64,000 bases of DNA. It comes from Vitrella brassicaformis CCMP3155 (Eukaryota; Protista; Chromerida). The translations under genes were made by a program, and so were the position numbers. Within the stretch, counting starts at the first letter, position 1; each line of letters starts with the position of its first letter. The notes beneath the pieces are model-generated. The model made no database searches. It was not told the origin of the DNA and saw only the letters and a list, made by a program, of their open reading frames with translations. The stretch is taken from the NCBI GenBank assembly GCA_001179505.1, contig CDMY01000385.1:1-64000 (forward strand), written 5' to 3'. This document shows, piece by piece, positions 1-64,000 of the stretch.

Positions 1-24
1 TGTCCATGTATGGCATCATGAAGG

Positions 25-864
25 GTGGTCAACACAGATCTCACTTCGGTGATGGCTGATAAGATCGTGTCTCCTCAGAATGCTTTCCTTGTCTTTCATT
101 GTCTTCTCCTCTCTCCACCCGTTACACAGCAATCTACCCTAGCTCACAAGCTCGCAGTGATTCGTCTTGCCAAGCTGGCAATCCTGACACCGATGACGAG
201 AGCAAATCTGACCGGAGAGGAGCTGACGGCTGAGCGCGCCGACATGCTTGTCGAGGCTCGTCTCGCTGCCCTCCATGCCGACTACGAGGCGACTCTGCGT
301 GCTGAGCAAGACCGCGCCACATCGCCAGCGGCCGACGGCTACGAGTGCCTCCTCGACAGCGAGCCGCACGTCAACCGTGGCCCGCTGATGGAGGATGAGG
401 AGGGCTTAAGCACCAGCGACCCGTGGCAAGACCAGGAGCAGTGGGGAGAGTTCGAGGGATCCCACGTGGCGTCGGAAGCGACCGCTACGGCTGACCCGAC
501 AGACGACTCGGAGAAGGAGTGGGCGACCTTCACAGACGGAGAGGACGACACTCACAATGGGGAGGGAGGAGAGGGCAAGGGCAAGAGAGAGGGGAAGGAG
601 AAGAAGCACCGCGGCACATCAGCTGGCCGGCCCACCTCGGCGAAGAGTGAGCGCCCCTCCCGGCCGCTGTCAGCTGATGAGATAGCTCTGATCAAGCAGA
701 CGATGCAGCGCATCCACCCGAGGCCCTCCACACGGGTGGTGTGCCAGCTGCCTGTCGATGACGAGGGCTTCCTGCGCTTCTGCTTCTCACGCCGCATGCA
801 GGGCGATGCCACTGGTGGGGCTGAACCTGCCGCCAAGAGGGAGGGGAAGGGGAAGAAGGGGTAG
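25..864 (+). CDS. Hypothetical acidic/charged protein, probably 5'-incomplete; weak resemblance to MEA1 (male-enhanced antigen 1)-like proteins
   Basis: Open frame to TAG at 862-864. It contains a GYECLL motif, an acidic W/D/E-rich middle and C-terminal PLSADEIALIKQTMQRIHP, which recalls the MEA1 helix (PMDPEHVELVKRTMAGV). The start and first exon are unclear; acacag at 128 looks like an acceptor. Confidence 0.45.
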   Translation: MVNTDLTSVMADKIVSPQNAFLVFHCLLLSPPVTQQSTLAHKLAVIRLAKLAILTPMTRANLTGEELTAERADMLVEARLAALHADYEATLRAEQDRATSPAADGYECLLDSEPHVNRGPLMEDEEGLSTSDPWQDQEQWGEFEGSHVASEATATADPTDDSEKEWATFTDGEDDTHNGEGGEGKGKREGKEKKHRGTSAGRPTSAKSERPSRPLSADEIALIKQTMQRIHPRPSTRVVCQLPVDDEGFLRFCFSRRMQGDATGGAEPAAKREGKGKKG

Positions 865-1582
865 TGAGTGGTGGTGCTGTCGCGTTGTGAGAGTGGAGTG
901 TGTCATTTGATTTGCGGTGGTTGGTGACAGGACAGCACTGACGTGTTTGTTCTTCGTGACTTCGTTTGATGCAATGATGGATGCGACGTGACTCCAATGA
1001 AATGATGAATCGCACAACGGTTACGTCACACGCATCGCATCCAAGGAGGTCCGTCACGCACAGCCAAACACCCCTCTCAAAATCATGCTCAGGCCATGCC
1101 ATGCCATCACGTCACCAGTCAACAAGTCGTTTGTGCAGTAAGTACCATATATGAACGAATGGGACGACATGACATCGCACACACGAATGGAAGAAATGAG
1201 CAGGAGACCTGCCTGCCTGCCTGCCTGCCTGAGTGTGTCGGTCCCATCGCACACATCCCCAGAGCGTCATGTCATCGTCAAGTTGGCCAACGGAGCCAGG
1301 CCAGCCTCCCTTGTTTGTGTGGATTCATTAAAAGAGGAGGGAGGGAGGGAGGGATGAACCACAGAGAGTGAAAAGGAATGTGACCGAAAGAAACAAACCC
1401 CATCTCATCTCTCATACGGACGTGGCCGGAGGACTGACTCGACCTGACCCCACGCGCCCCCTTCTCCCTCAGCCAATCCAATCAACCAGGGCGGGCCAGA
1501 AACAATCTGCATCCCTCCCTGCCTCCCTGCCTCTCTCTCTCTCTTCTCTCTTGCACCCCATCCCCTTCCACATATCTCTCTC

Positions 1583-3376
<1,794 letters not shown>

Positions 3377-3557
3377 TCACAAGCAAAGCATCCAAAAGCT
3401 CTCAAGCTCGCAACTTGAAGGTCGATCGCACAAAGGGAGGTGCTGTTTTCGGCTATTGCGGTCCTTTGGAGGGACGGAGAAGCGATTGAAACAGCGGAGG
3501 AAAGAAAACTCAAAGGAATAGTCCAGAGCATCGCGAGCCGACTGGGTGGAGCTCTTG

Positions 3558-5330
3558 ATGGATTCGGGAGAGCTCAGCGGAGGTGCAGCAGGGCAGCAAC
3601 GCGGCGGCAACACGGCCGCGCAGATGACATATGCTTACGTGCTGCCGCAGAATGGCGGCATCGCGCCTCAGGCTCAGCCTGGCGGGCACACTGCCGCACC
3701 CTTGATGGATCCTTACGGGCACTACAGCGGATGGCAGGGGCAACAGCAGCCTGGTATATGGGATAAGCCACTGGTGTGGAGAAAACAAACGCCCCGCATG
3801 CAGAAAGCAAACATCACACATCACTGGTGGACTGCTGTGTGTGGATGGATGGATGTGCTCAGGTTCGTCGACGTCCACGATGGCCATGATGCAGCCCTAT
3901 TCTCTACACGGGGCGGCGGCGGCGGCGGCGGCTGCCGTGCCGATGAGTGGCCCATCGCCTGGGCCCCAGCTGCCCGTGTACCCCCCCGCACCACCCCGCC
4001 ACACTGACCAGGCTGCCTCTGCTGCTCAGAATGGCGCCTCCTACACCACCCAGCAGCTATGTGCGGCATACCCCTACGCCATGATCCCGCAAGCGGGCAG
4101 CAGCCACCCCCCACCCCCACACCCGCCCTTCAGGTCATCCTCAGACGCCAATGGATTCCGACACCCCATGTGGCCGCAACCCTGCTACCACCCCCATCCC
4201 TCGCCAGATGCGCAGACAGCCCAAGCAGTCCCTCCCCCGCCCGCTGCGGGTTCGTCACATCATCGCATCGATGGCTCGGGCAGAAAGAGGGACAGGCCGC
4301 ATGACGTTGACGAGGGAGAAGAAGCCAATGGCGACCTGTCTTTGATGGGCGAGCAGTTCTATCAAGCGATGGGTTATGGCAACGAGGAGATGACAGCCAA
4401 TTGCGCCAACGGCGATGGCCTGCTTGTGGTTCAAACGCGGCACGGCCCCGTGACGCTCGACCTTTACAGAGGCCTTCGTAACTCAGAGGCGTTTGGGGCT
4501 CCAGTCAGGGGGCCGAGGGTGGGTGAGAGGAGCACGGCCATCACCGACAATGACCACTCATCCGCCGACTGCCTGCTCGAACCCGCCACACCTCCCGAAC
4601 CGCCCATGGACCCACCACCACCACCAGCAGCGGCAGCAGCACACCCCCCTTCAGGACCACAGCCACTAGCCGAAATAGGAGGAGATGACATAGGGCCCAG
4701 CAGCCGAGTCGCGCTGAAGCCGCCGGTCAAGCGCGTCAAGTCGCACCAGTACGACGTGCAGAAGGAGAGAGGGCACCGCGCGGCGTATCGATGTTCCCAG
4801 GGGGCTGCCAGTCATGCGATGGGGCAGCGGGAGCAGCAGCTCCACCACCAGCCGGTGATGCGGATGATGACCAGCAGGAGGGAGGAAGGAGCCCCTCCCT
4901 CCCATATGAATGGCACTGGTGAGAGGGAGGGAGGGAGGGAGGGACGGGGGATGAAAGCGCCTTGTCCCTTATGTTGTCTTGTGTTGTCTTGTATTGTGTT
5001 GTGTTGTGCTGTGTGTGAGTGTCAGGTCCGGTGGCGATGTCTATCTTCCCGACGATGCCGCGGCTGGCAAGCACCACCCCTGACGAACAGTCACATCCTG
5101 CCGCCCTCCCCGCCCCCTCCACTGCTGCCAGTGCACTATATCAGCCTTTGCCGAACCAAATAGCAGCAGCAGCTAAAGACCTAGATGCACCACCCACGAT
5201 GGCTGAGGTGGCGAATGCCCTGTCGGGTGTGAGCAACGGGCGTCCAGTAGTGGCACTGGGAGGCCAGTCGTCATCAACCCCCCCAGGTGGGCGGGTTTCT
5301 GTCGGTGTGCCCATCCTGCACGACGAGTGA
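3558..5330 (+). CDS. Low-complexity Pro/Gln/His/Ala-rich hypothetical protein (3 exons)
   Basis: ATG at 3558, intron about 3754-3863, long in-frame exon, intron about 4918-5025 with (TG)n before cag, TGA at 5328-5330. No recognisable domain. Confidence 0.6.
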
Positions 5331-5412
5331 CATGACAGAGCCATCCATCGTGGCTGGCTGGCGTAGATGGCCATGGGTTGAAGGCCATGAGTGAGGTGAG
5401 GTAGTGTGTGTG

Positions 5413-5443
<31 letters not shown>

Positions 5444-5779
5444 TGGTCGGGCCAGTGAGGCAGAGAGGCTAATTACGGCGAGTAAGCAGCACTCACTCAT
5501 TCACTCACTCACTCACTCGCGTGTGTGTGTCCCTCCTCAACCCCACAGTGTTTGGTTTGGTTGTGCATAGCAAGACATATAAGATGGCGCGGACTACTGT
5601 CCATGTCGTAATTCAACCATTTAGGGCCAGGTGGCGTGCGATGAGTGCGATCCGCGATCTCAAATCGGTGAAGAGGGACGCGCCAACGAAGAGAGCGTAG
5701 ATCTGGACAGCATACATCTCGCTCATCTCATTGCAGGCCTCCAAGGACAGATCGGTCCTTTCCTTAACTGCCATCAGCC

Positions 5780-8388
5780 ATGAAAGGTCCTTGGAGGCCA
5801 TCATGGTGCTTCCCGCTGCTGGTGTCGCTGTTCATGGACATCAGGACGCTGCACGCCCTCTCCCCTCCCTCGCTTGCCTTCAAGGTACGGCCGAGGGACA
5901 GCCAGACGGCCAGGCAGACGGAGCGTTCTGCACAGATCTGTGGAAGGAAGCCATTCATCCCCTCACTTGTTTGATGTCCATGTGTTGTGTGCAGGGTGGC
6001 TTCCGAGGCTCCAAACAACCGATTGTATGCCACACACCGGACAGCCAAACGAGCCAGCCTGTGATAGACAGTCCACCCAACGGAACGCACCCCCCTTATG
6101 TCTGTCGTCTGTTTGTCTATCTATCCCCAGGAGCTCTTGTCGTCCACTGGCAAGGCGGCGAGTGAGCGGGAGATCACTCAGTTCCTGGGCGAGCTCGCCC
6201 GTCAGGACACCAAGGAGGGCAACCTGCCTGTCATCGCCGCCATCGGGCCGGGAGGGCGGCGGAAACGCGCCTTCCTCAACCAGCTGTGTGGGTCGGACCT
6301 CGACGCCTCTAAGTTCCTACCAACCGCACCAAGTGAGTGAGATAGATGACAACACGACAGCACACAACACACTGGCCAGCCCAGCCATGCTCGGGTCCTT
6401 AACCTTGCTGAATGAAGGTGCGTCGCTGTCCGGCGCTCCGGAGATCGGCAATACCGCGGTGGTGCTGGATGTGTCGACGTTGGCCAGCCTGCCGGCCGAC
6501 ACGGACGAGGAGGACAAGCTGACGACGGGGCAGATGATGGCGCTGGCGTGTCCTCTGTGGGGCGTGTGTGTGCTGCCCGTATGGCAGAGCGAGGTGGTGG
6601 ATGGCGGGGGGCTGCCGTCGTCCGTGTCGTCGCTGCTGCTCAAGGTGGTCAGGGAGGAGGTCCGCGGCAGGAGAGGTGCTGGTGGTGGCGGCAGGTCAGA
6701 GGGGAGGAAGGCAGGCCCACTGAAGATCATATTCGCCGTGCAGGTAAGTCAGTCGGACACAAAGCCCTAACATGCATCACATTCGTGACCTGACATGGGT
6801 GTTGTGGGTTTGTCGACTGACTGACAGGGTGGCGACGGCACGCTGTCGTCCAGTGACGCCACCAAGGCTTTCACCAAGGGCATGAGCGACCTCTTCTCCG
6901 CTCTCGAGAAGCCTCCAGGCCTCCAGGGCGGCATGGCAGGCCTCGTCGACGTCACGGCTGTCGTCCTGCCGTCGTCCAAGTATCGCCCGCAGGAGTACCA
7001 GAAGGCCCTGGTGGAGCTGCGGCAGGTGGTCAAGGGTGCGGCGGACAAGGCCAAGAGCAGCCGCGGCGTGAGGGGGTCGCAGCTTCCGGGGACCGTGGGT
7101 GGCATGTGGGCGGCAGTGAGGGAGCGACTTGACGTTTCCACCGACAGCCCCTCTGTGGCAGTGCTCGCGGCATCGGCACACGCCACCAGCACGGCCGACC
7201 TGCTCATGGACGCTGCTAAGGTGCGAGGGTGTGCCTACTTTTATACCACGTTGGGAAGAATTGGATGTGGTGTGTTTGATCGGATCAATCAGGTGACATT
7301 GAGCCAGTGGAAGCGGCGTGTGGACCGCGGGACGGTGACGGATGACTTCGGCCACCGGGCGCACACCCTCATCACATCCACACTTGACCAATACGACCGG
7401 AACACACAGATGGACGGGGTACGGTAAATGCTTTATGCAAACCAAGTGGATGGATGGCCATGACGAGAATGCAATCCATACGCACGCTTCGCTTCACGAC
7501 TGACTGACTCCTGCCTTTACCATGGATGGACTTGACTTGTTTGTCCGTGCAGCTGAGTTCAATGCGTCAGCGGAGACGCGACGAGATCCGATCGACACTC
7601 GAGGCCGACGTCAGGGACCTCTTCAACAGGCAGCTGGCACTGCTGCAGCGGCGGTCTTTGAAGGACCTGCGCGAGAAGCTCGTGGCGGCACTCACCCCGC
7701 AGGGCAGCGTCGAGGCCAACCAAGAGGCCGCCGCACTCAGACAGGTCAGTGCAGTCAGTACACCACCACCTACCCAACATGAGTTGATGGCTGCGATGCG
7801 ATGCGATGCAGGTAGAGTTCACCTTTGACGAGTCGTCGAGCGATCTGCTGGTCAGCTGCATGGCCGACGAGCTCAAACCCGCCATCGACGAGGCCAAGAA
7901 GACCCTCATGGACCGCCTACGGGCCTACGCGGGCAAGTTCCCCGAGAGCAACGAAGCCAAGGTGCAGGCCAGGCTGCGAATGGAGGAGCGAATGCGGCCC
8001 CAGCAGCAGCAGCAGCGGGCGGGCGGCAAGAAGGCCAAGAGGGAGAGGGCCTTCGGCATGCGCCTGGCGCTGGCCAGCATGGTCAGGCAGGACGGCAACG
8101 GCAACCTACAGGGATTCGCCTCGTACGACGCCGGACCATTCTCCATGATCATGGGGTGCGTGGGCCACAGAACGCACAGGCAGCTGGGGGATATGAGATG
8201 TCTGACTGTCTGTCCGACCGACTTTGTGTCTGTCTGTCTGCTTGTGTGTGTGTGTGTGTGTGTGTTTGGTGTGTGTGGTGTGTGTCAGATATGCGAATGA
8301 CCGGGACACGCCCGAGGCGATGCAGAACGGCGAAAAGCCGCCATTCCTCAGACTGCAGCCAAAGATACACCTGGACATCGACCTGTGA
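5780..8388 (+). CDS. Sey1/RHD3 (atlastin-family)-like protein with degenerate GTPase motifs, N-terminal signal peptide and unrelated C-terminal domain (about 9 exons)
   Basis: Spliced translation aligns in order with Sey1 landmarks: VIAAIGPGGRRKRAFLNQLCG (P-loop region), VVLDVST (G3 DVEG), KIIFAVQ, DLFSALEKPPGL, VTAVVLPSSKYRPQEY, GMWAAV. It ends GNLQGFASYDAGPFSMIMGYANDRD...PPFLRLQPKIHLDIDL*. Confidence 0.7.
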
Positions 8389-8676
8389 GAGGGGTGCCGT
8401 GCCACGGGGGGGAAACACACACCACACGAGAGATGCGATGCATGGTGCAGTAGAGTACGTCGGTGCAAGATGTGATTGATGGGCAAGATGGACGGTTTTT
8501 GTCGTGGCTGGCGTTGCGTGGTCTGCGAATGCAGTCGCTGAGCAGCTGCTTGTGTATGTTTAAATTTTTGATTTACTCACACGCATGAATCGGTTCGCGA
8601 TCCATCCCACCTTCAAGTTCTCAGCTCGCATTTTGTCCTTCTGCTCGTCCATCCTTCCTTGCGAAAGACCAGGGAA

Positions 8677-10707
8677 ATGCACTTGGACTGGTCAGGCCAG
8701 GTCGGAGGCTGGCTGCTGCTGCTTGCAGCAGTCATCGTCGCTCTCTCGTTTGACTTGTGGAGCATTCGGCGCCCGCAACAACAGGGCGGGCTGAGCATCG
8801 TCCAGGCCTGCCGCCTGTCTGTGTTTTGGATTGTGTGTGGGCTGGCGTTCGGTGCGTCCGTCTGTGTCATCAACGGGGTGGAGGCCGCCACATACTGGTC
8901 AGCTCATCCCGTGTGCTGTGCTGTGCCGTCGACAATACATATAACGGGCTTTCTGTGTGCTGTCTGTGCTTGCACTGCACTGGCTGCAGGGTTGATGGTT
9001 ATCTGCTCGAATACATGCTCAGGTGGGTGAGGGGATGCATAGCAGTGAGTTAGTGTGAGTGACACACAGAGAAGGAAAGGAGTTAAAGGACGGGACGGAG
9101 GCACATGCACATGCACATGCACATGCACATGCACATGCACATGCACATTTGTTTGTTTGTTTCTTCTCTGGCGGCTTGGCTTGGCTTGCGTGTCTGCCCT
9201 CTGTCTGTGTGGCTCTGTGTCTGTCTGTGTCACCAGTCTAGACAATCTGTTTATTTTCCACCTGGTGTTCGAGACTTACCACACACCCGATGCCCTCAGG
9301 AGGAAAGCCCTCTTCTACGGTGACTGACTGACCGACTTCCCGCACAGACAGACAGACAGACGAGGTGGCATGGCCTGGCCTGCCTGGACAGACAGTGACG
9401 AACGTCTGTGCCTTCCTGCCTTCCTGCCTGCCTCTCTGTGTGTGAGTAGGTGTGGCTGGAGCAGTGCTGTTCCGCCTTATCCTGTTCGCCCTGTAGGCGT
9501 TGAGTGGTGCATGTCTGGAATATGCATACCAGTCAGTACGCCCCTTGTGTGTGTGTGTGTGTGTGTGTGCAGAGCTGAGTATTTCATGCACCTGATGTTT
9601 ATCGCGCACCTGGTCTTCGGCGCATTCCTGTAAGTCAGTTAAGTCAGCCGAAAGGAGAATCCCTCCCTCCCTCCATGAGGCTTCCTTCCTGTTCGTTCTG
9701 TTTGTGTGTGGCGTGTCGTGTCGTGGCGTCTGTCCTGTCTGTCGGTGTGTGAGAGCAGCGTGTATAGCGGCGTCAAGACGGCTCTCCCCGGCAACGCTGA
9801 CGACCCCGACCCCTCGCAAAACGCATGTGTCAGATTCATCACCCGATATGTCCCAGGTGAGCAGGGTGGGCAGGGTGGGTCGGCCACTAAGTGAACGAAC
9901 CAGGCAGGACAGACACAGACATGTCAGTCAGTTGTCGTGCCTGCCTGCCTGTCTGCCTGCCTGCATGGATGCAGTGACTCCATCGTATGACGACAGCGGT
10001 GCCTTCTTCGTGCTCACGTCATCCTCAGCCACACAAGAAGAGGACGACAGCAGCGCCATACACCACAGACTCGATGACGCTGGTGCCCTGCACCCACCGC
10101 ATCCCAATCCCCCTTCACATATGCTCTCCGACACAACCACAACTACTGTCACCGCACCAGCCACACCACCACAAGAGCCACCATTACACGAAGCAGCCGA
10201 CAACAACCCAGCACCGAGACGGCGTGGCAGCGGTGCATCCGACGGCCCCCAGCTGACTGAGTACGAGCCACTGGACGCGACGATGGCCACAACGACGGAC
10301 GGGTCGCCGTCGACGAGCGCGTCGACGCAGCCTGGTGGGCAGGGACACAGGCAAGGAGGTGGGGGGGTGAAGATGGTGGGTGGCGTGAGGGAAGATGGTG
10401 ACGGTGGGGGGGTCGGAGAGGGGCTTCTGCTGTCGAGGGAACGAAGGAGGTGGAAGGTGAGACACCGACAAAGACAGACACCGACACGGAGGGAGGAAGG
10501 CGCGTGTCTTAATTGTCGATCTGTCTGTGCTCTCTCTTTTTGTATGCATGTCATGCGGCCTGTCCAGGCCACTCTCCTCTTTGTGGTTGTGGTCTGCATG
10601 GTGGGTGAGCACAGCATATGTGGAGGAGACACATTAATTGCACTCAGGGGCGTACAGTACAGTTGGCTGGCTGCTGGATCGCATCGTTCGAACTATGCTC
10701 CCTCTCT

Positions 10708-10738
<31 letters not shown>

Positions 10739-11594
10739 CATTGTAAACAGGAGTGTGTGGATCTTGTGTTTGCTGTGGATTCGGTCTCTGCGAAAAGCGC
10801 GCAGACGGCCGACCTCTTCATTGCCTATTCTTCCACGGTAAGCAGCCAACACACAACATGCACCACACAAGACAAGACAACACAACCAGCACAAAGCGTC
10901 CACACACACAGAACCTTCCTCCCGTGTGTGTGTGTGTGTGCGTATGGGTAATTCCTCCTCGTTAGGTGTTCGCCATGTTTGGCCTGCGGTCATTGTTCTT
11001 TCTGCTCGAGGCCGTCATGAAGTGAGTGAGCGACTCGATCTGATGTGATGCATGGCTTCGACCGAGCCCACCCAACGATGCGTGCGCGCGCGTGTATGTG
11101 TGTGTGTGTGTGTGCAGGTACTTCTCCCTCCTTCGGTACGGCTTGGCGGTGATATTGGTGTACATCGGCGGGAAGCTCATCATACAAGAGTGGATTGCAT
11201 GGCCCGAGTACGTCACCTCTATCGTCCTGGTGCGCATTGCATTGCAGGGGGACCGACACACACTCACACACAACAGACAGACAAAACAGACCGATTCGTG
11301 CCTTGTGTGTGTGTGTGTGTGTGTGTGGTCTGGTCTGGTCTGCAGACAGCCGTGCTGGCGCTGTCTATAGTGGCGTCAGCTGTCAGTGACGCCCTTCGTC
11401 GCAGGGGGACACCCCACCAGCAGCAGCAGCAGCAGCAGGCGCAGCAGAGGGGTCAGTTCACGCGGCTGCCCGACCCCCAAGCGCACGAGATCGAGATGCA
11501 GCCCATCAGGCCGCTTGCCAAGGAGGGTTTCGCAGCACCAGCTGCTCATGAGGTGGATGTGGAGGCTGGGGTCGGTGTGGCGCGGGGGAGCTAG
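8677..11594 (+). CDS. terC: TerC/Alx family integral membrane protein (multi-exon)
   Basis: Conserved TerC motifs across exons: GYLLEYMLS, DNLFIFHLVF, KALFYG, FGAFLVYSGVK, DLVFAVDSV, VFAMFGLRSLFFLL, LRYGLAVILVYIGGKL. TAG at 11592-11594. Confidence 0.9.
9101..9148 (+). repeat. (GCACAT)8 perfect hexamer tandem repeat inside a TerC intron
   Basis: Directly visible 48 bp array; it explains the spurious MHMHMH/CTCTCT ORFs. Confidence 0.95.
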
Positions 11595-12411
11595 CTAGCT
11601 ACACACACGTGTGTGTGTGTGTGTGTGTGTGTGTGGTTTGGTAGTAAGGTGGCGTGTGTGTATGTGCATACGTCTTTGTATGTGTTGTGTTGTGTATAGA
11701 TGTCAGTCAGTACTGGCCAGCTGGTGCTTACAAATATATGTGTAGAGCGAGTGATTTTCGCCCAGCGTCCAGACGAGCGAAAGCATCAGCACGAAGGCAA
11801 GGCACAAACTCACCCACCACAATCGACCTTGTCAATTCACTTCCTCTGTGTCCGACATGAATGCAATGAGGTCTTCTCCCTCTAACTATGACGGACGGAT
11901 GAAAAGGGAGAGGGAAAGAAAGGCAGTGACCGCACCAGCCCTACGACCCCTCAAACCGCCAATCCACCCATGGATGCACACCCACTGCACTCCCGGTGGA
12001 AAAAGCAAACATGCATGTCCCCTCCCTCCTCCGCACATACATACTTATGTGAATGCGGAGACACAGGGCAGATGAATGAACGATGAAGATAACCAAAACC
12101 CAGTGTGGTGCGATGTGGTGTGCCGCACTACACACGGCAAATGAATGACTGTGTGGCTCTCTCTCGCTCTCTCTCGCAGCATGAATGGAATGCATCAAAT
12201 GCAACTAACCCAACCCCACGAATGAATGAATGGCACAGCGGAGGGCGGGCGGGCTTCCTTCGCCCTCCGCCTTAATTGAATCAGAACATGCAGCCGAACA
12301 CAACCAACACACGTGAGTGACAAACTTTCTCAGGAACTAACTAACTAGCTAGCTAACTAACTAACTAAGTCGTAAGTCAGGTATGCATTGCCTGGCTCGT
12401 CGATCGGTTGA

Positions 12412-13226
12412 TCAGGGTCTCAGGAGGTTGCGCCCTGGGCCATTCTCGTCAAGAGGGATGCGCCTGGGCGCGACGCCACGGATGGCCTCCTCCTCGACTT
12501 CGCCGCTCTCGATGGCCGTCTCGTTGCCGCGACGACGCTCACGGCATGTCAGTGTGACCTTTTCACGACTGAAGGAGCGACCATCGAGGTCCTGGAACAC
12601 ACACACACACCCGCACAGTTGCATCTCAAAGAGAGAGAGATCTGCCCCTCTCTCTCTCTCTCTCTCTCTCCACTTACTTGTCCTTTACACGAGAAAGAGT
12701 GTTCACCGTCCCACTGGTAGTCGAATTCCTTGCCCTTAGCGTAGTACAAGAAGCTGTCGCCGTCATCGATTTCGATAGCGTCGTCATGGGTATCCCTGCA
12801 GACACACATATACCCACATAGCATTCGTGTTCACGTCTGTCTGTTGCATGCGACACACACCGTACGAGCGGTGGGCACCTCTACGTGTCACCTCACTTCA
12901 GATAATAGCAGGTGTCAAAGGGGACCTCGTACCTGTAATGAAGACCACACACACACACAGAGACGATCGAGCGTTACGGTCAACGGTGCAGCTAACTTCT
13001 CGAGCTCACGAGTCACTCACGACCTCGTATAGGCGTAGTTACGTACGTACCAACAGTAGGAGATGGGCAAGGCCTGGCCCGATTTTGTGACTTTGACAGC
13101 GACGTGGATGGGACCCTTGCTGCAGTGGTTGCAGAATGTGATCTTGTGGGCCGCCGATGCCTCGAGCAACGCAAATGAGCTCACAAGAAGAGCAGCCAGG
13201 GCCGCAGCAACATACCAGCGGGCCAT
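12412..13226 (-). CDS. Small secreted Cys-containing protein, DUF1036-like (4 exons)
   Basis: Signal peptide MARWYVAAALAALLVSSFALLEASA. The mature part ITFCNHCSKGPIHVAVK...CWYEVPFDTC...FLYYAKG...QWDGEHSFSC follows the DUF1036 pattern (CN..VAV..W..V..C..YYA..W.G..F). Junctions splice in frame. Confidence 0.6.
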
Positions 13227-14497
13227 ACTGACGGAAAGCTGAGTACGGGGAGAGAGCTGGATCTGGGCAAATGACGGATCGAGTAGAAAGCAGCCGGAGG
13301 GGTGGACAGAGGGATGGGAGAGAAGGTGGATTGGGCAGTGGGAGGAATCCGGTGAGAGAGTGGGAGCGGACTGGTGGATTTCGGATTGGCCGTTAGCATT
13401 GGGAAGTGTACCATTCCCAACGTTAACAGACAGTTTTCGATCGCAACCTGGCCCGCAACGTAAACGCTGCTTTGGGCGGTCCGCGCCTACCCCTCGATGC
13501 GTGTCATTTACCCGAGTCCCGGCCAAGCACTGCACACACCAGCACGACACTCATTGTTTGTCCACTCATCAATCAGCCATTCATTCAGTCCTCCACAATA
13601 GACCACTCGTTGGGCAGGGGACAGCCACGCCAGGCTTACATATCAACACAGCAACGAGGCAGGCAGGCGAGTCAGCCACTGAATGTACACACACGACGCA
13701 CCGGTGATGCACACGGCCGTCACCAAAGGCAAAGAGCAAGGCAAGGCAAGGCAAGGCAAGAAATCAATCAAGGCAGAGAGAGGGAGGGAGGCGGAGAGGA
13801 AAGAATGAGAGAGAAGGTATCATATGGTCGTGCGTGTCTGTCTGTCTGTCTGTTGTCTGAAGCGATCGCGATGACCCAAAGCCATATTTATGTATGGGTT
13901 CGTTCCTCTTTCGGCCATCGATCGCATCGCATCGCGTGACGTGACGTGACACCCCCCCCTCCCACCCGCCATACCCCTCTGCACACATTCAGCCAGCCAA
14001 CCAACCGGGCACCGTCCGAAACTACAGAGAAACGAGCATGCCAAGAAACAACAAACTTGTATGCTACACGGCACACACCCACACCGGCCGCAGACAGACA
14101 TCCAGACATCCGGGCAGGCAGGCAGGCAGGCAGCCACACATGGAAAAAAATCACGTCAGTCATGGTCATATTGCCGCCACGACACACCTTTCGGTCATGG
14201 CTGGCAAAAAAGGCAACCAACGCCGCCAGAAGTTTTTGTTTGCACCATCAAGTCCCTCCCACCGCAGGCAGGCAGGCAGGCAGGCACGTATGAAGAGCGA
14301 TGAATCCAGCCAGCCAGCCATCCACCATCAGTCAGCCGCGCATGTGGGCCTATAGCACACACATACAGCATCAAGCATCAACGTACACTTGTGTCTAATC
14401 ATTGATCATCTGGTGTGTGTGTGTGCACGTGTGTGTGCGTGTGGGTGTGGATGTGTTTGGGTGTGTGTGTGTTTGTTATTATGGGTGCAGAATATCA

Positions 14498-16629
14498 TCA
14501 GCTGTGGATTGGTACCAGTTTGATCTTCTGCCCCTGGATGATTTCGTTCTGTTTCTTCTCCTGCTGCAGGACGCGGTACAGCCCCACTATCTGCTCCTCA
14601 GACGCCTCGTCCTACATTGCACGACGCACACAACACATCACACACGCGTCGGCACCAAGGTCTTGGTGGGGATGGTGTGTGTGTTTGATGATGTGTGGGC
14701 AATGGGCGGGTGGCGTGCTGACCGGCTTGAACGGCAGTTTGTCAGCCTTCACCTTCTTGATGGCGTTCTTGGCGCGCTGCAACTCAATCGAGGCCTTCAG
14801 ATCCTTGTACCTGCACACACAAGGAGGGAGGGAGGGAGGCAGGGAGGGAGGGAGGGAGGGGTATGCATGCTGTTCTCAACATCCCCATAAATATGTCTGT
14901 GTGCCTGGCCACCGACCACTGGACGAGCTGCCGGTCGTCGGCCGTCTCGGGGTCAAATCCTATCTTCTCGCCCTTCTTCACTGCAGAGAGAGGATATGGA
15001 TCGTTGAGCATGGCTGGCTGTGTGTGGCGAGAGAGTTCCTCCCATACCCCTGATCTTGGATAGGGTTTTGGCAGATTGTTTGAGCTTGGTGAAGGCCTTT
15101 TTGTCCTCCAACTCCTGCAGAACCCCACGGTACCTGTCAGTCAGTCAGTCAGTGGGCCAATACCGCACCACACACACACACACACACACAGACGCACAGA
15201 CGCACAGACTGACATTGGATGAGCAGAGGCTCTCTACTATGCTGGCTGGCTGACCACGTGGTATAGTCGTCATTGGTCCATCCCTCCGTCGACAACTCGC
15301 CCTTCTTAGACAGACGGCGCGCCTTCGCCCTGCACACCCAGCACACCCAGCACACCCACCAACACCCGGAAGTGATGCGATCGATGTAGCCAGCGACGGT
15401 CGAGGCTCTCTTCCTTCCGTACTTACTTGGCTGCGATGACGGTCACCTTGGGCTCGGCCTTCCGCACCTCAGTCTCCTCCACACGCTCAGCCTGGCGTAA
15501 AAGGAGAGAGAGATAAAGGGGAGTGAGCGAAGGCAGGAGGGTGGAGTGTGCGTGTTGTGTTGTGTGTGAGAAATGGCAGGCACCTGCCGCACGAGTCTGG
15601 CCTCCCGCTGGTCCTTCAGGAACTGCTTGTACCAACCCACCAGTCTAGCGTCCGACGGCATCCTGACCGACAGACAGACAGAGAACCAGACGGACGCAGT
15701 GCATGACGGCGGCTCCTATGTAAGAGAGTGTAAGTGTGTGTGCGAAGGCTCACTGTGTGATGATGTTCTTCTCCAGTGCGGCCTTGGCCTTCTTGCGGGC
15801 GCGCTCTATCTCGCGAGACGCCTTGGCAGCCTCCTGACACACATGACATGGTCAGTCAACATGTCAGTCAGAGTCAACACACAGCCGCTGCCTCCCTCGG
15901 CATCCTACAGGCAGGCAGGCAGCTGACCTTTTCCTCCTTGATAGCAGCCTTCTGGTTCTTGTACCAGGCCACCAACGCATCCCGGTCGTCGCCAGATGGC
16001 ACCCTGCACACACAGACACCCACCCACCCATGACACCGACCGACCAGCTCCTCGCATAAATCGATCCATCTCCTCCCTGTGCCGCATGGCATGGTGCTTA
16101 CTTTGCGTTGGGGTCAGCGGTCTTGAACGTCTCTGCTAGTTTCTGCGCCGCTTTGACGACCGAGGTCGACACCTTGGCGCCAGCCTTGGCCGCCTTGGCC
16201 CCACGAGCAGCCGTGGTCTTGCCAGCAGCCGCAGTGGCCGCGCCCCTCACGCCAACGCCCCCAATCTCCAACAAACAGCGATACTGCCACACACCAGAAC
16301 ACAACACAACACAACACAGAGACAGAATGCAATGCAGCTGTACTATCTATCGGTGTGGGTATAGAGAGAGGGTGTTGGCTTGCAGCAGCGTGCCTTGCCT
16401 TGTCAGCGAGTTTGAAGCCGTCCGGTCCGACGTAGGCCATCATGGACGGCGAGGGCAGGACCACCCTATGCATCGGGGAGGCCTGGTTGGCAGTGGGGGA
16501 CACAAACATCGAGTGCGGCGTGGCGGCGAAGTAGCGGGCGCCTCCACAGGCAGGCCCAAGCATGCGGGCCGCCGTCGGGGCGAACGGCAGCTGAGGACAC
16601 CGAGCAATCGGCAGCCGCAGCGAAGACAT
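14498..16629 (-). CDS. Putative mitochondrion-targeted, Lys-rich helical-repeat protein (about 10 exons)
   Basis: Arg/Ser/Ala-rich, acid-poor N-terminus (MSSLRLPIARCPQLPFAPTAARML...RYFA). All junctions join in frame to TGA at 14498-14500. Five internal repeats are centred on (L/I)VxWYK-like motifs. Confidence 0.7.
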
Positions 16630-16823
16630 CGCGAATTCGATGTGTTTGGGAACTCTATGCTATCCACTCCAACAACAGCTACGGTTTCACCCGGTTGGAA
16701 CGTTTCTGAGCTCAAGCTCGACCCCAAGCTCGCAATCCTGTTCCGCTTCCTCTGAAAAACAGGTATTCCTGATACTGTTCCTCACTCATCGAGACTCACT
16801 TGGCCAGCTCCGAACAGTCTGCA

Positions 16824-19492
16824 ATGAGTGAGCGCATGTTTCTGCTTCGGACGCCTCACGAGGTCCGCAGCCTCTCACACGGCTATCCCCGGACATCGCA
16901 GGCCCTCCGCTCCATCCTCCACCGCATCAAGACCGGCACACACCCATCAGCTGAGGACGCCCGCACACCAGAGGCCGAGGTCCCATGTTTGGAGGCTGCC
17001 ATTGAGGCCTATGAGTCCCTGAAGCAAAAGAGCGACGGGAGCTTCACCTTCTGGCGGGATTTGATGCCCTGCGTGTGGTCGTGGGTGTGCGAGGAGGAGA
17101 TTCTCGGCGGCATGTCGCCGGCTGTGTCGTCTGGTGGCGCTGCCGGGTGCTGGGACGGGGCGTTGGGGCTGGTGACCAAGCCGGGCGACCGAGTGGAGGT
17201 CTCCCGGAAGACGTGCCGCGCCATACTCGCTAACGCATTCCTGCTTAACCTGAGAGAGGTACACTCATCACTCATAGAGAGGAGTGACTGACGTGTGTAT
17301 TGGATTGGATTGTGTGTCCTTTTGTTTGTTTCGGTGGATTAGGCGGACGAGGACGACACTGCAGGCATTTCTGAGGGCGCCGCATCGTCCCCCGCCCCGC
17401 CTCGGTTCGGGCAGCTGAGCTTCGAGGCCACCTATATCCTGCCGCGGAGCTCAAATGGCTTCCCTGTCGGCTTCCATCGGCTGCTGTGCTTCCTGGCGTA
17501 CCTGGACCTGGCGGCATCCTTCGACGCACAGCAGCTGGAGGAAAGTGTGGTCATCGAACGGTATGGGAGAACAAACAGGGGGAGTGGGTGGGNNNNNNNN
17601 NNNNNNNNNNNNNNNNNNNNNNNNNNNNNNNNNNNNNNNNNNNNNNNNNNNNNNNNNNNNNNNNNNNNNNNNNNNNNNNNNNNNNNNNNNNNNNNNNNNN
17701 NNNNNNNNNNNNNNNNNNNNNNNNNNNNNNNNNNNNNNNNNNNNNNNNNNNNNNNNNNNNNNNNNNNNNNNNNNNNNNNNNNNNNNNNNNNNNNNNNNNN
17801 NNNNNNNNNNNNNNNNNNNNNNNNNNNNNNNNNNNNNNNNNNNNNNNNNNNNNNNNNNNNNNNNNNNNNNNNNNNNNNNNNNNNNNNNNNNNGGTCATCG
17901 AACGGTATGGGAGAACAAACAGGGGGAGTGGGTGGGTGGGTGGGTTGTGAGTATGCATGTTTCTTTCTCTCTCTCCGTCTTCCTGTGTCATATGTGTGTC
18001 AGGTATGGCCCAGCTGCCCCTCAGCCGGCCGTGTCTCTGTCTGCCTCTGCTCTGGCGTTCCTGTCGTCACCCAGCACCGCTCGAGCGTCGATCGGGCCGG
18101 CTGGCGGATGGGGAAAGGTGGATGCGCCGGTGGACGTGGACGCAGTGAGGGTGACGCAGGCCGCCATGGAGGAGCCACACGCACACTGCTTTGTCGACTT
18201 CGGTGAGTGAGTGAGGAGGGTCTAGAGCGAGTGTATTTCTCTCGGCAGGGTGACTGGTCTGGGTGGCTGGGGGATGTGATGTGATGTGTGCCCCCAGCGA
18301 ATCGTCAGATCCACATTGGGCGCATCCTTGGGTCGTTGGCGACTCAGGAGGAGATCCTCTTCTCGTGCTGTCCCGAGCTGTACATAACGCTGCTCAACGT
18401 GAGCTGCATGAGCGACACTGAGGTGGTCATCATCCGGAACGTCCGTCGGGTGTCGGCCTACACCGGCTACCTCTCCACATTCACCTTCAGCGGCTTCTAC
18501 AAGGTACGTGGGGGGTGGGTGGAACTGGGTGATGAAATGAATGCCATGCCCACCGCATGGTATGTATGTCCACCCACGCAAATGTCGTCCGTCAATGTTC
18601 TTTGTGTGTGCCATGCAGGGCTCCCAGCTGGTGACGGACGTGTTGGCTCTCGACGCCACCATGTCTGACCACTTCAACACGTCCCAGATCGACCGCGACA
18701 TGAACAAGGCATACCTGGGCTTCAAGCACGCCGCGCACCCCCACGTGGTGACAACCACACAGACACAAACACAGACCGACCCCTCCCCTCCCGCCGAGAC
18801 CGACGCAGCCAACGGCGCTCCTTCCTTGCCGTCCAAGGCCGTCATCGTCACGGGCCGCTGGGGTGAGTGACGTACGGCGAGGGCTGGGGTGGTTCGTCTG
18901 GTCTGACTGACGATGGATGGTCGTGTCCTTGTCACTTTTGCAGGTTGCGGCGTGTTCGGTGGGGACAAGGCATTCAAGTTCATTCAACAGGTAGGTGGGT
19001 GGACGGATGATGGAGACACGGTGGTCCCCAATTCACCTCGGTGAGTGTCTCGTGTCTGTCTGTGTGTGCAGCTGTGTGCAGCAACAGCGGCGAGCAACGT
19101 GACACTGGAGTACTCGACATTCCACGACGCACACACCGAGAAGTAGGCAATGGACGGACGGATGGATGGATGGATGGACTTAGCGTGCAGATGCGCAATA
19201 AGCATTCTTTTCTGTCCATCAGGTTGTTTGGCGAGCTGCTGTCGTTGATGCGTGAGCACAAGGTCACCGTCGCAGAGGCATACAGGTCTGGTGCGCCCTG
19301 CCGCGCACCAGTGAGTGACGCAAACCGCCGCTTACGAGTGTGATGTTTGTCCATGTGTCGCCCGACCATTTGTGCAGGTGGATGTGTAGCTTCAAAGGTT
19401 CCTTGTCGCGCCAGCCGCAGGCCAACTTTGCGGACTACTTCAAGCACATGATAGTGCGCACCAAGGGCCAGAAGAGCTGTGGGTGCGTGTGA
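16824..19492 (+). CDS. PARG: Poly(ADP-ribose) glycohydrolase (PARG), multi-exon
   Basis: CRAILANAFL, FVDFAN...TQEEILFSCCPEL, AYTGY, DRDMNKAYLGF and IVTGRWGCGVFGGDKAFKFIQQ are canonical PARG catalytic-domain motifs. Confidence 0.92.
17593..17892. other. Assembly gap (300 N) flanked by an identical 44 bp duplication; probably a false gap
   Basis: ggtcatcgaacggtatgggagaacaaacagggggagtgggtggg occurs at 17549-17592 and again at 17893-17936. Confidence 0.9.
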
Positions 19493-20744
19493 GCCTCAGT
19501 GAGCTGCATCGATGAGTGAGTGAGTGCGTGTGTGTCTGTAAGTAGCTAACACACGTGTGTGTAGACGAGGAGCGGCCTCGTAGTGTAGAAGTGCTGTCTG
19601 GGTGTTCGTGGAAGTATGGCCATGCCATGGTGTGTGACGCGTCGCGTGTTTTATTGACTGAACATATTGACTGAATATATTATGACCGAACACTTCTTCC
19701 TTCCCTGAGTACACTGACTGACTGCATGGTGGACACGTCAGTCGCCACGCCACGGCACACACAAAGTCGTGTTGTGTGGGACACACTCACAGCCGCACGC
19801 AGTGTAGTGTCTTGAAAGCACCACATTCAACATGTTATGTGTGTATGTCACTCACTGGTCGGTCACTGGCTCACCAAGGCAAGAAACACACGCTGACCAC
19901 GAGGGGCGCTCATTTACCAATCAATCGCGCAGGCGGGGAGGCAGGGAAGGAAGGGAGGCTTCCACCCCAACCAACACACCGACCGCCCCCTGCCATCCAA
20001 GCAGACAGACAGCATGCATTGCAAAAAGAACCACTTCTCAAAACATCCATACAGACAGACAGACAGACACTGACCTGACTGGCCTGAGTATGAGGGTGTG
20101 GTGTGCTCATCGTCCCGGGCAACCAACCAACCAACCAACCAACCGAGTCCCTGAATATACGAATGTGGTGTGTGTCTTCCTTCCTTGCTTCTCCTATGTA
20201 CCCATCCATCCCTCACAGACAGAAGTCTGCCTACATAGGACCGGACTGCATCCACCCATACAGTGCACACCACGCTATACGGTCCTTCGTTTCGCTTTCT
20301 GTGTGCGGTGGGATGCGGTGCGTGGGGAAGGGGGCGACGCCCATCCACTGACTGCAGACAAAAATGCATAGCGAGGCGAGATCATGTGGTTCTTTCCTTC
20401 CTTCTGGGTGCCCAACTTAGCCGCAGCTGAGCTGACCGCCGGCCGGCGCTTGCTGAGTGAGCTTAGCATCAGACGAACAGACAGACAGAGAGGCAGGCAA
20501 GCCGATGCCATTGGGTGGGTATCTCATCCTTCCTTCTCGCTTCTTACACTCATGCATGCAGGCACAAACACACCACAAGGCACACAGCACACAGCAGTCA
20601 GTCACGAGATCGCATCACACACACGCGGAAATGCACGAAACGCACCCACACACACACGAGGCGGGCGGGCAGGCAGCCTCGTTCGTGTGGTCCTTAAAAC
20701 TCTCATCCATCTTGCATGCCTTTTGCCTCTTGCCGCTCACTGAC

Positions 20745-23700
20745 TCAGCTGTCCTCCATGACCATCTCATCGTCGTACGCCACGCCACCACCACCACCGC
20801 CCTCCTTCTTTGGCTCCTCCTGCTGCTGCTGCTGCTGCTCTTTGGCCTCCTCATCCTTCTTACCGTCCTCACCCTTCGTCTCGGCACTGGCAGCACCACC
20901 ACCCTCAGCAGCTGGGGCTTCTGGGCCCCCTCCTGGCGGAAGGGCACTCGCAGGGTCATCCTGCTTCTCGCCCTCCTTCTTGTCCGCCGGCACACTCTCG
21001 CCGTTGGCGGTTGGCAGAGGGGCGCCCTCAGGAGTGGCATCCGTCGCTCCGTCAGTGGGCCGTTGCTCCCCAGCGGCAGGTTCTTCGCCAGAAGTGGCAG
21101 CGTCGGCAGGCTTGGCTGCATCAGTGGCGGTGGTGCCATTGGTGACGGGTGCGTCTTGCTGCTGCTGCTGCTGCTGCTGCTCTTGAGCAGTGACGGTGGG
21201 GTCAGTGGTGGTTGCGGCCTGCGTGTCGGCTCCTGGGGCGGCTTGGCCATACATATTCTGATACATCATGGCGTAGGCGTTGGGGTCCTGACGAAGGGAG
21301 GAGGGGGAAGGGGGGAAGGGGACAGGCAGAGGTGTGTGTGCGCGTGTGCCTTGTTTGTCGGTTCGTTCGAGCGTACCTGCTGCCACATGGCCATGAACTA
21401 AAAGGTTGAGGGAGAGAGAACGAGACACAACACACACGGCAGCACAGCAAACCAACCACAGAGAGACACACAGACATGCCAGGAACCACGCAGGCACCAA
21501 CGCAGGCGCGCCGCCTCTTTCTTCTCTCTCTCTGTCTGTCTTCGTGCGCTGCGTGTGTGATCCTTCCGTGTGGCTTTGTTGTCGGTCAGTGTGTGTGTGT
21601 GCACGTAAGTACCTGCATCATCATTTCTGGCGTCATGCCCATGCCCATCCCCATCGCCCCCATCATCATCGGGTTGAAACCCATCATAGCCGACATGTCA
21701 CCACCTGCTGCCGCACCACCACCAGCACCAGCACCGGCACCGCCGGCGGCCATAGCCGTCATGTCACCAGCCCCTGCCGCACCAGCCTCTCCATCGGCCT
21801 TTTTCTCTCCCTCTCCCTCTTTCTTGTCGCCCTCCTCCCCTTCGGCCTTCTTGCCCTCACCTTCAGCACCATCCCCCTCGGTCCCCGCTGCCTCCTTCTC
21901 CTTGTCGGCTCCCTCGCCCTCGGCCTTCTTCTCCCCTCCCTCCCCCGCAGCCGCACCGGCCCCCTCAGGCCCCTCTGGTGGATTGATGCCGGGGGCCGTG
22001 CCGAAGTTCATCATGGCAGTGCCGTCGGCGCCCCACATCTGGCTCATGTCCATGCCCATGCCCATCATCGGCATGCCCATGCCCATCGGGGGGAAGAAGG
22101 GCGGGAACCCACCCACACCCATGCCTCCAGGGGCGCCGTACGGCGGGTACATGGCCTGCGGCCCGGGGGACGGCCCTCCCCGCCAGCTGGCGGGGGGGCC
22201 GGTGCGGCTGCGTGACTCGAGTGCGGTGCCGTTGCGGTCAGCGAAGGAGTAGTGCTCGCCACTCGCTGCCAGGGTCTGTGGATCAAAGGCAGGCAGGCAG
22301 GCATGGATTATGTATGTGTAAAGCTTTCCAGTCAGAGTAGGCTGGCTGACCGATTCGATGAGGTATTGGATGTAGTCTCTGGCGTCGTTGGCGGACTCCT
22401 GAGTCATGGCGCGGACCTCAACCTCACTGATTCATGGATGGATACCACACAGATCGGTTCAACCAACAGCCATACTTCGCTATTGATAGGCAAATACACA
22501 TACACACCCACACCCACACGTATGGTACCGTTCGTCTCCGGTGACTTCCGAGTCCCTCTGGATGATGACCTTGCACTGGTACCGCTCCTCAACGCTCCGG
22601 ATGGACTCGCCCTTGCGGCCAATGACGATGCCCACGTGGTTGTTGCGGATCATCAAAGACGCAGAGCAGCCACGCGGGCGGTACCCCTCCCACGGAGCTA
22701 TGCCACGCGCCTCGCGGTCGCGTTGCTGCACACATGAATGAGAGAGAGATTGAGGTATGACACCACTTAAGTCTTCGTTGTTGGTCGAGTGGGTACCTTC
22801 TGGTCGACCTCGGCGAGGAGCTTTTTGATGTCCTCCTTGGCGGCGTCGATCTTCTCACGCGGGCCCTCGAAGTGCACCGTCCGCTGGGTGCCGCCGTCCG
22901 GCTCACGGTGGATCTGGATCTGTCACAGGACGGGCAGTGCATTGCAACACGGAGAGAGAGAGACGGCTGCAGCCACTCTACTTGTATGCTCTCGTGTGTG
23001 CGTGTCTGTGTGTGTGTGTGTGTACCTTGATTCTGTGGTCTGCCTGTAGCTTGCGTATGTTCTCGCCGCCCTTGCCGATGACCACGCCGGCCTGCTCGTT
23101 GGTCACGTTCATCTCCTCGCGGACCTTTCACACACAACAGACAAGACAGCACATAGCAACACACACAAAAGATTAGCGTCCCACAGAGCATAGCTCCTTT
23201 ATTCCTTTTTGTCTTTGCTCGCTGACTGACCGAGTTGGGGCCCCATTGCCCGTAGGACATAGACATGTCTGCCGGTGGTGCAACGGGCTGGTTGACGATG
23301 TAGGCCTGCCAAGCCCACAGACAGACAGAAGACATGCAATGCACTCAGAGGGTGTGCAGGCCAGGCGTGTGTGTGTGCCGTCCTTGGCCTTGTTGGTGCT
23401 GCGTACGTTTCGCAGGTGTGACTTGATAGATTCGTCGGCCTGGAAGATCTGCAGCAGACTCTGCTCGGCGTTGTCCAGGTCTGTGCGGCTGTCTGACTCC
23501 AGCTGACAGACAACACGCAATCACGCGATCACGCAAGCACAATGGCGGCCGACACACGGCGGTGGATTGGATGTGTGTGGTCGACGGTGGGTCGGTGGAT
23601 CGCTCACGAAGATGGAGAGGTCGTTGGTGGTTCGGTCGATCCTCAGAGTGGGTGAGCATCGCGTCTCGTCGCGGAAGCGATCCTTGTACAACACCGACGA

Positions 23701-24429
23701 GAACAAATCACCTACACAGACAGACCAACAGCAAACACACAGACACCGACACACCATCCATCCAGCCAGCCAGCCATCTCCGAACAGTCTGCTTACGGAC
23801 GAATGGCAGGTCTGCGTGTCTGGGCACGTCGACCGTCTTGGACTCCCTCTTGCCTGTCCCCCAGCTCCACTGCTGCCCCCCGCCCCCCTGCTGCACACGC
23901 TTGAGCGCCTCCATCGCCTTGGCCCTCGCCTCACTCACTATGTCGGCGTTGGCACCAGGGGCCATTCCCATACCCATCCCGCCACCGCCACCCAGCGGCA
24001 TCAGATTCGCCCCGGTCGCCCCGGTCGGCCCGCCGCCGAGCGGCATGAGGTTGGCGCCGGTAGCACCGCCTGGAGGCGGAGGTGATGGGCTGCCAGACGC
24101 GCCATCGGGGGTGTCGCTCCAGCGACTCACCCTGCACGAGAGATGGCCAGACAGAGAGGGAGGAATGAGACATGAGAGGCCCATGGGCGTGTCGGGATGC
24201 CTTCAGGGAAGCGTGTGAGTGCGCATGTGTTAGTATCTGTCTGCCAGCAGCTGTGCCTCCCTCCCGCTCTGACTGACCTGGGACGCTTGCTCTGAGGCTC
24301 TGCACGCACACACATACAGGACAGGAACAGCGGGAGAGATGATCTCATGCAGGCAGGCAGCGGGATGACGGGGCTAGTCTCTCTCTCCGCTGTGTGCAGC
24401 GAGTGCACCCACTTACCGTCGTAGGACAT
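20745..24429 (-). CDS. KH-domain RNA-binding protein (FUBP/KHSRP-like architecture) with Gly/Met/Pro-rich and acidic C-terminal regions
   Basis: Two canonical KH loops (AGVVIGKGGENIRKLQ and VGIVIGRKGESIRSVE) plus an upstream degenerate KH-like segment. First exon ATGTCCTACGACG|gtaagt; TGA at 20745-20747. Confidence 0.85.
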
Positions 24430-24740
24430 GACCAGAGATGACAAGATCACTGCATAGCCAGTGCTCCAGTCCACACCGCAGTACCGCAGATCTCTGAATC
24501 ACCGCCTCGCCTGCGAGCTTAGCCGACACCTTCAGGGTTCGGGTTTCATGGTTCGGTTTGTCAGCTCGCATTCGCGGTGCCAAGAGACGCCTATTTTAGT
24601 ATGATAGGAGCCGGGAGCATGGCGGCAGCAAGGGACGAACTGCAGGTAATGTGCACAATGTCATTCTACCGTCTAGGGAATTGTATTGTCATCGGTTGAA
24701 CCCATCGCTTTGCTGGTGCTGACAGTCTGGCGCGTCGTCC

Positions 24741-27700
24741 ATGGACGAAGCCAACATTGACGAGCTGCTCAATGAGCTGGCTGCAGGTCAATCAATCAAT
24801 CAGACCACACCACAGGGATCAAACCCATGGCCGGACACTCTCTCCTCTTTTCTCAGATGCGCCAGGCGACGACAGCCCATCGGCAGCCGGCCATTCGCGC
24901 GGCGCGGGCAGGCACGCCCACAAAAGGAAGGAGCCATCGCCCAGACCCAAGGAGCCCGATGCTGATGCCGCAAAGGCATCAGAGCCCCCCGCCCCTACTT
25001 CTGCTGCCGTTCCGGTCACCCTGACAGCTTCCCTTACCAAGAAGCGGTCCGACGACTCGTTCACGTCGGACCTCATCGCATCCGCAGAGGGCAAGAAGCA
25101 CGAGCCACCCAAGCCCAGCGGCCGTCTGGAGGTCCCGCCTGCAAGCGGCCGGCCGATGTCCGAGAGCTCGGAGGACTCCATGGCGCTGCCCAAGTCGCTG
25201 CAGGCGACGGCTGGCACGGCCATAGCGAGGGAGGAGAGCGACGACGAGGATGAGGACCTGCAGAGATGGCGGCAGGTGGCGCAGGAGGCCACTCAGCGCA
25301 CCGAGCCGCCAACCGTGCCACAGCCACCAGCACAGAGGATCGAGGTTTCGGCCGGCCACATGGCTGTCAGGCAGGAGGCGCCGTCTCCTGCCAGCGGGAA
25401 AGGCGGCAGTGGGCCACCGACTGGACGTAAGGCGGAGCCGTCCCAGCCGATTTCGCGAAGACGGTCCTCAGACGCCATGGCTGGCGTGCAGAGGGGGCAG
25501 CAGAGCGGTGGCGCCGGGAAAGAGAAGGAGAAGGAGGACACGGCGGCGCCCAAGAAGCGTTTGCACATTGTGCCCAAGGGGATGGGGGAGGGGCCACCAC
25601 CGACGCCACCACCAGCGTCGGCAACGGCTGAGGAAGCGGACACTTCCCCTGCCCCTGCCCCTTCCCCTGCCCCTGCTGATGCCCACTCTGCCCAGCCGGC
25701 CGTCGCCAAGCAAGAGGAGGAGCCGCTGCCCGCCATTGCAGCGATATCGGCTGATAGAGGTGCCGAGTTCATTCCCCCAAGTGGCTCGCTGCCGCCCCAC
25801 TTGCGCGACTTCGACCGGGTGACGCAGCAGGTGATAGCTTCGGTGCTGAGCGACCCGATGATGAGGGAGGGCGGTGAAGGCGACAATGATGCCTCGACGG
25901 CCGATGTGGTGGCGGAGGGGTCACCTGCCAGGTGTGTCATGAAGCTGCGGAGGGCCCTCATGGCATACCAGGAGCTGCTCGAGGTGAGATGCGAAACATC
26001 CACACGTACACACATACATCAGCCTCTTCCGGGAGGTTCTTCCTCCTTCCTCCTTGTTGCAGGCGGCGCACCGGTCCATCAGCCACCTGCAGTCGACCGT
26101 GGCCGACCAGCACCGCCAGCTGTGCGCTGCGGGGCGGAAGGTGGACAGGCTGACGGCCCTGCTGGACCGTGAGCAGCATGCGGGCGAGGGTGTGCGGGGC
26201 GAGAGGGAGCGGCTGATGAAGGAAACCGACGACATGAGACGGCGGCTGGAAGAGGTAAGTGATACGGGTGGGTGGGGAGGTGGGGAGGTGAGTGAAGTGT
26301 TTCGTCATGTCATGTCATGGTGTGGTTCTGGTCCTGGTGTGTGCAGTATGAGAAGGGGCGCGTCGAGCGTGAGCGTGGCGACCAGGAAAAGGACAAACTG
26401 ATAGAGGCACTGGTAGGCAGGCACCTGCACGAATGAGATGAGGAGGAACACAAGTGAGTGCTGTTATATACCCCTCTTGGTTGGTCATGGGTGCGGTGCA
26501 GCGTGGGCGTCTGTCCGACCACGAGAAGACCATCGCCATACTGCGGAAGGAACAACACTCAGCCGTGAGGATGCAAAGGCACCCAATCGGTTGTTGGTGG
26601 ATGTGATGTGTGGGTGGCTTGGCATGGTGCACTCACTCAGGTGAATGAGCTGCAGCTGCGGCAGGACGAGATCAGCCGCCTCATGCGCCAATTCGCAGAC
26701 ACCAAAAAGGAAGCCATCGATCTCTCACAAGAGGTCCGTATCCCAAACAACACAAACCCGCACACGTGCACACACAGACAGACACCTGCAGTGCACGTCT
26801 TCTCATCACTGCTCTGCTCAGCTGTCGGTGATGCGTTCCCAATACGGCCCGCCCCTCCGCCCCCCCTCTCCATCTCCTTCTCCCTCCCCACCCCAAGGCG
26901 ACATGGACGTGACGCAGTACTGCGGGCCCATTCCCGAGGGTGCGGAGGAGCTGGCGGCAGAGGTGGCCACCCTACGGGCCTGTCTGGCGCTCAAGGACAT
27001 GGACCTTGACGCGGCCTACCAGCGGTGCGGGGTGTATGAGGAGCGCATGGCCGACTACCGTACCGCACTTGGGGAGATCGAGCCGAGCCACCCACTCCTC
27101 ACAGATGACTTGCAGGCTAGACAGGTAGGCGTGGGAGGGCAACGGGCGGTATGTGAGAAGTGAACGTGTGTGCCTGTGCGCCAGGTGTTGAGGGAGCCAG
27201 TGAGTAGTGGGGACGGTCTGGGTGGTGCGGGGGCTATTGTGGATCGCAGCATGGGGGTGCCTGAGCTGCCCGAGGATGAGCATGACGGCGGTAGACAGCA
27301 GCAGCTGGACAGAAGGGAGTCCATGCCGTGGGAGACACTAGTCAGTCCATCCATCTGCACACCACACACAATCGATCGATGCACATGTCATAGATGCCGT
27401 GTGTGTGGTTGTGGTTGTGGTGCGTGTGTGTCTGTGTGCAGGTCCGTTCTCTCCTGTCCTGGGCAGAGGTGCACCAGTCGATGGCTCAGCTGAAGGATGA
27501 GATCAGGCGGCTGCACGACCGGCAGCAGCGGCAGGCGCAGATGCTCAGCAAGATACAGCCATACCTGCCCGGCAACAAATCGCAAGCCGCGACCGCACAG
27601 AAGGACGCTGACGTCTCAGTAAGCAGCATCCACCCACACATGCGCACGAGATCGATCACCAACACATACATAAGTCTTTCTCCGTGTGTTGTGTGGTGTT

Positions 27701-28009
27701 GTGTGGAGTCAGACTCAACTGAGTGAGCTGCGTGGGGCTCTTCGCGAGAAGTCTGTAGCCATGGAGGAGGCTGAGCAGCGTGTGGAGGCGGCGGCCTTTC
27801 TCGCAACCAAAGAAGACCTGCAGGTGGGGGCATCCCGCTGATGCTCATGTCCGACGGCTGATGTGTTTGTGTGTGGGGTGGGGTGCCCCCGTCAGGAAGC
27901 CCGACTGGAGGTGGAGCGGCTGATGCCGACCCTGCCGCCGGCGATACTGCGGTTGATGCAGCCGAAGCTGCACACCATCATGCAGAACAAGAGCTACGCC
28001 AGGGGCTGA
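24741..28009 (+). CDS. Hypothetical protein with disordered N-terminal half and coiled-coil C-terminal half (multi-exon)
   Basis: ATG at 24741 (MDEANIDELLNELAAG), long low-complexity exon, then heptad-like exons (VNELQLRQDEISRLMRQF; LAAEVATLRACLALKD; MAQLKDEIRRLHDRQ). TGA at 28007-28009. Confidence 0.7.
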
Positions 28010-28574
28010 CTGGCTGAAGCATAGGGGCCTGTGAGCGTGTGCATATGTCAATCGACTCATTCATGATGGCATGGCCTGCAATGATATCACTCAGCAAATT
28101 TGCTGTGTGACGTGATGGGCGAACCACCAACGAGTCTTTCTTTCATGACAGTCCCTGACTGACTGAATGAACGAACATGTGGTGTGTAGCCATGTCTCTC
28201 TCGGTTCACACACACGGAACGACATCGACAGACAGAGCTCAATTAATGCAAAAAATAACCAACCCCGTTCCTCTTGTATTATCTACTTACTGAACGGTCG
28301 GCAACAAGAGAGGGCAGACAGTAGTACTACTGTGTTCTACTCGTGGGCGGCCAGTTGCCCCTCCCGGCACAGATAAAGATAGAAGGGCGCCCAACGAGCC
28401 ATTCAGGCAGCTAAGCTACGAAAGCGACACCTACCTACCTACGTTGGAAGAGAAGATATGTATGCAATAGCAAGAGGGGCAATGAATGAGACCAGACCGT
28501 CCAGACCAGACAAAGACGGATTACCCCCCAAATCAGGAAGGAGGACAGCTACAAAGACGTCATGAATTCATCAA

Positions 28575-31500
28575 TTACAGCGCAGCATAGACCAGCCCGG
28601 CCAGCCCCACGAGCACCGCCGACGCCACCTGCGTGCGGCTGGCGGCCGACTTCTTCTTGCCCTCCTCTTGCTGCTGTTGGACGCTCTCGAGCAAGCCGCC
28701 TGTGGTGTCAGTGGTGCCGGTGCCCTCGGACTCGTTCTGCTGGTCGATGACCTCATCCACGGCCTGCTTTGTGGCCTCCTCTGCCGTGACGTCCACACTG
28801 CCGACCTCGGCATGCCGGTCGACCGTGGCGGACTCGTCCAGCTTGCCGGCGTCCTTTTGGACCTGCACCACCTCCTCGATCAGACTCTCAACCGCCTCAC
28901 ACAACGTGTCGGCACTTGTGGTGGCCGTGTCCCACGCTGCCACACGACTGCACACACACACAGACAGGGATGAGAGAGAGAGAGAGGGAGACATGAGTCT
29001 CAGCCTCCTTGTGTTGGTTGGTTTGTTGGGTGCTGACCGAATGGCGAAGTAGACCTGGCCTTCGGCCATCTTGCCGCACACCTGCTTGCTCTCCACCGTC
29101 AGCGTCTGGCCAGTGGGAGTGAGCCGGGTCGTCCCGTCAGTCGTGCTCTTGACAGCCAGGTCCACCATCGGGAAGGTCACCTCGTCGACGGGGATGGTGT
29201 CGTCGACGTTCAGGCAGCCGTCCACCTCGCCCACGATGTCGCCGCCCTCCACATCCAGCCGCACGCCAGACAAGGCCAGCACCTGACCCACGACCTTGTC
29301 AGCGGCATTCGACACGTACGAGTAGCACGCAGCCGTCTCCGCCACTGCCTCCTGCTGGAGACGACGACGCGCCGTCGTGTTGGAGGCCGTGTCAGCTGTC
29401 GTGTTGGAAGTGCCTGATGCGGGGGGTGCGGCGGTGGTGGCGGCCGCTGTGGGAGCCGACGTCACTGTGTTGGTGTCTGTGGTGGTCGTGTTGGTGTTGG
29501 TGTTGGCGTTGTTAGCCGAGGATCCTGTGGCCGAGTTCGGGTCGATGCCCGCTCCACCGCCAGTGGCGATGCCGGACGACTCTGCGGACACCTCAGCCGT
29601 GCACAGGCCCTCACAGTCGATGTCGTCGCCGCTGATCGACAGATCCGCGCCGGACGTTGTAAGCGCCACGTCCTCGCCCTGTACAATCGTCTCTTTCTGC
29701 ACAGATGCACGCACACACACAGGTGCGTTTCCATGCGATACTACCACAGAGCTTGTTGTTGGCTCGGCTCACGAGGAGTTGGAAGAGGGGTGTCTCGAGT
29801 TTCCTGTCGCTGCTGAGGCACTCGGTGTTGTTGAAGCCGCAGTTGCAGCTGATGACGTCGAGGTTCACGGCCTGACGGGCTGTCTTGCACTGAGCATATG
29901 TCTCCCTGGCGTCACTGCCGACAGACCTGCACAGAACAAGACGGAACAGGCGCACGAATGGACCAGTCCCGTGCGGTGTGCGTGTGGCGGTCTTACTGGA
30001 TGGCGTCGTCGAGTTTCTCCGTCGCTCGCCAGATGTCTATATTCTGGACCATGGCGTTGGCCGCTGTGTACCTGACATACACACGTCAATGCAATCTGTA
30101 ACTCAAGCACCGCGTGTTGCTCTCTTCTTGTAGTTGCGTACTGAGGGGTGATCCACTGTCTGGTTCGGATGATCGTGCCGCTCTCCTGCCAGATGCCAGC
30201 GTGCATCCACCTGAAGACCGGCGCCATGCCGGCCTTGGCGCCGCATGACCTGCAGTTGGCGGCCGTCTCCTGCCAGGCGAAGTCCCACTCGTATCGGCAC
30301 TGGCCGTTGGGCAGCACGTGACGGCAGCATCGCATCACCGCAGGGTCCTCGAGGCACTCGCCGCGGGTGGCCCTCTGCTTGTAGAGGTACCCATCAGGCT
30401 GCACCATGGCACACTGCTCGGTAGTGAGGACGAGGCGCTTTCTCTCCTCCCAGGAGATGTGCACGCCCTCGCCGCCCATCATGTGGTCCATGGCTGGGTC
30501 ATGATGCTTGTCGTCACCATGGCCGCCCGTGGCGCTGTTCGGATCGTTGGGGTCCGTCAGGTCGGCCTTGGGATCACCGGGGAAGGGGCTGCCGCCGGGC
30601 GGTGGGGAGCCGCCGAACTCGCAGAACGGCTCGCTGCCGTCCTCGCACTGGCCAGTGCTCGTGGGCTCCTGGCCATTGGGGCAGACAGGCTTGCCGCCGT
30701 CCCTCTTGCAACTCTCGGCATCCATCCCGCCAGGGAATGGCGAGCCGCCGGGGAAGGGGCTGCCACCCTGGTTGTTAATGGTGGTGGTGGTGCCAGTCTG
30801 CAGGCGGCGATTGGACGGGGTGTAGACGGGTTGCCACTGCACACAGACAGAATGGGAGGCAGAGAGTGATGGTGGACGCCTACTGCGTGGCAGCCAGGTT
30901 ACCTCAGCCATGGCTTTGAGGAATGGTTTGCAGAAGGTAGATGCGGTAGACTGCAGGCGGCGAGCGTAGTTGATGTCCTTGACGGGCACGACGCAGTACT
31001 CGAACTTGGCGCAGTCGCCGTCACATCTGGACGTGCACTTCTCCGGCACAGTTTTTGTCAGCTCCCACTCTCTCTCAACAACATCATCCATGCACTTCTT
31101 TATGAGGTCGGTGCACCTCCTGGTTGATTGAGGACATCAGAATGAGCACAGAGAGGGATGCCGACCGCTTCTCTTACTCACTCACCCGGTAATGTCCTTG
31201 AGCTTCACCGGGTCGCTCTCGACTGCGCCTGGGCGGAACTCTTCCCCACAGACAATCATGAGAGGGTAGAAAGTCATGATCTGGCAGTTCACTGAGACAC
31301 AAAGCACAGCCACGAGTATACAATCCTTACACGTCTACATTATGTGTCATCCAGCTTACTTCCGCAGTCTTCGTCTTGGATGTTGCACTGCGAGATGAGC
31401 CTGAGGATTTCGGTGTCACCGTCCTCCCAGCCCTCGAGAATGCACTCGCCGCAGTCCTCAGTGCACTCCTCAGCGAAGTTGGGGATGACCATCTCGTTGT

Positions 31501-34500
31501 AGAACCGCCGGCGCTCGTCAAGGCTCGTGGCATACCAGTCGTCGGGGTAGATCTCGTCGTCATTGTCATCATAATCATCGTGGTGATCGTCGTGGTGGCC
31601 GTGGTCCCAGAAGAACGGCCAGCACTGGTGCTCGTAGTCGTCGAAATGATGCTCATGGTGATGCCAGTCGTCGACCCGCTCTCCCGGATAAAGCTACACA
31701 GGGAACGGAAACAGCAAAAGCGTTTCCTGTGCGGTGGGTGTGATGGGTGTGATAGTGCTTACGGGTCTGACGCGGCAGCCGAACGAAGGGTGGACGGGGT
31801 CAATCATGAATTTGTCGACCTCCACACCGGCGGCCTTGAGGGCCTCGGCACTCTCGTGATCCGCCAAGGCACCATAGCACGTGTGCCACTCCCAGTCGTC
31901 CTGCGGAGGCAAAACTGAGACACAGAGAGAGACATGACCCCGTTGACAGCCACATCCAGGCCAGCCATTGTGTATGTCGAGAGACAGACTTACTGCAGAC
32001 ACCGTTGGGGTACTCGTGAGCATTTGCGAACCAATCGTTGCACTCGCCTTGCGCCTCGCACTGCTCCTTGGTGAGACACTTGACGTGCTGCACATGGCAT
32101 CCGAGACGACGCTGGTAGGGGTTGCCGCCACACTGCGCCCATCCGCCCTGGAAGTCCTCGCAGCTCACAAGCTCGAATGGCGATGTGCACGAGCCGCTGT
32201 CGTCGACGTCCGTGTAGCACTGCTTGTCCTCGGGCTCCCAGAAGCCACCAGCCGTCGTGCATGTCGACTCACCGGTGGCACCGAGCCGCACGGTGGCTGA
32301 CAGCTTGTAGACGCACGTCTTGCCGGCGTTGGCATCGTGGCAGGAGTCCCAGTGGCCGCACTTCTGGCAGTCCCGGTTGCAGCCCTTGGTGGCCGCGCAC
32401 TCTGTGGCGTCCGTGATGAAGGGGTCAAGCGAACACTCGCCGGCATTGCACTTGGCCTCCGTCTCAAACTTCGGCTCCTTCCAACCGCGATTGCCTGTGA
32501 CAAGAAGAACACACGACACCATACATGTCTCGCCCATGTGTGGGTGTGTCGATCGATGGTCTAGCGGAGAGTTGCCTCACTGTTGAATTCGACGAAGCCG
32601 AACTCGTCGTTGCAAATCCAGTCCTCCTCCCTGTAGTCTTCCCATGGGTTGGTGCCTTGCTTGGGGAAGCAGTTGCACGCCATCGCGATCCACGTCTCCT
32701 GCTGCTCCCTACGACCGTCCGAGTGCTCCACCTCCTCCATCTTGCGCACAGTCATTGGATCGTAGACGCACGCCCCGGCCCCGTCGAGGGCCTCCTCGGC
32801 CGCCCACACCCAGACGTGGTCCGTCCCCTCAGGACGCTGGATCTGGCAGAAATTGTGGCGGTCCTGCGTGCCGGCGGGAATCGCCTTCCAGCACTTGCGG
32901 CCGCCGAAACGCTGCTTGCACGTCGATGCTGCGTACCTGCGAGAGAGCGCGTGAGACATGAAAGAGGTCGGTTGGATGTTCTATGGCGTCGTGTCTCCTG
33001 TTGACCAGTCTGGGAGTCCGAACGTCCCAAGGGCGCCGAAGGCAGCAGTGCATATATCGGCTGTCATTTCCTGTCGCTGCAGCATACGAGTAGACGACGT
33101 CACGCCTGCATGAATGGCCAAACCCACGTCAAATGAGCAGGGTTGGGACGATGGCCGTCCGGTTACCTGTACCTGTGCTTTCCTTCTGTGCCAGTCTGAT
33201 GCTGGCCTCCTTCTCCATGAGCTCGCTGCCATAGACGGAAGGACAAAATACGTCAAGACACAGTTGCTCAGACCGCACCGTCTCACTGACCGGTATTCCT
33301 TGTCTGCCATGAGGACACGTGCAGGAGCTGCTGTGGTCGGTGGCGGCGGAGATCCGCCTGGGATCGGCGAGCCTGCAGGCTTGGGACTGCTACCAGGCGC
33401 AGGGCTGCCTTGTGCAGTGCCGGGCATCGGAGTGGGACCGGGTGCAGGCGAGCCGATCGGCTGGCCGGCTTGGCCGGGGGATTGCGTGGCGCCGGGGAAG
33501 GGGCTGCCGCCGGTAAATGGGCTGCCGCCGGGCGGTGGGGAGCCGCCGAACTCGCAGAACGGCTCGCTGCCGTCCTCGCACTGGCCAGTGCTCGTGGGCT
33601 CCTGGCCATTGGGGCAGACAGGCTTGCCGCCGTCCCTCTTGCAACTCTCGGCATCCATCCCGCCAGGGAATGGCGAGCCGCCGGCTGCATTGCCACCCTG
33701 GTTGGGCTGGCCACCTTGTGTGGCCGTTCCGCTCTGGTTGGGATCGGTGCCGCCTTGTGTGGCGGTGCCGCCCTGGTTGGGGTCGGGCTTGTTGTCATCT
33801 TTGCCGTCGTCGAAGAATGAGCCGCCGCTGCCCGTTTCGGTGTTCTCATGGTGTGGATTACACCCGTACTTGCAGATGCCATCTCGGGTCAAGGCGAAGT
33901 TCCGCTCGACGGAACACTCAGGGTGACTCTTGCCGTCGGCGTCTGTGCACTGTTTGAACCGATCGGCGCACTCCTGGGGGCTGGACAGACAAAGCAAAAG
34001 CACATGTCTCTCGGTAGTCAATCATTGGTGAGCCGTGGCCGTACCATTCGCAGTGGTGTTGCCAGTCTCCCCATTCGTCGTCACAGCAGTCGATGTTGCT
34101 GCCCAGAATGTCACATTCGGCAGGACGGCGGTGCGGATTGCAGCCTGGTCAGAATCGATCACGGACATACAGACAGTGTGGGGCTTCTGAGCACAGAAGC
34201 CAGACTGACGACTCACCGAAGTAGCAGCTGGACTCGTCGACCCCCTTGCCCCAGAGGTCCATGTCACACTCAGCGTGCTCCTCTGAACACACCCATGAAA
34301 GCAACGGTGACTGCCCAGTCTGCGGCTGGCTGTGTGTCTGTGTCTGTGCGTGAGTGACCTCTGAAGTTTTCCCATCCGCACTTTGTCCCATCGTCATCGG
34401 GGTTGTCCCTCCAGCACTGCTCCTCTTTCTCCTGCACGAGTTTGACGCAGTTGGCGCGGCGCTCAAGGCACTTGAGCGGGCAGGCACAGTCGTGCTCGTC

Positions 34501-36818
34501 ATCAGGGCAGCAGGTGATTGAGCCGTCCTTGCACTCCTGGGGCGGCATCCACGAGCGGCAGCCCCACTTGCAGATGCCCTCCTCAAACCACTCCTTGTTG
34601 ATCTTCCTCGCGCACTTGTTCCAGCTCTCGCCACTTCGCTGGCACTTCTCGAACTGAACACCCCACAGAGGCTCACGAGCTTATGCAGTCATACAGGGGG
34701 ACGTGTTGGCTGACTGACCTCAACTTTGCAGTCCTTGGGACAGGCGCACTGTTCGTCTGCCTCATGGCAGCAGCCGGCCTTAGAGTCGCACACGTCCTGC
34801 GCTGGCTTGATGTCGCGAATCTCACTGCACGCACACACATGTATGCAGAGCAGATCATAGCTTACATCTTCTCGGCGACGCAGGCTGTGTGCCATCCATC
34901 CATCCATCTATCCATCGCCCACCAAGAGGGTTCGCACTCAGGGAAGTCAAAGAGCTGCTTGAACCAGCACTCGTCCTCGACCTTGCCGGTCCACTCATGG
35001 CTGTCTTCACAGGCGTAGACCTGACACACGCGACACGTCAGTCAGGGAGACCAGCACAGCACAGCATGCGTGTCGGCTGGGTGGTCGGGTCGGATGGCTG
35101 ACGTATATATACCTTACTTACCTTGTTGACACATTCCTGTGAGCAGATTCTGGGGCAGTCCTCTCCCTTGTGTGCGTGGCAGGGGAGGTAATCGTGGTTG
35201 CAGCCGAACTGGCAGATGCCCTGCTCAGCCCATTCGCCCTTCTTCTTGTTCTCACACGCCTCCCAGCCCTCCTCGCGCTCGCACTCCCGGAACTTTATGG
35301 CGCACTCACGCGAACACTGGACAAATCAGGCAGGAATGAGTGAATTAACTAACGAATGACAGAATGAGTGCACTCATCACTGCCTGCACTCACGAGGCAT
35401 GGGTTCTCGTGTGTGCAGCAGTCAGGGTATGCCGGAGGGCAGCCATCGAACAGATTGCACCCATCTGTCACACAGAGACACAAAGGAAGGAACACACCAC
35501 ACGCATGGACTCCCTCCCCATCCCTTTGCAGTGCAGTGCACGCCACACTCACTCACTCACTCACTCACTCTTGGGACATTGTGCGAAGGTGCCGCCATTG
35601 AAGTCCTCCAGGCACTTCTGGACGGTATTGTCCTTGAGGCACTCGCGCACGGCGTCATTGCAGTTGGTGTCGCACACGGCCTTCTCCTGGTTGGCGTTGC
35701 ACAGGCCCGAAGCCACTTGCTCCTCATATTTCTGTCGGTACTCCTGCCACGACCCGGCGCCCTCATTCCACTCGCGCAGTACACACTTGTCGCCGCCGAA
35801 GTGGGAGCAGACATCGGTTTGAGCGCCAGGGTCTTTTGTGTAGACGTCTTCGATCCATCCGAAGTGCTGCAGGTTGCAGCCGCCGCCCGGCAGGCGGCAG
35901 GGCTCTGTCTCGGTGCCCTCACGATAGCAGATGCCGGTCTCCGTCACTGGCTTGATGGCATTGGGACCTGTCAGGGTGGGTGAGAGTCAACCAACAAATT
36001 GCACAAAGGCGATGGATGTCGGGCGGCATTGTGCTGTGCTGTGCTGTTGACCTGCTCTGCAGTAAGTCTGGCAGGCAGACTTGTCCAGTGTCCTGTCGAT
36101 GCACCTGAATGCATAAACAAACAAAAGGACGCAATCCACACACATACTTTCTGCGTCTCTGCAATCAGTCGTCCAGTCAGTCTACCAGTGATGTCCGTGG
36201 TTGCCGGCAGAGGCCAGCTCGCCACCAGCACTGCATCAAACAACCACCAATTGGTGCAGACACAATGGATAACTGCATCGATCGATCGAGCAGCTTTAAC
36301 ATTGCTCACTCAGCGCATTTCTGTGCGAGGCACTCCTTAAAGGCCTTCTCCGCCAGCCGCCACGGCTCCACGCCGGGCTCGGGGTTCTTCCGTGCCTCCT
36401 CCTCCTTCTGCCATCGCGCCCGCTCGCACGGCTGGTAGGCCACGCGCCAATCCAGCTCAATCATACATCCACCCGGCTCGTCCAGACGATGGCCTGCATT
36501 TCAAGCCGTGGAGGCACAGAGAGACAGACAGAGACACACATGTATCTGTTAGTTACATGCATGTGAGCTTTGTTGGCTGGTTTGTGTACCGCAGTTGGGG
36601 CAGTCCCGTGGAGCGCAGAATCCATCCACACCCTGCACGCTGCACTCGCTCTCCGATGTGGCCGTGGGGTTCCAGTTGCACACCTTGGGCTCGAGGCACT
36701 CCGCCTCCGTTATCTCAACCTGACGCACAGACGAGTAAGACCCAGTAGAAACCGACTCTCTCCCTATCTCTCTCCCTATCTCTCTCCCTCTCCCCTCTCT
36801 CTCTCTCTCCCTCTCTCC

Positions 36819-36851
<33 letters not shown>

Positions 36852-39800
36852 TGTGTTGTGTCCAAGCTGTGACGCACCTCCCAGTCATTGACGTGCTCTC
36901 CTGTGGCCTCGCGGAGCTCTTCGGCCTTTTTCTGCCTCACCTCCCACTCGCGAGGCCCCTCGCACCTCGTCTCGCCGTACAGCTCATACAGCTTCTGCCC
37001 GATGGTATCAATCGAAGACGACGGAGGCAGACCCAGGTTGGCCCTAAACAGCAGGCAAGCAAGCGAGACATGTCTGTCTGTGGGCACAGCTGTGTGTGGT
37101 GGATGCCTTACGCGAAGAAGAGTTTGATTTTGGGGTCGCTGACGGAGTCGAGCATGCACCAGGTCAGGTACTTGGGGATCTCCAGCAGCTTTACCTCGCA
37201 GAACTTGGTCTCACTGCACAAAACAAAAACACACCAACCGATCAACCCCCCCTGCACCAGCCTATCGTCTCTGTCTGTGTGTTTCTCACCTGTCCGATGA
37301 GTCCAATGAGTCCGAGGAGGTGTCACTGGATGACGATGATGATGATGAAGTGGAGACGGCCTCGCACTTGAGGTCGCCGACACAGTCTTCGTCGTTCTCG
37401 CAGGACGGACCCACAATGGACCGCGCCTCCTCGTTCCATTGGCCTCGGGTGATACCTGCAGACAGCCAGACTCATTTCGTGCGTGCGTGTGCTCGTGTGT
37501 GTGTGTGTGTGTGTGTCCTACTTGTGCAGTTCTCCACTCTGCCCCACACGTCGCCAGTCAGCTCCTCAAACTCAACACTAAGTAGGCCAGCAAACATGAC
37601 AGTCGTTGCTGCAGTGACCTTAACCTTTGTGGGCAGGTGGTTGGCTCTTACAGTGTCTCGTAGCACTTGCCGATGGACTCCTGTTGGCTAACGAAGCTCT
37701 TGGCAGCGTCGGCTGCAGCAGCAGACAGGGCACCCTGCGCACACGGCGGAGAGAGCAACAACAAGGTCGATGTCATTCATGCCTTTTGCGTCACTCTGTC
37801 GAGATACCGTGGTCTGTCCGGCGCTGTTCTTGTCGGCGGCGCACAGGAGGCCGATCTTCTCAGCGTTAATGCCGTCGACGACGGTGGACACGATGGTCTT
37901 GTTCTGCACCGCGCAGCAGCGATCCTCGATCCAGGGGTTGCAGCACGGGTCGCTCCAGAAAGCATCGCCATCATCATGGCCTGACACGAACACACCACAC
38001 CGTCAACAAAACAGGACAGGCAACAGCATAATCTGATGCCTCTTGCTTTTCCCCTTCTTGACTGCTCCATGTGTCTGTCGCTGGCTCGGCTGAATGTCTG
38101 TCTTTGTTTTCATTACTCACTTTTGTCGCATGCATCGGTGAGTCTGGACTCTGTGACATCCTTGAAGGTCAGGAAGCCCTTCATCAACGCCAGACAGCCG
38201 TTCCACGCATCCTTGGCAGTCAACGCGAAAATGTCTGCACACAAACAGACATACAGACATGTACCAATCAGGACGGATGGATGGATGGATGGATGGACGT
38301 GTGCACAGTCCCTCTCTCTCTCTGCCGGCCTGCCTACCCTCGAGAGCCGTGTGCACGCGGCACTCTCTCTCCTCCCTGGCATATCTGCAGCGATCAGTCT
38401 CGGATGTTGATGCCGTGGTTGAGTCGGTCGTCGCCGAAGTGATGTCAGTGGCGGTCTGCAGCCGGCGGCCGTAGAAGACGCTCTCGGCCTTCTCGGAGGG
38501 CGCCGGGTATGCCGTCTGTGACGAGGGGTCGCCGAAGGGCCCATTGAGGTAGAAGGAAGACAGCGAGGCCGTGTTTTGGGTGAGGTCGCAGTTCTCGGTG
38601 ATCTGGGAGGCTTCTTTGATGTCGTCCAGACGCGTGTTGAGCTCGGCCTGCACGGCCTCGAATTCCTTTCGGTCGCACAGGTTGAAGGTCTCCAGCACTT
38701 TGGCAGCGCTACCTGCACACAGAGGGGACCAACACCAGGGACCAGCCAGCCTGGTGAGATCTCTCTACTCCATCTGTGTCGTGTGTCGGATACTGACCGC
38801 TCTGTTCAGCGATGGCCGCTTTATCATCATCACCTATGACGTTGGGCATGACCTTGCAGCCCTTGAACTCACTCACACTGGGACCCACCACGTTCGGCAC
38901 ACCGTTCTCTGTGAGATGATCGACACGCTGGAAGTGGATGGATGTGAGCAGCGGGTGGGTGGGGCTCACTCACCGATGACTTTGGTGAGGACCAGGATGG
39001 CGGTTGCATCCTCCCTGTACTTGTTCTGCAGCTCCTGGCCAATCTTATGGTCTTCGTAGCGACGCAGCATGATCTGACGCCTGCAACACACACATGATGC
39101 GATGCCGGTGCGAATGGAAGCGGCTCCTGCAGCAGTAGACTGACCAGTAGAAGCCAATGTTGTCAGTAAAGGACGGGACGACGAATTGAGGAGGCACTTT
39201 CTTGGTCTTGGTTGCTGACGGACACACCACCTGCACACACACATAAGGCAGTGTAGCCCCGCCAAGACATGAGCCCTGCCCTTCTCGGTGCCTACCACAG
39301 GCTTCACAAAGGAGGGGTTGACGTGGCCGCCGTAGCCGAAAATGAGGGAAAGGTCGCGTGCGTGGTATGTGCTGGAACTGCCGTCCGTCGCCGTCTTCTT
39401 GTTGCCGGTGAGCAGGCCTTCTGGGGTGGTCCTTGTGCCCTCCCCATGGCACTCACACCTAGCGAAGGGCCGGTCCCAGTGCCGACGGGGGTCGTAGTGT
39501 TCTGGGCAGCAGTCCTCTGGGCAGTCCATGCAACCACACTGACCTGCAACACCAGCAGGGGTTGGGGGGTATCGACCCCCGATCACGGCACAAGTTGATG
39601 AAGTTCCAATGCCCCGCCGCTTCCCTCCAACCCCTCACCGTCAGGAGTGCATCCGTAGAAGTTCTCGCACTGCTCATACTCAATATCCTGGTCGTACTCG
39701 AGCTCAACCTGCAGGTACTCGAGCACCAAGTCGCCCGCATCGTTCTCAAAACGGGCCTCCCCACACCCTCCCGGCGAGCGGAGCATGGTCATGGTGCGGG

Positions 39801-39897
39801 GGGAAACACGGAACTTCTTGACGTCGAGGGAAGAGACCCTTGACAGGAGCAGACACAGCCCCAACATGGTCAGGGCGACGGGCGTGGGACACTTCAT
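28575..39897 (-). CDS. Giant Cys-rich cell-surface protein with signal peptide and GPI-anchor-type C-terminus (roughly 30 exons; treated as one gene)
   Basis: N-terminus MKCPTPVALTMLGLCLLLSRVSS; C-terminus KKSAASRTQVASAVLVGLAGLVYAAL* (small residues, spacer, hydrophobic tail, no cytosolic tail). Cys/Trp-rich exons run continuously on the minus strand. The junctions I checked (39639/39543, 30140-29700) are in frame; not all were checked. Confidence 0.7.
30586..30751 (-). repeat. 166 bp exonic duplication, copy A
   Basis: Identical base for base to 33519-33684; encodes GGSPFPGGMDAESCKRDGGKPVCPNGQEPTSTGQCEDGSEPFCEFGGSPPPGGS. Confidence 0.95.
33519..33684 (-). repeat. 166 bp exonic duplication, copy B
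   Basis: Identical to 30586-30751. Confidence 0.95.
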
Positions 39898-40113
39898 TGT
39901 GCAGACAGACGCTTAGACGCGGAAAACAGACAGGAACGGCAGCACCCCCCACACGAAAAAGCCCTGAAAAGGAGGGATAGATCGCTTTTGGGGGCCGAGC
40001 GGGGCCGTAGCCTCCCCTCTTTCCATGCGGAGTCCCACAGCAGCCAGTCCACAGCATGCCTCGTCTCGACCTGTCCCGTCGGGTCCTCTCCGCCTCACTC
40101 CCTCACGGGACTC

Positions 40114-40573
40114 ATGGAAGGATACCACAGACGCTATGGGGCGTCTCGTCGCATCTGGGCGTCCAAGGATGGACTCGAGCGGTGGGAGAATAGGTCAATA
40201 AGGCATCGATCACATGCTGTTTCCTTTTTGAGTTCAGTTGCTTCGTCTTTAAGGGAGCTGCAGGACAACATCACAGTGCCGAAGGGGTTGCCGATGCAGA
40301 GGAAAAAGGCATCAGCTCGCACGTCGTCTTGGAAGCATGAGAGCAGCTGTGTGGGGGCTTTTCCCTCCCCAATGCATGACCGATATGTGAAACTACTCGA
40401 GAAAGGCGCACCGGCACAGGTCAGTCACACGCACCCCCGGCACAGAGAGATGAGCGATGGCGTTTGCTGCGCAGGTGTTGAGTGCATTTGACTTCACCAG
40501 AGTCTCACTCGATGAACTTCTAGCCTACCACGACAGCATGAAACCGCAAAAACAGGTTCAGACGGACAGATAG
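40114..40573 (+). CDS. Small basic hypothetical protein (2 exons)
   Basis: ATG at 40114 (MEGYHRRYG...), CAG|gtcagt donor at 40420, gcag acceptor at 40474, in frame to TAG at 40571-40573. No recognised domain. Confidence 0.4.
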
Positions 40574-40650
40574 ATGCATGAAGGGGTACCAATTCTGTCG
40601 GAAAGACAGACACCTGTAGGCTCATGCATTGCCACGAGGCGCATCATCAT

Positions 40651-43393
40651 TCATTCGGTCGTTCTGCCACCCTTACCCCTCCCCCTCCCCCTCCCTCTCC
40701 CCCTGCCTCTCCCCCGTCCCCGTGTCCCTTTCCTGCCATCCATGCGAGGCAATGTCGGCCTCCCTCTTGACGGTGTCGCTGGACGCTCTGAAGCCGCTGC
40801 AGCAGATGTCGACGACATCTGCTGCTCGCGAGTGGGCTGCTGGCGAGGGGGGAATGGACGCTCGGAGGGCCGCGAAATGTCCAGCCGCTGCGCATCTGCA
40901 TGTGCAAGGAGGATGGGACTGATGGAGTTTACGTAGCAAAGGGGGCAGGAGGGGCCGGCGGCATCCGAGAGACATGAGGCGGCGCAGGACTCACACACCA
41001 GATGGCCGCAGGGGGCCAGGCAGACGGTGGCCTGAAGGACAAATTGGAGTAACAGTCTGATAAAAAAAAGAGATGGCAGCACGGTGATACCTGCGATTCT
41101 CTGCATTGATGACAAAGGATCGCCTCGACGGCGGAGTCAAATAATCTCTGGATCGCCTCTCGGTACCTTCCGATCTGCTGCTCATACATGGCGGCGCTCG
41201 TGCTGCAACCATCCATCCATTCGGGAGAGCAGTCGCATGCAGTGTGGCAGTCTGAAGGTTTCGTTGGTTGGATGCGTGTCGGCTTACGCGGCCTCAGACT
41301 TGTGCTTCGCGTCGTCGAAGTCCTTCTGCTTGTCACGTTTGTATGCATCGAGCTCTTCGTCACGGGAAGATTGCAGCTCGCTGGCCCTGCATTTGCGGAC
41401 AAACAAAAGGGAGAAGGAGGGTCTGTGGACATCACAACATGTGATGCGATGCGATGATGTATCGCGGTCGTGATTTACTCCGCCTGCAGAGCAGAGAGGT
41501 GCTTGCCGAGTTTCGCGATCTCGTCCTGCGGCAGGCAGACAAGCAGAGACACTCACCTGTCTCAACATATGAGCGGCTGTTGGTGCATGGATTTTGTTTT
41601 CCATGCAGCCACATGAGCGTACCTGCAGCCCCCGCACTTCCTCTTCTATGGCAGGGGCATCCTCTCCCTGACCATTGCTCTCCTGCTCCACAGACGCGCG
41701 TCTGCCTTCATGATCGCCCCTCTGCCCACCCCCACCCGTCTGCGTCTTGACCCTCTTCGCCTGCTGCAACGATGGCTCCCCTCCACTCAGCGATCGATAT
41801 CGCTTTGACGCACCATCCTCCCCCCCCAGGGGACCACCTGCGGCCTGCTGCCGTCTCGCATCACGATTCGGCACTTGAGGGGAGGAAGGCACGCCGCCAA
41901 AGCCCTGGGTGAACGCCGGCAGCTCGCTCATGACCTCATGTGATGTTGCTGGGGCACATGAACGCGAAGAGTGCTGTCTCTCGTCTGAGGCGGGCTCACT
42001 CTTCTTGTCCCACTTGTGGCGCCATTTCTGTGCGCTGGGTGAGTTGCTGCTGCTTGGGGGGTTGGAGGGGCTGTGGGGCGGGGTGATAGGGGTGATCCTG
42101 AAGCCGAAGGCCGACGGATTGCGGAGGAAGGAAGGCTGGAGGCCAACCTGGATGACACCCTGCGAGTCAGGGGTCAGCTCGAATATGTGTGGATCAAGGG
42201 ACAGCTGCACCTTGGGCGAGACGGGGAAGGACGACCCGACGCTGTCGAACGCTGCCAAAGGCACCCGCCTGACGCTGCTTATCTGACCATCGTCCGAGAT
42301 ATGGCGGCGGTGAAAGATAGCGAAGGACGGCGGGGTCTCAGAGAGCGTCCAGCTGGCCAGGCAATTCGCGAGGCGGCTCCGATACTCGTCCCGCTGACGC
42401 CGGAACTGCCTGACAGAGTCGGTCAGGCTCTGGGCGTGCGGGGGTGGGAGGCCCCTGGACATCCACAGCCGAGTCTCCCACCCTTGTCGGAGGGCGATGG
42501 TGCGCTGGGTGCCCAGCTCACACGGAGTAAACAGCTGATGGATCCTCTTGAGCATGGACGGAAGGCCCGTTAAAGACATCTGCGGGCGAGGGGACCGCCT
42601 GTACACCTGGGCGTACGGCACGTGCGAGGCATCGATCATGGACTGTCTCTCACGAAGATCAACCATGTCAACCTGACGAAAGCATCAATCAAATGCAAAA
42701 CAGACAAGGAAACGAATGTATACATGTATGGCCACGCTTGTGTCCCTCTCTCTCGTACCATGCTGTTGAGTATTTCATGCATGTACATTTCCTCCGCCTC
42801 CGTGGCTGAGAGGAGCGGCGCCATGGTCCGCTCCTTCACACCATGCAGGCCACTCAGGAACGGGCCGTCCACCCCCTTGCCAATCAGCTGCACCTCAATT
42901 GTTTCCCCCATGTCTCGGCCCTCATCACACAACACGCCCTGCAGATCGATATACACGCGCCAGCCATGCAGCAAGCACATGATAGATGCTGCACGTGAGA
43001 CAGCCTTTCAATCGGTGCCTACACGAACCTGTGGGTGAGGTATAGGGCTGACACAGAATGCATCCGGATGGGAAAGAAGGAAGCTGTACAGCTCAGGGAG
43101 CAAAGACCTGTCCGCCGACTTGCGATGGGCCATGTAAGCCTGAAGGGGATGCGCATCAGGCATTCATTGTGCTTCACAGAACAGACACATTGTGCATTTG
43201 CATGGCTGACTCGACTTACGCTGAGGTCGGCGAAGGACATTGTCGGCGGGCTGTTGGGGCGTTGCTGTGCTCCCTTGGTCTCAAGGCAGGTGACGACATC
43301 ATACTTGTACCACTGGATTCTCTTCAGTATTTCATCTCCCTCATCCCCCTCGCTCTCCGCCTCTGGCAGGCGCTCGATCTTCACTTCGGACAT
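40651..43393 (-). CDS. C3HC4 RING-finger protein A (HTH-like N-terminal domain, coiled coil, RING, RG-repeat tail)
   Basis: Spliced RING LCHQCRESQ|ATVCLAPCGHLVCESC...CPLC, preceded by a charged helical segment and followed by (RG)n. Confidence 0.8.
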
Positions 43394-43543
43394 CAGCGCT
43401 CAATGCAGTGAGTGCACCAGAGGACGAAAAACGCAGAATTCGGGGGTTTCTGGTGTCCAGAAACTGTTATCACCCCGCCCACTGACGCGGTGCGATCAAG
43501 GCCCCCTGGCCGTCTCACTCTGTCTCAGATCTGTGGTCGCGCG

Positions 43544-46500
43544 ATGTCCGGACCATCTCAGTCGGTACGCCTTTCTCCTCGGAACTCGACAGCTGGTCCT
43601 CCATACCGAGAGCGAATATATATAGACCCCGAAGTGTACCTCGGACCCCCACCGGACCATCCAGAGGGACCGCCACACCTCTTTTACCATCCTCCTAGCC
43701 CTCCTGTCTTGCAGCCGCCCCCGCCGTCCTTTCCGCATCGCAGTCCTTCTCTCCCCCCAGCACGACACTACGAGCCGGACAGCAGTTTCGTGAGACCACC
43801 GCCGATGAGGCCAAGGATGACGTCACATCGCGGACAGGCGCCCAGCCGGGGACCGCCGAGGAGGCGGGGAGGGGGATATGGACCTCTTCCGCCTGCTGTG
43901 AGAGTGCCCGAGAGGCCTCGGCCTGCATTTCCATCGAGCCCGCCGCCGGGCGTGGCCCCATCCGAGCTTCCTGAACCGCAGAACAGCGAGAGGATGGTGA
44001 TTCGGAGGACTTCGGGGTTCGCCGAGGCAGGCAGTATATTCTTCTGGTCTGAATGGCAGAGCATTATTGGTGATGAAGAGCATTCATTGATGACACGAGA
44101 CACATACATGACAGCCACACCTTTCCATATGCGCATTTCCTGTGTGTGTTGTGTGCAGGTTTCAAGAGTTCTCTTGTTAATGCCCTCTGCAAGGCGCCTG
44201 GGAACTGTTTGTCTCTGAGCACACTCGAGGTACTTACACAAGCTTCAGGACAGATTGAAAGCGATCCCTTTCCTTATTCGTGGCCTTATATTCCATATGT
44301 ATGTCTATGTCTGTCACAACATATATTCAGTCGAGCATCCCCCGGCAAGATCGCTGTCTCCCAGACCACTGCAGTTTCATTCTCACCCACACCGATGCGT
44401 TCCACATGAGAAACTGGCCCCCACAAACAGTCAGTGAGAAGAGAAAGATTTGCCTACATGACATGTGCCCACAGGTACGAAACACATGAGATTTCTCATC
44501 TCTCTCTGTTCAGGGTGGCGAGAATGCCGTGGAGGTGGTGTTGTGCCACGCGCCCGACGACGAGAAGGCCTATGCGGTTCTCCCCGGCCTGTCGAATGCC
44601 GAGGCCGAGGAGGCCTGGATGCACCAATGCATCGGAACCATCGTAATCACACCTCCAACACTGTAGAAACAGCAGCACAAAGAAGCGCAGTCGACATTCC
44701 TTCCTATGTGCTAGTGTGAGTTGTCGTGCCGGAGTCGTTCTCGGCTGCCATCCGACGCGCCCCTGCCCAGCGACGTCAACATGTGCCGATATATCCCCGT
44801 GGACACCCTCAAGGGCCGCGCCCCCCGCCCCAGCCCCTCCCTCCCCCGCCTTTTCTCATTCTGGCGACACGTATGCGGGTAACTAACGCTTGTCTGTACG
44901 CACCTGGACGGACACACGCACATGCATATGCCTGTCCAACGTTTGTATGCATGGCATGCAGAGACGTCTTCGTCATCGAGTCGGTGGAGAGAGTCGACCA
45001 GGGCCACATGCGCCGTGTCGAGTGCTTGCGGCTCGCCGATGGCTGGGAGGAGGCGCTGACACGCAGGTCCCTCCAGGAGAGGGGGGCCTCTGCCGTTCCT
45101 GCCGCTGCTGGTTCTGATGGTGCTGGTAGTGGCGTGAGGGACGACCCGAACGAGGCCCTGAGACGCCACCATGCGTATGAGCGTGCGAAGGAGACATGGC
45201 TGCTGCGGCTGCTGCAGTGCCTGCTCGACCTCGATTGGTCGCCTTCCTTCTCCCCGGCCGTCCCGTGTGTCACGGTAGACCCCCCGACCTGCTGGATGCC
45301 CCACGTCGTCGAGGGGCGGCTCTGCCACGTCCGGCTGCTCAACATCGGCGTGCTGGAGCGCATGTGCCCCCCTCCCTCCCCCCTCCTCCCCTCTGTGAAA
45401 GCCTTTCTCGCCATCCACCCGTTCCTCTTTCTCGTGATGCCTAGCCGTTCCCGAGACGCCAGTGGGGACTTCTTCGCCGCCATCCAGCCATCGGTCCGGG
45501 CCGCATCTGAGCTCCACTCCCTCAGCATCCATGCGCTGCCCCCCAGCAGCAGCAATGACGGCCAGCTGTCACGGCCGCCGCCTGCTGGGCGTTCACGAGG
45601 TCCGTCCCGTGGGCGGTCGAGTGGCGTGGGTGCTTTGGGTATGAGGGGCGAGACAAATGCTGCTGGTGCCGGGGGTCCTGGGGTGAGAGGGGAGGAGAGG
45701 GAGGGTGCCATGTCGGTAGTGAGGTCGGAGAGCAAGACACCGGATGTCGCCATGGGGGTTGAGGCCACAGCGGCCCAGGGGGGCGATGGCGCCGCGGTGC
45801 TTAGACGGAGGGAGCTGAATGAGTCGAGGAAAGAGCTGAAGGTGAGCAAGACAAGGAGGAAAGGCCTGTTTGCGATCCACTCACCGTCCCTTCCTCCTTC
45901 ATGTCTCACTTAATTAATGCGGGTAGGCTCGTGTGGCTGCCCTGAAGGAGTCGATCGAAGACACGCAGAAGCGGCTGACCCACCTGCGATCTGACGAGTA
46001 TCTGCGCTCTGCCAAGGATGCCTTCAAGAAGGAGCTTCGCCAGCAGCTGGCGGAGACAAGAAAAAATGCCAAGTAACCACGCACATCACATGAAAGCCGG
46101 TGCGGGTCATGGCATGACACACACACTGGTTTTGCCCGTCAGTCCCGAGTTTTCGAGACGCAAGGCTGAGGCGGCGGAGCTAGCGGCGTTTCTGAACTCA
46201 CGGCTGCCTTCCCTGCAGGCGTGGCTCAAGTGCCAGCAGTGCAGCAAGGAGCAGGTGACTAACACAGGGACACAACAACCACTGCCATGCACACCGAGGT
46301 CCCATTTTGGCCTGCCCCACGGTGTCTCAGAGTTCTGTCTGTGTGAGCCCCTGGTGGGAAAGGAGCAAAAGAGGAAGGAGGAGTGATGGCCTGCACTTGT
46401 TTTTCTTCCAGTGAATGGCGGCTGTGTCGCGATGTATGTGTGGTCTTGTTCAGTGGCCACCGTCTGTGCGAGGCGTGCTGCCCCGACTCCTATGACGACT

Positions 46501-47046
46501 CCCCAAACTGTTCCGTCTGCAGCACCTCCCTCACCCAGATTGTCGCCATGCAGCTCCCTTCCCACCCCACAAACCACACACACACATCACCACCCCCAGC
46601 AGCACCCGGCAAGAGGCCCCGTGATGACGATGGTTCGGTGGATGGAGAGGGGGAGGGGGAGGGGGAGGGAGAGGGGGACGGAGAGGGGGAGGGAGACGAG
46701 TCGTCGGCAGCAGCTGCTGCTGGAGAGGTGGTCATCAATCGTGGGAGGGGCGGGGCCAGGCGGAGGATACAGACGACTGTGCGAAACAAAGCGACTGGGG
46801 AGACTATGTCCTTCACATCACGCGTGAGTGAGACCGAGACACAGTACAGCAGACATGCCTGACCTCTGTATACAGCATGTCATGTGTGTATGTGTTTGTG
46901 TTTGGCAGCTGCAAGCCACGCAGTACTTCGCGTCTCGCGACGAGTCGGGCCGGACGGCCAACGCCCTCTACACGAATGTTGCTCAGAAGCGCGACTTCAG
47001 CACCACAGAGCCAGATGGCACCAAAGCTCAGTGGGAGGTGCTGTGA
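43544..47046 (+). CDS. C3HC4 RING-finger protein B, paralog of A
   Basis: Spliced RING LKCQQCSKEQ|SSVCVSPC|GHRLCEAC...CSVC after a coiled coil. It shares motifs LPDHCSFILTHTDAF, LSNAEAEEAWMH and LADGWE with gene A. TGA at 47044-47046. Confidence 0.75.
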
Positions 47047-47543
47047 ATGAATGAGGAGAGAAGAGAACCGTTGATGATAATATGATCACATTAGCTAGCT
47101 AATGGGGGAGGTGTGGGGGAAATGTGCGTGTAGGATGGACGGACAGTGGGAGAGGGGAGGGAGGGAGGGAGGGAGGGAAGGAGGGAGGGAGAGGGGGGAG
47201 GGGGGAAAAGGTTCTGACAATCAGGACATTCATGTCCATGCATCCATCCATCCATCGGTGTGATAAAGGGGTCCGGTCCACATGCCCACAGGTAGGTATG
47301 TCATGGGTGATCGAACGCACCGAGAAAGGTGCCGATCGATGCACGAGGGCACCAAAAAGACGACACAACCACTCACTCACTCACTCACGAACACACGAGG
47401 GCCGGCCGGGCTGCCTGCAGGCGAGTCCTAAGGCACCAGCCGCCGCCCTCACACCTTCACACACACGATGGATGGCATCTGCACATGCTTACACGCCTGA
47501 TCGATGAAAATCCTCTACTTGTCCAAGGCAGGCAGGCAGCCAT

Positions 47544-48530
47544 CTAAGTTCTGAATCTCTTGGTAGCCGGCGACTGGTGGAGTGCAGCCGACCTGCTGGT
47601 GTAGCTGTCGTCCTGGCTGCTCGACACAGACACACCGCGGTCCAGGTCCTGCCCCTGGCTGCCGCCCCCATCCACCTCCATCATCTTGCTGCTGCCGGCG
47701 GTCACTCGGTGGCCACCACCAGCCCCGCCACCCATCAGCGCGTCGCCGTCATTGTCCATTCGGGGCGTCATTGCCGTCACGGCGATGTGCCAGTCGGCTG
47801 CCTCCGCATTCCAGTCGATGCTCACGCGGGAGTCGGGCTGCAGCTGGTCGGCCAGCACCTGCACAACACAACACACGAAGTTGTGTGAGGTGAGTTGTGC
47901 GATGTCATGTGAGGTGTGATATTTATTCTAGAGGAGACGCCGTAGGTACCATGCGCGAGAGGCGGGAGACGAGATGTTTCTCGATGTAGCGCTTCAGCGG
48001 TCGCGCGCCGAAAGCCGGGTCGTATGCCTCGTCGAGAACGTGCTGGATGGCCTTGGCGGAAAGAGAGATGTCAATCCTCTTCTCAGCCAACCTCTCGCGC
48101 ACCTCCGCCAGCTGAGCACACACACACGGGCAGGGAAGAAAGGAATCGCTAGTGTTTTCGCGCGCCTCTGCTCCCTTCTTTGTCTGTTTACCTACCTGGA
48201 GGCGGACGACAGACGAGAGACTGTCCCGTCCGAGTGCATGAAACACGACAATGTCGTCTAGACGGTTCAGGAGCTCAGGCTTGAAGAACTCCCGCACCTC
48301 GCGCATCACCAGATTCTTGGCCTGCTCCTCCAGTCGCACCTTGCCCTCTGCCGTGTGAGCATTCTGGGTCATCTGCGCACACTCGAGGAGGCTTTGTGCG
48401 CCGAGGTTGCTGGTCATGATGATGACTGTATTGGCGAAGTCCACATGGCGCCCCTGGCTGTCGGTCAGCCGGCCCTCGTCGAGCACCTGCAGCAGCACGT
48501 TCCACACAGCTGCATAGACGCACGCACACA

Positions 48531-48567
<37 letters not shown>

Positions 48568-50052
48568 GAGACACACGCATACTTGTGACTGCACACACAG
48601 ACATTGGTTTTTTGGCTGGCTGACCTTGGTGGGCCTTCTCGACCTCATCGAACAATATGACACTGTATGGGTTCCGCCGTATCTCCTCGGTGAGTTGGCC
48701 GCCCTCCTCGTGGCCCACATAGCCGGGCGGCGAGCCGATGAGCCGTGACACCGAGTGTTTCTCCATGTACTCGCTCATGTCGTAGCGCGCCAACCGGCCA
48801 GAGTGGTCGAACAGCTCTGCCGCCAGCGACTTGGCGAGCTCGGTCTTGCCCACACCGGTCGGGCCCAGGAAAAGGAACGCCCCAATGGGTTTGTTGCGCT
48901 TTGCCAGGCCTGCTGCGGACCGCATGACGGCCTCTGTGACGGCCTCGATGGCCTCCTCCTGCCCTACCACAAGCCGCATCAGCGACTGCTTGAGGTTCAG
49001 CAGCCGCTCCCTCTCCGTCTGACTCAAACGATGCACCGGAATGCTGCACACACACACACACACAAGAGGGTTGATGGACCGGCTTAGTAAGTGCATTGCG
49101 TGAGTGTGGGTGGCTCGGCTCACCCGGTCCATCGCGAGACGACCTCAGCGATCTGGTCGGCGCCCACCACCTCACTGAGGAGTGATGTGTGCTCCCGCTC
49201 GTACTGGTCTTGCTGCTGCTGCAGGTCCTTGAGCCGCTTCTCCACACCAGGCAGCGCATCGAACTGGAGCTCGGCGGCCTGACAACACATCCATGCATGT
49301 AACGTAGCCGAAGTCTGCCTGCCAAGCTGATCTATCTCGCTGATCTCTCTCTCACCTCGTCGACGTCGCCCCGCCGCTGTGCCGCCTCGATTTTGGACTG
49401 CAGCTTGTCCTTCTTCTGAGCCAACCGTTTCATCTCCTCTATGCGCTCCTTCTCGGCACCATACTGACAGACACATCCATCCACAAAACAGCACATGACG
49501 CAGGCGGGGAGAGAGAGAGAGAGAGAGAGGGAGAGGAGAGTCTGTGTGGGCGGGTGTGGGCGGGTGTGATACCTACCTGTGCCATGAGCGGCTTCAGCTG
49601 TTCGGCGATGTCAGCCAGCTGCTTCTCGACGTCGTGTTTGCGCTGCTGGCTGGCGGGGTCTTTCTCCTTCTCGAGCGCCTTCCTCTCTATCTCGAGCTGC
49701 AGCCGCTGCCTCTCCAACACGTCGATGGCCTCGGGCTGGGAGTCCAGCTGCACACGCGTGTTGGCACACGCCTCTGATACACACACACAGACACGCAGTG
49801 AGTGCTACACTGATGGCTGGATGGATGGCTGGCTGCGCGTGTGTGTGCGGTGTGCACCCACCGTCCACAAGGTCGATTGCCTTGTCAGGGAGAAATCGTG
49901 TGGTGATATAGCGGTCTGAGAGATGGGCGGCCTCGACGAGTGCGCCGTCGGTGATTCTCACGCCGTGGTGTGCGCCGTATCTGTCCTTGAGGCCCCGGAG
50001 GATGCTGATGGTCGCCTGCACCGACGGCTCGTGGACATGCACCTGCTGGAAC

Positions 50053-50088
<36 letters not shown>

Positions 50089-51664
50089 ACACGTGTTTGT
50101 TACACACACGTGTTTGTTCCGTCCGTCCGAGACAAGAGTTCCAATGAGTGAGTTGGTATTGGATCCTGACCTTCTCTCGAAGGCGGCGTCTTTCTCGACG
50201 TGTTTGCGATACTCGTCGAGCGTGGTGGCACCGATACACCTGCAGCCAGCGACATGTCATGTGCAACACGCACGCCTTGATGCATCCCATCACACCAAAC
50301 TGTGTCTGTGTGCGTGTGTGTGTGTGGACCTGAGCTCGCCTCGCGCGAGCATTGGCTTGAGCAGGTTGGCCGCATCCATGCTGCCCTCGGTCTTGCCGGC
50401 CCCCAGCACCACGTGCATCTCATCGATAAAGAGAATGATCCCGCCGGCCGCTTCCTTGACCTCATTGAGCACGGCCTTCAGCCGCTCCTCAAACTCGCCC
50501 CGGTACTTGGCTCCTATGCCACACACACACACACAGACACACAGACACACACGGATGGGCACTCAGCGCACATACCTGGGCACACGAGAGTGCATACCTG
50601 ATATGAGTGCGCCCATGTCGAGGGAGATCAGCTTGCACTTCAGGGTCTGCGGCACGTCGCCACGGACGATACGCTGAGCGAGGCCCTCGACCACAGCCGT
50701 CTTGCCAACGCCAGGCTCGCCGATCAACACCTGCACACACACACACACACACACACACACCGCACGGCCCACCAGTACGAACCAATGTCATTCATTCTCG
50801 TAGCTGGCTGGGCTACCTACCGGGTTGTTCTTGGTCCGTCGACAGAGCACCCGGATGACTCTCCTGATCTCATCCTCACGCCCAATGACGGGGTCCAGCT
50901 GCACCACGCAGACAGACAGACAGACAGACAGACACAGACAGACAGGATGCACACAAACTTGGTGGGTGCGTGTGCAAGGTGCATGTGTGTGTGTGACATG
51001 TGTGTGTGTGAGGGTGCCTAGCCTAGCTACCTTGCCGCTCTCCGCCAGCGCAGTCATGTCGACCCCATACTTGGACAAAGCGTCCAGCGTCTCGTCGCCA
51101 GAGCTGCTCGATATCTTCCGGCTGCCACGCATCCGCTTCACCCGCTCCTCCACCTTGCTGGGCGAAATCTGCGCCTCGGACAGCAGCTTCTTGATGGGCG
51201 TGTGACGGACCAAGGCGATCAGCAGCTGGTCGGCGGAGAGGTACTGGTCGCCCGCTGCCTTCTGCAGGGCCTCGGCCTGCCTGATGACGTCCTGGCAGCC
51301 ATGGTTGGGGAGGATGTTGTCGGGGGGCGGCTGCTGGGAGGGGATCTTCTGGAGGGCCTTCTTCAACGCGTCGCGGAAACCAGTCACATCACCCTCAATC
51401 TGACAACAGGACAGACACGCACACACACACACCACACACAGACAAGTGCCCAGGGAAGAGGCTGCTGCTCCTGGTGCTGCCGCCGTTAATTGCGTCACCC
51501 ACCTGGCCTCCGGCGAATATGCGTGCGGCCAGTGACTCATCGTCCTCGAGCATCGCCAGCAGCAGGTGCTCGGGGCTCATCTGGAGGTGCCCCTTCTCGC
51601 GCGCGTGGTCTTGCGCCGCCACAAAGCATTTCTTGACGAGATCTGTCCACTTGGATGGGTCCAT
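47544..51664 (-). CDS. clpB: ClpB/Hsp101 (Hsp100) disaggregase, cytosolic type, multi-exon
   Basis: Clp-N repeats (PEHLLLAML; ADQLLIAL), [46 protein letters not shown], middle coiled coil, [40 protein letters not shown]. No N-terminal targeting extension. Confidence 0.97.
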
Positions 51665-51785
51665 CGTTGTGTGCCCTTACAAAACGTCGAAACACTCAAC
51701 GGCAAAGTGATAAAAACTCGAGGAGATGGCAGGAAAGTGTAGACAAACGCACAGGCAGCAACGGGCAGGACGGCGTTGTGGGGTC

Positions 51786-51827
51786 TGTAGGGTTTCAGGG
51801 TTCGAACCCTACACCCCAAACCCTACA
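51786..51827. promoter_or_regulatory. Telomere-like (GGGTTYA / AAACCCTA) nested inverted repeat in the clpB-bromodomain divergent spacer
   Basis: tgtagggttt (51786-95) pairs with aaaccctaca (51818-27) around the palindrome agggttcgaaccct (51797-51810). A regulatory role is inferred only from its position. Confidence 0.4.
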
Positions 51828-51906
51828 CTAAGCGGCAAGATGAGCCGGGGCGAAGAGTGCTAAAACTACAGAGAGGGGCAGGCTTCATCATCTCCTCAAC
51901 AGTAGC

Positions 51907-54726
51907 ATGCAGTGGGCGTCATCGCTAGACTACGACAACGGTGACGATGAGCAGGACGCCGACGAGAACGAGAGTCGAGTCTCATCGCGTCGCGGCGGTG
52001 CCAAGAGCCGCGGAGGCGGCAAGTCGGTGCGGCGAGCCACCGGCCGCGGCCGGGGCAGGGGAGGGCGTCGCGACGGTTCGCTGGCGGGCATCACGTACAA
52101 GAAGAAGATCTACACGTTCCGTGAGCTGCTGCTGGACCTCATCACCAAGCTGGAGAAGCGCGACAAGGACCAGTGGTTCCATTATTCAGTGGACGCCAAG
52201 AAGTACCCACACTACTACACCACCATCCGCAACCCGATGGACTTCCAAACCATGAGGCGAAAGGTCGACAGGGCCGACTACCAGGGTGAGTGGCGTGCAT
52301 GGGGGCTGGCCACAGACAGACAGACAGACAGACAGGCAGGCAGTCGGGGGGCAGTGGGGTCATGTGTGTATGTGTGTTGGTGGTGGTGTGTGGTGTGTGT
52401 GTTCAGAGCTGAGTTGGTTCGAGAACGATGTGAATCTGATCATCACCAACGCCAAGCTGTTCAACCTACCGCACACCACCCCCTACAAGGTCAGCCAGGC
52501 ACACAGACAGGCAGCCAGACAACAAACAGCAGCACATGCGCGATGCGATCGATGTTCCTCCTGTGGATGATTGCATCCACCCCATGCAATCATTGCAGGC
52601 CGCAGAAGTCGTCGAAGCCCACTTCAAACGCGTCATCGAGACAGCACGGTGGGTGGGTGAGCACACAGACGCATGTCAACAGACAGAGCCCCCCTCTCTC
52701 TCCCATGGCAGTGGCCGATGGAATGACGCCAAGAAGGAGGGCAGGACCTTCGAGCCGCACATTCCGACGCCCGAGGAGCTGTCGGCCATCGCAGACCGGC
52801 CCCCGGTCCCGCCTGACGGTGCGGAGGCGCATTTGCCCCACTCGCCCGACGACCGGCGGGGGGTGTCGTCCAAGGGCAAGGACGGGAGGGGCGTCGGCGT
52901 GCGACGGAAGCGGCAGGCGGCCATGGAGGCCCAGGCCATGATGGGCGTGCACCTCGGCGGCGGGCCAGGCGTCAAGAAGAGGGGACCCAAGGGGGACCAC
53001 CTCGTGGCCTTTCCCGCCATCAGCAAGGTCAGTCAGTAGCTGGGGCAGCAAACAAGCGACAACCAACCACACGCTTGCACCGCTGGCACCAGAGAGCATG
53101 TGCCTGCTTGGGGGTGGTTGTGTGTTGCAGAAGGCACTGGCCGGTAGGCATCATCCGCGAGTGGATCCGATGGAGTGGATCGTGGCTGAGGAGACGGGCG
53201 CGGCGTCGTGGCGGCGGAACACGCTCGAGGCGGCGGGTGAGAGGGACTTCAAACACTATATCGGGGTGGACGGCATCGCACCGGGCGGGCTCACACACCG
53301 GAAGGAGCACGAGATCCTCGCGGCAGTCAACAAAATGATGGTGAGATGAACAGACAGACAGATGGGGGCGTGGGCGTGGGTGTGGGTGTGTCGCTATCCA
53401 TCCATCCATCTGTGGCTGGGTTCAGTCTTGCGACCCGATGGGGCGGGACACCCCGGCGGCGGGCGAGGGGCTGGGCGGCGAGAACACCTACCTGCACATG
53501 TGTCACGTCCCCAGCCTCCACCTCGGCAAGCCTGTCCTCTCACACGCACCTGACGACCGGGCGGCCGCATCAGGATCGCCACCCACCCACCCCCAGTGGG
53601 CCGAGACCAAGACATACCGAGAAAGCGTCAAGGTAACTAACCGAGCCGACAAGGAGAAAGAGGGAGAGGGAGAGGGAGGGCCCTGAGGTTCTCTGTCCAT
53701 CCATCCGCTGTGTGTGTGTCGTGTCTTGCTGCCAGGCGTTTTTCGACGGTCCTCGTGTGGTGGGCCCGATTCGGAAGCTGATGGAGGAGATCATGGATCG
53801 CGACCCCGAGCCACGCACACTCGTCAGCCCACTCATCAACACCCGATTCTTCGCATGTGGTGGGTGAGCGACGACAGCAACGGCCGACAGCCAGCCAGCC
53901 ATCCATCCATCGTCGCATGCATGGGTGTCTGTCTGTGTGTCCATCTTTTCATTCCTTCAGACACTGAGGATCAGATGCCGTTTGTGCGTGCCGCGTGGGA
54001 CCGTGACCAGCAGTACCCCTCCCTGCTGGGCCTCGGCGACAACCCCCATGACAAGATCAACGAAATGAAACATCTGTAAGCACCCACCCCTCCACATCCA
54101 TCCATCCATCTGTCTGTCTGGCTTGTGTGTGTGGTGGTGTGTTGACTGACAGGGACGGGCACATGGACACGTCGGCCCTGAAGGCCATCGTCAACAAGTA
54201 CGAAGCCGAGTACCGGCCGCCCCGACCGCCACCCATCATGACGGGCCGCCCGCAGCCAGCACCACATCCCCATTGCCACCCCCACGGCTACCCGCACCCA
54301 CACCCACACCATCCACACGCCCACTTCCAAATGAGGCATCACCCCGGCTATGGCGCTCCGAGGATGGGCCCCGCCGTCCAAGTCGGCACCTCCACGCCTG
54401 TCGGCAGGGGGCAGAAACGCGACCACGGCCGAGCACAGCAGCACTTCCAGCCGCCTCGCGCGCCGACGCACTATCCCGCTCATGTGCCTGCCCAGCCACC
54501 AGCAGCAGCAGCAGTGCCGTTCTCTACGCTGCCGTACGGTGCCGGCCAGTACGGTCATCACAGCTATCCAGCGGCGCCGCGGCCGCCGACGATGGCAGCT
54601 CATCCCGGGGGGATGCATCCTTTTGGGTCGTGGCCGCAGCAGGGCGTGACGACGAGGCCTGGCACGAGGCCGCCGCCCTTCCCGCCGGTGCAGACGGGCT
54701 CCCATGCACATGCACCCAGGGGATGA
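51907..54726 (+). CDS. Single-bromodomain protein with His/Pro-rich C-terminal tail (multi-exon)
   Basis: DKDQWFHYSVDAKKYPHYYTTIRNPMDFQTMRRKV...FENDVNLIITNAKLFN (ZA loop, PMD and conserved Asn). Downstream exons join in frame to TGA at 54724-54726. Confidence 0.85.
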
Positions 54727-55782
54727 GAGGCCGACAGACAGACAGACAGACAGACAGGGAGGGAGAGAGAGAGAGAGAGGGGGGTGGGGGGGGGAGGTAT
54801 CCGGAAAGTGTAGGGGTAGATTGAAGAAGTCGAATCGTTGTTCTGTTGGTCTGCTTTTCCTTGTGTGCATTTCCGCCGCTTTGGTGAACGGCGGCTTTGG
54901 TTGACGGACGTGTCAGGCCGGAGCAGCCGTTATCCATCGCGGGGGCAACGCGCACGAGAGGGAAAGGATGGAGGAGTGTGGAATACCGACTGGCTATGTC
55001 AATCAGCACTGCTTCCTTCTAGCGGCTGCCCTTGTGATGTCGAAGTGGTTGATGGATGGATGGATGGACGGAGGGAGTGGTCGATGCTGCGCTGATGGTG
55101 ATCGTGGGCTGATCGGTCGGTAACATGGCTGCCTTGCCTTGCTACCGACAGATTTGTACTCGATCTTCATGAGGACAGTCAGTACGATCACCGACCGTAC
55201 CACCCAGACCAGACACGTACGACCTCTTTTGACTGCATGGAGACTGCCTGCGTATCGATAACACAACACATGTTGGTTGATGTCAAGACAGACAAGCGCA
55301 TTTCCAGTGCCCGCATATGCACGAAATGTCAGTCACCATCCCAAGCGAAGCGAACAAGTATGGACACACACCATCCGCCATCGACTGACTCGTTCAGAGC
55401 AGCCAGCCTCACGTGGCGGCAGGCAAAGGAAGGAACAGGAAGGACACGAGACAGACAATAGGACGGAAACCTGTGCACAAGTCACTCAGTCCAGTGAAGG
55501 CTCTTTCAGCAGCGAAAGAAATCAATCAGCTCACACATCGCGTCGCATCAACAGGAGGAGCTATGCACAAACACACACACACACACACGCACAAGTCTGT
55601 CTGCAGAGAGGAAGAGAAGAACCCCTCAACCGGACATGCCAGGCAATGCACAGCAAAGGAACACCCGGCCACGGGACGGCATCCCATCAACAGCAACAGC
55701 AACCTTTGTTTGTACACACACCATGCAATGAACCTCACCTCTGCGCCCCGTCAGTCCGTCCTTTGCTGGTCTGTCCTTCCCT

Positions 55783-58041
55783 TCACCCCCCACCCTCTGG
55801 CTTCCCCGCCCCCCCGCCCCATGCGCTGCTCCCACGCCGCCTCTTCCTATTGTTGCCCTTGTCACCGCCACCCCCCACCCCAACAGACCCATCCACACCC
55901 CCGCCCCCCACCACCCCCGAGCCAGCCGTGGTGTGTCTAGCTCGTGGCCGGCTCTTGCCCTTCTTGAGCATCTGAGCTGACACCTGCCTCTCTCTCTCCT
56001 CATCGTCGCTATCCTGGTCCAGCACCCGCTTCCGAAGGGATGCCCACGCGTCGGGGGACGGAGAGGCCGACACCCGCTGCTGCTGCTGCTGCTGTTGGCG
56101 GTGCTGCTGGGCGGCGGGAGGGCCGCGTGTGGAGCGACGGGGGCGGCCGCAGTACCAGAACTGATGGACGCACAGTGGGGAATTGGAAGGGTGTGGTTGG
56201 TCTTTGTGTGAGTGAGTGGTTCTTCTGTGCACATGACTAATTGTGTACCTTACCTGCAGGAGTGTGTTGCATCTGGCGATCTGGGCGGTAGTGTTCTGCC
56301 GCGCCAACGCCACTAACTGAGTCAGCGACTTGCCCCTACACACACACACACACACACACTTATCCGCCCATCAGCAAGCAGGAGCAGGGCTTTGCTTGTA
56401 CATTATAGCTACGCTCACCCGTCAGGGTCATCACAGGTGACCTCGAGTACATCAGGGCCAACGTGCACCACGCCGGCCAGCGATGAAGTGACGCCACTTC
56501 TGCTGCTGCTGTTGCCAGTGCTGCTACTGCTGCCGGCCTCCCCCACAGCGCCTCCGTCCCTCCCGCCCCTGAGTCGTGGAGAGGTGCGCACCACCGCCCC
56601 CGAGGGATCGGGGGGTGAGAGGGCCAGGTGACGCTTCCAGTCGTGCTTGCGGTAGATGTAGATGGTGTGCCGCTCCCCCGACCCCAGCATGGTCATCGGG
56701 ATGCGGTCCACCAGCTCGCCGGCAAGGGAAAACAAACTGACCAAATCTGCAACCAGCAAAGCACGGGCAGGGGAATAGAATAAGAACACTCCACGGAGGC
56801 GCAAGGTCTGGTATGTGTTGGGGTGGGGTCCGTCCCCTTCTGCCGTGCGCACCGTACCTGATCTGTATGAGGCGAATATGAAGGCTGTCTCTGTGCGATT
56901 AAAGACCTTGACGAACCTGTTTGTTTGAAGCGAGAGGCACGAGGCACATGCCCGATGGCGGCCCGTCCCTCCTCTCGTCTCTCTCTTCGTTTCTCCCTCA
57001 CTGACTCACTCACCGATCGACGAGGAATCCCGGCATGGCGCAGTCGAATGAGTAGATGTGTGTGGTAGGCTTGAATGACGTCAGCAAGGTGGCGTCCAGA
57101 TGCAGGAACCCAAGCCTCGCGGCAGGAGGGCTGGCCGACGGATCTTCACCAAACTCCTCCTACCAAGACAGGGGCGCACACACACCAACATAAGATAGAG
57201 AGATGCGCACAGGAAAGCGATGCGACAAAGGCAGGCAGGCAGCCAAATGAGCTGAATGGCGGCGTGGCCCCACCCGCCCCCCGCCGACCCACCAGCAGTT
57301 TCTGCGCGTTTTCGAGTACGTGCAGCTGATTGCGCAGCGCCAAATGGTAGCTGTTGCTATCCATCTCAACACCAACTGCGCCACACAGAACACATCACAC
57401 AGCACACAACACACGCTTGCAGGCGTGACAAGAATGTGGTGCCTGCCTGTCCCCCCACTACTAACGAGATGCGGCCACGTCAAAGTGGCATGCAGCGACT
57501 ATGTTGGGGACGCCCCGGCCGGAGCCAATGTCCAGCACCACCGAATTCTGCATCACATCAACCAACACACGACACGCAGCGCAGCAGGCAATTGACAAAA
57601 GGATGGATGTTGTGTGTCGGCTCGGCTAGCTGTGTGCTGACTGACCCTGCCGAGATGGTATTTATCTTTGAGGCAGCTGAACAGCGCCAGCAGCGACTGC
57701 TCGCTGTTCTCACCGTACATCCCTGACATGACATGGCAACAAGAGAACCACTGGCAGTAGGACACCTTTTTCGCCCCGGCCCGGCCCGGCCCCGCCCGCC
57801 CCGCTCTCTCTGACCCATGCCTTGCCTACCCTCGTCAGAGGTCATGATGAGTGCACTGTTAGAGCGGAACAGCACCTTATGACTGTACAGCGACGTGTTG
57901 AACCTGGGGGAGAAAAGACCACACACACAGGAAGGACAACACACACACAGGATACACACACATATGAGGCGGCTTGCAGTGGGCGGCCGTCGAGGTGTGC
58001 GCTCACTCCTTGAGGGAGCACTGTTTCTTCGACTTGGACAT
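55783..58041 (-). CDS. DOT1-like class I SAM-dependent methyltransferase (about 9 exons)
   Basis: Spliced protein MSKSKKQCSLKE...GMYGENSEQSL...VVLDIGSGRGVPNIVAACHFDVAASLGVEMD...FLHLDATLL...THIYSFDCAMP...MLGSGERHTIYIY. YGE, DxGSGxG, S-x-G-(V/I)-E and THIY are DOT1-family hallmarks. Confidence 0.75.
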
Positions 58042-58281
58042 CCTCCCGACGCGACAACGTCACCACCAGGGCCGGGCTCACGCGTGAGCACCCGATTACT
58101 CGCAGCCCACAGGTTTTGGCTGCAGAGCCCCTCCTGCACCGTTTCCACTACACCGCTAAGCCGAGAAAGAGCCAAGGCCTCATTTCGGATGTTCGATCCT
58201 CGAGACGCGAGCTCAAGAGTTTTCGAGGTCTTAAACTTAGCGTTGCGTTCCGTTGTAGCATTGGCGTGATAGCGAGGCACC

Positions 58282-59703
58282 ATGTTTGAGGCGGTGCTGT
58301 CGAACGGAAGCACTCTCAAGAAGATCTTCGAGGTGCGTGAGCAGAGGGCAGAGATGGAGCCGATGATGCACGATGCACGATGCACGATGCACGATGCATG
58401 ATGCACGCACACGCGCGCAGATGGGACGTACACGCCACGCCATCCACAGCAATGTCTGACGGAAGGAATCATTGTCATGTGCATGTGTGTGTGCAGGGCA
58501 TCAAGGACCTCTGCACGGATGTGAACTTCGACGTGTCGTCTGAGGGCATCAAGCTGCAGGCCATGGACAGCAGCCACGTGTCGCTCGTGTCTCTGGAGCT
58601 CCACACTGACGTGTTCGAGCAGTTCCGCTGCGACCGCGACAGCATGACCCTCGGACTCAACATGAAGAGCGTCACGCAGATCTTCAAGATCTGCGGCAAC
58701 GACGACTCCGTCACCATGCGCGCCGAGGACGAAGGAGAAACACTCGAGTTCACCTTCGAAAAGGGTGAGCCGGGTCGGTGGGTCGGGAGGGACACACACC
58801 ATCATCATCATGACATGATGTCTGTGGTGTGTGGTGTGTGTTGCTTAGGTGAGGATCGCGTGAGCACGTTTGAGTTGAAGTTGATGGACATCGACAGCGA
58901 GCACCTGGGCATCCCCGACACCGAGTACCAGTGCAACGTCAAGCTGCCCTGCTCAGAGTACCAACGCATCTGCAGGGACATGGCCGGCTTCGGAGACAAC
59001 AGTACGGTCAACGCAACACAACGCACCCTTGGCTTGAATGACCAACACACACATATCGGCACAGCACAGCGCCACACACACATGCCCAAGTCCCTCCCTC
59101 TCGCTGTAGCTCCCTCTGTCTGTGTGTGTCTGTGTGTGTGACGTGTTCAGTGACGATCGACTGTCAAAAGGGCGGCGTGACGTTCTCGGTCGACGGAGAG
59201 GTCGGCAAGGGCAAAATATTCCTCAAACACCAACCCAACGTTGAAGAGGTCAGCCACCCCCAACCCCCGCCACCACTTCCCACCACACAGACCACTCGTC
59301 TGTGTGTGCTGTGCTGTGTGGGACTGACTGTGACTGTGGATGGATGGTGCAGAAGCACAAGGTGATCGTAACAGTGAAAGAGGGTGTGGAGTTGGATTTC
59401 GCGCTGCGTTACCTCAACAACTTCGCCAAGGCGGCCCCGCTGAGCGACCACGTCCAGCTGGGACTCAACTCGGACACACCACTCAGCGTCAGATTCGACA
59501 TAGAGGTAGGTACTCACCAACTTGCCCACTTAGACAGACAGACGCGCGCACACACACGCATGGATGGATGGACGGATGGATTCTCTCGTGTGTGTGTGTG
59601 TGTGTTGACTGCCTGCCTGCCGTCTCCACACTAGGACAAGGCGACCCTGGGGTCGCTCAAGTTCTTTCTGGCGCCCAAGATCAAGGAGGGGGAGGACCAG
59701 TGA
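58282..59703 (+). CDS. PCNA: Proliferating cell nuclear antigen (6 exons)
   Basis: MFEA...LQAMDSSHVSLV...LGLNM...KLMDIDSEHLGIP...ICRDM...CQK (K164 equivalent)...FALRYLNNFAKAAPLS...KFFLAPKI. Confidence 0.98.
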
Positions 59704-60829
59704 GCGAAGTGAAACAACGGCATATATATAGGCAGGCAGGCAGAGGGAGGGAGGGAGGGAGGCGGGCAGATAGGCTAGGCTGACTGGCTCTGTCTGTCTG
59801 TCTGGTTCTCTCTCTCTCTGTCTGGTCGCTGCCTCCGCTGTGCACGCGCTGCCTGCCTGGTCCTTCCTTGGTTCATTCCCTCCCTCCCTCCTTGATGTTA
59901 GCTAAGCTGGTTGCTGCTTGTGAATATCCCGACTGCCTGCACGCACAGAACACAGACACACACACAGACAGTGGCGCGTAGACGCTTTATCGACCGACAC
60001 GACACACCGACCGGCACCTCTCCTCTAGCTCTCTCTCTCTCTCTCTCTGTCCGTCTGACTGCCTGACCTGTTAACAGCTGGCTGTGTGTGGTGTGGGGGC
60101 GCTGCGTGGGTTGTGTTGTGTTCTGCAAGGGATGCTGTGGTGATAAGGTACTTACTGATGGGATCGTTGTGCGGGTGGTGGGTGGTGGTTGGGGGTTTGG
60201 GTTTGCTGTGTTGCACCTCCTTCCTGTACGACAGTGAGGAGGAACTGCCGGACGGACGGGTGCAGTTCTTCCCGACGACGGGGACGGTGGACGGCACGGC
60301 CTGCACAAACCTCCACCACCTCCACATCCATATGGGCACACGGAGAGTGTCTGTGTGTATGTTGTGTGTATTTGTCTGTATGCCCGCTTCGCCTGCCTGC
60401 CTGCCTGCAGGTGGGCCTGCCTTTTTCTAGCGTCCATCCATTCGAACGAACGTTTTGCGTTAGGTGAGAGGCGCCCGGCCGACCGGCGGCCATCCATCCA
60501 TTCATATGGTGTCTGTACAAAAGCCTGGCTGGTTTCATTGACGCGAGCGAGCGGCTGTGTGGCTGACTGATTAATGAGTGAGTGAGTGTGTGTGAGGACT
60601 CTGCGCATGGACGTGTGTGTGTGTGTGTGTGTGTTGCTTTTCGTGCTGCCTTAATATATCTGATACATTCAGTAATGCCGACGTGGCCGATACGCGTCGG
60701 CGGATCGCATGCATCTCTTGTTGTCCTTGATCACACCCACCCACATTGTGGGACACTGTACAAGCGCGGCTCACGCAAAGGACGGACACATCCGCAGCTA
60801 GTGTAGCTGATAGACTGTCAGTCAGTCAG

Positions 60830-63209
60830 TCAGTCGTCGTCTTCATCCTCCAGGCCGGCGTGCCATACCCCCAGACGCGTCGCAGCTGAGCGACACAACC
60901 GACCGAAACACATCACACACGCCCACACATCCATATGCATGCGCGTGTGAGCATGAGCATCTTTCTTCGCACACACGAGACGAGTGTGTGTCACTCACTC
61001 AGTCACCCTCTGACTGACTGACTGACTGACTGGCTCACCCGCTGCGATGAGGGAAACCGCCGGGTTCCAGACGATGCAGGCCGGCACATCTGAAGGCATT
61101 GATTCATTACATGAAGGCCACGCACAGAACAGGGGTGTGGTCTGTGGTTTCCTGCTGTCCTGCCGACTGACTGACTGGGTAGTTGTGCGTGCTACCTTCC
61201 AGCCGTTGCTGCATTGCCCCCAGATAAGGCCCGAAGGTCGGCAGCACGCCGTTGGCCTGGCCGTGGTCGTCGTGGCCATCGGTGGCCATCTCGGCATCAC
61301 CACCATTCTCGCCGTTGTCGTCACCTCTGTCCGTGCCGCCTCCCCGCGACGCATCAAACCAGCGGATACGGCCGTCGGGGTGACCTACACAGATACAAAT
61401 CACACACACGCCACGCACCCTCTATGTATCTCTGTCTGTCTGTCTGCCGAGTGACTCTGGCATGCCTACCTTTCATGAGCACGTAGCCTCCCGCGTCGAA
61501 GCACGGCCGCTGTATCCATGCGTGTGTCCTCTCCGGGCTGCCGGCAGGGACGGAGTCGCTCCGGCTGCCGCGAGAGGGGCTCTTGCTGCGAGTGGTGGAC
61601 GACGGACATCGGGGCACTGTCTCCCTCTCCTCAGGCACCGTGTACTCGACCATTGAGCTCGTCGGCTGGTGGGTCATGCCATGCCATGGACACACAAACA
61701 AGGGTGACTGACGATGGAAAAATGGATTCTGTGTGCATGACATGGTGTGGGTGCGTACGTCTGTTTCGAGCATGTTGATCAGCAGCACACGGTGCCGCGA
61801 TGTCGACACAGCAAGGTCCAGACTCACAGGGGAGAATGTCAGACCCTGCACACACACACACACACACACGCGTCACTCGAGCCGAGGCCACTCCCTTCGA
61901 TCCATCCATTCGTCCGTCCACACCGACCGCCATCTTCTCCCCGTTGTGAAGGTACGGCGACAGGTCGACTTTGTCGACACAGCTGTGGGCCACGCCCATC
62001 CGCCTGAGGTCGTGCAGTTCTAGGCGGTGGTCGCCCGGGTAGCCCGCCGCTATGGGCCCTGCCTCGGGCACCCTGGAGGGGTGGACGGCCACGATGGATG
62101 ACCGGTCCGTCCATGCCAGGTCGCTGCCGCCCTTGTGGATCTTGCCCTGTGTGACCACACACGGAGGAACACACACACAGACACACAAACATGACATGCA
62201 GCTGACGACTCACTAAGTCACTGCGCCGGGCTGTGTGTGTGGGGGTCTGTGAGCATGTGGTGGATGCGCTGCACGCGTCACTTACGACGAGTCTGTCGTT
62301 AGTGTACTTGCCGATGTGGACTTCGCCCGTGACATCCCCCGCAGCGAAGTAGCCGTCTTCGCTGACACTCAAGGACGTGCACCTGACCACACACACGTCC
62401 GTCCGGTCCGACACGGCTGGCTGGGGGGATGGATCGAATGACCTACCTACCAGAACTGGTCCTTATAACCGTTGTCGATCCAGCAGCAGCGGAGGTAACG
62501 ATTCTCCTGGATGTTCCACACACGCACCGAATGAGCCTCTGCGCCAGTCAGTCAGTCAGTCACCCACGCAGGCAAAGCAAACCAACACACCACACCACAC
62601 CACAACACAACACAGCACAACACATCCACCGATAAACAAAAGGCAAGGCGCCCGGCCACCCAAACCAATGGCTGACCCTTTTGTCCCTTCTGTGAGGGTG
62701 TGTGCATGGTTTTGGTGGCCATGATGGTGACCTCCTTCTCCCGCGGGATGAACTGCAGCAGCTGCACCCCGTGCTTCTTGGACTGAAGCGTCTGCGCGCT
62801 GACCATGTCCAATGTCGTGTCGCCATCGTCGTCTTTGCTGATCAATCAATCGACAGCAACCAACAGTCCTCGAACTGTGGGTGGTTGGTGCGTTGGTTGC
62901 TATGGCGCGTGGCAGGCTTGAATGAATGCTTACGTACTTGATCCTGACTTTGTATGTGTGGGCGGTGTCGTCGTCGGAGGAGCTGACGAGCAGCTGGCTG
63001 TCGTGCGGGCACCACGACAGCGAGTTGAGCCGCAAATCGTTGTCCAGGAACTTGCGGTAGAATCGATAGCTGCACAACACAGCACAGGGAGTGAGATAGA
63101 TGCAGATCAATTACACAATGTGTGGTTCACCCTATCTATCTGTGGGTGAATGCTCTTCATCTCACTCTGATGGTCGCGGCGGCTTCTTCTCCAACCCATC
63201 GACGTCCAT
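60830..63209 (-). CDS. WDR82: WD40 protein, WDR82/Swd2 (COMPASS / PNUTS-PP1 subunit) homolog, multi-exon
   Basis: YRFYRKFLDNDLRLNSLSW...LVSSSDDDT (cf. FRVAKVFRENSDKINCFDF...ISSSDDDS), QSKKHGV (SKKYGV), VRVWNIQENRYLR, and C-terminal CIVWNP...LGVW...EDDD*. Confidence 0.8.
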
Positions 63210-63372
63210 TACTCCCTCGCTCGAAGGAAGTTTGCGACCCGAGGGCTTAGGAACAAGCGTCTCGTCAAACCCATAACCGACCGAGGGTGTGGCCGCATTA
63301 AACAGCAGCACAGTCAGATCTGCGCTTCTGCGCACGTGTGTTTGGTAGCGCTTCTTCTCGGCACTGCAAGCG

Positions 63373-64000
63373 ATGAGTGATCTCTCTGACGCCGAAATCG
63401 TCCGCCTCGGCAGCGAGGCATATGTGTTCGGGTGAGTCAGTCAGTATGTGCCTGATCGGATTGTCATGTGTGGTGGGTGGTGGGGAAAGGGGAGGGAAGG
63501 CAATGAATGAACGCCTTGGCGAACGCGTGTGCGCCTCTCTCTCCTCTGCAGGTATCCCCTGGTGCTTATGCAGCTGACCAAGCTCAACCTGAGCAAAGAG
63601 GTACCTGCTGGGCTGGGCTGGGCTGTGTTGTGTTGTGTGAGCGAGGGTGCTGTCACTGCCGTGTCGATGACTGCATGCACGGAAACAAAAACACTGGTGG
63701 TTGCTGTGCTGACTGACGCCTGCGCCCTATCCTATCTGTTTCCTTGCTGCAGCCCAACAAGTTCCACCACATGTTCAAGACGCCTGATCACAACTTCCGC
63801 CAAGTGAGCTGCACACTCAGCAGCCGCCCACGCCACGCACATCGCATGTGTCGACACATGGCGTTCTTGGCCTGTACCCCTTTGTGGTATTTTTCCAGGT
63901 GGTGAAGCCGAACAATGACACGCTCTACTCGACAGCTTTCCTCGACCTCACCGCAGGCCCTGTGGTGGTCTCGGTGCCCGACACGAATGGCAGATACTAC
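63373..64000 (+). CDS. DUF1254 (often DUF1254-DUF1214) family protein, truncated by the window end
   Basis: Four exons splice to SEAYVFG|YPLVLM...|PNKFHH...|[33 protein letters not shown], the typical DUF1254 signature. Confidence 0.85.

What the first reader, a model, noticed from the sequence alone, without database searches (positions are those of the whole stretch)
5780..8388. Sey1/RHD3-derived pseudo-GTPase apparently retargeted into the secretory or complex-plastid pathway
Seen: the fold landmarks of Sey1/RHD3 are present in order, but the catalytic motifs are degenerate (G1 GxxxxGKS becomes GPGGRRKR; G3 DVEG becomes DVST). The N-terminus is a hydrophobic signal-like leader (MKGPWRPSWCFPLLVSLF...SLA-FKGG), and I see no C-terminal transmembrane hairpin. 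Known: true Sey1/atlastins are cytosol-facing ER fusion GTPases without signal peptides, anchored by a C-terminal hairpin. Red-lineage complex plastids use signal+transit leaders, often with Phe at +1, and have repurposed symbiont ER machinery (SELMA). Inference: a catalytically dead Sey1 paralog acting as a membrane scaffold or tether in a plastid or periplastid compartment.
Basis: partly seen in the sequence, partly recalled or inferred. Interest (0 to 1): 0.78.

Follow-up and report, generated by a model that had tools for sequence, protein, structure and literature searches.

The report
Periplastid-type dead Sey1 GTPase, Vitrella
This is an expressed Vitrella brassicaformis gene for a Sey1/RHD3-like protein that has a signal-type leader, ruined GTP-binding motifs and no membrane anchor. 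It fits an already described family of Sey1-like plastid protein-import factors (PPP1/PTF) in algae with red-derived plastids, so it is a new member and not a new kind.

Summary
Window 5780-8388 (+) is a 9-exon gene of Vitrella brassicaformis (CEM08180.1, 605 aa). Spliced transcript contigs support every junction, and ATG 5780 is the first AUG in the mRNA.

A profile of this protein plus its one retrievable full-length relative (Rhizochromulina, an ochrophyte) hits Candida Sey1p at E=9.6e-13. Foldseek and the ESM Atlas agree with that.

- **G motifs:** G1-G4 are degenerate (GPGGRRKR, switch 1 unaligned, DVST, RD replaced by QG). The ochrophyte relative is degenerate in a different way (GAPGCGRE).
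- **Membrane anchor:** there is no transmembrane hairpin.
- **Leader:** both proteins start with a hydrophobic leader.
- **C-terminus:** both share a strongly conserved end, GNLQGF...LRLQPKIHLDIDL.

TM-less Sey1-like proteins of red-algal origin are already described:

- Toxoplasma and diatom PPP1;
- diatom sORF261/532a/534, localised to the periplastid compartment;
- cryptophyte nucleomorph ORFs;
- red-algal PTF1-3, which bind transit peptides.

The likeliest role is therefore preprotein targeting in the periplastid compartment, not membrane tethering. I could not determine which paralogue it is orthologous to, and I could not run SignalP or ASAFind. The shared loss of the GTP motifs in two lineages is the modestly new detail.

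The parts
5661..5779 (+). 5' UTR (minimum extent), with no upstream ATG; in-frame TAA at 5765
   Evidence: Transcript contigs L003 and L004 are colinear with the genome back to 5681 and 5661. Stop codon found.
5780..5884 (+). Exon 1, residues 1-35. Signal-like leader: basic n-region MKGPWRPS, 11-residue hydrophobic core WCFPLLVSLFM, then DIRTLHALSPPSLA-FK
   Evidence: Mean KD over the 11-residue core is 2.03. The ochrophyte homologue has a hydrophobic signal-type leader, MAGPVLVLLALALCGG, aligned at the same place.
5995..6024 (+). Exon 2, residues 36-45, GGFRGSKQPI. Short, basic, acid-free stretch between the leader and the conserved domain; a possible minimal transit-peptide-like region
   Evidence: Present in spliced transcripts L003 and L004. 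Fits the X2 record 5 depth bins.
6131..6332 (+). Exon 3, start of the G domain, including the degenerate P-loop
   Evidence: Acceptor 6131 is used in X2 record 5. Alignment to Sey1p.
6245..6268 (+). G1 / Walker A position. GPGGRRKR where Sey1p has GSQSTGKS: the Lys is kept, the Gly before it and the Ser after it are both Arg
   Evidence: alignment. P0005 has GAPGCGRE at the same position.
6418..6743 (+). Exon 4, G-domain core. Carries DVST at the G3 position (6468-6479) and ends with Q221, which stands where the Arg of the G4 'RD' motif should be
   Evidence: X1 record 3 starts at 6418 after 10 nt of exon 3..
6828..7220 (+). Exon 5, end of the G domain (G222 replaces the G4 Asp) and the linker into the stalk
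   Evidence: Junctions confirmed in X1 record 3 and X2 record 6..
7293..7418 (+). Exon 6, stalk (Sey1 three-helix-bundle-like). The Pfam Sey1_3HB hit on residues 352-467 begins at the exon 5/6 junction
   Evidence: 127 nt of the X1 contig lie between 7218 and 7552. Pfam E=0.0027.
7553..7744 (+). Exon 7, stalk helices
7812..8155 (+). Exon 8, helical region with the QQQQQ patch, followed by the start of the conserved C-terminal motif (MVRQDGNGNLQGFASYDAGPFSMIMG from 8079)
8289..8388 (+). Exon 9, YANDRDTPEAMQNGEKPPFLRLQPKIHLDIDL plus stop. An amphipathic, strand-like C-terminus that is nearly invariant in the three known members
8389..8554 (+). 3' UTR (minimum extent)
   Evidence: X1 record 3 extends to 8554.

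Best explanation
The gene encodes the Vitrella brassicaformis member of the TM-less, Sey1/RHD3-derived protein family of red algae and red-plastid-bearing (CASH) lineages. That family includes PTF1-3, PPP1 and diatom sORF261/532a/534.

Shown:
- It is transcribed and spliced.
- It begins with a hydrophobic secretory-type leader.
- It keeps the Sey1 G-domain-plus-stalk architecture but has lost the consensus at G1-G4.
- It lacks the TM hairpin.
- It ends in a domain that is highly conserved with an ochrophyte protein, which also carries a signal peptide and a dead P-loop.

Inferred:
- The leader takes the protein into the ER.
- The short basic stretch after the leader takes it on through SELMA into the periplastid compartment.
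- There it acts without GTP hydrolysis as a preprotein (transit-peptide) binding or targeting factor, passing cargo from SELMA to the Omp85/TOC-type channel of the next membrane.
- It may work as a dimer with a GTP-competent paralogue.
For: Sey1 homology:
- Profile of P0002+P0005 against PDB gives Sey1p 5ca8 at E=9.6e-13 over G domain plus stalk.
- Foldseek top hits are 5ca8 and 5ca9.
- The ESM Atlas structure match to an RHD3 cluster has TM 0.55 over residues 39-506, and all ten named embedding neighbours belong to the GB1/RHD3 clan.
- Pfam gives only a weak Sey1_3HB hit.

Ochrophyte homologue P0005:
- End-to-end BLASTP E=5e-51.
- P0005 passes the Pfam gathering scores for RHD3_GTPase (49.1 vs 42.4) and Sey1_3HB (24.1 vs 24).
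- P0005 has the signal peptide MAGPVLVLLALALCGG and the P-loop GAPGCGRE.

Other sequence evidence:
- A third member, L001, shares the C-terminal motif.
- No TM segment.
- The start codon is fixed by transcripts.

Literature:
- PTF1-3 are Sey1/RHD3-like, lack TMs, have a conserved Q-containing C-terminal domain shared with PPP1, and bind transit peptides (PMC9407449).
- PPP1 is peripheral or periplastid and essential for apicoplast import (PMC3228799).
- Three diatom homologues of the nucleomorph Sey1-like ORFs are PPC-directed (PMC3101018; PMC6559170).
- Three Sey1-like paralogues of red-algal origin occur in CASH lineages (PMC12412216).
Against: - I could not retrieve any PPP1, PTF or sORF sequence, so membership rests on architecture, Atlas neighbours (leads only) and the literature. 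There is no alignment or tree.
- PTF1-3 are described as having a typical GTP-binding motif, which this protein lacks.
- Diatom PPP1 is described as lacking the N-terminal GTP-binding domain, which this protein retains.
- The stretch between leader and conserved domain is only about 10 residues, which is short for a transit peptide.
- If cleavage is at SLA|F, the +1 Phe would predict stromal import, not PPC retention, under the diatom rule.
- No signal-peptide predictor, localisation data or nucleotide-binding assay was available.
- Both AF2 models were of low confidence (pLDDT 43 and 47).
Confidence: 0.62

Rival explanations
1. It is a periplastid or plastid-envelope structural factor, acting as a membrane tether or scaffold or in plastid division, and not as a preprotein-targeting factor.'s suggestion for nucleomorph Sey1-like ORFs.
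For: It descends from Sey1. The C. merolae homologue CMD101C was detected in a plastid-dividing-machinery proteome, and Zauner et al. favour a division role (PMC6559170). The long helical stalk is retained.
Against: There is no TM hairpin or other membrane anchor. The G motifs that Sey1 needs for nucleotide-dependent dimerisation and tethering are degenerate (the P-loop mutant K50A is non-functional, PMC4576867). Direct biochemistry on the family shows transit-peptide binding (PMC9407449), and PPP1 depletion blocks import (PMC3228799).
Confidence: 0.17
2. It is imported all the way into the plastid stroma or the intermembrane space, because cleavage at SLA|F exposes a +1 Phe. It would then do a job unrelated to the PPC.
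For: The sequence SLA-F resembles the ASAF-type cleavage motif with a +1 aromatic residue. The residues after it are basic and free of acidic residues.
Against: The cleavage site is not predicted by any tool here, and it lies 14 residues after the hydrophobic core. The ochrophyte homologue has no aromatic residue after its signal peptide (GG/VSASS), which fits PPC retention. All localised relatives are PPC or peripheral (PMC3101018, PMC3228799).
Confidence: 0.1
3. It is a secretory-pathway or ER-lumen protein with no plastid role. The signal peptide alone determines its destination.
For: The hydrophobic leader is followed by only about 10 residues before the conserved domain. No transit-peptide predictor was run.
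Against: The only homologues found come from a plastid-bearing ochrophyte and a marine contig. The nearest Atlas clusters are red-algal and diatom. The C-terminus (DIDL, DVDL, DIDA) is not a conserved KDEL-type signal. The literature places Sey1-like proteins with signal peptides in the PPC.
Confidence: 0.07
4. It is still an active, non-canonical GTPase.
For: The P-loop Lys and the G3 Asp are retained in P0002.
Against: The Mg-coordinating Ser/Thr is Arg, the Gly before the Lys is Arg, the G3 Gly is missing, the RD motif is QG, and the switch 1 region does not align. The homologue has lost a different set of residues (K to R, S to E, RD to HS), which is the pattern expected when constraint on the nucleotide site is relaxed.
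Confidence: 0.06

Closest known systems
Red-algal PTF1-3 (Cyanidioschyzon CMI311C, CMD101C, CMQ054C; Baek et al. 2022, PMC9407449)
   Same: A Sey1/RHD3-like N-terminal region of about 400-500 aa, no TM segments, a total length of about 550-600 aa, and a distinct conserved C-terminal domain containing glutamines. The best ESM Atlas neighbour is a red-algal cluster of about 541 aa carrying RHD3_GTPase and Sey1_3HB.
   Different: PTF1-3 are cytosolic, have no signal peptide and carry a typical GTP-binding motif. This protein has a signal-type leader and degenerate G1-G4. No direct alignment to a PTF sequence could be made.
PPP1 (Toxoplasma TGME49_287270, formerly 087270; Thalassiosira 267353; Sheiner et al. 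2011, PMC3228799)
   Same: Restricted to the red lineage, routed through the secretory pathway, and peripheral or periplastid. The conserved block lies at the extreme C-terminus and includes glutamines. The C-terminal residues deduced from published cloning primers (Tg ..LSVN[F/L]VC, Tp ..GLSLNLSY) form the same alternating hydrophobic/polar strand, in register with ..KIHLDIDL here.
   Different: PPP1 is reported to lack the N-terminal GTP-binding domain in diatoms and to have an unrelated N-terminus in Apicomplexa. This protein keeps the whole Sey1-like fold. The C-terminal residues group by family and not by taxon, which suggests a paralogue and not the PPP1 orthologue.
Diatom sORF261/sORF532a/sORF534 and the Guillardia nucleomorph ORFs 261/532a/534 (Moog 2011, PMC3101018; Zauner 2019, PMC6559170)
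   Same: In diatoms these are nucleus-encoded, PPC-directed homologues of nucleomorph ORFs that Phyre2 identifies as Sey1-like. They are conserved in lineages whose secondary endosymbiont was a red alga.
   Different: Which of the three (if any) is the orthologue was not determined. The state of their G motifs is not described in the texts I read.
Sey1p / RHD3 / atlastin ER fusogens (structure 5ca8/5ca9; PMC4576867)
   Same: A GB1/RHD3-type G-domain fold followed by a helical stalk, in the same order.
   Different: The fusogens have intact G1-G4 including the RD motif, two C-terminal TM segments, a cytosolic orientation and no signal peptide. All four of these features fail here.

Membership tests
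Sey1/RHD3 ER-fusion GTPases | GB1/RHD3-type G-domain fold followed by a helical (3HB) stalk | tested here: met
   The P0002+P0005 profile hits Sey1p 5ca8 at E=9.6e-13 over residues 52-427. Foldseek's top hits are 5ca8 and 5ca9. Atlas TM is 0.55 to an RHD3 cluster. Homologue P0005 passes the Pfam gathering scores for RHD3_GTPase and Sey1_3HB. P0002 alone gets only Sey1_3HB at E=0.0027, below threshold.
Sey1/RHD3 ER-fusion GTPases | Intact G1 (GxxxxGKS/T), G2 Thr, G3 DxxG and G4 RD motifs | tested here: not met
   G1 is GPGGRRKR, switch 1 is unaligned, G3 is DVST and G4 is QG. The motif definitions come from PMC4576867.
Sey1/RHD3 ER-fusion GTPases | Two closely spaced C-terminal TM segments | tested here: not met
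   The highest 19-residue KD mean is 1.46, inside the G domain, with nothing comparable in the C-terminal half.
Sey1/RHD3 ER-fusion GTPases | Cytosolic protein without a signal peptide | tested here: not met
   An N-terminal basic region plus an 11-residue hydrophobic core is encoded from the first AUG of the mRNA. The homologue has a hydrophobic signal-type leader at the same place. No predictor was run.
PTF/PPP1/sORF family (TM-less Sey1-like proteins of red algae and CASH lineages) | Sey1/RHD3-like N-terminal 400-500 aa without TM segments | tested here: met
PTF/PPP1/sORF family (TM-less Sey1-like proteins of red algae and CASH lineages) | C-terminal domain of about 200 aa with conserved glutamines, homologous to that of PPP1/PTF | tested here: inconclusive
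   A conserved C-terminal domain with invariant Q551, Q558 and Q596 and a QQQQQ patch exists. No PPP1 or PTF sequence could be fetched for alignment. The only comparison possible was with primer-derived 7-8-residue C-termini, which are similar in register.
PTF/PPP1/sORF family (TM-less Sey1-like proteins of red algae and CASH lineages) | Signal peptide or bipartite leader in lineages with complex plastids; PPC localisation | not testable with these tools
   Leaders were seen by eye in P0002 and P0005. SignalP, ASAFind and localisation experiments were not available.
PTF/PPP1/sORF family (TM-less Sey1-like proteins of red algae and CASH lineages) | Distribution restricted to red algae and red-plastid lineages | tested here: inconclusive
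   The only relatives retrieved were an ochrophyte protein and one marine contig. An exhaustive phmmer search with residues 222-394 against 1.84e9 representatives found only the protein itself. Atlas neighbours are red-algal and diatom clusters.
PTF1-3 sensu stricto | [quoted passage not shown] | tested here: not met
   compared with the description in PMC9407449.
PPP1 sensu stricto (orthologue of TgPPP1/TpPPP1) | No recognisable N-terminal GTP-binding domain; C-terminus of the ..LS[VL]N[FL].. type | tested here: inconclusive
   P0002 retains the Sey1-like G-domain fold, although Pfam cannot see it in P0002 alone. Its C-terminus is ..KIHLDIDL, against primer-derived ..LSVN[F/L]VC and ..GLSLNLSY. 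No tree was possible.

The most novel reading that the evidence does not exclude
P0002, P0005 and L001 define a distinct, previously uncharacterised subfamily of periplastid Sey1-like proteins. Its signature is the C-terminus GNLQGF..MGY.NDR..LRLQPK[IV]H[LF]D[IV]D. The GTP site in this subfamily decayed (independently, or early) after relocation into the periplastid compartment. By extension, the 'missing' or 'unrelated' N-terminal regions of diatom and apicomplexan PPP1 would be cryptic, degenerate Sey1 G domains. The red-lineage preprotein-targeting factors would then have become nucleotide-independent in complex plastids.
Probability: 0.3. Interest if true: 0.5.

Novelty: new member of a known kind. 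Interest (0 to 1): 0.32.

Why it matters
Red-derived complex plastids lack clear Toc34/159 receptors. The PPP1/PTF family is the leading candidate for the transit-peptide receptor between SELMA and the TOC-type channel, and PPP1 is essential in Toxoplasma.

A chromerid member that keeps the full Sey1 fold with dead nucleotide motifs, together with an ochrophyte counterpart that is degenerate in a different way, gives a link between GTP-competent red-algal PTFs and the N-terminally unrecognisable PPP1 of apicomplexans. It also suggests the import step does not need GTP hydrolysis by this factor.

This refines a known story. It does not open a new one.

Tried and rejected
**Gene models**
- My first two hand-built gene models were wrong at exon 2 and at the exon 4 acceptor. 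One used intron 5885-6130, the other a 105-nt exon at 5995-6099 followed by a 31-nt intron; both used acceptor 6385.
- I then inferred from depth bins a GC donor at 5914 and a start at ATG 5803, which would have removed the leader (note). That was also wrong. The 80 nt upstream of 6131 in X2 record 5 are the 30-nt exon 2 plus 50 nt of exon 1. This fits the depth bins exactly and matches the transcripts.
- The JGI model P0001, which starts at M19, is a gene-caller truncation. Its own contig contains ATG 5780.

**Searches that found nothing beyond the protein itself**
- Pfam on single exons.
- PDB phmmer with exon 5 and with the whole protein.
- Exhaustive phmmer with residues 222-394.
- Word-indexed search with the whole protein and with residues 500-605.
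- Metagenome scan with the single protein.
- Atlas search with the C-terminal part alone.

**Structure**
- AF2 gave poor models with one sequence and with a three-sequence alignment (pLDDT 43 and 47). I used them only for Foldseek's local 3Di+AA hits, and the TM-scores there are low (about 0.2).

**Literature look-ups**
- No supplementary text was held for PMC12412216, PMC9407449 or PMC6559170, and the supplements held for PMC7617431 contained no accession for this protein. I therefore found no published accession linking CEM08180.1 to a named paralogue.

**Ideas rejected**
- The C-terminal DIDL as a KDEL-like ER-retrieval signal. It is not canonical, and L001 ends in DIDA.
- My first reading of the TgPPP1 LIC primer as ..QRKLGM, which was out of frame. 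The second primer fixes the frame as ..LSVN[F/L]VC.

**Other**
Full report
**What is there**

The window is the start of Vitrella brassicaformis CCMP3155 contig CDMY01000385.1, and window coordinates equal record coordinates. The finding's span, 5780-8388, is exactly the CDS span of one + strand gene. Its product is CEM08180.1 / UniProt A0A0G4F860 (P0002, 605 aa), which is identical to the ORF of an MMETSP transcript.

The nine exons are 5780-5884, 5995-6024, 6131-6332, 6418-6743, 6828-7220, 7293-7418, 7553-7744, 7812-8155 and 8289-8388. They reproduce P0002 exactly, and all eight introns are GT-AG, 67-134 nt long.

**Expression and start codon**

Contigs from public runs are spliced at these junctions. 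X1 record 3 covers 6418 to 8554 across five introns. X2 records 5 and 6 cover acceptor 6131 and the 6743/6828 junction.

Two independent transcript contigs, JGI L003 and Logan SRR646408 L004, carry exons 1-2-3 joined. They run colinear with the genome upstream to 5681 and 5661. That 5' UTR has no ATG, and an in-frame TAA lies at 5765. ATG 5780 is therefore the first AUG of the mRNA, and the leader MKGPWRPSWCFPLLVSLFMDIRTLHALSPPSLAFK|GGFRGSKQPI is real. The refuter 'a different true start codon' fails. The shorter JGI model P0001 (start at M19) is a gene-caller artefact.

**Is it Sey1/RHD3-derived?**

On its own the protein is almost invisible to sequence searches:
- Pfam gives only Sey1_3HB at E=0.0027, below the gathering score.
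- PDB phmmer gives nothing.
- An exhaustive phmmer of residues 222-394 against 1.84 billion representatives returns only the protein itself.

A region-restricted search with the C-terminal 211 residues found one relative, P0005. It is from the dictyochophyte Rhizochromulina marina, is 555 aa long, and scored E=6.8e-21. The two proteins align end to end at 30% identity, E=5e-51. P0005 passes the Pfam gathering scores for RHD3_GTPase (49.1 vs 42.4 bits) and Sey1_3HB (24.1 vs 24).

A profile of the two proteins hits Candida albicans Sey1p (5ca8/5ca9/5cb2) at E=9.6e-13, covering profile columns 73-456 against Sey1p residues 52-427, which is the G domain plus the first part of the stalk. The next PDB hits have E>0.2.

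Structure-based evidence agrees:
- Foldseek with a low-confidence AF2 model ranks 5ca8 (8e-10) and 5ca9 (5e-7) first, then GBP1, atlastins and RNF112.
- The ESM Atlas's own model matches an RHD3 cluster at TM 0.55 over residues 39-506.
- All ten named embedding neighbours are in the GB1/RHD3 clan.

The fold claim is well beyond chance.

**Degenerate motifs and missing anchor**

The alignment gives the following.

| Motif | Sey1p | P0002 (Vitrella) | P0005 (Rhizochromulina) |
|---|---|---|---|
| G1 | GSQSTGKS | GPGGRRKR (Lys kept; flanking Gly and Ser both Arg) | GAPGCGRE |
| G2 / switch 1 | TTKGIW | no aligned counterpart | no aligned counterpart |
| G3 | DVEG | DVST | – |
| G4 | RD (definition in PMC4576867) | QG | HS |

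The two homologues have lost different key residues. This is what relaxed constraint on a nucleotide site looks like, so both are probably pseudo-GTPases. That is an inference; no assay was done.

No 19-residue window reaches TM-like hydrophobicity outside the N-terminal leader. The maximum is 1.46, within the G domain. The Sey1/RHD3 TM hairpin is absent in both proteins.

In its place is a helical region with a QQQQQ patch, followed by a nearly invariant C-terminus: M[VM]RQ.G.GNLQGF..Y..GP.S..MGY.NDR...LRLQPK[IV]H[LF]D[IV]D[LA]. A third, partial member from a marine contig (L001) shares it. The last eight residues alternate hydrophobic and polar, as in an amphipathic beta strand.

**Leader**

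P0002 has a basic n-region and an 11-residue hydrophobic core, with an 11-residue KD mean of 2.03. P0005 has a hydrophobic signal-type leader (MAGPVLVLLALALCGG, mean 3.01) aligned at the same place.

Only about 7-10 residues separate the likely cleavage region from the first conserved G-domain strand (PIELL / PIHVV). They are basic or Ser/Gly-rich and contain no acidic residue. I could not run SignalP or ASAFind, so the SLA|F cleavage site and the meaning of the +1 Phe remain untested.

**Comparison with what is known**

- Sheiner et al. 2011 (PMC3228799) found PPP1. It is a peripheral or periplastid protein essential for apicoplast import and restricted to red algae and red-plastid lineages. 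It has nucleomorph-encoded copies in cryptophytes, a Chromera EST homologue, and a conserved C-terminal block with a Q-rich patch.
- Moog et al. 2011 (PMC3101018) localised diatom homologues of Guillardia nucleomorph ORFs 261, 532a and 534 to the periplastid compartment.
- Zauner et al. 2019 (PMC6559170) showed by Phyre2 that those ORFs are Sey1-like.
- Baek et al. 2022 (PMC9407449) showed that red-algal PTF1-3 are Sey1/RHD3-like over 400-500 residues, lack the TM segments, share a Q-containing C-terminal domain with PPP1, and bind transit peptides.
- A 2025 phylogeny (PMC12412216) reports three Sey1-like paralogues of red-algal origin, including PPP1, in CASH genomes.
- A 2024 study finds PPP1 throughout red-plastid lineages and treats it as TOC-associated (PMC7617431).

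The Vitrella protein has this architecture, and its nearest Atlas clusters are a red-algal RHD3-like cluster of about 541 aa and a diatom cluster of about 544 aa (leads only).

**Which paralogue?**

This is unresolved, because I could not fetch any PPP1, PTF or sORF sequence. Two hints suggest it is not the PPP1 orthologue itself.
[quoted passage not shown] P0002 and the ochrophyte P0005 keep the fold.
- The C-termini deduced from published cloning primers are TgPPP1 ..LSVN[F/L]VC and TpPPP1 ..GLSLNLSY. They resemble each other more than they resemble ..KIHLDIDL..KIHLDVDL and ..KVHFDIDA, so the grouping follows family and not taxon. All of them share the same in-register alternating pattern, which is weak support for a homologous C-terminal element.

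The degenerate G domain of P0002 is undetectable by Pfam on the single sequence. It is therefore also possible that PPP1's 'missing' domain is a cryptic one.

Another scan note in this genome (s1-194574) reports a second GBP/atlastin-type GTPase with a predicted luminal orientation. That fits several such paralogues in Vitrella, but I did not examine it.

**Mechanism**

Shown:
- The gene is an expressed Sey1-fold protein.
- It has a secretory-type leader.
- Its G motifs are degenerate.
- It has no anchor.
- It has a conserved C-terminal domain.

Inferred:
- ER entry, followed by SELMA-dependent passage into the periplastid compartment.
- There, nucleotide-independent binding of transit peptides and hand-over to the Omp85/TOC-type channel.
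- Possibly a dimer with an active paralogue, since PTFs form homo- or heterodimers.

I put about 0.6 on this. About 0.17 goes to a structural or division role in the same compartment. Smaller shares go to stromal or purely secretory destinations, or to retained GTPase activity.

**Verdict**

The new elements are modest:
- the chromerid member itself;
- its ochrophyte counterpart;
- the shared but non-identical decay of the GTP site;
- a sharply conserved C-terminal signature.

**Surroundings**

The downstream + strand gene, from 8677, is a TerC-family membrane protein. The upstream + strand gene ends near 5330 and has no Pfam match.

Noticed in passing
window 8677 onward (+ strand; L005 4398-5609): The downstream neighbour is a TerC-family integral membrane protein (PF03741 on the 517-aa annotated product). 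Spliced RNA contigs cover 8760-8896 and 9234-9322. Single-exon ORFs from it gave no Pfam hit on their own.
   Followed up: partly
window about 3841-5330 (+ strand; L005 1-1051): The upstream neighbour encodes a 496-aa product rich in Pro, Ala and Gln with no Pfam family. Depth spikes in the DNA runs at 4552-4735 and 4920-5103 suggest repeated low-complexity sequence there.
   Followed up: no
window 5395-5532, 8197-8285, 9100-9160: (GT)n/(CA)n and related microsatellites lie in the intergenic region, in the last intron of the gene and in the neighbour's intron. Read laying skipped them as repeats, and contigs break there.
   Followed up: no
window 7864-8047: DNA-run depth rises roughly 15-fold over the CAG/Gln-coding stretch (QQQQQ, about 8001-8016). 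Many loose ends there read as CAG repeats, so this motif is shared with many other loci.
   Followed up: no
another piece of the same genome (note s1-194574): The scan also noted a second GBP/atlastin-type GTPase predicted to face the secretory lumen. It may be another of the three Sey1-like periplastid paralogues reported for CASH lineages, and a possible GTP-competent partner.
   Followed up: no
L003 154-1917 / P0001: The JGI gene call for the same transcript starts at Met19 (MDIRTL...), although the contig contains the upstream in-frame ATG. The database therefore holds a leaderless version of this protein.
   Followed up: yes
L001 1-600 (contig Ga0073960_11328841): A marine metagenome or metatranscriptome contig encodes a third family member (C-terminal 199 aa, 38% identity) that ends ..LRLQPKVHFDIDA. 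The remaining 2 kb of the contig were not examined, and its organism is unknown.
   Followed up: partly
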